DNA of 64,000 nucleotides from assembly GCA_964016885.1 (NCBI GenBank), contig OZ024741.1, forward strand, positions 343,294,001-343,358,000, in the 5' to 3' direction. The translations under genes were made by a program, and so were the position numbers. The stretch comes from Eledone cirrhosa (Eukaryota). Positions 1 to 64,000 of the stretch are shown piece by piece (within the stretch, counting starts at the first letter, position 1; every line of letters begins with the position of its first letter). The notes beneath the pieces were generated by a model. It saw only the letters and a program-made list of their open reading frames with translations. It searched no databases and had not been told where the DNA came from.

Positions 1-33
<33 letters not shown>

Positions 34-170
34 TAAATATATCTGTGTTTGTGTGTGTTTACATATTCGTATATAATCGATGAATAGTTTCGCAGTCGTC
101 GCAAACACCAGTTAATATATGGTGGTGTAAGCCGGGTTGCACACTCCATGTCTGTGTATGATGGAGTATA

Positions 171-203
<33 letters not shown>

Positions 204-668
204 TGCCCTCAGCCAACGGGACTATTGGTCTCAGGTGTGGTCGAACCACAGTGTCAAAAGATGGCAGTATTTCAAGCAATTCAACGAAACTACACACAGA
301 AGAGTGTCTCAATTAGGTGATGAGATACTGGGAAAGGTTGAAAGCTCTACTGTCTGAAACAGAACGGTAGTGACGCGCAATATATATATATATGGATGAT
401 CCTGGAACGACTAGCACCATAATTTAGCATTGAGAGCTAGATCGACCCTCGGACAGGAGGTCGCTATGTCTCTAAGTTTATTAATGAAGTAAAGATATAA
501 CAACCAACTATTCGTTTATAGCCTGTAATCTCTTCAAGCTTATTTCCCCAGAGCTAGTGGTCGGACCACTCTATATCTCATCATGCGTTGTGTAGATCTC
601 TGATTTATGATAATCGTCGCGGTCTTCGCACCGCAGACACTCCATGCATCATATATATGTATGTATGA

Positions 669-716
<48 letters not shown>

Positions 717-758
717 ATATATGAATGTATATATATATATATATATACATATATTCAT

Positions 759-804
<46 letters not shown>

Positions 805-809
805 ATATA

Positions 810-975
810 ACACTGTTGATTTAACACTTCATTGCTCGCAAGTGTTATTTAAGCTTCATATCATGTCTCCCTATTTTATCTGATGAGAACGCAATTACCA
901 TCCCATGATGATATTTGTTTTTGAAATGCGCATAATAAAACACATGGAACTCTTTTAACCATCTTTGATTTTATA
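810..975 (+). mobile_element. Family A 3' end only, with HHR at 874-940
   Basis: Homologous to 41320-41480. TTTTAT-CTGATGA...GAAA-TGCGCA-TA-ATAAAA. Microsatellite flanks. Confidence 0.8.
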
Positions 976-1189
976 TTATATATATATATATATATATATA
1001 AATAAAATTTTATCGTTCGACTTTCGTCAAATCGGACCGAGGAAACAATGTTTCCATCACTCTTTCCAATTACTAAAACTGTGTATCAGTCGCAACTCCA
1101 GATAAAAGGAGCAACGTGAAATAAAGTGTCTTGCTCAAAGACATAACGCGTCGTCCGGTCCAGGAATCGAACTGACAAGGGCGATGCGT

Positions 1190-1217
<28 letters not shown>

Positions 1218-1220
<3 letters not shown>

Positions 1221-1350
1221 ATAATAATAATAAATTTGAAGACTAAAATCCAAAGAGGGCTCGATAAGGATAAATATATATCAAATATATAAGAACCGTA
1301 GAGAAAATATTTATTAAAATAACAGATTAAATCTGTTATTTTAATAAATA
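1218..1350 (-). mobile_element. Minimal family F foldback (tail plus about 21-bp hairpin)
   Basis: Matches 38786-38895. Ends in TATTTATTAAAATAACAGATT/AATCTGTTATTTTAATAAATA. TA flanks. Confidence 0.75.
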
Positions 1351-1371
1351 TATATATATATATATATATTT

Positions 1372-1558
1372 GAAATATAGAATTGGCTTCTACAGGACTA
1401 AAACTATTTCATTCGAAGGAAATCATCCGGCTTTCCTGATAATTTCCTTCGAATGAAACACTTCTAGTCCTGTAGAAGCCATTTCTATATTAAAAATTTA
1501 TACTCAACTATGTATTGAGTACCTTACTATTGTGATTACCCCCGATTGAAACCGGGAT

Positions 1559-1563
<5 letters not shown>
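1372..1563 (+). mobile_element. Family B foldback with HHR-like core
   Basis: 1372-1430 is inverted relative to 1435-1492. Tail contains TTGAGTAC (1515-1522). Homologous to 13660-13789 and 6035-6117. Confidence 0.7.
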
Positions 1564-1653
<90 letters not shown>

Positions 1654-1758
1654 TTTTATTAACCGCCGAGGTTAACTTTGCCTTTCAGCCTCACGGGGTC
1701 GATAAAATAAAGTACCAGTAATGTACTGTGAATTGCTGGCCTTGTGCAAAAGTAGAAA

Positions 1759-1795
<37 letters not shown>

Positions 1796-1811
1796 ATTAT
1801 TATTATTATTA

Positions 1812-2293
1812 CTAGCAGAAAAACCAGCCTTCTGGTGGTTTTCTGCTAGCATGTGTAGTGTGTATATTGATATTATACGCAGGTATATATGCATGTAGAT
1901 ATGATCAAATAAAATCATAAAATCGTAATTGACAATATCCACAGAAATTGAACGAAGACTGCGTTACACTGTCTTATTTAATCAGTAACGTAATCCATGA
2001 TACATTAAAAAAGACGATATTATATATAAACTGCATTAGGAGAAAATTAGTGACAGAAAATTAGTATGTTTATTTAAGCGATGGCCAACCGGAAGTGTTA
2101 CATTTCAGAAATTTTAAAGAAGTGAATCTTTAAATACACAAAATATATTTAATGAACAGCCACGAAATTTAGTAGATAAATTATGAAATATTCATTCATT
2201 ATTTATTCAAATTAATCCAAATTATTTTACTAATGGGATAAAAAATTATAAACCGTACGCAGTCCCGCGCTCGTTACTTTATTATAGTTTAGA
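1812..2293 (-). mobile_element. Non-autonomous Helitron
   Basis: Minus strand: A|TCTAAACTATAATAAAG ... hairpin AAACCA..TGGTTT, CTGCTAG|T. Confidence 0.65.
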
Positions 2294-2759
2294 TTAACTA
2301 TTTTATCAGATGAGACGAGCTAGACGTTTCTGTAAAGATCGTTTAATTTCCTGAAACATTTGGTAATGGAATAATTATATTGTGTTGCTTATTAAATAAT
2401 TAAATAGCTCTGTACTATACAAAGAGCACTCTTTTTTCCTTTACCTTTTCTACGGAAATACTTAACACACACACACACACTCATATATATATATATATAT
2501 GTATATATATATGTATGAATATACACGTCCTAAACGTAACGACTTTTTCTTACTGTATTAAGCGTTAAACTAATATACTTTCTTGATTGTACATATGTAT
2601 ATAAGGTGTTTCCTTGTAAACAAAAGTTGCAGTGTAACTTGCAATGGTTCTGACAACACTCTTATAGGACATTTTATAAGCTTGATATCTTCCACAAGCA
2701 TTGTCTTCGCTCTATCTGTGATTATTTACTTTCTGGCAGAATCTCCGGTTCCGATTTCC

Positions 2760-3200
2760 TCAGGAGCTGCAACATTGGTGTCATTTCTGGAGTCATTACT
2801 GATGCAATCACAACTCAGATGGGCTGATCATATCCTGCAGATAACTGATGACGGCTTACCTAAGGTATTATTATATAGTCAATTTCATAATTGTTCACGT
2901 AATATAGGCAAACCATTACTCAGATATAAAAACGAATTGAGGTAAAATCTTAGATCTATGTACATATATCTTTCTACATTCGAAGCCCTAACAGCTGTCC
3001 GTGTAACATGGAGAACTGTCTGCTATGAAGGTATTAATCTCGTCCGGCCCATCTTCGTGATCTAAGATCAAACACCGAGATCGGATCAAATGTTCCATCA
3101 TATTCCGCTCAAAATCCTGTCATCTGCGCTGAATGCGGCTTGGTGTGTAAATCAGCATCTGGTCCAAAGTTCCATTTAAGTCATGACCATAAATATTGAA
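2760..3200 (+). mobile_element. Decayed RTE LINE C-terminus
   Basis: LESLLMQSQLRWADHILQITDDGLPKVLLYSQ...GKPLLRYKNEL. Confidence 0.75.
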
Positions 3201-3243
3201 CTGAGAAGAATTTTGAATCCCAATACACACACACACACACATG

Positions 3244-3317
<74 letters not shown>

Positions 3318-3322
<5 letters not shown>

Positions 3323-3539
3323 GGTAAACAGAAATAACAACACAATTGGTACAGTATATGGAAGGAAGATATTAGGTTAACGTTTGAAATAGCGGGAAGA
3401 GGGTCTTAACGTTTCGGACGCTAGTCCTTCATCAGAAGAAAGAATGAGAAATAAGATAGATTGAAGGTACGGGTGGGGTGGAATTGGAAAAAATGTATTT
3501 AGATACAAATAACAGGTCCATTCATGTTGACATCTCTTG

Positions 3540-3542
<3 letters not shown>
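3318..3542 (-). mobile_element. Family C 3' end with HHR at 3404-3439
   Basis: Near-identical to 46443-46662. TCTT-CTGATGA-AGGAC/GTCC-GAAACGTT-AAGA. The 3' end abuts (CA)n. Confidence 0.8.
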
Positions 3543-3573
<31 letters not shown>

Positions 3574-3578
3574 CGCGG

Positions 3579-4639
3579 CGGATATAGAGGTTATCTCCTT
3601 TGCCAAATTCCATGTGCGTATTTAGCTTGGGTTATGCCTTTGCATTCGTTTGGACAAAGCTCGTTGAAGAAGTAAATTTCCTGTCCCCTGGTATCTAGAA
3701 GTCTTATATATTTTTATGTGAGCTGATAGAGAACAGTTTAAGGATTTACAGAAACCCAAGAAGCTAGATTTAACATCTTTCTAGCGGGTCCGGGTATGCT
3801 TTTTACATTCATTTGATTTATTGATGTATTGATTTTTTATCTGAGTGTCCCGAATCTTCCAGATCGCTACTTTTCGATCGTACGGTTGATTATAGACTTG
3901 TTCTATGTGTGACGGTATTTTAACGATAGTTATAGCTCTGATTTATCTAAATTATGGAGCCCTCTGCCGCTGATATCGAATTTTGTTTATCGTGAACTCG
4001 TGCGCCGATTTTTCGATACTCGATTATTCTACTATATTTAGCTCTAGACCTAGCTATTGACCAGTTAATTTTATTGTTCATTTTTTGTCGATTCTATTAA
4101 ATGATGAATAGCTCCTGTTTATTTTAACATGTCTATTGAGCACTCTTATTCGATATGTGGATTTCCACATTTTCCCGAATATTTTTCGCGGATATAGAGG
4201 TTATCTCCCTTGCCGAATTCCATGTGCGTATTTAGCTTGGGTTATGCCTTTGCATTCGTTTGGACAAAGCTCGTTGAAGAAGTAAATTTCCTGTCCCCTG
4301 GTATCTAGAAGTCTTATATATTTTTATGTGAGCTGATAGAGAACAGTTTAAGGATTTACAGAAACCCAAGAAGCTAGATTTAACATCTTTCTAGCGGGTC
4401 CGGGTATGCTTTTTACATTCATTTGATTTATTGATTTATTGATTTTTTATCTGAGTGTCCCGAATCTTCCAGATCGCAACTTTTCGATCGTACCGTTGAT
4501 TATAGACTTGTTCTATGTGTGACGGTATTTTAACGATAGTTATAGCTCTGATTTATCTAAATTATGGAGCCCTCTGCCGCTCATATCGAATTTTGTTTAT
4601 CGTGAACTCGTGCGCCGATTTTTCGATACTCGATTATTC

Positions 4640-4647
<8 letters not shown>
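3579..4647. repeat. Partial tandem duplication (610-bp period, about 1.75 units) between (TA)n runs
   Basis: 3591-4036 is nearly identical to 4201-4646. Confidence 0.9.
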
Positions 4648-4673
<26 letters not shown>

Positions 4674-4944
4674 TGAGTGCGCTGAGATGCAGCCGGTCCT
4701 GGCATTGATAAATATGCTGGTTCCGTCAACATTATTATTATCTCTCAACTAGCAGAGTAATGAGAGTAAGTTAAACAACTTTTCACTTTTTTTATTGTGT
4801 TTTGTCTTGATATGCGGTCTAATTCCTGCTATTAATTGGGACCGATAAATAGTATTAACAATTGGAAAGACCAACGGATATGTTGTTTCCTCGGTCCGAT
4901 TTGACAAAAGTCGATCGACTATCGTCTATATAAATATATATATA

Positions 4945-5027
<83 letters not shown>

Positions 5028-5030
<3 letters not shown>

Positions 5031-5236
5031 GTATAATAAACAATACAATAAAATTACCTCATTACCAGAGGTTTCCCGAATAAAGCGAATACGAAAAACG
5101 TCCTCATTCGTTCATCGGACAAGGCAATGAGGTAATTATATTGTATTGTTTATTATACATTAAATTTTGCTCTGGTACTTACATAGAGCACTCTTCGCTC
5201 CTATGACGTTTTCAATTTTCAACAGAAACTTCAATA

Positions 5237-5239
<3 letters not shown>
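5028..5239 (+). mobile_element. Short family D foldback, HHR (CCGATGA core) in the inverted arm
   Basis: Homologous to both ends of 20710-22470. TA flanks. Confidence 0.8.
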
Positions 5240-5332
<93 letters not shown>

Positions 5333-6617
5333 AACGCGTGTTTCTATGTGGTATTTGTACTTACACTTACGTTCATTAACTATATCACTCCTATGGATTT
5401 CTGGAGGTTTCTCTCTGTATCATGTTTGTCAATGAATTAAACCTCTCAATGTTATCTTTTCTTCTGTCTCGTTTGCAAGTCTGGCTTTATTTGTTTTGTC
5501 TTTGACATGATATATAAGCTCAACGTTGGAATACAACGAAGCACTTGTTAAATTTCAATCAATGCACGGACTCTGGTTCAGGATTATTGTTCGGGTATAA
5601 TATAGCTACTTTCTCTTATAGCTAAATCTATTTAAACGTCTTGGGTATCGTCAATTTGTAACTTTTGAAGCCGGCAATCTATTAAACCTGCCAACGCCGT
5701 CATCAAATCTCACTGGATTAATACGCCGTATTTCGTCTTGAAATTATCAAAGAAATAAGTACAGCGAGATAATAACCTAATGTATTTCGACTACTACAAT
5801 TCCCCTTTCTCCAGACAAGTCATATATTGATTTAGACCTTCAATCTCCGGAATTCAAGTAATTGGCTCAAAATCGCATGTGCGTAAGATAAATAAATATT
5901 TGTTCCGGTTCGTACAACTTGGAAGTCCTCATCGTTCTTATCTTTGTTGTGGTTAAAACTGTTTAAACTTCGTATGCTACTGTGGTGCATTTAAGCCTCC
6001 ACCAAGGGCCACGCCTCCATATATATATATATATAAGTTTATCCCGGGTTCAATCGGTGGTAACCACAGAGTATAAGCAGAGTATAAATATTTAATATAG
6101 AAATGGCTTCTACAGGATCGATCGACTTTCGTCAAATCGGACAGAAGAAAAAATGTTTTCGTCGGTCTTTCCAGTTGCAACTCCAGGTAGAAGGAGAAAC
6201 GTGAAATAAAGTGTCTTGCTCAAGGACATAGCGCATCGCTCGGTTCAGGAATCGAACTCACAACCTCAAGATAGTGAATCCAATTCTCTGACCAGTCAGC
6301 CACGCGCATTCATTTGGTTCTTATATATTTGATATACATTTATCCTTATCGAGCCCTCTTTGGATTTTAGTCTTCAATTTTATTATTATTACTATATATA
6401 GATATATATGTATATATATATGTGTGTGTATGTGTGTGTGTGTATGTATGTGTGTGTGTGTGCAAGTGTGTATGTGTGTGTTGAAAGAACAAAGATACAT
6501 GAAAAACAGGGAAACGAAAATCAGAATAAAATATGTTGATGATTTGAAATAAGTCCTTTGTCGGAAAGAAAATATAAACAGCGATGGACTAAAAAACAGA
6601 AGAGAAAGAGTGAAGGG

Positions 6618-6660
<43 letters not shown>

Positions 6661-6884
6661 GTGGGTAAGAGAGAGAGAGAGGGAGAGGGGGAGAGAGAGG
6701 GACATTGGCAGCATTTGTTGTTACAGTAGCGCCATTTTAAAAGTGATCATTTTCGAAAGCGAGAAGTTTTTGGTTCTTTCAGCATCGAAGGTGGTGCATT
6801 AATATGTGTATGCTTGTTTGTGTGTGCGCGTTTGTGTGCGCGTTTGTGTGTGTGTGTTGTGTGTGTGTGTGTATGTGTGTGTCT

Positions 6885-6933
<49 letters not shown>

Positions 6934-7971
6934 ATTATGTGCGTTATTATCGTGTGAGTTCGTGTGTGTATGCATATTTGTGTGTGTAATTATGGACGCT
7001 ATAATCGTGTCTATGTGTGTAATTATGCACATTATTACCATGTGTGTGTGTGTGTATGTATATGCATGTATGTGTGTAATTTTGTGCATTATTATCATGT
7101 GTTTGTGATTCTATGTGGGTGCGTCTGTTGCAGTAATGTGAAAGATGTTGTGTGGGTGTAATTACTCTGTGTTGTGTGTGCGATATGTTTCCCTGTAGTG
7201 TATGGTGTATCAGTTTGTACAGTGAATTTGTATGTGGAATATGTGTATGTGTACGTGTGTGAGCATGTATATGTGTCCGTTATCCAAAAGTTATATATAT
7301 GTGCTAATATTTTATGATGTGTGGCATATGCTATTTTCATGTTGTGTGTGTGATCGAATGAGTGCTGGGTAGTAGATACCCGGATGAGGCTGTAAGATTC
7401 TAGAACATGTAATCTATGTCTGTCGGAGAAATATAGCATTCTATTACTGTATTATTAAAATTTAAAGAATACTGTTATTTAGTATTGATTTTATATCTCA
7501 TTGCTAGACGTTGCTCCTTCAATTCGGGAAAAGTACATTGACGTTTGTACATGGACGTTTCACAAGACTTTCCAGTCTTATTTAGATGATATTACTCTAG
7601 TGGAATTTGACATTGCTATTTATAATTCCTGACAAAATCATGCGATTATTCTCGTCTTAGTAAATAATTTTTTATTGTCGGACTTTAGACTTGAATGTCG
7701 TTAAGGTTTCGGTTGTATTTCGCCCTCTTCAGCATGCTTATATTTACCGAAATAAAGATGAGAAAATCACCAAAATTAAAGTAATACAATGCGCACTGAC
7801 TGTCATAGAAAAATAGAATTCCTTAGAGAATATATTAACGAACAAGACAAACCTTGGTTTTACATTGTACCAACAATGTATATTATCTTACGTTTCCTTA
7901 AGTTAATTCCAGTTTGTCTCGTTATGTTTCCACGCAACTAGCGCAACTGTTGTCTAATGTTTTCCTTTAAC

Positions 7972-8280
7972 CCGTAACTCCCGGTGGAGTAGTAGGGGCA
8001 TCGTAGTGAGATCCCAAACTCTCCCCACGTATGAACATAGTCAATTTCTTCCAAAGAAGGAGAGAGAGAGAAAGATAAAGTGGGGGGTAAAGAAGAAATG
8101 AGAAAGATATATAGAGGAAGAATCTAGCCCAGTACTGGACAGGTACTCTATTTATCCACCTCGAAAGGATAAAAGGCAAAGCTGACCTCGGTGGAATTTA
8201 AACTGAGAGTACAGCGAATTGGAATGAATACCACAACGCATTCTACCTGACGTTCTGACGGCTCTGTCAATTTACCGCCT
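7972..8280 (-). mobile_element. SINE subfamily with a longer 3' tail (CACTACG..CCTACGACTCC..GAGTTAC)
   Basis: The same head-plus-tail combination occurs at 28085-28410, 47420-47635 and 59975-60300. Confidence 0.65.
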
Positions 8281-8295
8281 TATATACTTAAGATA

Positions 8296-8467
8296 TACCG
8301 TATTTCGCGGCGTCGAAGACGCTACTTTTTTCCTAAAATAAGTCTAAAAAATCTACCATGCGTCCTGGAAGCCAAAGGTTGTTTATTATTTTTTTTCTAT
8401 TTTATGGTTGTCAAAATTAGGATATGTCCTCGAGGACGAAGCGTCTTTGGTGCCGGGAAATACGGTA
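8296..8467. mobile_element. Pogo/Tigger-type MITE
   Basis: TA-CCGTATTTCGCGGCG...AAGACGCT / AGCGTCTTTGGTGCCGGGAAATACGG-TA. Confidence 0.75.
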
Positions 8468-9313
8468 TGTAATATAATTGTTTCTACGTTAGGCACAAGG
8501 CCAGCAATTAACCAGTGTATTACTGGTACTTTATTTTATCGACCCCGTAAGGATGAAAGGCAAAGTTAACCTCGGCGGGATTTGAACTCAGAATGGCAAA
8601 TAATGGTTTCTGATTTAGGCATAAGGCCAACAATTGTGGGGGAAAGGGGATAGTCGATCAAATCTAACCCAGTGCATTACTGGTACTATATTTTCTTTTA
8701 TCGACCCAGTAAGGATGAAAGCAAAGTTAATCTCTGCGGGATTTCAACTCAGAACGTAAAGGGCTATAACTCTATGTCAATAAGCATGTTGTTCGACGCT
8801 CTACCGATTCTGCCAATCCACCAATGTCTTGAAAGTTTATTTTTTTGTGGAGTAAGATGTATGACCAGCCGGCAAGAAAGTGTGCTACATCTACGTCCAT
8901 TGTAACAGCTAAACTGAAGAAATGTATAAAGTTGATGTTTGCTTCTGAATTTTGTAAATTACATTAGTCATCTATAGTTTATTATCAGCGGCTTGCAGGC
9001 TTGTCGTTATTTGTTTATGAGATTTGAATTTTTATGTGTTTTAGTGTTACTTCATTGTCGTGTGTAATGTATGTTGAGTTATCTTTGATGATGTTTGTGT
9101 TTTTATGTTGTTATCATGTTAAAATATTCTATAACCAGGAAGAATAATGCAGTGTATGTGTGCTTTATTATTTATTTTATTATCTTTTTACTGGGTTTTA
9201 TGTAAATTGTATTTATTGCTTTTGAAAAATATTTCATGAAAAATGTATAAATTGGAACAAAGTCATGTTTTCCATAACAGAGGCATAGACATACCCACAC
9301 ATACCACCACATT

Positions 9314-9404
<91 letters not shown>

Positions 9405-9464
9405 ATTCAAAATTTCTTTCTTTCTAGTTACACGAATTTCATGCAGGCATTGGGTACATGTGGT

Positions 9465-9612
<148 letters not shown>

Positions 9613-9629
9613 CGCTTTTGAGCGCTACT

Positions 9630-9965
9630 GGTAACATATAACCCAGTACAACAGACAAGTACATATTGAGCAGAGACAGCCGAGGCACGGGTATCGCCAC
9701 CACTGTTAATGGCAAGGATGTAATGTATGTAAACTCCTGTACTTATTTCAACAACAAGGTGAACTTCCCTGCATCCCTGGCTGATGAGATCGTTAATTGC
9801 AACTTTAAAGCAATTGACGTCTTTGTCAAACTAGATTATCGTATATCGGATGTCAGGAGTATATCTCAGAAATCAATGGATATAATTTATTGTGCAGTGG
9901 TAGTGACAACACTATGTATGGCTGTGAGTCGTGGACACTCAATATTACCCACATTTATGCAAAAG
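9630..9965 (+). mobile_element. Decayed RTE LINE RT thumb fragment
   Basis: SLADEI..KA...F.KL..RI...RSI.....IYCAVVVTTL, then a frameshifted LYGCESWT. Confidence 0.65.
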
Positions 9966-10049
9966 TGAAGGCGTGTGGCTGTGTGGTTAGAGAATTGGAT
10001 TCACAATCTTGAGGTGACGAGTTCGATTGGTTGCTCCTTCATTACTTTT

Positions 10050-10300
10050 ATTGGTTGATGAGGCGCGTTTTGCCACTGATCAGCTCAAGGTTCGATTTGT
10101 ATTGATCTATCCCGACTCTGTAACCCGCGACTCGTCAGACCTCTTATAATGGTAATGGAAAAATGAATATACATGCCGTATGAGAAAGTCTGATGTTCCT
10201 ATGGTGGTCAGTGAAGTTTGTCTTGATTGGTGGGTTAATTCAGAGGGATTTTTTTGCCTGTAGTATATGTGTATGTGTGTTGGTGGGGGTGATAAGTTGG
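10050..10300 (-). pseudogene. Very decayed Neptune-like GIY-YIG remnant
   Basis: FTDHHRNIRL resembles FTEHLRDIRL at 34840-34870. Confidence 0.4.
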
Positions 10301-10818
10301 TGGTGCCGGGCGTAGGTTGAAGGTGATGGCGGTGTAGGGGTGCTGGTTGTCGCTAGACAGTTTGCCATGTAGATGTGTGTGATGTGGGTGTGGTGCTGCT
10401 GCGCTTTATGATACTGGATGAAAGGTTGCGGTGTTTAGGGTGGGGTGAAATGCGTGGTAGTGGATTGTTAAGAGGGCTCATGTTATAAGGAGTTAATGTT
10501 CAGAGTGTATGTAGAAGCATATAGATACATATATACACGCAGCCACACAGACATATTGTATACATACACATGTGCATATATATAGCCCGTGGGGAAGGCG
10601 ATTGCACAAACACTGGCTAACGGAGAGAGGGTGACTAGCAGAGAGGGAGTGAGTGAAAGTAAGAGGAAGTGAGAAAGAGATAGTTATAGTGGCAGGCTAG
10701 CATAGAGAATGTGACTAGCAGAGGGGGTGAGCGAAAGTAAGAGGGAGAAAGAGAGAGAAGGGGGAGAGATGATAGCAAAAAGAGAACAGAAAAGACGGGT
10801 CACAGTTGATATGGACAA

Positions 10819-11311
10819 TATATGAATAAAATGGCGGGCTGTGTGGTTGCATTTAAGTATAATGAAAATAAAAATTTACGAGCAAAAGAGGGTCATATCC
10901 ATCATCAGTTGTCTGCTAACAATCACACCCTCTCCGCTAGCTCACTTCCTCACTCGTCCGCCACTGCAAGCAGTCTCTTTTCTCGTTCACACTGCTACAG
11001 TGAAGACGTGTCTGTTCTCTCGTCACACTTGCCAGGACTTATGTCCGAAAAAAGTTTGCTGACTTGATATTTTTCCTCTCTTTACGTTGCTTCACCATGT
11101 CTGTTTACGTTTTTTTCTCTCTCCCCCTTTTATCCCAATAACTTATTTTAGTTATTGATCGCACTAGGTTGAAATATATTGTCTCTAATGCGAAGAAATA
11201 TTTATGATTCCTAGCAGACAACTGATGATAGATATTACCCTCTTTCGCCCGTAACTGTTTATTTTCATTATGCTTAAATGAAACCACACAGCCCGCCATT
11301 TTATTCATATA
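10819..11311. repeat. TA-flanked element with about 105-bp diverged terminal inverted repeats
   Basis: 10819-10925 is inverted relative to 11204-11311. Confidence 0.7.
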
Positions 11312-11592
11312 TACATGTATATATATGTATGTATATGTATGTGTATATATCTGTATATATCTGTATGTATATGTATATATATGTGTATATATATGTATAT
11401 GTATATATATATATGTATAAACATATATATATGTACATATATGTATATATATATATATATATACTTAGGGTAAATATTGATGCAATTCAATTCAAGCACT
11501 CAACGTACTTATTCCACATAGGAGTGACGGAGTAAATATCGAATAAGGAAAAGCGAAGTAGTTTCAGATGTTCAAGTCCTTTAATAATAATT

Positions 11593-11776
11593 GTTTTTAC
11601 GTTAGGCACAAGGCCAGCAAATACCCAGTGCATTACTGGTCCTTTATTTTATCGACCCCGTAAGGATGAAAGGCAAAGTTAACCTTTGCGGGATTTGAAC
11701 TCAGAATGGCAAGGGCCGTAACTCTATACGTCAAACATGGCGTCCGACCCTCTACCAATACTGCCAATCCACCGCC
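11593..11776 (-). mobile_element. SINE with about 18-bp TSD
   Basis: AAGTC(C/T)TTTAATAATAAT at about 11575-11592 and 11777-11794. Confidence 0.8.
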
Positions 11777-12546
11777 AAGTCTTTTAATAATAATGCTATG
11801 ATATATATTTCAATGGCGACTCTGGCCACACTGTTCTGTGTGCGAGTGTCGCGACATCGTCAGAGAGCTTGTTACATAATAAGGTTATGTTTCCGAGGCA
11901 ATCCAAATTGAATCGACATGGGAACGGACGAAGTGTGTGCTTTTGTGTTCTTCTTCCGTTCCCCTGTGAGTAGCAATTCACCCCCACCGGTCTGCGCAGG
12001 CGCATGTCCGAAAGAAGTTGACCATTAACTACCGCAGATTTCAACGAAATTCGCTTAGTCAGTTCCCCTCTCAGCCAAACAATGACCCATTCAGGCCTGT
12101 ACCATAGTTTACTGCTACCCATCCCGTCTGTGGCAGTCAGCCGAAAGAGAGTGTTAGTATTTACAGGTCACAATACTATCTCTCACCAAGCATCGACAGT
12201 ACAACTGACCATCAACCCCTAAGAGAAAATATACTTAATTCTAGGTGTCATGGTTTTACATTGGAAGTTATGAGTGAGAGTTGGAAATAAAAATTAAAAT
12301 TTAAAGTCGAAAATCCTAAATCAGATATCAGAAATTATAAATTAAAAAAATTTTCAACTGAGAATCCGGATTGAGGTGAGTAAAAAAAACATATAGATTG
12401 GAGTGAGTAAATAATATGCAGAGAGATGTTTAAGTAAGAAGTTCTGAAAGGGGTCCTTTTGTTAGCAATATTAAGTTCTCGACCCTTTTGTATATCTCCA
12501 ATTCTATTTATGGGAACAGCTAGATGGTGTAAAACGGAGTAAACAG

Positions 12547-13401
12547 AAAGATCCGAAGGCATGGTATAAATTTCCAATCATTTTAATCACGACACATGTT
12601 TCAATAAGGGATAGATCGATCGTGTGGTCATGATCGATTATCACTGATCACATCAGGTGAATAATGATATGTCTTCAAAACTGATAAGAGGGAGGAAAGA
12701 CTAACGATGTTCACTCACTAGAGTTTTGTTCCCCATATGAAGATTCAGCAACCAAAACACGCCAACTGCTATCGACTTCAGTCAGGATCATAAATCAATC
12801 AAGTCTCTATCTTTCAATAGCTGTATAAGACACTGGACGGGTCTAATCTCAACATCAAACCTATAGAATTTCGGTCGGTCACAATTAGTGTTAGTGAGTA
12901 CACACACACTCACACACTCCGACGCGAGGTCAGAGAAAGAATATACACACCAACATAGTATGCACTGAAAGTTAGGTTACAAAACAACAAATGTTATATT
13001 GGTCAAATCTCAATTTTAACGATGTAAATTAGAAAAAAATTGGGTCAACCACAACCCTATACACATGCAAGTAAATTCCGTGCAACGTTCTGCTGAGATT
13101 AGACCTGTCCAGTGTCTTTTACAGCTATTGAGAGATAGAGATTTGATAGATTTATGATCCTGACTGAAGTCGATAACAGTTGGCGTGTTTTGGTTGCTGA
13201 TTATTCATTATGGGGAACAAAACTCTAGTGAGTGAACATCGTTATTTTATCCTCCCTCATATCAAAGTTTTGAAGACATTTCATTATTCACCTGATGAGG
13301 TCAGTGATAATCGATCATGACCACACGGTCGATTTATTCCTTATTGAAACATGTGTCGTGATTAAAATGATTGGAAATTTATACCATGCCTTCGGATCTT
13401 T
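12547..13401. mobile_element. Family E foldback: about 305-bp arms, HHR at 13288-13361
   Basis: 12547-12852 is inverted relative to 13093-13401. TCAC-CTGATGA-long stem II-GAAACATGTGTC-GTGA. Confidence 0.75.
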
Positions 13402-13429
13402 ATTTTGATATATATATATATATATATAG

Positions 13430-14444
<1,015 letters not shown>

Positions 14445-15414
14445 GGTGTTGTAGTTTGCTTTAAGCCTTGTGGAATATGAAATACAAATACGACTAAAAA
14501 ATAAGTTCGGTTATTTGGAAGCCTGACAGTGTGTTTGGTAACAATGCCAAGGTAATAAGAAAGTAGAAGAATAAAAAGAACAAAGTGAACTGAAATAAGA
14601 TTGAAGACGATAGAAAGTTACCTTACCAATCTTAAATATCCCAAATATTTTCGGATTATCCATCCGTTATCAAAAGGAGTCCGTAGGGTGGTACATTAGA
14701 GAGAAACCTAAGAAATGTGGGCGACTTTTTGATGTATTTTGAATAAACAATTCAAAATATATCGAACAGCCGCACACTATCTATTAGTCAATATATCAAT
14801 TTTTCATGATCAATCAACCCTCTGAAACGATTGTAATACAATCTACAAAGAATCTATTCTCGCATTGTGTTTTATTTTCGTCGTTACACCCCACACACTC
14901 AAACACACTCCACGAACCCACACACTCACACACGCACATACGCGCACACGTATATAAACGCATATTTATTAAATATTTGTATACACATACAAATATACAT
15001 ACACATCAATATTCATGCATAACATATACAGACACACGCATAAACATTCATTCCATCAAAAACTTTTCAGAAATCATATTCGTCTTTGAATATTATTGAA
15101 TTTCATGTAGGAAGCAGTATATGTATTACTGCAACGATAGAGTTAGTCCCTATATATTAATATCTTTGCAGCTATAATTAAAATTGTAGTCTGAAAATAT
15201 ATCCTTTGATGCTATTATTATCTGCTTTAGTAGAGGTAATAGCAATACTATCGTACTGCTTCAAAATAGCTACAGGTTAGAGTTATAATTGTATCTGTTC
15301 TATACCATTAGTGTAGGACATAAATAGAATAAGACTTAATGAAATTAGTAAATCAACTCTATGTTCCTTCCAGTAAGGACGTAAGAGCAAGAGATAATTC
15401 GAATATATTATCTT

Positions 15415-15453
<39 letters not shown>

Positions 15454-15513
15454 GCACAATAAAAACTAACAAACATGTAAATACACACACACATATATAT
15501 ATATGTATGTATG

Positions 15514-15623
<110 letters not shown>

Positions 15624-15712
15624 TACGTGAACCTAATATAACTGTGTACAATTGGCTCCTGTGTTTTGTTCGTTCATTTTCAACTCTCTCTCTCCCCCTC
15701 TCTCTCTATATA

Positions 15713-15840
<128 letters not shown>

Positions 15841-16421
15841 TCGTTTCTGTATATATATATATATATTCATTCAATCACTATCTCTGCCAGCGGCAGATTA
15901 CGGATTAACATAGCTTAGTTCTTTCAAAAAATTGACCATTGCAGACACGCGTACCCATAACGTAGTTCTCAGGAACATACAGCGTGACACAGAATTGACA
16001 AGGCTGGCCATTTGAACTACATGTACAATTCATGTTCACTGAGGCAACGTGAAATAAAGGGTCTTGCTCAAGGATACTATGCGCCCCCGGGAGTCTAACT
16101 CACGACCTTACCACTATGCCGAATACCCTTAACAAAAATCCACGCGCCTTCACAATATACATGTATGATAAACACACAAGTTTCAGAATTTGTTTATTTA
16201 GATCATTCACTGTCAACGCGAACGATGGCTCTGTTGCAGCTCGTCACAGAATAGGCTTAAGCTATAAGGAACTTTTAACTCGCTCCCCTCTATATCAAAT
16301 GTAAAATCTATATCACGCATACCTTACCTTTCGTCAATTATCGTCTTGGATGTGTGAACTGGAGTTCATCCATGTTTAGTAAAGTTGAAACCTTATCTAT
16401 ACATATATATAAAACTGTAGT

Positions 16422-16491
<70 letters not shown>

Positions 16492-16699
16492 TGTCCTCAT
16501 TTTTGCAAAGTCTATACAAATCCACATTTCTACTCCGATTGATTCAAACTTGCATTTATATATTCCTTGCGGTCTAAAGATATTAACTGCAGCATTTATT
16601 TTTCAATTTTCTGTGTTTCTGTTGTTAAAGGGGTGTTAGGCGCCGGTTCTCCATCTCCGTCGCGCACTTATAATATCTGTCTGTATGCCTGTCTGTCTG

Positions 16700-16928
16700 C
16701 ATTACGACATTCTGAAAAACATTGATGGCGTATTATGTTCGATATTTTCCGTTCATTGCCAGGGAACGTCTTCACGAACCAAAGTATAGTCTTCCTGTTT
16801 TCCTTCGGTTGCAACGTTTTTCGAAATATATACTTCTGCGTTCACAGATGGATTTTTTTAGTTTCAGAAGATCCCGTTAAGGCTGAAAGCAGCGATTTTT
16901 TACTTAAACTTTAATCTGTTATTTTAAT
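16700..16928 (+). mobile_element. Family F arm with CAGAAGA-core HHR at 16860-16910
   Basis: Homologous to 38100-38297. Confidence 0.7.
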
Positions 16929-17631
16929 ATATAATATAAGCGAGGCAAGCCAGCCAGTGGCACTTCTTGCCAATAAACATTAACCCTTTGTACGCCATTC
17001 ATCTAACTGTAGACTAACAAATAGCAACTAAACGGAGCATTGACAAGAACGATGGCAAATGAATCTTCGAGGTAAGCAGTTTCATCTCGAGCTGTTAGTT
17101 CACGCGGGATTCTCTGCTACACCTTTTCGTAATAATACCGAACAACGTACTGCTGGTCACTCCTTCCTCCAAAAACCGTACAAAGCGGACATGTGCATCG
17201 GGCAGATGGATCGGGTGCAAATCTACACCGGGCCTACGCGAGAAATTCGCAAGGGACTGCACCGAGAGGGATAGAGAGAAAGAGTAACTTAGTGGAAAGA
17301 GTGCGAATGAACTTTTGAGGTAAGTAGCCTACGCCTTACTGCTATGACACTGGAACCTTCTGCCAACTTAACCTGTGACTTTCTCTTTCACATTTACTCC
17401 AAAATGCCAAAAACAGAGGAGTATGAAAAGAAGGGGCTCAACAATATTTCTATGAACAATGCACGTAGACAGCTAAACTGTACATTCAACTTCTTAATTT
17501 TCTCCGAATAAAACAAGTTTACTGTCGGTATATTTTCGTGAGTTTTTAACAGGCCCTCACAAATAAACTTTTCTCATTGGAGGTGCTATTACCAATGTTC
17601 TTACCCGTGCAACGCCGGGATACACTGCTAG
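16929..17631 (+). mobile_element. Non-autonomous Helitron (5' end approximate)
   Basis: 3' hairpin CCCGTGCAACGCCGGG followed by ACACTGCTAG|T. Confidence 0.65.
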
Positions 17632-18051
17632 TATATATATAAATAATATGGCGTAGCACCATCTAGCGGATTCCAGCTAGATGGTGCTACGCCATCGGTT
17701 CCCAAATTCATAACTAAAGACTTTCAAAATGTTTATTCATAAACATACCGTATATCGCTAGATATACGAAACACACACTTCATATACACTGCTATGTTAC
17801 CGCTAATACATATATATTTAATTATATATATATCTATCTTTTCCTGGGTCCTGTATTTTCGTTGCTCTGGTAATGCGGTCGGACTGCCGACTGCTATATC
17901 TGATTTGCTAAGCTGTCTGAACGTAATGTTATTACTCTGGGGTCTTACCTCATCTGAGTGCTAAACCTACAGACCGATTATGCATATACGCTAGCTTGGC
18001 CGTATACTAGAGCTTCGTCTATGCTGTACTAAAATTTATATTTTATATATA

Positions 18052-18395
<344 letters not shown>

Positions 18396-18537
18396 TCTCT
18401 TTATTTGTGTGTGTGTGTGTGGGGGGGGGCATACAAATCCTGACAGGTTCGGCTTCTTTGCTTTACATATCTCTATACCAATTCTGTATCTCCCATGCAT
18501 TGAGTACTCCCATGATTAGTGGTCTCCTCATTCTCAG

Positions 18538-18612
<75 letters not shown>

Positions 18613-19426
18613 ACAATCTCTCTCTCTATATATATATTATACTATTATATTTATATATATCATATTATATATAATATATGTTTCTACTTTTTGGCACAAG
18701 GCCAGCAATTATCATAGTGTATTACTGGTACTTTATTTTATCGATCCCGTAAGGATGAAATGCAAAGTTAACCTCGGTGGGATAATATATGTAACCATAC
18801 AAGCACACATACAGACAAACAAACACACAATCACACAATCACACACAGACATTCAAACAAATACACGCATCTCACAAACAAAGAAGTTTATATCATTGTA
18901 ATGTGAGTTATTGCGCTTGATCATAAGAAATGCCAAAGAAGATTTTATTGTTATTCAGCCTAGTAAAATGAAGATGAAGTGTATACTAAAATCAACCAAT
19001 CCACACTTCTCCATAGCGCTCGTGACAATAACGAAACATCGGATAGACAAATTCTTCAGACTCCCAACTCTAACGAAACGCGTAATGAATTTACTGATAG
19101 CTATGTCATGATACACACAAAACATGCCAAGTGGAGACACCGGGTTCCGTTTGGCAGTGGTTCAAATGATTATAGAAGTAGGACTCCTTCAATCACTCTG
19201 GACATTTGAATAAGAGGCAAATGGACAATATCCAAAAAGGAGAAAAAATAATAAAGCGAACTGTTGCAAAAACACACCTACGCATGCATGGACACGTACA
19301 CACCAGCGCATGCACATACGCACACACGTGCAGGCACGAACATAGTCAGACACAGATACACGAAAACACAAACAAGTACTCATACATATGCTCATAACCA
19401 TGAACTTGCACTCACATACACACACA

Positions 19427-19806
<380 letters not shown>

Positions 19807-20164
19807 CAATCTATCTATCTATATTTAGAAGCGGCACTAACCAAGCGTGGTTCATCATAAAGGTGTATATGACAACATATACGATATGATTATGTACAAT
19901 AAACCGGTTAGTGTCACTTTTAATTACCATCTTCACTCAAGGTTATATTATATGCAAAAAAAATATAGGTTTTTGCATATTTTGTCTCATTAACGAGTAA
20001 GTAAATGTAACTAATGACGGATAAAAATACAGAAATGGATATCGGGCATTCTCATTGCTACTGAGATAGATGTGACATCAAAACAACTTTATGAAAAAAT
20101 TCCTAAAGAGGCTCTCGTGTATTTATTATACATAATGTGTGTGTGTGTGGGTGTATATATATAC

Positions 20165-20199
<35 letters not shown>

Positions 20200-20207
<8 letters not shown>

Positions 20208-20490
20208 CTCGGACCGGGTGATGTGTTGTTTCCTTGAGCAAGACACTTTATTTCACGTTGCTCCAGTTTACTCAGCTGTAGAAATGAGTTGCGACGTCAC
20301 TGGTGCCAATCTGTATCGGCCATTGCCTTTCCCTTGGACCTCATCGGTGGCGTGGAGAGGGGAGACTGGTATGCATGGGCGACTATTGGTCTTCCACAAA
20401 CAACCTTTCCTGGACTTGTGCCTCGGAGGAAAAACTTTCTAGGTGCAAATCCCATGGTCATTCGTGACCGAAGGGGGTCTTTACCCTTTA
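20200..20490 (+). mobile_element. Second tRNA-SINE family (CORE-like CCTTGAGCAAGACACTT domain)
   Basis: Copies or fragments at 1105-1175, 6190-6312, 9965-10030, 15940-16152 and 31070-31375. Confidence 0.7.
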
Positions 20491-20504
20491 TATATATATA
20501 TATA

Positions 20505-20692
20505 TGAGACACAAATTTAAATCTTGAAGACCAAGACAATGCGTTATGAAGATTGTTAAAAGGCCAATCCACACTTCTCCATAGCGCTCGGATTGGCATT
20601 TTAACAATCTTCATAACGCATTGTTTTTGTCTTCAAAATTTAAATTTGTGTCTCCTATTAAACAATGCTTCAAGCAAGCTACAAAACTCTGA
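20505..20692 (+). mobile_element. Family I foldback (about 65-bp arms plus tail)
   Basis: GAGACACAAATTTAAAT...CCAATCC inverted at 20590-20654. The loop sequence recurs at 18996-19021. Confidence 0.65.
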
Positions 20693-20709
20693 TATATATA
20701 TATATATAT

Positions 20710-22470
20710 AATGTATAATAAACAATACAATATAATTACCTCATTACCAGAGGTTTCCCGAATAAAACGAATACAAGAAACGTCCTCATTCGTTCGTCGG
20801 ACAAGGCAATTTAAAACATAGTGAAATATTTGAAAAATCTCCTCAAGAAAAGCAAAAGTTTAACGGGCGAAAAAATATATAAATAAAAGTAATGCAAGAG
20901 ATATATAAAAAAATAAAGAAATATAGTTAGGGTATGTGTATATGTATGTATATACACTCACAAATGTACATATGTGTGTATGTATAAATGCATGTGCATG
21001 GTGAAAATGTGTGCGTAAGTACATATATGAGGGCAAGCATATCAGTGTATGTGTGACCACAAATACGTATATAATATATGTTGAAAAAGAAATTGTAAGA
21101 TAATAGAGTTAACGTACATCCAGACTCAGGTACTAAGGATTGAAATATATACACATACAAGTATGAAAGCACGCGCATAAACACACACACGCGTGCAACC
21201 ACATACATGCGAGTGATATATACAGGAAAGGGAGTGTATCAGTCAAAGCAGTGTCAGGCTGAAGGTCGATCCATATATATAAATTAAAAATTGAAAAAAT
21301 ATATGAGAATAAAAAAATTAAAACAAAGAGAAAGTAAGGGGGAGGGGTTATCAATTATAAAGAAACACTTGAAAAAATAGAAAACAAACATAGGTTCGTA
21401 CATACACATATATATATAAAAATATATATATAAATACGTACAGACAAAAGCACACACATGCGGACATACATACAAAGGCGCGCATACATACACACGAAGC
21501 ACATATATATATACGTACATGTACATCTAATCACACGCACGCACGCGACTATATACATATATATACACATATACATACACATACATATATGTATATATAT
21601 TTATACACATACATATATATATAAGTATGTACACACACACATATATATAAGTATGTAAAAACATAGATATAAAAACACACATACACACACACGCGCACAT
21701 AGGAATGCATTCGTATACATATACAATCACGCGTACACACACATGCACACTCACACACATAGATACAATATAAAAACCAGCCGTATGAATAAATTAGTAC
21801 AAATTATACGCAAGTAAACATACATAAAAGCGGCTGAGAGACAACAGAATATATCTGAACTTGAAAACGCAAGTGACATGTGTTATTATATATCACTCGC
21901 ATGTATGTGGTTGCGCGCGTGTGTGTGTTTATACGCGTGCTTTCATACTTATATGTGTATATATTTCAATCCTTAGTACCTGAGTCTGGATGTACGTTAA
22001 CTCTATTATCTTACAATTTCTTTTTCAACATATATTATATACGTATTTGTGGTCACACATACACTGATATGCTTGCCCTCATATATGTACTTACGCACAC
22101 ATTTTTTCACTATACACATGCATTTGTACATACACACATATGTACATTTGTGAGTGAATATACACACATTTATACATATTTCCTTATTTTATTTTATATG
22201 TCTCTTGCATTACTCTTATTTATATATTTTTTCGCCCGTTAAACCTTTGCCTTTCTTCAGGAGATTTTTCAAATATTTCACTATGTTTTAAATTGCCTTG
22301 TCCGACGAACGAATGAGGACGTTTCTTGTATTCGTCTTATTCGGGAAACCTCTGGTAATGAGGTAATTATATTGTATTCTTTATTATACATTAAATTTAG
22401 CTCTGGTACTTACATAGAGCACTCTTCACTCCTATGACTTTTTCAATTTTGAACGGAAACTTCAATACTT
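20710..22470 (+). mobile_element. Long family D foldback: about 510-bp inverted arms, 78-nt tail, HHR at 22291-22368
   Basis: 20710-21222 is the reverse complement of 21887-22392. AATTGCCTTGT-CCGACGA...GAAA-CCTCTGG-TA-ATGAGGTAATT. Confidence 0.85.
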
Positions 22471-22478
22471 ATATATAT

Positions 22479-22565
<87 letters not shown>

Positions 22566-22567
22566 AT

Positions 22568-22655
<88 letters not shown>

Positions 22656-22686
22656 GTGTATATATATATATGTATATATATATATG

Positions 22687-22749
<63 letters not shown>

Positions 22750-22754
22750 ATATA

Positions 22755-22820
<66 letters not shown>

Positions 22821-23101
22821 GCATGAATGTACTTCTAGTTTATTAATTTATTTATACATTTTAAGAGCGATGAATTGGTAGAATCGGTAGAGCGTTGGAC
22901 ACCCTGCTTTACAGCATAGAGGTACGGCCATTTAGCTTTTGATTTCCAATCCCACAGAGTTAGCTTTGCTTTTCATTCTTTCGGGGTCGATAAAATAAAC
23001 CACCAGTAAGTACTGGAGTGAATTTAATCGACTTTCCTTGCCCTTTCAAATTGCTAGCCTTGTGCCTAAAGTAGAAACAATTCTTTTATAAATTTTAGCC
23101 T

Positions 23102-23145
<44 letters not shown>

Positions 23146-23808
23146 AGATGGAGATATATATAGAGAGAGAGATGTAGAGATAGAGAGAGAGGGGGAGGGG
23201 GATAGTTTCTAACATAGAAGTAAGTCTCTTTCAATGGAATTTAGACAACATCAACTAGGTGAATATGTATGAGTGTCTATGTGTTAGATTGCGTGTCGAT
23301 ATTGATGTTATTGCATGTGTGGATCTACGTTTTGAGTTATATGTGTACACGTGTATATATTTCTGTATTCATACATGTGTATATGCAGCTATTACATGCC
23401 GAATTTCTGAAATGTTTTACATCTGGTCCCATTCTGGTCCTGTAAAGCTCTACCTTTCTATTTCATCTATTATTTCTCATCCTATCTTTTGATGAAGTAC
23501 TAGTGTCCGAAACGTAAATACTCTTTTCCTTCTGTATTAAGCGTTAAACTAATGTATTTCTTCATTGTAATGTGTTGATAGCTTAGTTGTATCTGTTTAC
23601 CTTTCACATACATATAAAAATATACATATATGTATATCTGTATATAATAAAACATACACACACCCACACACACATATATCTATCTATCTATATATATAAT
23701 ATATGCATATATATTATATATATGTACATATATTGTATATATGCTTATTTATTACATGTATCTATTGTATTTACCTATGCAAGTGTTTATCTATATATAA
23801 ATACTATG

Positions 23809-23851
<43 letters not shown>

Positions 23852-25431
23852 ATATGCATTACCTACTCTCCCATACGCACACACACACACACCCATACAC
23901 ACACACATATATATATATATAAATATATATATATATACTCAAGAATTCGTATTCATATGCACACAACAACATACATAGATGCACTCACACAACTATGTAT
24001 ATGCAGCAACAACAGCAGCAACAATAGCAGCAGCAGAGAAGAAATGGTATTGTTTTGGTCGGTGTCTTCTTGCTATTATTGTTGTTTCTCTCATATCAGT
24101 TATTGATATTATCATGCTTCAGTAATCATTAACAGCACGGAATATACATATGTATATATCTTTTGACTTGTTTCTTGTTTAAAAAAAAACCAAAACCAAA
24201 GACTCATATGTACAAGTTATTGATTGAGTGCTGGACTGGATGCTTCCTGTTCCGCAAAAGATGGATTTCCTCTTACTCTTATTTCCGGCGCCTACAATTT
24301 CTTACTCACCTTCTTTGATATTTAAGAAAGAAAAAAAACTTGCTTGTATATTGTACAATATGCTATGGAAAGCTTAATGTGCATCTGATTCTCCTTGGCA
24401 GTTCAATTCTACTGCGTATTATAAACTACAACCAGAAATTGCAGGAAGTGAATTGCAGTCGCCGATTCAAAATCACGTTTGCGCCTCACACTTTGTATTC
24501 CAATAGTTTATTTACATCTCTCGATATACTCTTTTCTAATTTAGGTACAAGGCCAGCAATTTTTGGCTTGTTTATATTTATCTCAGTAGTTAACTGATAC
24601 TTTATATAAGGACCCTGGACGGATAAAAGGCAAATTTGGCGTTGGTGAAATTTGATCACAGAACATAATATGCCAGAACTAATACTTCTAAGCATTTGTG
24701 TGATACTGATAAAATGCACAGCATTTCCTGTCATGATTTAGTTTGAAGAGAAGGGAGGACCCATTCCATTTGCTGGACCTAAAGGAAGATTTAAGGAGGG
24801 ACGAAATTTCACATTTTATCTTGGAAAATTATCTGAATGATTGTAAGGAACTAAATTCCTCTGTAATAGAAGCAATAAACTATTAAAGGAGCTGGTGTTA
24901 ATCCCAAAACGAGGGAATAGATACAATCTTATCTAAACAATTTCCTTCATAAGGTTGGGTTGACCCAGGATTATCGGAGGAAACGTTCGTCAAGAGATTG
25001 ACAGAATGAGACTGAAAATTTCACGATATCAATGTGAAGTGAATTTCTTAAACAAACCAAACAGCATTGCATATACAGTATACATCAAATAAATCCGGTT
25101 GAGTCGACTGAGTGCCTTGTGTGAAGATATAATTAATCCTCAGCAATAGAAGGAGGCATTTAATAAGGATAAGGATAATTGTATCGTAACAATGAGGTCT
25201 CGCAGTCATTCCCTTTTGGACAAGAGAATTTAATGTGATAAGACGTTGGCCAATGTTCATTGGCTGTTTCGACCATTAGCCGTAACACCTTTTCATTAAT
25301 AGGTCAACAATTGGGTCAAACCATTGCTTACCTTATCCCCCACATAACTTAACACCACTCTTCTACTACATAACCAGGAAGGGGACATTTTTGCTGCCCT
25401 CCCCCATACATACTTCCTTGAATAAAAGAAA

Positions 25432-25846
25432 CTGAAAAGTAGGTGTATGTGCTTAGAAAGCCGTACAATGCAAATGAATTAGATTACAAAGTTAATAAGT
25501 CGGGAGGGAATTGAGAGGTTAGGTGGAAAGAAAAAGTGGGAGAAGAAAGGAAATAATAAACAAAAGGGAACTATGACTGAATGTTACCATAGCAATTAAT
25601 TCTTTCCAAAAGGAAAAAAAATAAATAAACAGCAATCAGGAAGAAAATCTCTGAATTCTTCGAAGTCTCCCACTGAGGGAACCCCCTGATAATAAAGAGT
25701 AATGATTCCTTTTCTTTCATTCTTTTCCTTCTTCTCCCACGTTTTCGTTCTACCTCAACTTTCTCAATTCCCTCCCGACTTGTTACCTTGGTAATTTAAC
25801 CCACTTCTATTGTACGACTTTCTAAACACACACCTACTTTTCAATA
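25432..25846. repeat. Old diverged foldback (about 140-bp arms)
   Basis: GAAAAGTAGGTGT..AAGTCGGGAGGGAATTGAGA versus TCTCAATTCCCTCCCGACTT..ACACCTACTTTTC. Confidence 0.65.
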
Positions 25847-25858
25847 TTATATATATAC

Positions 25859-25936
<78 letters not shown>

Positions 25937-25997
25937 TTTATATAAGAAAGTTATATTTCATTAACTTTCTTATATATACATATAATATATATATATA

Positions 25998-26803
25998 TTC
26001 TAGGGCGGGTAAAATTCCCGAGAGCCATGGACGAGTTCTCTTCAGCGGTCTCTGTCCTTCATTATCGCTGCCATGTCCTGCGTCTCCAACAGACCAGTGT
26101 CTGTCCTTAGGGCATCAACATACGTTAACCTTGGTCTTCCTCTTCCAGTGTGTCTATGTAGGGGCTGCCACAGGAGCACTGAGTGCAATGTTAACTCTGG
26201 ACGTCGGTGAGCATGTCCAGCTAACCTCAGTCTCCTCTTAAGGTTTAGGAAGAATCCGGGGAAGAAGTGGACCTACATCTCAGATATGCACCTGTCCAAG
26301 TCCCAGATTGATTTCATTCTGGTGAGGAAAAGGTGCGGAATAGTGTTCTGAACACAGAACCATACAACTATTTCAATACACTGGGTAGTGACCACCCGCT
26401 TGTTATGAGTCAGGTCCGGATGAGCTTAAGAAAGAGCAAGGCTCAGCCCCGGCAAGCAATCTATGACTGGGGAGCTTTCAAGGAAGATGATAAGCTACAG
26501 GAGAGGTTCACAGTGGAAGTGAGGAACAGGTTCAGTGCTCTGTGTGGAGAGACAGAGGAGAGAGAGATTGGATGGACTGAGGAGCGTGTAACGAGGAGGT
26601 ACGGGCACTTCACCAATGCAGTGGCGGAAGCAAGTGAGACCCTGGTGCCGAAGTAAAAAGAACAAGAGGAAGCACGTCAGCTCTGCAAACCCCAAAATCT
26701 GTGCAGCCAGAGAACACTTGAAAGCTGCCAAGGACCAATTCTATGCTGATCGTACGGAGGAGAGGATGGAGACTGTGGAGGTGATGAGGGAAGAACTCTG
26801 TAC
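25998..26803. mobile_element. RTE-clade LINE: 3' end on minus (25998-26238) joined to inverted APE-endonuclease end and linker on plus
   Basis: Minus: RRLRLAGHAHR..GRGRPRLTYVDAL. Plus: SQIDFILVRK..NSV....LGSDH.LV. TA flanks. Confidence 0.85.
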
Positions 26804-26805
26804 TT

Positions 26806-26832
<27 letters not shown>

Positions 26833-26836
<4 letters not shown>

Positions 26837-27355
26837 ATGTTGAAAAGGTAACACACTAGAGAGAGATACAGTGCGCTATCAATAAAACAGGGAAAAACCA
26901 CCAGTTGTTTCGCCAGTAAGTTGTTGACAGAAATGGAATAACCCTGATTCTTCAGCGTGTGTAAGGCTATACATTTCAGACAACACTAAGAGAATTTTAA
27001 AATGACTGTCCAGCTACACGTGGGAGAGAGAAGTCACAGCGTGTTTAAGGGCAGTGAACCAGTGGCCTCTGAGGGACGAGCTGCTAGAAAGGGCATTTGT
27101 ACGTGTGTTATATATTTATAGAGGTATTTATTTACGCTTTAATTTATATTTTAATTATCGTGTCTATAGTCTGCCTTTGATAGATTATAGATTCCATACA
27201 CTGGTGGTTTTCCCCTGTTTTATTGATAGCGCACTGTATCTCTCTCTAGGGTGTTACCTTTTCAACATATTGTATTTTAAAGAGCTCAGGCTTTCCTCTC
27301 CTTTGAGCACATTGTTTACAGGGAATGGCGAGAGTCTATGGCTCCGTTAATTTAT

Positions 27356-27360
<5 letters not shown>
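26833..27360 (+). mobile_element. Family J foldback (about 72-bp arms plus 88-nt tail), possible HHR on minus strand at 26895-26960
   Basis: 26833-26905 is inverted relative to 27200-27271. Tail contains TTGAGCAC. CTGAAGA...GAAAC on the minus strand, but stem I is unclear. Confidence 0.7.
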
Positions 27361-27408
<48 letters not shown>

Positions 27409-28794
27409 GTTTTTTTTTTAAATCATTTATTTTGTTTTGACCTGTTTAGCTTGATTTGCTTTTTGGCTTAGGTGGTTGATGCTTTCTTGACCACTATTTC
27501 AGTTTTGTATGGCGTCTTAACATATTGTTTAGCTCTGTCTTTTTTAACTATGGAGCGCTTGCCAGCACTTTCTGATTTCTACGTTTCGTTTCACCTTTTC
27601 TACCCGCCGAAATGCGATTTTCGCTGAATCTATATTTGTATATATATATAAGAAAGTTAATGAAATATATACATACACACTTAAGCGTGCATTAAGATAT
27701 ATCAAAGCTAGAGACAATCTGCACTAAATATTTTCTGCTCCCTATTTGGTGAGCTGTTTAATACATCGAGAGGTTGGACTGCTATTTCTAGTGGACGAGA
27801 ACCCTTTCATGTCGTTGCGTATGATTCCTAAATTAACTTAAACATGTCTTTTAAAACCATTGCCTGACCCTCTCAGTAAAACTACAGACAACTTGCTCCA
27901 ATAACTAATATAGGCCCAACCGCCGCCATGAGGATGCAGCTGTTGCATTAGGTAATTTCTATATTACACTGCAATCACTGACATACGTTAGAAGTCTCAG
28001 TGATTTTTGTTAAACAAAAATCAAGTTAGATTTTATTCCTAAATAAGTGAAACTGAATATGTTTAAATATAGTGGCTGTGTAACAGCGAATTGGCTGAGC
28101 TGTTAGCACGTTGAATATAAATAATGCTTTGCGGTATTCATTACGGCTCTCTGCGATCTGAATTCAAATACCGCCGGGTCAAATGTCGTTCATTCTTTCA
28201 AAGTTGATAAAAAAAAGGACTATTGTAGTACTAGAGGTCCATTCTTCCTCTATATCTCTTTCTCAGTTCTCTCTATCACCCCCCCCCCCTTTTTCTGTAA
28301 GAAAACGGGTGTGTTCAGACTTAGAGAGGAGATGGACAGTCAGGTTTAAAAAATGCCCAAGAAATACCGCAATTCACTACGGCGCCTGCTACGACTCCAC
28401 CAGGAGTTATGTATTTATAGTTAAACACATAGGGGTTGTATTCATTTACACCACGTACCATACCTTGTATCACTCAATACTTGAAATTGCAGAAAGTGTC
28501 GACAACTAGATAACTTGACACATGATGTTGCCTACAACATTCTTTGGCAACATGTATCAATGAGTTTACATATTGGCGATTTCTAAACTTGGCCTAACAC
28601 CAAATATTATGATTGGATGAGTACTGTCAATTAATTCGACGCCAGTACTTGAGTGCTACTTATTTTATCGATTCCCGAATCGATGAAATGCAAAGATGCT
28701 CTCCTCTGATTTGAGAATAGTCCTTAAAGAGAAATAATAACGAAAGAAAAATGACCTTAGAAAAAAACAAAAAGAGAAATATATATATATAAAA

Positions 28795-29330
28795 AAAAAA
28801 TAGGATTTCGCTTCAAGCATAGCTTTATACAATATGTATAAATATTTCGTATCTCCAAGGAAATACGGTTTCAGGAAGTCGTAGCTATGCAAACACCGGG
28901 GGGCTAACGCCCTCTGGTGATGTCCAGCAGAAGCAAGGGGGACAACCGTCTATGCATTTCAGGCTTAACTGGCCTTCGTCAGGACGGTCCCTCCCACCGC
29001 TTGCGACTGCTGGACTAGAAGACAGCCGAGAATATATACTTTTCTCGTATTGTAAATGAGGTGATTAATCTCATTTGCATATGAAGCTGCATAAGTTGGC
29101 TCAACTTATAATAAAAAAGAAATAGGATTTCGCTTCAAGCATAGCTTCATACAATACGAGAAATGTATATATTTTCGGCTGTCTTCTAGTCCAGCAGTCG
29201 CAAGCGGTGGGAGGGACCGTCCTGACGAAGGCCAGTTAAGCCTGAAATGCATAGACGGTTGTCCCCCTTGCTTCTGCTGGCTACGGCCTCCTAAAACCGT
29301 ATTTCCTTGGAGATACGAAATATTTATACA
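28795..29330. mobile_element. Family K foldback with two canonical HHRs
   Basis: 28835-29054 is inverted relative to 29150-29330. Tail duplicated at 28795 and 29113. Confidence 0.85.
29216..29259 (+). ncRNA. Canonical minimal type I HHR (inverted copy 28945-28988)
   Basis: ACCGTC-CTGACGA-AGGC-cagttaa-GCCT-GAAA-TGCA-TA-GACGGT. Stems I and II are perfect. Confidence 0.9.
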
Positions 29331-29436
<106 letters not shown>

Positions 29437-29705
29437 GTGTGTGTGTGTGGGCATTTTATAAGAAAATTAGAGGCATGATGACCTATTCTTTTTACTACAG
29501 AAAATAGTGTAAATAATAGGGTGCATAAGCCCCCTTAGCAGAAAAGCCAGACATTATCACCTGTGGAATCACGAACTTACTTGATTATGATGCCATTACA
29601 CCACACAAAACAAACAATTAGATGGTACCTCTAACTTTCTCAGAAACTTTCAAAATTCGCTCATCATTTCTAATCACACGTTGATATATATATACATATA
29701 TATAT

Positions 29706-30015
<310 letters not shown>

Positions 30016-30020
30016 GTATA

Positions 30021-30243
<223 letters not shown>

Positions 30244-30248
30244 GTATA

Positions 30249-30300
<52 letters not shown>

Positions 30301-30304
<4 letters not shown>

Positions 30305-30859
30305 TATGTATACGTACATACATATATGTATACAGACGTACAGTAGTATGTATATACATACGTACATGCACACATATATATATGTACGTATGGGTTTACC
30401 GAACATTTATTATAATGCTCGGTTTGTTTGTAAACAAACAGCCCGAATTATTAGCCGTACAGTGTTCGGCAACTATCGTTGCCATTGTGTTCAACACTGA
30501 CAAAGGAACGATGAACTAGTTTCTAGATTATTAGCTGTCATCAGCACCGTATACCTTCCTGTCAGTTGATTGAACGTTTGAAAGTATATACTTTCCTTGT
30601 GCATATTAACGGCTGAGCATTATAATAAATGTTCGGTAAACCCATACGTACATATATATATGTGTGCATGTATGTATGTATATAAATACTACTGTACGTC
30701 TGTATACATATATGTATGTACGTATACATATTTATATTTAACTATCAGCCGTACTAAGAGTGAGAAATGAAATTTCATTTTTTTCCATTTATCGTTTTCG
30801 GTACGCCAGGCCGACTAACTCACTCGATATCCAAATTAGGCTGCTCAGCCGTTAATATG
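30301..30859. mobile_element. Family L foldback, HHR on minus strand at 30508-30550
   Basis: Inverted arm 30301-30618. The plus arm 30617-30859 runs through the unit junction. ACGGTG-CTGATGA...GAAA-CTAG-TT-CATCGT. Confidence 0.8.
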
Positions 30860-32575
30860 GTACTTTATTGTATCGACCCGGAAGGGTGAATGGCAGAGCT
30901 TAGCTTGGTGAGAGTAAAGAGCTTGGTAAATAGTCAGAACAAATAACACAATAGCATTCTATTCAACTATCTACCAATTCTGCCAGTCAACCACCCTATT
31001 TCACCCTAATATATTACATAATGTTTTTCGTCATTCATTCCATATGCTTCTACTTAATGTGTAGGTATGCAGCATGACCGAATGATTAAGGCGTTTGATT
31101 TACAATCAATATTTTCTGGGTTCGATCCTGACAGCATGGTAACTTGGGAAAGTGGCAATCACAAAATGAGTGAAACTGGATAGACTGAAACTGTTTGGAA
31201 GCCTGTCGGATAAACAGTACCTGTAATTCAAATGGCTACCCTCCCCACACACTGTGTCACTCTGGATCTCCATGGGAAGTAAGTTAATGCTCAGGCACTT
31301 GTACTTTCATTTCATGAGCTGGCTGTTCTGTTGATCGAGGAATACGTATAGTCAACACCGACGGAGGTCCATTCATTCTTTCACTTTAAGTTTGCTGATT
31401 TCTTTTAAGCTTCGGTGTTTTTGTTGCTATTGTTTAGCCCCTGGTCAGCCCTGATCCACCAGGACTATAATCAAAGGCATTCTGCACGTAATGATCTCAT
31501 CGTTTCCTATATGCTGAGAATTCGGGATTACATTATTTAATGTGGCCCTTTTCTATGACGGAAGGATGTGATTTGACGGACATTTAACTGGTATTTTTAG
31601 CAGGTTGGGTGACTACATAGAGATTCTTTCGTTAGTATTGTTGCTGTTTATGTTGAGGTTGAAGCCCAGGTAATCTCTGATGTAGTAGGTCTTCGATGGA
31701 ACGCGTTACAGCTTTTTCTCAATAATAGTGTATTTAGGATTGTATTATATAATGTACCATTTCATTTGTTTAAAAGAGCAGCCTATTTTCAACATCTATT
31801 TATGGCAACCGAATCTCATTCGAAACCACAAGAAGCTAGCTCGTAACTGTATATAGGATCCCTCACATGCTCGTTGTCACAGTGTTCGTGTTCTTCGTTA
31901 GTCTCAAGTTATAGCTAGCCGAATAGCTCTACAAACTAAAGAGATTCTAGCCGCGGCATTCAATTTTCTTTCAAAGTAGATGAATATGACTTAAGATGAG
32001 ATCTGATTACTATTTTCAGTTAATCTGATTACTACTTTCAGTTATCTCATCATTGATAATTCCTAAGGCAGCCTGGATCGAGAAGAAATTTGATTAAAGG
32101 CGTTCTACTCTAGCCAGGGTTTATTTTATCTCTGTAGCGGAGACTACATTGTTCAAAGAACCCTGTGATTTTTTTTTAAAGTCGCAAAGTGTAATATGAG
32201 GTGATTTTGCATAGAGGTACCCTTATTTGCATATGGTTTCGGGGTGCATGTTATTGTCCTTGTTTAGCTCTCAGTAGACTCTGATTTAGCGTACTATGGT
32301 CAAAACCCTTGTATCCGTGCCCACCCCACTCTTTAGTGTATATCTAGAACACGATTGCACGAAATGTTATTTTTGTTACAACGCTGGTGTTGAATTATAA
32401 ATATGTGTTTGATTGATAATAAGAAGTTCGGACTACATCATGTTTCGGAAGTGTTATATATTACTGCTAGGTATGCCCCGATTGAAAAGACCGATGATAA
32501 CCACCCCGTTGGTGCAATATAGGAGGCCGACATTATCCACTGTGTCATTTCCATATTTAACACAATAATGTATAA

Positions 32576-32672
32576 TCTCTATTATAAAAGAAAAGCTGTT
32601 TCTTCCTCTGTCTGTCCGACACAACATATATGCAGAAGAGGAACAGGGGAGGCGTGAAAAAAAATCGTTGTT

Positions 32673-32723
<51 letters not shown>

Positions 32724-32916
32724 TGTGTGTGTGTAAAAAAGAGATAGTATAAATCATAATTCAACAATACAGTGACCTCATAATTACAAATTGACATATT
32801 TCAATATCTTTCATTAGGTAACGTTTTCTTCGAGGTTTACTATTTAAACGATTTATGAAGGTACGTACACGATAAACACATTCTTACCGACAGGATAGTG
32901 ACGGGTAACGACCTAG
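32576..32916 (+). mobile_element. Non-autonomous Helitron
   Basis: A|TCTCTATTATAAAAG ... TTACC..GGTAA hairpin, CTAG|T. Confidence 0.6.
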
Positions 32917-33532
32917 TTTCAGTGAAATCCAGCGTTGATTTCTATTAGGTGCAATGGCCTCTTAGAAGCTTCCCCATTACAATCAGAACTGGCTGACTTA
33001 ATTCAAACTCACTTGAAATTTATGAATTATTTATTGATATCAAGCTCTATGACAGTACAAATCATTTCTCATAATTTACAATATGTTGTACAACTGAATC
33101 ACTGAAATCAAATATGGTCGGACATCTCCAACATCTCCGAGATAAACTGAAATTGCTTATAATGCCGTTATTAAATAATCTGTTTCTTCAAAGACATTTT
33201 TTTCTCTTCTAGAAAACGTTCCAAAAATCACCCTTTCGTTTACCAGTATTTTCTCTCTGATTAATTCTCCAAGCGTTCATTTTCAAACTGTTCGAATATT
33301 ATAAATTATTGTTATTGTTTCTGTCGTTTCTCGAATTTTATTTCCCATACAATATCAGGATAACTTGCAGCAGTAACCGTTATTGTAGCTGGTATTTCTT
33401 CAACAATATTGCTTCTTCTTTAATTTTTCCTTTTTTTTTCTACGCATTGATATTTCCGCGTTGTTATAATTTGCGAGTGTTGTTGGAATATCACACACAA
33501 ACCCTCACACAAACCCTCAAACACGCACACAC

Positions 33533-33643
<111 letters not shown>

Positions 33644-33830
33644 GATATTTAGATATAATCATGTATATACATTCCATCTATTGAATCTCTTCAAAGAATG
33701 ATTCCCTTCTGTATTAAGTTTACTTTCACAAAAATTATCTTTCTCTGTCTTATTTTGAATGTGTATACCAGGTGGTTAATATGCTTACAACATTTTCTCA
33801 TATAAATTCCTCATCCTCCCCACTCTCTCT

Positions 33831-33880
<50 letters not shown>

Positions 33881-34334
33881 GGTGGCTGCCAACTCGTTTT
33901 CGAGTACGGCCACTACTTTATATCCATGTAGGAGAACCCCTACCGAAGCGCTGAACGAGTGTGACCTTTTAGTACAGCGAGCGACTTGAAAACTCTGGTA
34001 CAAACACTACACTTGTGACAATTATTGACACATAGTGCTGGGCCCATGGTACCATGTGACGACAAGTGCAGAGAGATCTGCAGATATAAAGCAATGCCTG
34101 TGTCGTGAAGCTTTTATAGTGAACAAAGGCACTGCATAAAGCCAGTCCCACTCTCTTAACCAAGATGATATTTACCCAAAAGAAGAACAAGTCAACATCA
34201 TTGGATACCATCAGGGTTGCAGTTGTTATATCAGAGTGTTCCTTCTCCTAGAAATCTGCCTTGACAAAGGCTAAGGGGTCATCTCTCCCGGTGATTTTGG
34301 ATGGCCATTGACTCTTAAGAGCTCCTTTGTCCTT

Positions 34335-34436
<102 letters not shown>

Positions 34437-34554
34437 TACATACAGTACAAAAAGGGTTTTATTTACAGTATTAACAATGTTTCATTGATTAGGATATCTA
34501 AAGAATGCTAATCACTCGAAGTTGTGTCACTCAATCTTAAATACAGTGTAACCC

Positions 34555-36624
34555 TATATATATCTCCTTCAAACGCGCACGCAATCTCCGCACACTCCTC
34601 GTCCGCAGCTCCCTACCCCCCAAGCTACGCCCCCCGCGATTCCCTTCCCTGCTCCAGGCCTCGTGGCCACACCTGCCTCCACATCACCAACACCACCACC
34701 TTCAAGGGTCCCAACGGCCACTTTCTCTCTGTCCGGTACGCCTTCCGCTGCACCTCCTCTAGCCTAGTCTATGGACTTCGCTGCACGGAGTACAGCGCAA
34801 CCTATGTCCGACAGATTGGACGTCGCCTGGCGGACCGTTTCACTGAACACCTCCGGGATATTCGTCTCGGCGGTAGTTCCCCCATCGCCCGCCACTTTGG
34901 CTTCCCTGGACATTCCGCCCACCACCTAACAGTCTGTGGCCTACTCCAATGCCACGGAACGCCCGCCATCCGCCTCACGGTCGAACAACGCACCATCTTC
35001 ACCCTACAAACCCATATACCCACCGGCAGAAAATCACCACCCTATTCCTTTAGCCTTCGACCGCCCTGTTTTCCTCCCACACACACATTTCCCCCACTAA
35101 CACCACTAACACACTCCTCCTTTTCACCGCCCACCCCATTGGCCCACCCCACCCCACCCCGGCCAACCTAACCGCCAACTAACAATACTAACATCCCCAC
35201 CCCTCCCCCTATCACGCACACACCCACCTGTACATATATACACGCACTCACACTATCCACACACCCTACTATCACCACTAACCCTAACCCACACATCCAC
35301 TCCAACCACCCCACAACTAATACCACTAACACCCCCCCCCCCCCGACCCCACGCACATGAACACACACCTTCCCACCCACACACACCTTCCCACCCACCC
35401 ACACCCACACCTACATGCACCACCTACTCTACACACCCAACCACCACTAACCCCCAGTAACACACCTTATTCAACCCTTTCCCCACCACCATTATACTAA
35501 CACCTACTAACACCCATTTACCACACACACACTCATCCCAACATGCACACACACACCAATACACCACACTCCCTCCACCATCTCCTACACCTTTTCTATC
35601 CCTCTCCCACTCCCGGCTCCACACACCACTTCACACACACACATCCCAGTAACACCTCTACTAATACACAGCCCATCCCCCCACATGACCCCCTCCCCAC
35701 TCCACCTTTCACACCTACCCATCCTCTCCCATGTCCATTGCACCTCCGCACACACAAGCACACAGTCCTCACCAAACACTGACTTTCTCCACCTGTCATT
35801 CTCCTCTACTGCTATGCCTTCATCCTGCCTTGACCCTCTGACCACTTCCTGTTGCGCGCGCACCACACATCTCCCCACTTCTGACCACCACAACCAACGG
35901 ATTACACACCACCGGTCATCGTTCCAGCTATCCACTCCATAACATGAAAAATATCCACCAACTTTTCGCACACTCCAGGGAACTACTTTAGGAACTTACC
36001 CACGGACATACGCTCACAATTTTTTTTCGAACCACGCCACCCACATCCACCCCACGTATAAAAACCAACACACACGTGCGTACCCCCACATATACACACT
36101 CAGCCTCCGGAATCCTCCTCCTCCCCTCCCCCACCACTCTGACCTCTCCCCATCCACACGCACACACCGACCTACACCCCCACACCTTTTTCTGAACATG
36201 GAAACTCGTTCTTCCCCCAACGCTCACATTCACATACACACACACACACACACACATGTACACCTACACACATACACAAACACCACCTTCAGCCCTCCCC
36301 GCTCGGATCCCCCGCCTCCCTCTCCCTACCCCACCCGCCACCACCCCTACACGCCCACAGCCTTCCACCACTTGTTTATCTTTATGCTTATTTTTATTTT
36401 TATTTGTACCCCTTCCACCGTTTTTCCTTCCTTTTCTCCCTCCCGCCTTTCTAAATGTCTCTCCACCACTCCCCCACACACCCTCGGAACTATCTTCCCA
36501 CCCAATTCTCTCCTGAAGAAGGGCTTATGCCCGAAACGTCGTCCCCCACCCCTCACTCTCAAGAGCGTGAAACTAATAAACCTTTGTTTGTACTGCCTCT
36601 CTTTTTTTGTTCCCGTTCCAGTTT

Positions 36625-36628
<4 letters not shown>
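34555..36628 (+). mobile_element. 5'-truncated Neptune-like PLE: degenerate GIY-YIG, C/A-rich 3' UTR, HHR
   Basis: ORF 34524-35171 contains CTSSSLVYGLRC..YVRQIGRRLADRFTEHLRDIR..PIARHF..H. HHR core CTGAAGA-AGGGC/GCCC-GAAACGTC at 36513-36540. AATAAA near 36575. Ends in (TA)n. Confidence 0.85.
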
Positions 36629-36676
<48 letters not shown>

Positions 36677-37306
36677 AATGTAAGTATGTATGTATACGTA
36701 CATACATATATGTATACAGACGTACAGTAGTATGTATATATATACATACATGCACACATATATATATATATATGTACGTATGGGTTTACCGAACATTTAT
36801 TATAATGCTCGGTTTATTTGTAAACAAACAGCCCGAATTACGCCGTGAGAAATGAAATTTCATTTCATTCTTTTCCATTTATCGTTTTCGGTGCGCCCGG
36901 CCGACTAACTCACTCGATATGCAAATTAGGCGGCTCAGCCGTTAATATGCATAAGGAAAGTATATACTTTCAAACGTTCAACCATCTCACAGAAATGTAT
37001 ACGATGCTGACGATAGCTAATAAGCTTGAAACTACTACATCGTTCCAGTGTCAGTGTTGAACAAAAAGGTGACGATGGTTGACTGAACACTGAACGGCGT
37101 AATTCGGGCTGTTTGTTTACAAACAAACCGAGCATTATAATACATTTTCGGTAAACCCATACGTACATATATATATATGTGTGGATGTATGTATATATAT
37201 ACATACTACTGTACGTCTGTATACATATATGTATACATACATACTTACATTTAAGTAAGTGCCGTACTAAGAGTGAGAAATGAAATTTCGTTTCGTTCTT
37301 TTCCAT
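36677..37306 (+). mobile_element. Family L foldback, HHR at 37001-37043
   Basis: Inverted arm 36677-36844, then nearly one full unit that begins and ends with GTGAGAAATGAAATTTC. Confidence 0.8.
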
Positions 37307-37398
37307 CTATATATACATATATATTCACAAATATATGCTTATAACATTTTCTCGTAAGTTCTCTCTCTCTCTATATATATATATATACATACATACAT

Positions 37399-37455
<57 letters not shown>

Positions 37456-37456
<1 letters not shown>

Positions 37457-37990
37457 CGAAGGAAATGTGGTAAGGAACCAGGTGGACCATAACGCACCAA
37501 AGTACTCAATACTTGAGGTAGTAGAGTGGGTAATAGGAACCAGTAAGACCCCGACAGCTGAGCTCAAGCCGTTTCGACGGCTAATTCTGGACTAAATGAA
37601 AATTTATCCTGGTATTTAAATAGCCGATCTTCTCAAGGGGTAATTCCATATATGGTCAAAGTGATTGTCAAAAATCAGTAGTAATTCTGTGGTTGCAAAT
37701 TAGTAGGGGAGATGGTGGCTAAACCTGCCAGTAGGTCTACTCCACCCCCTCCACCCCCTGATTGGGTCTACTCCACCCCCTCCCCTCTTTCTCCTACTGG
37801 CAGGTTTAGCCACCATCTCCCCTACTAATTTGCAACCACAGAATTACTACTGATTTTTGACAATCACTTTGACCATATATGGAATTACCCCTTGAGAAGA
37901 TCGGCTATTTAAATACCAGGATAAATTTTCATTTAGTCCAGAATTAGCCGTCGAAACGGCTTGAGCTCAGCTGTCGGGGTCTTACTGGTT

Positions 37991-37993
<3 letters not shown>
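37456..37993 (-). mobile_element. Family H long foldback, UUGAGAA-core HHR in both arms (37887-37980 on +)
   Basis: About 200-bp perfect inverted arms (37533-37733 vs 37794-37993) plus tail. TA flanks. Confidence 0.85.
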
Positions 37994-38034
<41 letters not shown>

Positions 38035-38037
<3 letters not shown>

Positions 38038-38289
38038 ATAATAATACATTTCAAGACTAAAATCTGCGCGTAATTGTTTTTCACAGCTCCTATTAATGAC
38101 GTATTATATTCGTTTTTTCCCGTTCTTTGCCAGCGAACGTTTCCACGAAGCAAAGTATCGTCTTACTGTCTTCCTCCGGTTGCCATGTTTTTTGAAATAT
38201 CCACTTCTGCGTTTACAGATTGACTTTGTTAGTTTCAGAAGATCCCGTTAAGGTTGAAAGCAGCGATTCTTTGCTTAAACTTTAATCTG

Positions 38290-38297
<8 letters not shown>
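38035..38297 (+). mobile_element. Internally deleted family F foldback, HHR at 38231-38281
   Basis: 30 nt of tail end fused to a plus arm. AGTTT-CAGAAGA-TCCC..GGTT-GAAA-GCA..TGC-TT-AAACT. Confidence 0.75.
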
Positions 38298-38342
<45 letters not shown>

Positions 38343-38347
<5 letters not shown>

Positions 38348-38770
38348 CAACAGACCAGTGTCTGTCCTTAGGGCATCAACATACGTTAACCTTGGTCTTC
38401 CTCTTCTAGTGCGTCCATGTAGGCGCTCTCAAAGGAGCACTGAGTGCAATGTCAAATCTGGATGTCGGTGAGCATGTCCAGCTAACCTTAGTCTCCTCTG
38501 TGTCACTTTTGAGCTGACATTTGGGAGGCTCCCATACAGCTCTGAGTTTTTCATCCTCAGTGTATACTGATTAATGTTCAGAGCCATCGTCAGCATTCTC
38601 GTGTAGCACCCATCCACCATCTGAATGAGTTTCTTGGTCAGTGTCCAAGTCTCAGACCCATACAGCAGCACAGACTCCACTGGAGACGCAGAACATGGCA
38701 CCGATAATGAGGGACAGAGACCGCTGGAGAGAACTCGTCCATGGATCTCGGGAATTTTACCCGCCTTAGA
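38343..38770. mobile_element. RTE-clade LINE 3' end with 5' inversion (same family as 25998)
   Basis: Minus 38343-38680: VESVLLYGSETWTLT..DGCYTRML..RRLRLAGH. Plus 38681-38770 is the terminal 90 nt. TGGAGAC is shared at the break. Confidence 0.9.
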
Positions 38771-38785
38771 TAGATAGATATATAT

Positions 38786-39335
38786 AGTAATAATAATAAA
38801 TTTGAAGACTAAAATCCAAAGAGGGATCGATAAGGATAAATATATATCAAATATATAAGAACCGTAGAGCAAATATTTATTAAAATAACAGATTAAAGTT
38901 TAAGCAAAGAATCGCTGCTTTCACCCTTAACGGGATCTTCTGAAACTAACAAAGTCAATCTGTGACCGCAGAAGTGGATATTTCAAAAAACGTTGCAACC
39001 GGAGGAAGACAGGAAGACGATACTTTGGTTCGTGGAAACGTTCCCTGGTAAAGAACGGGAAAAAACGAATATAATACGTCATTAATAGGAGCGGTGAAAA
39101 ACAATTACACGCAAAGACAGAACCACGTTTATGGTATAAAAGAAGTCGTAGACTAATGTTCTCTTAGGTGGTTCATAGAGACGTTCTCTGGCAAAGAACG
39201 GAAAAAACGAAGATAATACGTAATATGTGGAGCGTGGAGAACAATTGCACGCAAAGACAAAACCACGTAAATGGTATAGCTGAAGTCGTAGACTAAAATT
39301 CTAACTAGGAAACCAAATGATTCTCCGCTTCAGAG
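38786..39335 (-). mobile_element. Family F long arm with tail, HHR at 38897-38947 and an internal ~144-bp tandem duplication
   Basis: Reverse complement of 38066-38297 plus tail. 39026-39169 resembles 39170-39309. Confidence 0.75.
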
Positions 39336-40854
39336 TTAAGAATAAAGTAAATAAAATACAATACATAGGTAATTGAAATTAAATAAATACATACACGCAT
39401 CCAAATACGTACATACACAAGCATACGCGAAAACACTCACCATAGATATACAAAACCACGCACATATACATATGTGTGTGCGTGTGTGCGTGTATACAAA
39501 TAAATAAGTAATTAAATAAACGTATATAAATAAATAAATACGTATATAACAAGCGCACACACATACCTACATGTAAATACACAAATGTTCGGAGACGTAC
39601 GACAACCAAAACATGAAGTACACATATACACACACACCACATACGTACGAACCCGCATACTCACACAGACGCAAAAGTCCCGTATACACATAACCAAAAG
39701 CATATGTACCTGAATATATAAAAATATACGCCATAACATATACAATCAAATATACGTACGGGAAAGTATACGTACCTTCACAAAACATACAGGTAATATA
39801 TACTTACCTATGCAAATAAGTAATGGTATAAACATAACATATACTTAGCTACCACATCAAGACGTAAAATATCCACGTATAGATCGAACTATCCGTTAGG
39901 GTATAATGTGGGGCTGTAATACAGGAAAGTTTTGTGCAATTTATGTTTACAAGCCGAAATTGCCTCAGATTTTTTGTTTCAGATGTGGTCTGTGGCGTAT
40001 AGTATTTCCAGGGCCTCAGCGGCGCAGAGGTCACATGGTCTTTTATTTCCGTTATACGATCTAGCCCTATATTTATTAAAATAACAGATTAAAATAACAG
40101 ATTAAAGTTTATATTTAATATTTTTGTCTTTCAAGGACCATATGAGTTCTGAGAGAGCCGTGTTGGTTCTTTTAACACGGCTCTCTCAGAACTCATATGG
40201 TCCTTGAAAGACAAAAATATTAAATATAGCATCTTTTGGAAGAAGGTTTCTTCTGCGTCTGCATACTTGAACAGTTCTCTATCCAAGATTTGCAATCTCT
40301 GTCTAAATGAAAAATTTACCATTATATCTAATTTAGATTCTATAATAAATAGACGCACTGACTTGTTTTCTATCTGCTTGCATAAATTCCACAAAACATT
40401 CCACAAAGTATACAGCTAATATCCAAATCATTATCAATTTAGAATCTTTTTCTCAAAGGCACATATATATATACACTTCTTTAAAAATATACCCATCTTT
40501 CTACCTTATTTCAAAGGTTTTATTATACATTATATAATACTTGTTACTCATTCTATAATACTTGTTACTCATTCTATATCGCTCCTATTTATCACTTCCC
40601 TTTCTTCTCTTTTTCTTTTAATGTCTAACCCCTAATCTGTACCTTTTCTCACTGTTGCCTAACATAGAATCAATTATTACATAATACAATACATTCTTAC
40701 TCTATAACACCTCGTAAAAATCCTTCGTAAACATAAACATTTTTTTGACGTTAGATTATTCATCCTCAATTCATTATTCTTTTCTCCCTTTCATCTAACT
40801 CATTCATGCTCATCTCACAATATATCCTTACTTAAATTACCTGTTGTTCTTTTT

Positions 40855-41030
40855 AATAATACATATCAACATTTTCTTTCCATCGCACATATTATTAAAC
40901 CCTTAAATATCATTCTTAATACATATTAACTTTTTCTTTCCATCGCACATGTTATTAAACCCTTAAATATTATTCTTAATACATATTAACATTTTCTTTT
41001 CATCGCACATATTATTAAACCCTTCAATAT
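40855..41030. repeat. 60-bp minisatellite, 3 copies, in the PLE 3' UTR
   Basis: ACATATTAACATTTTCTTTCCATCGCACATATTATTAAACCCTT at 40861, 40921 and 40981. Confidence 0.9.
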
Positions 41031-41379
41031 ACAAACCTTAACTTTACATTATTTTTCTCTTCGTTAATTTTCAAATTCTTTTAATTTATACATTATCTTC
41101 CAACGGTTTTCAACCTCTCTATGTAAAACAATACATCTTTCTCAGTTATAAAAGCTATCTCTCTCTCTCTCTATCACCCATCTCTCCTCCTATCTCATCC
41201 TTCCTCATTATACTCCTCCCTCTCCACTTTTTACTCTCATCTCCTCCTCTTTTTCACCCCCCCCTCAAAATAAAATATTTTTCCCAATATCACACATCAA
41301 TCTAAAACTACTTCTCATATGTTGATTTAAAACTGCACTATCCACAAGTGTTTTTTAACCTTCATATCATGTCTTCCTG

Positions 41380-41446
41380 TTTTATCTGATGAAAACACAA
41401 ATATTATTGCATGATGACATTTGTTTTTGAAATGCGCATAATAAAA
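41380..41446 (+). ncRNA. Minimal type I HHR, family A
   Basis: TTTTAT-CTGATGA-stem II-GAAA-TGCGCA-TA-ATAAAA. Confidence 0.8.
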
Positions 41447-41618
41447 TACATGGAACTCTTTTAACCATCTTTTGTTCTTATATATTATATATATGTATAT
41501 ATATATGTGTATAAATATATGTATATTTATATTTAGTGGTTCACCACAGTGCATTACGCAACTCATCCATCGTTGATATTGAACCCTGTGGTACACACAC
41601 ACACATACACACACAGTG

Positions 41619-41673
<55 letters not shown>

Positions 41674-42129
41674 CAAGGAAAAGAAATCGAAAATGCAACT
41701 AGAGTCTTTTTAAGAATATTTATTTGTTTTCTTTACCGGTTTCACAGTTCTTATGCTTATCAAAATTCTACTTTTGAAAAGGATAAGAACTGTGACACCG
41801 TTTACCTACTAGATGTGACACACAACTATCTCTTTTAAAAAGTGAAAAACACATTGTATAATGGAGTCGTATATACACAATGGTCATTTAAATCAGGCTT
41901 GACCAGGGAGTGAGAGATATAATATATTCTATATGAGGATTACTCTATGTACTTCAACAGCGTTTGTCGAATGTAGGTATTAAGAGATGACGGAGATCCA
42001 ACCAACATTAAACGAATAATCTAAATAAGACCAAGTTCTTTAGGTTAGGTCTGACAGACAAAATTCCTATAATCCTTCAGCCAATGCTAAACAACAGAAA
42101 TGAACATATTTCGAACTGCCAGGACATTT

Positions 42130-42706
42130 TTCAACAGTTGCCAGGAAGAGACGCTCCTTGATTTTGCGGTTTAGGTCGGACTTCCACACCTTCAGTAGCT
42201 TGTGGCATGCCGACCATGTAGTGCTTTTCTAATTTCAAACTCCTTGCGTGAGGTGTGCATCCATGCACCAAGATACTGTTAAATCCGTCCTGCTTTACGG
42301 GCGTGAAACGTGGACTATTTACAAAGTGATATGCAAGAGACTTGACGGTTGTTACAGGAGGATGCCGAGAAAGGCTCTCAACATTTCTTGGAAACAGAAG
42401 CTGACAAATAAAGAACTATACAGATCACTACCACCAGTCTCAAAAATAGTTGCCTGCAGACGAATGAAACTGGCTGGGCACTGCACCTTTTATCCACAAG
42501 AGATAGCATCACAACTTGTGCTCTGGAAGCCGGCTGTCGGACGAAGAAGCGTGGGAAGACAGACCGTCTCATTTATTGATACTCTGCTAAGAGATGCCAA
42601 CATTGATAACATCGATGAACTGATAAATGTCATGCTCGAGCGGGACGATTGGAGAAAGCGTGTTGAATCTTTACGAGTGTAAACTCGGCCGAAGAAGATG
42701 AAGTAG
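42130..42706 (+). mobile_element. RTE-clade LINE 3' end with 5' inversion
   Basis: Plus: VKSVLLYGRETWT..DGCYRRM..RRMKLAGHC. Minus 42130-42277: YLGAWM..EFEIRKAL..KVWKSDL..IKERLFLATVE, the segment normally just upstream. Confidence 0.85.
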
Positions 42707-43280
42707 GACATTTTTTGACGAAAATATTTTAGTCAAACATATAAACAGACCGATATAACGCATTAACAATATTAACTTATGTCAGAGACAACGTGATTAG
42801 CTAAAAACGAAGTAAATGGAATTTAAACCATTATCAGTAATTTCTTCTCGTATACAGTGGTCCAAACATCTGATTGAATGAAGACTCGATATATACAACA
42901 CATATATACAAGTTTTACATATATATATATAATATATATAATATATATATATTATATATATGAAGTTAAAACACACACACACGCACACATGCAGAAACTC
43001 ATATGCACAAACACACACAAACACACAAAGACACACAAAGACACACAAACACATATACACACGCAAACACACACAAACGCAAACACACAGAAACACACAC
43101 ACACGCACACACACACATACACACCCACACTCATATATATATATATATAATATATTATATATATATACGCATTTGTTTATGTGTGTATATGCGTGTGTAT
43201 GAGTGTTTGGATTACCTCTCAAAATTATCTTTTTATATGCGAGAAACATATACTGTACAAGTTTTCCGAAACTTATATAT

Positions 43281-43401
<121 letters not shown>

Positions 43402-43737
43402 TATGTATGTGCGTGTATGTATGCGTGTTTGAGAGAGGAGAGAGAAAGTATGTCAAGATTATGAGAAACTTAGGTTAGATATCATTGCGGCTTTTCGATT
43501 AGAAGCCTTAGGTGTGAGAAGAATGAACGGCGAATTGTAAACACTTTCGAATGTTCTTTCATAAGCAGGAAAAAAACATTGTGTACAGAGGGATATTTAA
43601 ATGTGTTTACACTTAACATTTCATTCTTTTCACAGTTAAAGAGAAAAACTGGATGTTATATCAATGTAATATTAACTTAATCTTCAAATATGTGTTGTGA
43701 TTTTGTATGTATGAATGTATGTGTGTATGTATGTATG

Positions 43738-44361
43738 TTCTTCTGGTTTTATAATTTCACAAAGTTTTACCAGTAGAGAGAGAGTCGGTTTCTAACATAG
43801 ACACAAGACTCTCTCATTGGCATTTACACAACATCAACTAGGTAGATATGTATGTATGTCTGCATGTGCAGATATGGATGTTATTGTATGTGTGGATGTG
43901 TATGTTTTGAGTTGTATGTGTGTATGTGTATATGCTTTGCATCTGTACATGTGTATATGCAGTTATTAGATGCAAAATATTTGGAATGTTTTACATATTT
44001 TTACTGTTCCATTAATGGAGTGTACTTGTAATTTCCTAACTAGTTGTGTTCTTTCTGTTCCTATGAAGCCTAGCTTCTCAAGATTTATATTGAGGCAGTT
44101 ACTAACATACCCCAGTGCCCCAATAATCACAGGCATAAATCTGAAGGTGTAATCAGGGTGGAGTATCTGCAGATTTCTCATCAGTTCTGCATAAATATTC
44201 TCCTTTATGTATGTATGTACGTACGTATGTATGTATGTATGTATGTATGTATGTATGTATGTATGTATGTATGTATGTATGTATGTATGTATGTATGTAT
44301 GTATGCTCTGGTTTTATTGTTTTTAAAATGTTAACCAATTGAGAGAGAGAGAGAGAGAGAG

Positions 44362-44445
<84 letters not shown>

Positions 44446-44985
44446 GAGAGAGAGAGAGATGACCAATATATCGTATAAAGAAGATTTTTTCATTGGAATT
44501 TAAACATAAACTAGATAAATAGATATGTATGTCTATGTTTTGAGTTATATGTGTACACATGTATATGTTTCTGTATGTATACATGTGTTTATATAGTAAT
44601 TACATGTTCAATTTCTGAAATTTTTTACATATTTTTACAGTCCTGTTAATGGACTGTACTTGTAACTTCCTAACTAGCTGTGATCATTCTCGTTCTGTGA
44701 GGTCCAGCGTGTACTGATACACACACACAGTAACATTCCAGAGCCTTAATTATCACAGGTACAAATCTAAAGATATTTTAAGAGTGTAGTGTCTTCAGAA
44801 TCCTCATTTGTTCAGCATAAATGATTTACTTTTCGCTAATGTTTAGCATTATATTGACATCTGCTGGGCAGCAGTGCATGATTTTCTTTCCCTATCCCAT
44901 ATCATTATGTCTGGTCTGTTATTATTGCATTGTATTGGGGCTTTGACCGGAAGATCCCACCAGTACTTTTTATATACATAGATAT
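43738..44985 (-). mobile_element. Two tandem 3' ends of an RLE-endonuclease LINE (R4/Dong-like), each ending at (CATA)n
   Basis: KYWWDLPVK..NRPDIMIWD, YAELMRNLQILHPDY...PVIIGALG...GTVKICKTF. Copies at 43738-44206 and 44305-44985. A third 3' UTR relic lies at 23085-23425. Confidence 0.8.
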
Positions 44986-45099
44986 ATAAGCCATACACTG
45001 TAACTTGATGTTTGTAATCACTCGACGTTTCCGTTGATGAATTCGTTTCAGTTTCCAACGATGACACGATAGAAGTTATACAAAGCGACATAGGCAGCT

Positions 45100-45350
45100 C
45101 GGGTCCTGTTCTTGAGAAGTCTTTCTCGGAGTTAGGTTGTGTGGAGAGTAGAGTCTTCAGATACTGGAATTGGTCGACTTTTTCTAGTGGTATATTCGAG
45201 AGGCTGTGCAAGTATTTTGGTTTTCGAGTTGATTGTCAGACCGAAAAGATCATACGCGCTTTTGAAATTGATAACTGATTCCTGCATTTCTTCAAGCTGA
45301 CGAGGCATTTTCGTTGATGTATTGCATCCAGTTCAGTAAGAGTCCTGTCG
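45100..45350 (-). mobile_element. Decayed RTE LINE RT fragment
   Basis: MQESV..F..AYDLFGLTIN..ILAQ..IPLEKVDQFQYL. Confidence 0.6.
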
Positions 45351-45496
45351 GTCAGTCTTAGTGATTGTGGTCAGGGCAGATTGTAGTTATTTTCACACGC
45401 TTAGATCTTTCCAAGAACATGGCTGAATGTCTAGGGGTGTAAGGACCAGTGTTTGAGCAAGGACTATTTGTTGTGTATCACTCATTGACAGGTGCT

Positions 45497-45534
<38 letters not shown>

Positions 45535-45783
45535 TATCCTTCTATGTTGTTTACTTGTCCCCCGCGCCTTACGCGAATTCTGGTCCCAATAACTTTTTTT
45601 AGTTATAGCTCGCACCAACCTGAGGTATCTGATTTTTAAAGCGATGAAATACCAATGATGGTTGGAAAATCACTGACGAAGGTCTATTTTTATCATATGT
45701 AACCCATGTGCAAACCACGTAGTATTCTTCTTTCTTCTCATGTTTTATATATATATATATTAATGAGGTAGAAGTCATTAATA

Positions 45784-46325
45784 TACGAGGGTGCGTCAAA
45801 AAGTTTGTGGAAAAAAGACAGTTGGAACGAAAAAACGGTTTAAGTAATGTTTATTTTTCAACGTATGCTCCATCTAGGTCAATACACTTCTGCAAGCGTT
45901 GATAGCAGCCTTTAAGTCCATCTGTGTAAAACTGAGGGCCATCTGATTTAAATTATGTCAAAGCAGCTTTTTTTACATCTTCAACCTCATCTCTTCCGCT
46001 TCTAAAACGACTTATCCATTTGTACGTTGTATTTCTTTGGGGTATTGTCCCCATAAGCTTGCTCCAGTGCGTCAATTATTTGGCTGCTCTGCCACTCTAG
46101 CTTCACCATGAATTTGATGTTTTCAGGGAGGCCATGCTGCTCGAACGGATGCTAACTTCCGACTGGTGGCGCCGCGTTGCAACATGCATATAAAGGTTCA
46201 TGTTAGAACATGTTAATACGCGAACGAACACGTTAATACGCGAACGAACAGGTGCATTGAGATCAAAATCCCGACATGATTTTTAGCTATGTACTTTTCC
46301 ACGAACGTTTTGAAGCCCACTCATA
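45784..46325 (-). mobile_element. Internally deleted mariner transposon
   Basis: Imperfect TIRs TACGAGGGTGCGTCAAAAAGTTTGTGGAAAA / TTTTCCACGAACGTTTTGAAGCCCACTCATA with TA ends. Transposase C-terminus FYTDGLKGCYQRLQKCIDLDGAYVEK*. Confidence 0.85.
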
Positions 46326-46442
46326 CACACCCTTTATCTCATAATGCATTGAGTACTATTCTAATATCATCCTGGACGTCGCACCGCAAATTCTCTCTGT
46401 CGCTCTCTCTCTCTGTCTATGTACATACATCATATGTATATG

Positions 46443-47260
<818 letters not shown>

Positions 47261-48724
47261 GAACAGAAATGACGGATATATATACATAATTATTTACACA
47301 CACACACACATATAGAATGTCCACCCCAGACCGTCATTTATGAGTTAGGGTCTAATCTTCTACCCCCCCCCCCCCCACCTCTGTCTCTCTCTTTTTCTCT
47401 CTCTCTATATATATATCCGTAACTCATTGTGGAGTCGTAGGGGAACAGTAGTGACATACAGTGTTTATCGGGCATTCTAAAAGCTGGCGGAGCCCCTCTT
47501 CTTCCCAGGTATGAGAGAGACTGAAAGAAAGTGAGAAAGGTAAAGTTGACGTTGGCACGATTTGAATTCAGGGCTCAGAATCGGCACAGATACTGCAAAG
47601 CATTCTGTTTAATGTTCTCACGGGTCTGCCATTTCAAACTGTGTTTCCTTCATATACCAGCCGAAATTATAAACAAACAAAAATAAACAGCAATTGCTTC
47701 ATGCTAAGAAGCCCTATAAGATATAATATTTTAAGTAACTCCAAAAACATTGAATATGTATATGATAGAATTTAAAACTATTGTAAATATTTAAGCAAAA
47801 AGTAAAGAGAAGAAAGGTGATCAACATATGTTATTACAGAGAATATCGTGCAAATCATTCCAAACAACCAGTCTTCGGCAGTACGTATGTGTGTGAAAAT
47901 AATAATTTCACATTTATGCAAAAAGCCAGCAAATTGAAGGCAGGGAAATATCAATTGCATCGATACCAATTCATTTCTCATAATTTATTTTTATCGATTT
48001 AGAAGGATAAAAGGCAAAGTTGTTGGTGGGATTGGAACTCAGATGGTAAAGTGCCGGAACAAACATTGCAAAATAGTTTATCTGACTTCTTAATGACTCT
48101 GCAAGACCAACATTCTACACTGGTTCATATTCAGTGGTGACAGTCAAGTTTGCAATTTTCAAATGTATTGAGATGGCTAAAATCTGTGCCTTATATACAG
48201 TAAAAAGGGGCTACAGAATCCTAATTTTGCAAACTATATTTCGAGCAATCGGTGTGTGGTTTCACTAGATTACTGAAGCTGATTGGTTTAGACGTCACGA
48301 CTGGTTGAGCATGTCTAACGAATTCTATTTGACCCTATCCAAAGCATCAATTGTTTTGCTATTTTTAGAAATGATGAAACTAGCATTTTCCAGGGTTTTA
48401 TAAAAAGAATCTTCAGTAATCATCAACATCAACATCACTTTTATTGGTGGTTTGGCCGTATTGGTAGAGGGTCGGACGCCATGCTTTGCAGCAAAGAGTT
48501 ACGTCCTTTTATGGTGTGAGTTCAAATCCCGCCGAGGTTAACCTTGCCTTTCATCCTTACGGGGTCGATAAAATAAAGCACCAGTAATACACTGGGATAA
48601 TCGCTGGCCTTGTGCCAAATGTAGAAACAATTATTATTATTGTTGTTGTTGTTGTTAGTGGTGGTAGTCGACATGGTCGTAGGCGCAGTCATAGTAGAAG
48701 TAATACCCCTAAGCATTATTATTG

Positions 48725-51460
48725 TTAATTTAGCTTGGGTTGGAATTTATCAATAAAATTCTTTTCTTTAATTTTTCTCTTGATTTCACTTGGGCTGTAT
48801 AGTTTGTAGAATGGAAATATTATAAATATTTTCTGACCACATGTTGCTAGATGGTTACTCAGGGGGTATCTGACGGACATTTAGGTCTCTGATTTGCTGT
48901 CGGTGCACCGTGCACGTTCCGATAGTGCATTTCCAGTTTGACCGACATATAGTTCTTCACAATTCGGGCATTTAATGCAGTAAATTAGATTTCTGCTTTT
49001 GCAGTTAATATTTGCCTTTGGGAATATTTTTCCAGTTTTTGTGTTCATATATTGACCAGTGTGTATGAACTGACATGTGCCACATCGACTACCATTGCAT
49101 TTAGATACAGTGAATGATTGGTTTTTGTTGGTAAGGTCAAACTTTGCCTTTGTTAGTAATTGCTTCAAATTTTTCGGCTATCTTTTACTAAGAATCAAAG
49201 CTCGGTCTGTGATTAAACCTTTTAATTCATTACTTTCAGCAATGATCGGTAGGTTTGCTTTGGCAGTGTTGAAGATATTCTGGTGACATGGGTTGTGTGT
49301 CATTATAAATGGTATGACCAGTTCTTGGTTTCTTCTTCCTTGGGTTGTCCTAAGTTGTTGTATAGGTATTATTATAGCCCGCTGTATACCATTTTCTATA
49401 AGTAGAGATGGGTATTTTTGTTTGAGCAAACATTCTCTCAGTTCTGTTAGGCGTTTGTTCCTGGTATTCGTATCTTCTACAATGGTACAAATTCGTCTGG
49501 CTAGGCAGTATGGGAAGTTGCGTTTTGTATGAGCTGGATGGCACGACTTAAAATTAAGATATTGATGGGTGTCTGTGTGTTTATAGTATATATCCGTGGT
49601 AATAGTGGTGTCGTTTTTTATTACCATTATATCTAGGAATGGTTATTTGGTACTACTCATCTCTTTTGTAAATTGGAGTGATGGTTGTAGGTTATTCAGG
49701 AGGATATTGAACTCATCCAGAGTATCTAGAGATTCTGTCCAGATGATGAAACAGTCGTCAAGGTATCTCTTCCAAGACTTTTCAACGCAGTTTCTAAATT
49801 AAGTGCTATATTTTCCTCTATTTCTTGGTAGAGTTGTTGTTCTAAGTATCCCATTACAGAGTTCGCGTAAACGGGAGCAACTTCGTTCTCATCGCTGTGC
49901 CTCTAATTTGGATGTAACTCTTTCCATTGAAGAAGACAGTGTTGTTTTCCAGAATAAGTCTGATATAAATGGCGCTGTGAATCTGGTGGGAATCACTACT
50001 CTATGTTATTCCACCCAGTATTTAACCGCCTTTATTCCTAAATCATGTGTAATGTTGGTGTAAATGCTTACCACATCAAAACTAAGTAGAAGTGAATTCG
50101 TTTCCGTGGTTTTGGGAAGATGGGACAGGAAGTCGATATCATCCCGGATGAGACTGGGTATGTGAATACATAATGGTTTCAAAATATTTTTTCTGCTTTT
50201 GGCACAAGGCCAGCAATTACCCAGTGCATTACTGGTACTTTATTTTATCGACCTGCGTAAGGATGAAAGGCAAAATCAACCTCGGCGGGATTTGAACTCA
50301 GATCGTTAAGGGACGCAACTATCCTGGAAAGCATGGCGTCCAACCCTCTACCGATACTGCCAATCCACCGCCTTTGGTTTCAAAATAATGTTAACAAAAT
50401 TGCTTACACGGTGAGAAGGGCATGTTGGACCAGCTATAAAAGGTCTAAGTTTTAAGTATTTTGGGTGCAGTAATTTAATGTACTCACTTTTTTGTTCTTT
50501 CACTGCCAGTTGGATTTCTTTTGACTTATGAATTTTCGGTAAGCCATAAAAGTTGCTGGGTTTTGGCTCAAATTTGGTGATAATTGTGATTATTAATTAT
50601 CAGTAAGGGAGTTGTAGTATTTTGAAGCCAGGTTGTTGATCTTCTTCATGATGTTGTGGTCTATATTTGACGGTATTTCATGATAGAATGTTGTGTCTTT
50701 CAGTTGTTCCTCACCCAAATCTTTGTAGTATTCAGCATCCATTAAAACAACTGCATCCCCTTTATCTGCTTGTTTAATTATTATTGTTTTATCATTTTGT
50801 ATACGTTTAAGTGCAACAATTTCCGATTTGTTAATGTTTGGCCTAACATTAGTATCACGTCTAAGAGGGAATTTAGACAGGATATCAATGTATTGGTCGA
50901 GATAGATATTTCTTTCTTTTTGCGGAGTGAAATTTGATTTATTCTTTACTAGTGATTCATCACTCTCATTACTTTTATCAGCGAAGAATTCTACAAGTCG
51001 TAATTTACGACAGAATTCTTGGGTATTCTCCTTTAGTTCTTGATGGTTGACTGTTGGTGTCGGTGTGAATTTCAGTCCTTTTGACAGAATTTGCATTTCG
51101 TCATTGTAAAGATCTCTTTTGGATAAATTAACTATTTTAGGATCTACGTGTACAGTTGTTTTCGGTATGTTTCCTCCTGGAGTTTTTCTTTTTCCGGTTT
51201 TTGTTGAAGTTAAAAAATGGATTTTTCTCTGATCAAGATTTATATTCCTGTTGGTGTTTGCTTGATGACCTTTTGGTCATGATATTATACTTAGTTTCGT
51301 TGTTTTGTGTCCAATTTTTGGTATTATGTATATTATTTTTTCCATTTCTTGTTAGCATTGTTTTTAACAATCTGGGAAAATGACCTAAATTTACCTAGGT
51401 TTGCTTTCAGGTTTAGATCGTTTTTTTGCCCAGTTTCTTCTGGGTAATCTCTGTTGAGAT
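48725..51460 (-). mobile_element. Decayed near-full-length PLE ORF (Neptune/Nematis-like RT + GIY-YIG)
   Basis: Motifs LSKGLKFTPTP, IIKQADKGDAVV, RYLDDCFIIW (near 49740-49770), TDIYYKHTDTHQYL..SCHP, CNGSRCGTC, LIYCIKCPNCEELYVGQT, ending FQPKLN*. Multiple stops and frameshifts. The 5' end abuts (TA)n. Confidence 0.9.
50187..50374 (-). mobile_element. tRNA-derived SINE inserted into the PLE RT, with 13-bp TSD
   Basis: TGGTTTCAAAATA at 50174-50186 and 50375-50387 flanks the SINE body. Confidence 0.9.
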
Positions 51461-51474
51461 AAATATATATGTAC

Positions 51475-51613
<139 letters not shown>

Positions 51614-51630
51614 TCTCTCTCTCTCTCTCC

Positions 51631-51663
<33 letters not shown>

Positions 51664-51794
51664 TATATAAATATATACATATGTATATATGCATATATAT
51701 AAATATATACATATATATATATATACATATATACATATATACATACTTTTATATATATATATATATATAGATATATATACACACACACATATAT

Positions 51795-51871
<77 letters not shown>

Positions 51872-51924
51872 ATCTAGATTGCATATTCAATAAATATGGA
51901 TTTCTTAAACTTCCTGACTTCCCT

Positions 51925-52000
<76 letters not shown>

Positions 52001-52249
52001 TGTATATATATATATATATGGTATTAAATAAATAGAAACTATATTTATAAAACCATATTTATTTCGTTATATATATTTCAGGGATATCATATTAACAATA
52101 TGTTATGCCATCTTCAGACAAAATACAATATAAACAGTCTTATAAATAAATAGATACGACATACCTTTCAATCACCTTGCATTTGGGAGGTTGATTTGGC
52201 AGTAAAAAATATTGTGGACAGTTGTGAAAAGAAAGAGATAAAGAGAGAA

Positions 52250-53591
52250 ATATTATCGGCTAGGAAAACATTGATAGAATTTAATGGCCAACTATGGACT
52301 CGAGCAGATAGAGATAACAATTTTGACATTACTATGGGATCATCCGACTCAGCTCAGGTAACTGACCTTGTGGGCTTATTTTTAATCAATTCGCTGCATA
52401 GGAAAATACCTGGTACTACCGGAGGTTTATATAGAGATGACATGCTTTTACTTATTGATAATAATAACTCTGAACTAAATAGAAAAAGAAAACAAATTAC
52501 ACAATTTTTTAATCACTTTAATCTAAAAATAGAAATTGAGAATAACCATAGAATAGTCAACTTCCTAGATATAACATTAAATCTCAACACATGTCTTCAC
52601 TATCCATTTCACAAGTTGAATGAAAACTTAAACTATGTCAGCTTTAACTCTAACCACCCCAAATCTGTTAAAAATACTATAGTAAACTCTGTTCAATCAC
52701 GTATCTCTAGAATCTCATCTAATAAAAAGATTTTCGACGAAAAAGCCCATTATTACAATGAAGCGTTAGCTAGAGCAGGATATAGTGATAAAATTATGTA
52801 CATAGATAATGATAAACAAATTAAACAAAATAACAACTATTTTAATTATGGCCACAACCTTAACAACTATAATAGAAAGCATTACAATAATTCCAAAAGC
52901 CATAAAAGAAATAGAACTAGGAATATAATATGGTTTGCCCCCCCCTTTCTCACTAAACATTAAAACCCACATTGCTAAACTATTTTTTAAAGCTCTCGAT
53001 AATCGCTTCCCTAGAACACATAGGTATCACTCAATTTTCAATAGACATACTATAAAACTAACCTACTCATCCACCAAAAATTTAGCGCAAAATATTAATA
53101 GAATAAATAACAGGAACTTAAAACCTAGCGATAATAGCATAAATAATATCCAAGTTAACAAATGTAACTGTAGAGATAGATCTAAATGTCCGTTAAATAA
53201 CAACTGCTTAGTTAAAAATATAATATACAACTGTAATGTTAAAACGGACGTTAATTCTTTTAACTACGTTGGTTCTACATCGACGGAATTTAAACTTCGC
53301 TATAACAACCACAAGAATTCTTTCACAGATCCATCCAAAAAATCTTCAACAGCACTATCAGGCGTACTCTGGCAACTTAGGCATGATAACGTTAGATATT
53401 CGACGACTTGGAATATAGTTTCAAGTGGGATTCCTTTTAATTCATCCTCTGAGACATGTGACCTCTGTGCGGAGGAGATATTCTTTATACTAAAATCTAA
53501 AAATTCCCTTAATCTACGGACAAATTTATTCAGTTGCTGCAGACATAGATTGAACTCAACGTTTAAATATAAATTTAAATTTAAAATGTAG
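52250..53591 (+). pseudogene. PLE reverse transcriptase (C-terminal half) plus GIY-YIG endonuclease, split by one frameshift near 52940
   Basis: Motifs FDITMGSSDSAQVTDLVG, GLYRDD, VNFLDITL, YVSFNSNHP, IIWFAPPF; then CNC..CPL..C, IIYNC..YVGST..FKLRYNNHK, CDLC..E..LNLRTNLFSCCRHR. The frame changes in the C8 run at 52938-52945. The track ORF start at 52196 lies in the inverted arm and is not a real start. Confidence 0.9.
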
Positions 53592-54514
53592 TTATGTTTG
53601 TTTTGATTTGATTTGTAATTATTTATGAAACTAGCCGATAAATCTTTCGATTTCTTCTTTTTCTTTTTTTCTTTATACTTCTCTGATATTTTTATTTTTA
53701 TTTTTATTTTTATTTTTATTAATATATTGAAATCTGTTCTCTATTTCTGCTTGATCGACAATCATGTAGAATAAAGACAAGAATAGTATTGTTAAAATTA
53801 ATATAGACTCTATATATATGTGTATATATACACACATATATGTATACTTGAATTTTTATAGCACAATGAGAATGTTTTCGTGTGAATTGGGAGTTTGTTT
53901 ATAATTATGATATAAACATATGAATTTTTAAAAACTAGACATAAGATCATTACTTTTCACACATTATAGATACATGTCTCATTCATGAATACTGGTACTT
54001 ACATTATAATGCCTGTTTTATACGAACTAATATTTTCTACGGATAAAACATAGCGGTTTTAAATTCTGCATCGTTTATGTCTGGTTGTGTTTCATTTTCT
54101 CTTTTTCATTTTCTCTTTTTTCTCTCTATATAACGGCTATTTTCTCTCTTAACTACATACATCTCTCTTTACATTAATACTAGAGCTAAATAAATAAATA
54201 AATAAATAAATAAATGTATCAACCGATACTCAACTTCCTAATTTCTCTATCTATCTCTATCTCTTTCTTTTTTCCTCTCTCTATATATATTTCTCTCTGT
54301 TTCTTTACATGAAGTTCTTCTCTTTATCTATCTTTCTATATCCCTCTATTTAGTCACATGCATTTCTTCTTTTTCTTCGTTTCTCTTTCTTTCTCTCTTT
54401 ATCTCTTTCTTTTCACAACTGTCCACAATATTTTTTACTGCCAAATCAACCTCCCAAATGCAAGGTGATTGAAAGGTATGTCGTATCTATTTATTTATAA
54501 GACTGTTTATATTG

Positions 54515-54580
54515 TATTTTGACTGAAGATGGCATAACATATTGTTAATATGATATCCCTGAAATATATATAACGAAATA
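54515..54580 (+). ncRNA. Minimal type I hammerhead ribozyme in the PLE 3' region (inverted copy 52060-52125)
   Basis: TATTTTG(T/A)-CTGAAGA-stem II-GAAA-TATATA-TA-ACGAAATA. Stem I is 8 bp in the left copy. Palindromic stem III. Confidence 0.75.
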
Positions 54581-54708
54581 AATATGGTTTTATAAATATA
54601 GTTTCCATTTATTTAATATCATAAATATTCTCTAAATACTTGTTGAGTGCTTTTATATCAGTTATAAATATTTACTCGTTGTTAACCCAACAATTTAAAT
54701 ATAACTTT

Positions 54709-54799
<91 letters not shown>

Positions 54800-54811
54800 C
54801 ATATTTATATT

Positions 54812-54924
<113 letters not shown>

Positions 54925-55748
54925 TTATATTTCTATATGTGTGTGTGTAATTTCACAAACATAGATGCAACAATGTGTTCACACGTACACGGAGGCAGCC
55001 ACATTCCTAATTCCAGCATAGAAATGTAATATATAGAGAAATGGATAAATATATACTATATATATGTATCTTTTAGCAGCCACCTACCAATTATTTATTG
55101 TTGACTCCTGCGGTGTGTCGATCACGTACCTCACTTGGAACGGCCGACTGAAGATACGTTAATGATGGAATACATGTGCTTTACGGGCTTAGAGCGATTC
55201 ATGCGTACATCTACTATACGTCTTGCACACATTTACCTTTAACTCTCACACACTCAGTCTCTCTCATGCATATACACTCATACACACATGCATATAAATA
55301 TATATACAGATACATATATGTATATATATGTATATATATGTATATATAGATATAGTGTACATATATATATATATGTATGTATAGATATACGTATATATAT
55401 AATATATATATGTATATATACGTATATATGTTATATATTATATACACATATATATGTGTGTATATATACATATATATTATATATACATATATATACATAT
55501 ATATATATATGTATATATACATATATATATGTACATATTTCTATATGCACATATAATATATATATGTATATATATATATACACAAACACATATATACGAA
55601 ATATTTATACACATATATAAATATGTATATATATAGATATACATACACACATACACACATATGTATATATATACACATATATACATATATATATATATAT
55701 ATTTATATAATATGTATATAATATGTATATAATATGTATATATTATAT

Positions 55749-55800
<52 letters not shown>

Positions 55801-56017
55801 CATATACGTATATATATACATATACGTATACAATATGTATACGTATATATACATATATATATAATATATATACGTATATATATATATATGTGTCCGCGTG
55901 CTTATATGTATGCATGCATGGATGCATGTATATATACACACATACTTATATATGTATATATATATATATGTGTGTATGCATATATGTGTGTGTATGCGTA
56001 TATGTATGCATATGTGC

Positions 56018-56086
<69 letters not shown>

Positions 56087-56181
56087 ATCAATCGTGCAGA
56101 ATTTGCCCACAAGTGTACATTGGGTACTTCATTATTTTTTCCGAACGTAGACCTATGAGCGTACAGGTCATGTATATATTC

Positions 56182-56253
<72 letters not shown>

Positions 56254-56270
56254 ATATATATGTGTGTGTG

Positions 56271-56322
<52 letters not shown>

Positions 56323-56687
56323 CATATTGGTATAAACACACGTGTACATACACACACACATACACACTAACAAGCACACATGGAAACATGTATATATTCA
56401 TTTGGTGGTAGGTCTAAACCACGTCTACTCACGCATGCTCATACATATACAGACGTTACATGAGATGCTTCGTCTTCCTTCATACACTTCAGTCGTGAGA
56501 AATAGTTTCACACCAGCCGAACTCTGGACTCTCACACTGTGCAGTGGAATATGTGTGAAACTATGCTGATTGGTGGATAATGAGATTAGACCTGCAGGAG
56601 CCAATTTGATTGGTCATATCGATGTGGATAATGGGAGAACACGTTTGGGAAAGTTGTGGAAAATAAAAAGATAGAGCGAGAGAGAAG

Positions 56688-56735
<48 letters not shown>

Positions 56736-56913
56736 GAGAGTGAGAGAGAGAGAGAGTGAGAGAGAGAGAAGAGATGAAGACAAAGACAAAGGAAAAGAAA
56801 ACGAAAAAGAAAAAAGAACGAGGAAGAAAAGGAGGAAGAAGGGAACAAGAAAATAATGTTAAACACGTGTATAAATTGTGATAGAAAGTGACAGGGTTAA
56901 ACAATAAGACAAA

Positions 56914-56952
<39 letters not shown>

Positions 56953-56954
56953 TT

Positions 56955-57447
56955 AATTCAAGAAAGAAGAGTGACATGGTTGGCTATACAATAGGGGCTT
57001 TATTCACATTGCTGACAATTGTTTCTTTGATCTGGTAGGTCTAGAGATCACTACTCGCTTCATGTTGCGTCAATCAATCTCTACTACTTTGTTTATAACC
57101 AGTCGTTTCATCAGAGCGTTGGAAACGACTGGTTATAAACAAAGTATTGGAGATCGATTGACGCAACATCAAGCGAGTAGCGAACTCTAGACCTACCAGA
57201 TCAAAGAAACAACTGTCAGCAATGTGAATAAAGCCTTTATTGTATATCCAACCATGTTACTCTTCTTTCTTGAATTATTATTACTCCAAGTATAAACTAC
57301 ATAGAAACTACCGCGAACTTGCAACATCACTATGGAAACGTTTTGTTGAGTCAAACTAAGTCATACGTTAATACTATCCACAATACGGAGTACTCTAACT
57401 GGACTACATCTAAGTGGACTACCTATAACGATAACTTGTTATCCCGT
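56955..57447 (+). mobile_element. Family N foldback (about 155-bp arms plus 170-nt tail), HHR on minus strand at 57011-57117
   Basis: 56955-57109 is inverted relative to 57122-57277. GCT-CTGATGA-(~85 nt)-GAAACAATTGTC-AGC. Confidence 0.8.
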
Positions 57448-57454
57448 ATATATA

Positions 57455-57560
<106 letters not shown>

Positions 57561-57942
57561 ATATATATTCACAACCGGAGTGGACTAGAATGAAAACTTG
57601 TTGACGAAGTAAATTCCTCTGGTCTATCTTCCAAAACCAATAACTTGCAGGCCCCTGCAAATGGATTTTGTTGATTTCGAATTTACAGAAACCTAGCAGA
57701 GATATTATATAATATCAACGCGATGGTCCAGGTTTGTCATATTTTCCTGAGTCAGTTTTTTTCTTTGCTTTGGTCACTACGGCTCGCTTATCGGTCGCTG
57801 TCTTCAATTTGAAAAGCTTTCTAAACGTAATGTTATAACTCTAAGGTGATATACATTATTGAGTGCTTAGATGCACATCCCGATTGCATCTGTTAGCTTA
57901 GCTGCAACCAGAGCTTCGATTATGGTGTACTAACTTTTGTAT

Positions 57943-57989
<47 letters not shown>

Positions 57990-58006
57990 CATACATACAT
58001 ACACAC

Positions 58007-58121
<115 letters not shown>

Positions 58122-58161
58122 TATGTGTGTGTGTGTATATATGTATATATGTATATATGTA

Positions 58162-58257
<96 letters not shown>

Positions 58258-58277
58258 TATGAGTGTTTGAGTGTGTT

Positions 58278-58343
<66 letters not shown>

Positions 58344-58845
58344 CGTGTATGTATGAATGAGTGTGTGTGTGTTTGTTTGGAAATAAGATCCGCAAGATTT
58401 CAGAATTGCACATCCTTTCTCTCATCAATTCGAAGTGAAATTCATTAAAATTGCTCGACAACTAATTATAAATAATTATAAATAATCGGAGAAACACTTA
58501 CTGCATAAGTCTAAGTTGATATAACACAAAGGAAAAACTAATTCCTGATACAACATATATTTCGTTACTTCCAGCTCAACGTTCCTTCCGTGTTAAATAT
58601 TTCTTTGTGTGACCATTAACTGCAGGAAAGTATGCAGAAGAGACGATACTCTCTGAATCTAGTGAACACACGTACACACACATATATATATATTATCAGT
58701 CGCTCGCGTGTGGCTGGACACATACATGCGAGCAGGGACGGATAAATGAACAAAAACATGCGGGTTTATATCCAAGTGAAATTAATCTCCTTTTTTGATT
58801 CTCTTGAAAATGAAATTTCTACCTGTATTAATTACGTGTTAATAT

Positions 58846-59060
58846 AAGGGCGGTGGACTGGCAGTACCGGTAGAGTCGGACACCATGCTTTGCAGCATAA
58901 AGTTACAGTCCTTTACGGTCTGAGTTCACATCCCGCCGAGGTTAACTTTGCCTTTCATCCTTACGAGGTCGATAAAATAAAGCACCAGTAACGTACAGGG
59001 GTCGATTCAATCGACTTTCCCCGCCCCCAAATTACTGGCCTTGTGCCTATTCTAGAAATA
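58846..59060 (+). mobile_element. Full-length tRNA-SINE, representative of the most abundant family (central domain resembles the Meta domain)
   Basis: Pol III B-box-like GAGTTCACATCCC, then GTTAACTTTGCCTTTCATCC..GGTCGATAAAATAAAG.ACCAG. Other copies at about 1660-1760, 8478-8825, 11590-11776, 18678-18782, 22865-23080, 30860-31000, 47985-48110, 48445-48630, 50187-50374, 59080-59320, 63507-63700 and 63960-64000. Confidence 0.8.
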
Positions 59061-60439
59061 ATTAATTACCTGTTAATACGGGCGGCTGATTTGTCAGAGT
59101 TGTTAGAGTGTGGGACACATGCTTAGCAATATTTCTTTCGGCTCTTAACATTCTGTGTCGAAATCCGAGGTCAACTTTGCCTTTGACCCTGTACTGAAGT
59201 TGATATAATCAATTATCTCCGTCTTTGAATTGTTGATCTTCAGCCTAAATTAAATGCCAAATAAAGTACCAGTAATGTACTGGGTAATTGCTGGCCTTGT
59301 GCCAAAAGTAGAAACAATTATTTACATGTCAATAAGATATCCAAAATTTACACATAGTATATAACTCAACAAGTCGAAGTAAAGTATAAGTCAATGAAAG
59401 TGTTCAACGATTGGTCTGGTCTAGTGTCTTCCCATCCTCATTACTAAATCTCGGGCACTATGGATAGTTGCACCAATTCTAATATATATGATGCTGTATG
59501 TCCATAATTCCGATCGGGAATAAATTACATCGGTGGGTCTCGAATCTTCATCCGACTATTACGCGGAAGATGGCAACCGAGCCACTGCTCATCCGCTTTC
59601 AACACAAAGATGATGCCGTTGGCCAATTGCAAGGTTGTCACCAAGGTTATTAATGAGTTCCATTTTCTCCGGTTTTAACATCAGAGTGATCCTTCTCCTA
59701 GACAGACTGCTAACTAAGGCTAAAAAGCTCTGACTAACCATTGTTTTACACTCTATTGGCTCTCATGAATTCCCCAGCCCTTCATGGGGTCGTTGGTTTA
59801 GTCACCAACGACGCGACAATGTCAAAAATTGTACTGTTTTACATGTTACCAGTAGCGCCGCTCGAGGGCAAACTGTTATAGCTCAATATTTAATTGTAAA
59901 TCATTAAAAATTCCTCGAGGCTTAAGTAAAGAATAAATCAGCAAGAATATCAGGTACAATGCATATCGGATATAGGCAGCGAATTTGCAGAACCATTTCA
60001 AAGTTAAATAGAATGCTTTGCGGTATTTGTATTGGCTCTCTGCGCCCTGAGTTCAACTCCCACCGGGATCAACTTTGACTTTCATCATTCTAAGATCTAT
60101 AAATAAAGTAGTAGTACAAGGGGTAGATTCTTACTCTATATCTCTTTCACACATCACTCTTTTCTCTCTCTCACTCTCTCTCACCCTCTCTCCTTATATG
60201 GAAAATATTAGCTGTGAGATGTATAGTTTTCACTCGATTAAAATGTCTAAGAAATGTCATATTTCACTACGGTGCTCCTACGACTCCTCTTAGAGTTACA
60301 GATCGATACATTGCATTTAAGAGACTAAATTAGTTGTCACATTTTGATCCGTTGGGATATTTATACCAATGCTACATCAAATTTGAAAATGGTTATATAT
60401 GGTACCTTCATTAAGTGTCACATTTTTCTCTCTATTATC

Positions 60440-60675
60440 AATACAATGCAGTCAAAAAATCTTCACCAAATAAAGTCTAGTGGCTGACGGATTTTTTTGC
60501 ATCGTAGCTAGAAAGAATCTACATGGATGGAATCATGTTCCTTCTTAAACGGTGGCAGACGGTAATCGATATTAATGGTGATTAATTTGACTAATAACAT
60601 TTTCCTAATATTAAAAAGCGCCAAAGTCAAACAAATTGTTTGAAAAACGGCGAGAACTTTCTATCGAATCTAATT
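60440..60675 (+). mobile_element. Mariner transposase C-terminal relic
   Basis: FFAS...IYMDGIMFLLKRWQTVIDINGD, followed by TIR-like AAAACGGCGAGAACTTT. Confidence 0.6.
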
Positions 60676-61006
60676 TATGTTTTTGTATATACATGTATGC
60701 ATTCATAAATACATGCCTGCATGTATGTATGGATGTGTGTATTTATGCATGTATAAACTGGCATCTATGTATGCATCTGAACATCTTGAAAACACATAGC
60801 AGCATAGATATTCAGTCAGTTGCATTTGTATGGAATTTCGAGAATTCTTTAGCAAATAGCAAGTTTCACAAACACATACACACATACATACATGCACACA
60901 CATGCGAACATACATATACATATGTAGGTGTATTTACATAATATGCACACATACACGTATACATGTATAGGTATATATACAAAATACGCACACAATATAT
61001 ATATAT

Positions 61007-61054
<48 letters not shown>

Positions 61055-61144
61055 TATATATACATACATATATATGCACATGTACATATGTAAATATGGC
61101 ATAATGTATATGTATACATACATATATATAGATATATGTAAATG

Positions 61145-61183
<39 letters not shown>

Positions 61184-61235
61184 AATATATTATATATATA
61201 TAGCTTCATCCGGATGGCTGGAACAGGTAAAGGAG

Positions 61236-61313
<78 letters not shown>

Positions 61314-61342
61314 ATATATATATGTATGTATGTATATGTATG

Positions 61343-61437
<95 letters not shown>

Positions 61438-61945
61438 ATGGTATGTATACAAGCAGAACACACATAGGTAGATACAAATACATAAACAGACACACAAATA
61501 TCGACTCCACCACCAACACAACCACCATCAGCAACAAGACCACAAACAGAACCAGAACATTCAGCACCACGACCACCACCAACAACAACAACAAACACTT
61601 ATAGATCCACGTGACGTTAAGGTACCAAACAGGAGCAAGGATAGAGTAAACACAACTTGAAGAAACTCTAGTAAATAACGATGAAGTTGATATTGGAAGT
61701 GGATCGAAGAAAATAACGTTCTAGTAGAATTCCGTGATTTTCTGATAAAGTATGGCGTATCTTCCGATCTGAGAGACTGAACAGTTTCATGGCTTCTTGA
61801 AGTTTCCCCATGGTATTGGAGAGAAATGTAGATAAGGCTACCATGTAAATGTATGTATGTACACACACACACACACACACACACAAACAAACATATATAT
61901 ATACAGACGCACGCGCACACACACATGTATATATACATAAATATA

Positions 61946-61983
<38 letters not shown>

Positions 61984-61998
61984 TACATATGTATTTAT

Positions 61999-62031
<33 letters not shown>

Positions 62032-62392
62032 GCGTATGTATATATGTGTGTATATATATATGTATGTATATATGTATATATATATATATTTTTATTTTTT
62101 TATTTTTTTAAAAAGATTGTTTTGGTAAAAAGAGGAGTAAGCAGGAGAAAGCTCTCAACGATCGTTGTTTTTAGCTACGATGGAGAATTTTATAAAAATA
62201 ACAAAATAAGATGCTGAGGTTACATATATCGTTTATTCATAATAATTATTTCCACGGTTCTCCATGCAGTCGAGATGTCCTTCATGTACTTGCTGTTGAT
62301 TATGAGACGGTATCCTCAGATGAAATCGATATGTTTGATATGTCGCTGGCAGGAAAAACACACGTCCTCATGCCTGTCTGCCCAGCATATAT

Positions 62393-62526
<134 letters not shown>

Positions 62527-62530
62527 TTAT

Positions 62531-63023
62531 ACATACTTATATTTAAGTAACAGCCGTACTAAGAGTGGGAAATGAAATTTCGTTTCATTTTTTCCGTTTA
62601 TCGATTTCGGTGCACCCGGCCGATTAACCCACTCGATATGTAAATTGGGCTACTCAGCCGTTAATATGCATAAGGTAAGTATATACGTTCAACAATCTGG
62701 CAAGAAGGTATACGTTGCTGACGATAGCTAATAAGCTTGAAACTAGTACAGCGTTCCTTTGTCAGTGTTGAATAAACGAGCAACGGTGGTTGCTAGACAC
62801 TACGGCTTAATACGGGATGTTTGTTTACAAACACACCGAGTATTATAATAAATGTTCGGTGAATCCATACGTGCATATATATATATGTGTGCATGTATGT
62901 ATATATATATACATACTACTGTACGTCTGTATACATATATGTATGTACGTGTACATACTTATATTTAAGTAACAGCCGTACTAAGAGTGGGAAATGAAAT
63001 ATCGTTTCATTTTTTTCCGTTTA
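62531..63023 (+). mobile_element. Family L retrozyme-like element: 422-nt unit plus about 70-nt direct terminal repeat, HHR at 62712-62754
   Basis: 62531-62600 is repeated at 62953-63023. ACGTTG-CTGACGA-TAGC/GCTT-GAAA-CTAG-TA-CAGCGT. Confidence 0.8.
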
Positions 63024-63031
63024 TATATATA

Positions 63032-63230
63032 TATAGATTTCACCGTATTTTTGACTAAAGGAATAAAGATGAGTATTGACGTACATGTACGTGAATACTC
63101 ATCTTTTTCCATTTATCTGAGGGTTCTAAACCCCATTATCAGTCTAAAATTCCTTTAGTCAAAAACACGGTGAAAGCTATTCCATTTTCTAATTTCAAAC
63201 CTGCTCACTGTTTCAAAACATATTTACTTG
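63032..63230 (+). mobile_element. Family O small foldback
   Basis: ATAGATTTCACCGTATTTTTGACTAAAGGAAT inverted at 63148-63180. Internal hairpin and about 50 nt of tail. TA flanks. Confidence 0.6.
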
Positions 63231-63248
63231 ATATATATATATATATAC

Positions 63249-63283
<35 letters not shown>

Positions 63284-63287
<4 letters not shown>

Positions 63288-63481
63288 AGAGTCAGGACCC
63301 CGACGGCTGAGCTCCGGCCGTTCCGTTTCTACAGCTAGATCCGACAGTTCGGATCTAGCTGTAGAAACGGCCGGAACTCAGCCGTCGGGGTCCTGACTCT
63401 TTTCATATTACCCAGTCTACTATCCTAAGTATCGAGTACTCTGGTGCGTTATGGTCCACCTGGTATCTTACCACACCTTTG
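63284..63481 (+). mobile_element. Family H-related foldback
   Basis: 63284-63344 is inverted relative to 63349-63405. GAAACGGC...GCCGTC-GGGGT. Tail contains TCGAGTAC. Confidence 0.8.
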
Positions 63482-63716
63482 TATATATATATATATATAT
63501 ATATAAAATAATTGTTTCTACTTTTGGCACAAGGCCAGCAATTACCCAGTGCATTACTGGTACTTTATTTTATCGACCCCGTAAGGATGAAAGGCAAAGT
63601 TAACCTCGGCGGGATTTGAACTCAGAATGGCAAGGGCCGTAACTCTATGCATCAAAGCATGGCATCCAACTCTCTACCGATACTGCCAATTCACCGCCCT
63701 TGTTGATATATATATA

Positions 63717-63950
63717 AAATAATGGTAGTTAAGATGGGATTAAATCACCAGAATTTCTGTTACATGGTTATTCATGTAACTTCGTCAGATTCTTACGCAG
63801 TAATAGGTGTAGTTATGCAATCTTTGTGATATGCCGGTGGATATGCAAATCTATTAATTAGTGTAGTCACACGAATAACCATGTAACAGAAATATGTATC
63901 CTGCAATAAACAATTATGGTGAATTAATCCCGTTTTAACTACCATTATTT
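63717..63950. mobile_element. Family P foldback with HHR core on minus strand
   Basis: 63717-63781 is inverted relative to 63865-63950. CTGACGA-AGTTAC/GTAAC-AGAAA at 63758-63788 (minus). Confidence 0.6.
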
Positions 63951-64000
63951 CCCGCATAGAATTACGTCCGTTTTCGGTCTGAGTTCAAATCCCGCTGGGG

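What the first reader, a model, noticed from the sequence alone, without database searches (positions are those of the whole stretch)
38231..38281. HHR with fixed U4A core (CAGAAGA) in family F
Seen: all three copies (16860-16910, 38231-38281, minus 38897-38947) have AGTTT-CAGAAGA-stem II-GAAA-stem III (GCA..TGC in two, weakened in the 16860 copy)-TT-AAACT. The change is therefore in the family consensus, not copy decay. Known: U4 of the CUGA turn is highly conserved, so descriptor searches would miss this. Activity is unknown.
Basis: partly seen in the sequence, partly recalled or inferred. Interest (0 to 1): 0.7.

Follow-up and report, generated by a model that had tools for sequence, protein, structure and literature searches.

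The report
Jumping-gene hammerhead with altered core base
A repeat family that is likely the end piece of a Penelope-type jumping gene carries a hammerhead-ribozyme-shaped motif with A in place of a normally fixed core U as its family norm rather than as decay, and this motif is predicted to be a slow self-cutting RNA whose activity is untested.

Summary
All 3 hammerhead-bearing copies in the window read CAGAAGA (A at core position 4). Raw genomic reads (10,339 laid; depth about 6,000 near position 4) show no U at the 4% threshold. All 13 contigs covering the site, from three other organism labels, also have A, and so do both subfamilies. A4 is the family norm.

The rest of a type I hammerhead is intact: C3-G8, G5, A6, A9, G12, A13, A14, A15.1-U16.1 and a CUU site. 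The motif lies about 29 nt before a (TA)n-flanked 3' end, with tandem and inverted pieces typical of Penelope-like pseudo-LTRs, but no ORF is attached.

The most likely reading is an attenuated, possibly protein-assisted ribozyme (about 50%). A catalytically dead relic kept for another reason is the main rival (about 35%). No covariation or RNA evidence was obtained. Core variants are known (U3-A8, viroid U4C, U10.1-U11.1), and a neighbouring family here has C4. I found no natural family-wide U4A in the papers searched. Verdict: new variant of a known kind, moderate interest.

The parts
38231..38281 (+). Type I hammerhead-like motif, flagged copy. C3=38236, A4=38237, G8=38241, G12=38256; predicted cut between 38276 and 38277. 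Stem II weakened by a C-U mismatch.
38215..38290 (+). Extended stem I: distal 9-bp helix (38215-38223 with 38282-38290) and 7-nt 5' bulge (38224-38230)
38065..38305 (+). 5'-truncated family F copy (likely Penelope-like pseudo-LTR end), ending about 29 nt after the predicted cut and running into (TA)n
38029..38064 (-). 36-nt inverted piece of the distal 3' end (tail) fused at the 5' junction of the 38231 copy
38897..38947 (-). Best-preserved copy of the motif (all 21 modelled pairs canonical, counting the distal helix 38955-38963 with 38888-38896). A4=38941; predicted cut between 38902 and 38901. Used as reference for read laying.
38781..39302 (-). Longest family F copy: about 140-nt partial tandem (39026-39162 and 39169-39302, 82% alike), hammerhead, and long 3' end (about 120 nt past the cut)
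16860..16910 (+). Third motif copy, second subfamily (carries the alternative letters in the stem I bulge); 3 of 21 pairs broken; A4=16866
16721..16933 (+). Family F copy of the second subfamily, 86-89% identical to the other two
40069..40111 (-). Short family F 3' fragment whose homology begins at the predicted cut (position 0 or +1), with a 13-nt internal duplication
1212..1352 (.). Fold-back of two family F 3' ends, centred about 5-7 nt downstream of the predicted cut; no hammerhead core
6316..6398 (+). Family F tail-only fragment (starts 39 nt after the cut)

Best explanation
Family F is likely the 3' pseudo-LTR end of a Penelope-like retroelement, and it carries, as its family norm, a type I hammerhead-shaped motif with A at core position 4 that is predicted to self-cleave slowly after CUU. 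Shown: A4 is fixed in both subfamilies and in the four organism labels laid. All other core bases, the C3-G8 pair, the three helices and a distal stem I are present, and the motif sits where U4 hammerheads sit in sister families. Inferred: G12 (general base) and G8 (general acid) would still do the chemistry. A4 would lose the contact that U4 makes with the A6-N7 phosphate, and with the U10.1-U11.1 mismatch and a 3-bp stem II this would lower the rate. The long stem I and, as for the Anolis Poseidon element, binding of the element's RT-endonuclease protein would supply enough folding help for occasional cleavage of tandem transcripts. Because cleavage is not needed for insertion in that element in vitro, a slower core could fix in a master copy and still amplify.
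For: A4 fixed: no T>A at 38941 at the 4% threshold among 10,339 reads laid (depth about 6,000 in bin 38934-38941). Of 18 contigs laid from organism labels B, G and P, 13 cover the site and none changes it, including a subfamily-2 contig with 17 differences in 149 nt. Core plus stems hold 0 of 51 positions polymorphic at 20-90%, against 13 of 107 upstream (Fisher p=0.0099). The two nearest subfamily changes (38950, 38954) fall in the 7-nt stem I bulge and none in the 9-nt distal arm beside it (computed on the 40 rows shown of 70). Descriptor chance: 0 hits in 200 shuffles. A covariance model trained only on six U4 motifs of other families finds 3 of 3 copies among 25 hits (E 0.6, 5.2, 7.8; the one shown aligned is in the predicted register), at the level of canonical motifs of untrained families (41379 E 0.71; 52060 E 6.1). 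The architecture (N-U at 10.1-11.1, 3-bp stem II, long loop III) matches the U4 family at 13656, with a similar folding gap (2.6-7.8 against 4.4-6.9 kcal/mol). Literature: viroid U4C keeps in vivo function, U10.1-U11.1 occurs naturally, and U4 contacts the A6-N7 phosphate (PMC3088659). The Poseidon hammerhead is protein-assisted and dispensable for insertion in vitro (PMC11167929). One fragment starts at the predicted cut and one fold-back lies 5-7 nt after it.
Against: There is no activity or RNA data. No compensatory change was seen in any helix, so the fold rests on complementarity and position, not on covariation. Loops II and III and the 10 nt 3' of stem I also show no change at 20% or more (one search list), so the whole 3' block is conserved, which also fits a recent 3'-end swap between subfamilies or a protein-binding role. 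The distal 5' arm alone is not significant (0 of 9 against 7 of 34, p=0.31). Core conservation alone is weak: at about 12% subfamily divergence, 0 changes in 11 core bases has a chance of about 0.25 (my arithmetic, no call). In a type III hammerhead all single and double mutants of the CUGA region except the C3-G8 swap had low activity (PMC9901934). Covariance-model E-values are individually not significant. In sister families fragments also begin 3 and 6 nt upstream of the cut, so truncation near the site need not mean cleavage. No RT or GIY-YIG ORF is attached to family F in the window. Runs were chosen by shared words with the A4 sequence and laid at 80% likeness or more, so a more distant U4 parent would be missed.
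Confidence: 0.5

Rival explanations
1. Dead ribozyme relic. U4A abolished useful cleavage in a master copy. The 3' block stayed conserved because it is the RT-binding or initiation region, or because subfamilies share a recently exchanged 3' end, and the family amplified without a working hammerhead.
For: Hammerhead mutants do not impair insertion of the Anolis element in vitro, and no RNA-seq reads ended at its cut (PMC11167929). Naiad elements proliferate without canonical hammerheads (PMC8557442). CUGA-region mutants had low activity (PMC9901934). The whole 3' block, loops included, is invariant at the subfamily level. No covariation was seen.
Against: All ten other core bases and all helices persist across two subfamilies and four organism labels. 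The subfamily changes next to the motif sit in the bulge and skip the distal arm that lies upstream of them (not significant alone). A second family here tolerates C4 with an otherwise intact core, which suggests position 4 is the tolerant one.
Confidence: 0.35
2. Fully active variant. A4 is neutral or favoured in this scaffold because the stem I bulge and loop II make a tertiary contact that compensates, so rates are near those of U4.
For: A4 is fixed over two expansions and four organism labels. The motif has a long stem I and its own 3-bp stem III, so it may work as a monomer. Non-U letters recur at position 4 in the window: C in 3 copies, A in one diverged relative. One fragment starts at the cut.
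Against: Published mutagenesis points to low activity for CUGA changes. The bulge that would make the contact varies between subfamilies. No compensating change could be identified, and A against U at position 4 made no consistent difference to fold competition.
Confidence: 0.08
3. The motif is a hammerhead variant, but the host repeat is a non-autonomous retrozyme or SINE-like element unrelated to Penelope-like elements.
For: No ORF is attached in any of the window's fragments; a short tandem unit is present.
Against: The 140-nt tandem unit lacks the hammerhead, whereas retrozyme repeats carry one per unit (recalled). 5' truncation, inverted junctions (table 5), a 36-nt inverted tail and (TA)n flanks match the description of Penelope-like insertions (PMC8557442).
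Confidence: 0.05
4. Chance resemblance to a hammerhead in an AT-rich repeat end.
For: No Rfam hammerhead hit. The minimum-energy folds are not the hammerhead and z-scores are near zero. Model E-values are 0.6-7.8.
Against: 0 hits in 200 shuffled windows. Rfam also misses the canonical U4 motif at 29215. The U4 family at 13656 shows the same folding gap. The position in the element equals that of canonical motifs.
Confidence: 0.02

Closest known systems
Type I hammerheads of Penelope-like elements (Cervera & De la Pena 2014, PMC4209133; main text parts 1-2 of 4 and supplement parts 1-2 of 3 read), closest row Marsupenaeus japonicus
   Same: Type I topology near the 3' end of a truncated repeat; short helix I and II; a non-G-C start of stem II directly after A9 as in the M. 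japonicus row (A-U there); low activity expected.
   Different: A at position 4 (56 of 56 rows of their Fig. S3 have U, though their descriptor fixes the core); U-U at 10.1-11.1; a 3-bp stem III with a 9-nt non-palindromic loop, so dimer formation through a palindromic helix III is not indicated; a 9-bp distal stem I.
Natural core variants (Perreault et al. 2011, PMC3088659; section 8, passages and text of Fig. S7 read)
   Same: Position 4 can vary in nature (viroid U4C, reduced in vitro, still infectious); U10.1-U11.1 is reported in natural motifs.
   Different: No U4A is named in the text (0 occurrences; Fig. 5 itself is not held). Here the variant is the norm of a multi-copy, multi-species repeat family and not a rare isolate.
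Poseidon element of Anolis carolinensis, PAc (Frangieh et al. 2024, PMC11167929; parts 1-2 of 4 read)
   Same: Hammerhead in the pseudo-LTR, two alternative 3' ends, insertion into AT-rich DNA.
   Different: PAc has a linked ORF, and its cleavage was shown and needs protein. Family F has no linked ORF in this window, and its two 3' ends lie about 29 and 120 nt past the cut.
Rfam Hammerhead_1 (RF00163; accession recalled)
   Same: Same permutation and core layout.
   Different: No match at E up to 10; the canonical neighbour at 29215 is missed too.

Membership tests
Canonical hammerhead ribozyme (type I) | U at core position 4 (CUGANGA) | tested here: not met
   A in 3 of 3 window copies, U below 4% in reads, A in 13 of 13 covering contigs. 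Filed as a variant, not as a canonical member.
Canonical hammerhead ribozyme (type I) | C3-G8, G5, A6, A9, G12, A13, A14, A15.1-U16.1, NUH site | tested here: met
   Present in 3 of 3 copies; none of these places appears among the 40 variant rows shown (30 rows hidden).
Canonical hammerhead ribozyme (type I) | Three helices around the core | tested here: met
   21 of 21 modelled pairs canonical in the 38897 copy, 20 of 21 in 38231, 18 of 21 in 16860; chance 0 in 200 shuffles. No covariation seen.
Canonical hammerhead ribozyme (type I) | G10.1-C11.1 pair | tested here: not met
   U-U. Reported as a natural tolerated state and also seen in U4 motifs at 13662 and 62718.
Canonical hammerhead ribozyme (type I) | Loop 1-loop 2 tertiary contact | not testable with these tools
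   A stem I bulge and a 5-nt loop II exist; the bulge differs between subfamilies.
Canonical hammerhead ribozyme (type I) | Site-specific self-cleavage | not testable with these tools
   Needs an assay; only indirect fragment ends.
Canonical hammerhead ribozyme (type I) | Match to an Rfam hammerhead model | tested here: inconclusive
   No hit, but the canonical control at 29215 is missed too.
Penelope-like element (EN+) | Linked RT plus GIY-YIG ORF | tested here: inconclusive
   No ORF of 100 aa or more within family F fragments except one that runs from the tail into another repeat; all copies are truncated; no genome is held.
Penelope-like element (EN+) | Partial tandem, 5' truncation and inverted 5' pieces | tested here: met
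   140-nt partial tandem; truncated copies; 13 of the 15 joints shown are opposite-strand joints in or beside the motif.
Penelope-like element (EN+) | Optional 30-40 bp tail at one end | tested here: inconclusive
   A 36-nt inverted terminal piece sits at 38029-38064, but the two alternative 3' ends are about 92 nt apart.
Penelope-like element (EN+) | Insertion into (TA)n or AT-rich DNA; hammerhead near the 3' end | tested here: met
   2,247 plus 446 reads run from 38873-38874 into TA repeats; the motif lies about 29 nt from that end.

The most novel reading that the evidence does not exclude
A subclass of Penelope-element hammerheads has a relaxed position 4 (A in family F, C in a second family of the same genome) and cleaves efficiently because an extended stem I or the element's own protein replaces the U4 contact. 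The textbook core would then be CNGANGA in this context, and CUGA-based searches would have missed whole multi-copy ribozyme families in animal genomes.
Probability: 0.12. Interest if true: 0.7.

Novelty: new variant of a known kind. Interest (0 to 1): 0.45.

Why it matters
What the hammerhead does for Penelope-like elements is unsettled (PMC8557442, PMC11167929). A family that amplified at least twice with a changed core base is a natural experiment. If the RNA cleaves, position 4 is more tolerant than the consensus says and searches should free it. If it does not, these elements can spread with a dead ribozyme, and the conserved 3' fold has another job. Either result comes from one cheap assay on a 76-nt RNA. 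It does not point to a new chemistry or a new class of system.

Tried and rejected
Host genome: none held, so reads replaced an assembly consensus.

RNA: no RNA holder was listed among 23 runs, which is no evidence either way.

Rfam: the whole-window E-value scan was swamped by microsatellite matches to miRNA models (150 of 373 rows shown). The gathering scan gave 0 hits, and local scans gave no hammerhead for family F or for a canonical control.

Collections: pattern scans found 0 matches in metagenome contigs and viral contigs, so no U4 sister family or linked ORF was found.

Misfolding: the idea that A4 creates an anti-ribozyme helix with upstream CUUCUG was rejected. A against U at position 4 shifted the folding gap by at most 1.3 kcal/mol, in both directions, over 5 contexts.

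Pfam: 0 families for 8 of 8 candidate retroelement ORF fragments elsewhere in the window, so their RT or GIY-YIG labels are recalled only.

Discarded or uninformative calls: (pair counts) used a mis-registered structure string, so pairs are taken. MAFFT misaligned motifs with long loop III. In one search the gaps for 29215 and 62712 are inflated by a lone-pair constraint and were not used. In one search the site given as 2330 was wrong (true C3 is 2307) and 54523 gave no full motif.

Cut-site test: my read reference ended at 38870, too close to the cut to test for a pile-up of 5' truncations there. Table 6 listed none, and 200 loose-end rows were hidden.

Literature: no relevant paper for 'hammerhead ribozyme'+'U4A' (0), for hammerhead with U4A/U4G/A4U/CAGA core/CAGANGA (8 listed, none on this), or for hammerhead+ribozyme+octopus (7 listed). 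Lunse et al. 2017 and one review on core mutagenesis were not held and may bear on novelty. An octopus repeat paper and its supplement had no hammerhead or motif match. PMC11014351 section 23 gave nothing on position 4.

Full report
Setting. The window is AT-rich, microsatellite-laden animal DNA packed with repeat fragments. It looks like a cephalopod genome to me; that is recalled, not tested, and no genome is held. It holds about twenty hammerhead-like motifs in several repeat families.

Observation. The three copies are exactly as described. Numbered as a type I hammerhead, they have a 5-bp proximal stem I, the core C3 A4 G5 A6 A7 G8 A9, a U-U at 10.1-11.1, a 3-bp stem II with a 5-nt loop, G12 A13 A14, A15.1-U16.1, three more pairs of stem III with a 9-nt loop, and a CUU site. 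Of 21 modelled pairs, 21 are canonical in the 38897 copy, 20 in the flagged copy (stem II broken once) and 18 in the 16860 copy. A descriptor with position 4 free finds 7 sites in the window, 6 with U4 and the 38897 copy, and none in 200 shuffled windows. Rfam gives no hammerhead hit but also misses the canonical motif at 29215. A covariance model built only from six U4 motifs of other families returns all three copies among 25 hits, with E 0.6, 5.2 and 7.8; canonical motifs of untrained families score in the same range. An earlier three-sequence model found 1 of 3 (E 3.9). This is consistent with a hammerhead but not significant alone.

Is A4 the family norm? A run search listed 23 runs, 20 holding part of the stretch, none on record as RNA. 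I laid 4 of them on 38870-39080 at 80% likeness and a 4% threshold. In the raw reduced-representation reads of organism A (X21), 10,339 reads were laid, spanning from 99% to under 90% identity, with depth about 6,000 in the bin holding position 4. U4 would appear as T>A at 38941. The only T>A place is 38877, and all three T>C places lie elsewhere. One T>G place is hidden among 30 rows not shown, so a minor C4 class is not excluded. Of 18 contigs laid from labels B, G and P, 13 cover the site and none changes it. The reads reveal at least two subfamilies that differ at many upstream sites. The 16860 copy carries the second subfamily's letters in the bulge, and one contig of label B with 17 differences in 149 nt still has A4.

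Is the motif under constraint? From the 40 rows shown, 0 of 51 core and stem positions are polymorphic at 20-90%, against 13 of 107 upstream (p=0.0099). At a 10% floor it is 1 of 51 against 25 of 107, the one being a CpG change that keeps a G-U pair. Two subfamily changes sit in the 7-nt bulge and none in the adjacent distal arm (0 of 9 against 7 of 34 neighbours, p=0.31). Against a catalytic reading, the loops and the 10 nt downstream are just as invariant at that level, no compensatory change appears, and depth is about twice as high in the 3' block. The conservation shows that the 3' block is shared. It does not show that catalysis is selected.

What element is it? Copies are 5'-truncated and end either about 29 nt past the predicted cut, running into (TA)n (2,247 plus 446 reads at 38873-38874), or about 120 nt past it. 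The longest copy has a 140-nt partial tandem. The flagged copy begins with a 36-nt inverted piece of the far 3' end, and most joints listed in the reads are strand inversions in or beside the motif (13 of 15 shown). These match the description of Penelope-like insertions: partial tandems, inverted truncated copies, a 30-40 bp tail and microsatellite targets (PMC8557442, passages). Sister families carry U4 hammerheads near their ends in the same way, and the 13656 family shares the U-U mismatch, 3-bp stem II and long loop III. No coding region is attached, so membership is likely but not shown. The stretch between the two inverted copies (about 38343-38767) is another repeat. One fragment (40111-40069) starts at the predicted cut and a fold-back at 1212-1352 is centred 5-7 nt after it. 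This fits copying of cleaved RNA, but in two other families fragments begin 3 and 6 nt upstream of the cut, so it is only a hint.

Mechanism. Established knowledge: G12 and G8 are the catalytic guanosines (roles recalled; one search names two catalytic G residues), and C3-G8 pair. U4 contacts the phosphate between A6 and N7; a viroid U4C variant is much slower in vitro yet still infectious; U10.1-U11.1 is the best-tolerated mismatch (PMC3088659). In a type III hammerhead, CUGA-region mutants other than the C3-G8 swap had low activity (PMC9901934, passages). Penelope hammerheads are slow in vitro (PMC4209133). The Anolis one needs its protein and is dispensable for insertion in vitro (PMC11167929). 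I therefore commit to a slow, possibly protein-assisted ribozyme (0.5), with a dead relic as the main rival (0.35), full activity at 0.08, a non-Penelope host repeat at 0.05 and chance at 0.02. Nearest-neighbour energies do not favour the hammerhead fold, but the canonical 13656 motif shows a similar gap, and the letter at position 4 makes no consistent difference.

Novelty. All 56 representative motifs in Fig. S3 of PMC4209133 have U4 (their search fixed the core). Known natural variants include U3-A8, A6C, insertions and U4C. My searches found no natural U4A family, but two relevant papers were not held, figures are not readable, and the text of Fig. S7 of PMC3088659 (inactive variants) could not be parsed for position 4. 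Within this window position 4 is U in 15 listed motifs, C in 3 (one family) and A in 3 (family F), plus A in one diverged relative of the C4 family at 2307. Position 4 thus seems the loosest core base here, which makes the variant less singular and a general relaxation more plausible. Two earlier scan notes, unchecked here, report an A4 core with a deletion in phage type III motifs and a U3-A8 Penelope motif.

Verdict. A real, family-wide core variant of a known ribozyme in a likely Penelope-like repeat. Activity is untested. New variant of a known kind; interest 0.45.

Noticed in passing
window 5053-5128 (-), 20734-20811 (-), 22291-22368 (+): A second repeat family whose type I hammerhead-like motif has C at position 4 in 3 of 3 close copies, with a 10-11 bp stem I, an A-G mismatch at 10.1-11.1 and an otherwise intact core.
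   Followed up: partly
window 2300-2371 (+), C3 at 2307: Diverged relative (about 78% alike) of the C4 family with A at position 4; stem I pairs (7 bp), stems II and III look decayed; single copy, may be decay.
   Followed up: partly
window 37887-37980 (+) and 37548-37641 (-): Inverted pair of hammerhead-like motifs with the known U3-A8 core swap, a long stem II and a palindromic stem III; fragments of the same family at 19622-19763, 29684-29756 and 63242-63392.
   Followed up: no
window 874, 41378, 13656, 28944, 29215, 30508, 37000, 52060, 62712: Canonical U4 type I hammerhead-like motifs of at least five families; none reaches an Rfam gathering score, so this motif class is under-covered by Rfam.
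   Followed up: partly
window 1363-1502: Fold-back of two copies of the 13656 family; the forward copy has A at core position 8.
   Followed up: no
window 40110-40228: Perfect 55-bp inverted repeat with a 9-nt spacer that abuts the family F fragment starting at the predicted cut; origin unknown.
   Followed up: no
window 34512-35171 (+), 49178-49642 (-), 50593-51276 (-), 52154-53591 (+): Broken ORF pieces that look like Penelope-type RT and GIY-YIG domains by recalled motifs; Pfam found no family for them; not linked to family F.
   Followed up: partly
window 63503-63723 and about ten other places (1663, 8466, 11580, 18646, 22862, 48446, 50181, 58846): An abundant short interspersed repeat of about 200 nt; a weak hammerhead-like match lies beside one copy at 63716-63793 (-).
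   Followed up: no

What the first reader, a model, noticed from the sequence alone, without database searches (positions are those of the whole stretch)
62531..63023. Family L: a non-coding, circularly permuted 422-nt hammerhead monomer (retrozyme / circular RNA candidate)
Seen: one 422-nt unit plus a 70-nt direct repeat of its start, with a single HHR (62712-62754) and no ORF. The copy at 36677-37306 starts and ends in the same GTGAGAAATGAAATTTC segment. The copy at 30617-30859 reads through the end of the unit into its beginning. Stem I stays paired across copies (ACGTTG/CAGCGT, ACGATG/CATCGT, ACGGTG/CATCGT). Known: animal non-LTR retrozymes are short HHR-containing tandem units that yield circular RNAs and are thought to use PLE machinery. 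Inference: this is a TA-targeted retrozyme that also acquires PLE-style inverted arms, linking it to the PLEs in this window.
Basis: partly seen in the sequence, partly recalled or inferred. Interest (0 to 1): 0.85.

Follow-up and report, generated by a model that had tools for sequence, protein, structure and literature searches.

The report
Hammerhead retrozyme with Penelope-type paired ends
This is one of thousands of copies of a 422-base non-coding repeat that carries a hammerhead (predicted self-cutting) RNA motif and sits in TA microsatellites, often as two back-to-back arms that end at two fixed sites about 60 bases apart, a pattern likely left by a Penelope-type retrotransposon enzyme copying a possibly circular RNA.

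Summary
In detail: window 62531-63024 is one 422-nt unit plus a 71-nt repeat, with one intact type I hammerhead motif (62712-62754) and no ORF, between TA runs. The family is large (8,740 exact matches to a 24-mer) and forms tandem arrays with period 422. In a position-ordered sample, 85 of 100 arms end at one of two fixed sites about 60 nt apart. In 23 of 25 classifiable head-to-head pairs one arm ends at each site. This is the Penelope-like (PLE) inverted-arm and 'tail' signature. The 71-nt repeat is mostly that tail. 83 of 85 arms read through the cut site, so the template was a circle or an uncut multimer, not a cut linear monomer. This one-hammerhead copy cannot itself release a monomer. 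No ORF-bearing parent was found, and the PLEs in the window share no sequence with the unit. Cleavage, transcription and circles are untested. Verdict: a new member of the animal non-LTR retrozymes. The scan noted this family before on other DNA of this genome (e1-8665316).

The parts
62531..62952 (+). one 422-nt unit, subfamily a, 8 differences from the family majority
62953..63024 (+). repeat of unit positions 1-71; holds site A (about 62959-62964) and the roughly 60-nt tail to site B, where this arm ends (about 63020-63024)
62712..62754 (+). type I hammerhead motif, core intact, U.U at the base of stem II, 1-bp stem III with a 6-nt palindrome; predicted cut 62748|62749
62687..62773 (+). predicted extended stem I (about 21 bp with bulges) that would hold the two ends of a cut monomer together
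   Evidence: prediction; weak covariation
62388..62530 (.). upstream (TA)n run, the 5' side of the target
   Evidence: sequence
63022..63037 (.). downstream (TA)n run right after site B
36671..36846 (-). subfamily b copy, inverted arm ending at site A
   Evidence: L162
36845..37310 (+). subfamily b copy, direct arm of 1.07 units ending at site B; hammerhead with a changed stem III
30295..30617 (-). subfamily c copy, inverted arm ending at site A, carrying the hammerhead (GUU triplet)
   Evidence: L192
30615..30859 (+). subfamily c copy, direct arm from unit position 308 through the junction to 138, then unrelated repeat

Best explanation
This is a single-armed copy of a large non-coding, hammerhead-bearing repeat family (a non-LTR retrozyme) whose insertions end at two fixed sites in TA microsatellites and that is likely copied into the genome by the enzyme of a Penelope-like retrotransposon. 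Shown: tandem arrays, fixed 3' ends at sites A and B, variable 5' ends, head-to-head arms that pair one A end with one B end, and read-through of the cut site. Inferred: tandem loci are transcribed; the weak hammerheads cut as dimers and the monomer is ligated to a circle; a PLE protein cuts both strands of a (TA)n target and primes reverse transcription from each broken end, one at site A and one at site B, probably helped by 3-5 nt of TA pairing; synthesis runs past the ribozyme for 0.1 to over 7 units; the two cDNAs are joined to each other, or one is joined to the target. The window copy started at B, ran 1.17 units and was joined to the TA run at the TA-like stretch near site A. The mobilising PLE was not identified; a Hydra-clade family is the likeliest candidate (inferred, weak).
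For: Arrays of period 422 on many chromosomes. Position-ordered sample of 60 loci: 41 arms end at A, 44 at B, 15 elsewhere; TA follows 31 of 41, 40 of 44 and 4 of 15. Of 33 head-to-head pairs, 23 are A+B, 1 A+A, 1 B+B and 8 have an odd end; one A+B pair is a duplicate. Top-hit sample: 17 A+B, none A+A or B+B, 7 with an odd end. Subfamilies b and c use the same two sites. Contigs of run X1 show loose TA ends at both sites (51 and 38 contigs). 83 of 85 arms read through the cut; 1 of 100 5' ends lies near it, 2.6 expected. Hammerhead core intact in 108 of 119, 37 of 41 and 16 of 18 copies. Unit folds far better than shuffles (circle z -7.6, non-TA part z -5.8). PLE inverted arm and one-ended tail: PMC8557442; two RT start sites and two-strand cutting: PMC11167929.
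Against: No partner found: in 132 PLE loci the unit appears only as separate inserted copies. TA-free junctions are not specific to one clade: of 148 free ends, 4 (3 loci) lie next to Hydra-type ORF pieces, 6 next to LINE-type ORFs and 1 next to the 775-aa PLE. The tail is about 60 nt against 30-40 nt in print. Covariation is thin: 2 of 25 pairs change on both sides and 213 of 500 shuffles match that. Some arrays grew after insertion (L287, L326, L042). 8 of 9 Xenopus dimers did not cleave in vitro (10.64898/2026.07.22.740005), and the anole PLE used uncut RNA (PMC11167929), so a circle is not required.
Confidence: 0.8

Rival explanations
1. Same PLE mobilisation, but the template is a long uncut linear transcript of a tandem source locus; the hammerhead is a weak passenger and circles play no part.
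For: The ribozyme has two weak features (U.U at stem II, 1-bp stem III). In the anole PLE uncut RNA was the main substrate (PMC11167929). Rare variants are present in only part of the copies of a two-armed locus in 11 cases against 8 cases where all copies carry them. The window copy mixes diagnostic letters of the two haplotypes.
Against: Both arms share the haplotype in 22 of 22 informative two-armed insertions (haplotypes may differ in age, which weakens this). Three private variants are in all copies of both arms of L032. Six of the 11 partial cases come from a duplicated or double insertion (L290, L058). The extended stem I would juxtapose the ends of a cut monomer.
Confidence: 0.35
2. 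The unit is the pseudo-LTR of an autonomous PLE not yet found, and the copies are its truncated ends.
For: Hammerhead, tail, inverted arms and TA target are all pLTR features (PMC8557442). In Xenopus 21 retrozyme-related TEs are PLEs (10.64898/2026.07.22.740005). The partner searches scored only 150 of 10,596-54,605 candidates each.
Against: Arms pass from the unit's end into its own start for up to 7.5 units. No shared 5' extension among 116 free 5' ends led to a common ORF. None of 132 PLE loci has the unit as its terminal repeat.
Confidence: 0.08
3. A DNA-level dispersed minisatellite, spread by recombination or extrachromosomal DNA circles at fragile TA runs, with a relic hammerhead.
For: Long local arrays exist (about 16 units in L062, at least 26 kb of higher-order repeats on C12). 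Some arrays carry marks of later duplication.
Against: Ends are polar: fixed at the 3' side, scattered at the 5' side, and A pairs with B in inverted arms. DNA recombination gives no reason for that.
Confidence: 0.05

Closest known systems
Metazoan non-LTR retrozymes (Cervera and de la Pena 2020, PMC7229834; Li, Clavereau and Pollet 2026, 10.64898/2026.07.22.740005)
   Same: Non-coding tandem units of 150-450 bp, GC under 50% (here 38%), one type I hammerhead per unit, highly self-paired predicted circle. The U.U at the base of helix II is as in axolotl HHR_Amex2 and the 1-bp helix III with a palindromic tetraloop as in HHR_Amex1.
   Different: Both weak features occur in one ribozyme. Insertions are two-armed, inverted, TA-targeted and have two fixed ends; 'inverted' and 'tail' do not occur in the main text of PMC7229834 and 'inverted' only in a reference of the preprint. 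Supplements were not seen. Expression and cleavage are untested here.
EN+ Penelope-like elements (Craig et al. 2021, PMC8557442; Poseidon of Anolis, Frangieh et al. 2024, PMC11167929)
   Same: 5' truncation, partial tandems, an inverted 5'-truncated arm, a tail at one end only, two end sites downstream of the hammerhead, (TA)n targets.
   Different: No ORF. The tail is about 60 nt, not 30-40 (a local 775-aa PLE shows about 50). The end sites have 3-5 nt of TA-like sequence, whereas the anole start sites were reported as not homologous to the target.
Non-autonomous Chlamys elements such as MRC1 (PMC8557442, passage read)
   Same: Non-autonomous PLE passengers with head-to-tail multicopy insertions.
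   Different: Those resemble their autonomous family at the 3' end, and Chlamys mostly lack canonical hammerheads; here a hammerhead is present and no such resemblance was found.

Membership tests
Non-LTR retrozyme | Type I hammerhead motif in each unit | tested here: met
   Motif scan: core intact in 108 of 119, 37 of 41, 16 of 18 copies. No Rfam match.
Non-LTR retrozyme | Short head-to-tail tandem units, at least two consecutive hammerheads | tested here: met
   Family level: 17 of 60 ordered loci. The window locus itself has only one.
Non-LTR retrozyme | No protein coding, no LTR layout | tested here: met
   Longest stop-free frame 53 codons on the circle; arrays have no LTR-internal-LTR layout.
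Non-LTR retrozyme | Self-cleavage as monomer or dimer | not testable with these tools
   Only predicted: active fold within 1.4 kcal/mol of the minimum, helix III palindrome duplex -4.8 kcal/mol.
Non-LTR retrozyme | Expressed as monomeric linear and circular RNA | not testable with these tools
   No run on record as RNA was available.
PLE-type insertion | Fixed 3' ends, variable 5' truncation, inverted arm, tail at one end only | tested here: met
   85 of 100 arms end at A or B; 23 of 25 classifiable pairs A+B; 5' ends spread over the unit.
PLE-type insertion | (TA)n target | tested here: met
   TA run follows 71 of 85 A/B ends and 4 of 15 other ends. Empty sites were not seen.
Autonomous PLE (pLTR of one) | RT plus GIY-YIG ORF joined to the repeat | tested here: not met
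   None in 159 retrozyme loci as a recurrent junction or in 132 PLE loci; the search was a sample, not exhaustive.
Non-autonomous derivative of a named PLE family | Sequence shared with the 3' end or pLTR of the partner | tested here: inconclusive
   No shared sequence with the sampled families; many families unsampled.

The most novel reading that the evidence does not exclude
A dimeric Penelope-type enzyme, possibly of the Hydra clade, binds one 422-nt ribozyme circle, primes from both ends of a cut TA microsatellite at two set sites 60 nt apart, one per subunit, and copies the circle round and round in both arms. The paired ends are then a genomic record of rolling-circle reverse transcription of a retrozyme and of the geometry of the PLE insertion complex.
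Probability: 0.4. Interest if true: 0.7.

Novelty: new member of a known kind. Interest (0 to 1): 0.47.

Why it matters
That PLEs move animal retrozymes is proposed from co-occurrence, shared hammerheads and pLTR similarity (PMC7229834; 10.64898/2026.07.22.740005). Here the insertions themselves carry the PLE footprint, with numbers: two fixed ends, used one per arm. This ties the in vitro result of two start sites and two-strand cutting (PMC11167929) to real insertions of a protein-free RNA. It also gives a short defined template and intact local PLE ORFs for testing which enzyme moves it and whether a circle is the template. The class itself is known.

Tried and rejected
Rfam: the whole-window scan listed only microsatellite-driven miRNA-type matches among its top 150 of 275, and the hammerhead region gave none. 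The isolated 76-nt hammerhead folds no better than shuffles (z 0.40). Sequencing runs: no RNA holder listed. Parent search with three window PLE pieces, the GIY-YIG family and one junction-borne Hydra-type piece found no shared sequence; L099 is a neighbour across a TA run, not a chimera. Chimeric junctions with Hydra-type ORFs (L346, L296, L184) looked like partner evidence but are not more frequent than LINE-type junctions, and the Hydra arm in L346 stops short of that family's usual end. RNA-editing scars, a lead from earlier notes: no excess of A>G over T>C on the sense strand (23 of 9,803 against 18 of 9,581). Mixed letters at unit positions 173 and 265 are probably due to ranking by likeness to the window copy. 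A DNA search with a majority-type fragment returned nothing because its words are too common; a pattern search replaced it. The script stopped before its Hydra-745 part, so that family's ends were not mapped. A lookup of earlier findings by sequence was empty.

Full report
Observation. Window 62531-62952 is a 422-nt unit followed by a 97% identical repeat of its first 71 nt (62953-63024), between TA runs. A motif scan of both strands finds a type I hammerhead layout at 62712-62754 with a predicted cut between 62748 and 62749. Stem I has 6 bp, stem II has 4 bp above a U.U mismatch, and stem III is one pair capped by a palindrome that could form a 6-bp duplex between two ribozymes (-4.8 kcal/mol). 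Rfam has no match there. The circularised unit has no stop-free frame over 53 codons. The two other window copies are real but are two-armed: 36671-36846 (minus) with 36845-37310 (plus), and 30295-30617 (minus) with 30615-30859 (plus).

The family. The own genome is 3.0 Gb; no call names the organism, and my impression of a cephalopod is recalled. The search scored 40 of 1,628 candidates and gave 63 matches at 96-100% identity, many spaced 422 nt apart. A 24-mer that starts at the cut has 8,740 exact matches and a degenerate core pattern 25,525, controls 0. The other window copies belong to subfamilies b (unit about 436 nt, 86% alike) and c. Further sisters have periods of about 466-500. The youngest loci differ from the majority by 0.16-0.7%. 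The core is intact in 108 of 119 a, 37 of 41 b and 16 of 18 c copies, and one stem I position is U.G, A-U or G.U by subfamily. The unit folds much better than shuffles (circle z -7.6; non-TA part z -5.8). Covariation is thin: 4 of 122 predicted pairs in 23 sequences (23 of 53 available units were given), and 2 of 25 pairs in the named structure, which 213 of 500 shuffles reach.

Insertion anatomy. Top hits are biased towards likeness to the window copy, so I also took 60 regions covering 99 of the first 100 listed pattern matches on C1. After dropping arms cut by the region edge, hits under 82% and TA-only hits, 100 arms remain: 41 end at site A (unit position about 8-12), 44 at site B (about 66-71) and 15 elsewhere. 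A TA run follows 31, 40 and 4 of them. 5' ends are spread over the unit. Of 33 head-to-head pairs, 23 are A+B, 1 A+A, 1 B+B and 8 have an odd end. One A+B pair is a duplicate (L290), and the A+A case (L300) looks like an A+B split by a TA expansion. In the top-hit set (35 loci; L038, L062, L068, L069 left out as long arrays) 17 pairs are A+B, none A+A or B+B, 7 have an odd end. Subfamilies b and c end at the same two sites. Contigs of run X1, which may be the source sample, show loose TA ends at both sites. The window copy is a single arm of 1.17 units ending at B; its 71-nt repeat is mostly the A-to-B tail.

Template. 83 of 85 arms that hold the 24-mer continue upstream through the cut, and 1 of 100 5' ends lies within 214-224, against 2.6 expected. 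A cut linear monomer is therefore not the usual template. 52 of 100 arms exceed one unit, the longest 7.5. Both arms share the haplotype in 22 of 22 informative two-armed insertions (my count). Rare variants are in all copies of both arms in 8 cases, in part of them in 11 (6 from a duplicated or double insertion) and in one copy in 180 (74 loci). This fits one template per insertion but does not separate a circle from a uniform linear multimer. Against a simple picture: the window copy mixes haplotype letters, and L287, L326 and L042 show later local duplication. No editing bias was seen.

Partner. The genome holds intact PLE ORFs. A 745-aa family (L130) has the RW-, DKT and CxCX5C motifs given for the Hydra clade (PMC8557442 section 11). 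A 775-aa family has RVT_1 (below its curated cut-off) and GIY-YIG matches; its copies end in TA at one site (4 of 5) or about 50 nt further (1 of 5). In 132 PLE loci from five searches the unit appears only as separate copies. Three loci join it to Hydra-type ORF pieces without a TA run, but among 148 free ends in 159 loci such joins (4 ends) are no more common than joins to LINE-type ORFs (6) (the LINE label is my reading). The partner is unidentified.

Mechanism. Shown: arrays, polarity, two end sites, A+B pairing, TA flanks, read-through. Inferred: transcription of tandem loci (17 of 60 have two whole hammerheads in one arm), dimeric cleavage, ligation helped by the extended stem I, two-strand cutting of (TA)n by a PLE protein, and priming at A from one end and at B from the other.

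Literature. PMC7229834: parts 2-4 of 6 read plus a term search; it describes the class and names PLEs as candidate mobilisers. 10.64898/2026.07.22.740005: parts 1-3 of 5 read plus a term search; it argues PLE origin in Xenopus, and 1 of 9 dimers cleaved. PMC11167929: parts 1-2 of 4 read; two RT start sites explain the tail, both strands are cut, a dimer is predicted. PMC8557442: passages and section 11 read; inverted arm, tail often at one end, (TA)n targets. Five searches listed no paper that, by title and abstract start, describes two-armed retrozyme insertions or this family; subscription papers and all supplements were not seen and may bear on this.

Verdict. A new member of the animal non-LTR retrozymes, with an unusually clear PLE footprint. 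Earlier scan notes reached the same reading for this family and its sisters; they were read after my own analysis of ends and are not independent support. Interest 0.47.

Noticed in passing
window 28982 (minus) and 29222 (plus): A different hammerhead family with 7-bp stem I, present as two identical motifs in inverted orientation; possibly another two-armed retrozyme.
   Followed up: no
window 3435 and 46558 (both minus), and about 36513 (plus): Minimal PLE-type hammerhead cores; the one near 36513 matches the motif downstream of the GIY-YIG family at 34512-35168.
   Followed up: partly
window 51665-54938: Frameshifted Hydra-type PLE with inverted arms; the family has intact 745-aa ORFs elsewhere, some as head-to-head pairs (L133), 43,864 candidates.
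   Followed up: partly
window 49181-51276 (minus): Broken copy of a 775-aa RT plus GIY-YIG PLE family with intact copies, its own hammerhead about 400 nt after the ORF and two 3' ends about 50 nt apart.
   Followed up: partly
G000:C12:20410000-20436000 (L068, L038, L069): At least 26 kb higher-order array built from this unit, with recurrent deletion junctions (unit 106 to 300): a retrozyme turned satellite.
   Followed up: no
L346 5806-6647 and 7385-8865: Head-to-head join of a retrozyme arm with the 3' part of a Hydra-type PLE, present twice in inverted orientation, outer ends in TA.
   Followed up: partly
window 63231-63505, 19449-19776, 29684-29936, 37360-37596; also L284 3100-3280: Another short non-coding repeat family with a long internal hairpin, flanked by TA runs.
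   Followed up: no
runs X5 and X6 (organisms B and C): Single low-depth contigs hold near-identical unit sequence and join its end to its start; one X6 contig leaves the unit one or two bases after the predicted cut. Too little to interpret.
   Followed up: no
L284 about 3440-3390 (minus): Hammerhead-like motif with a long stem II in the 3' region of a Hydra-type PLE.
   Followed up: no
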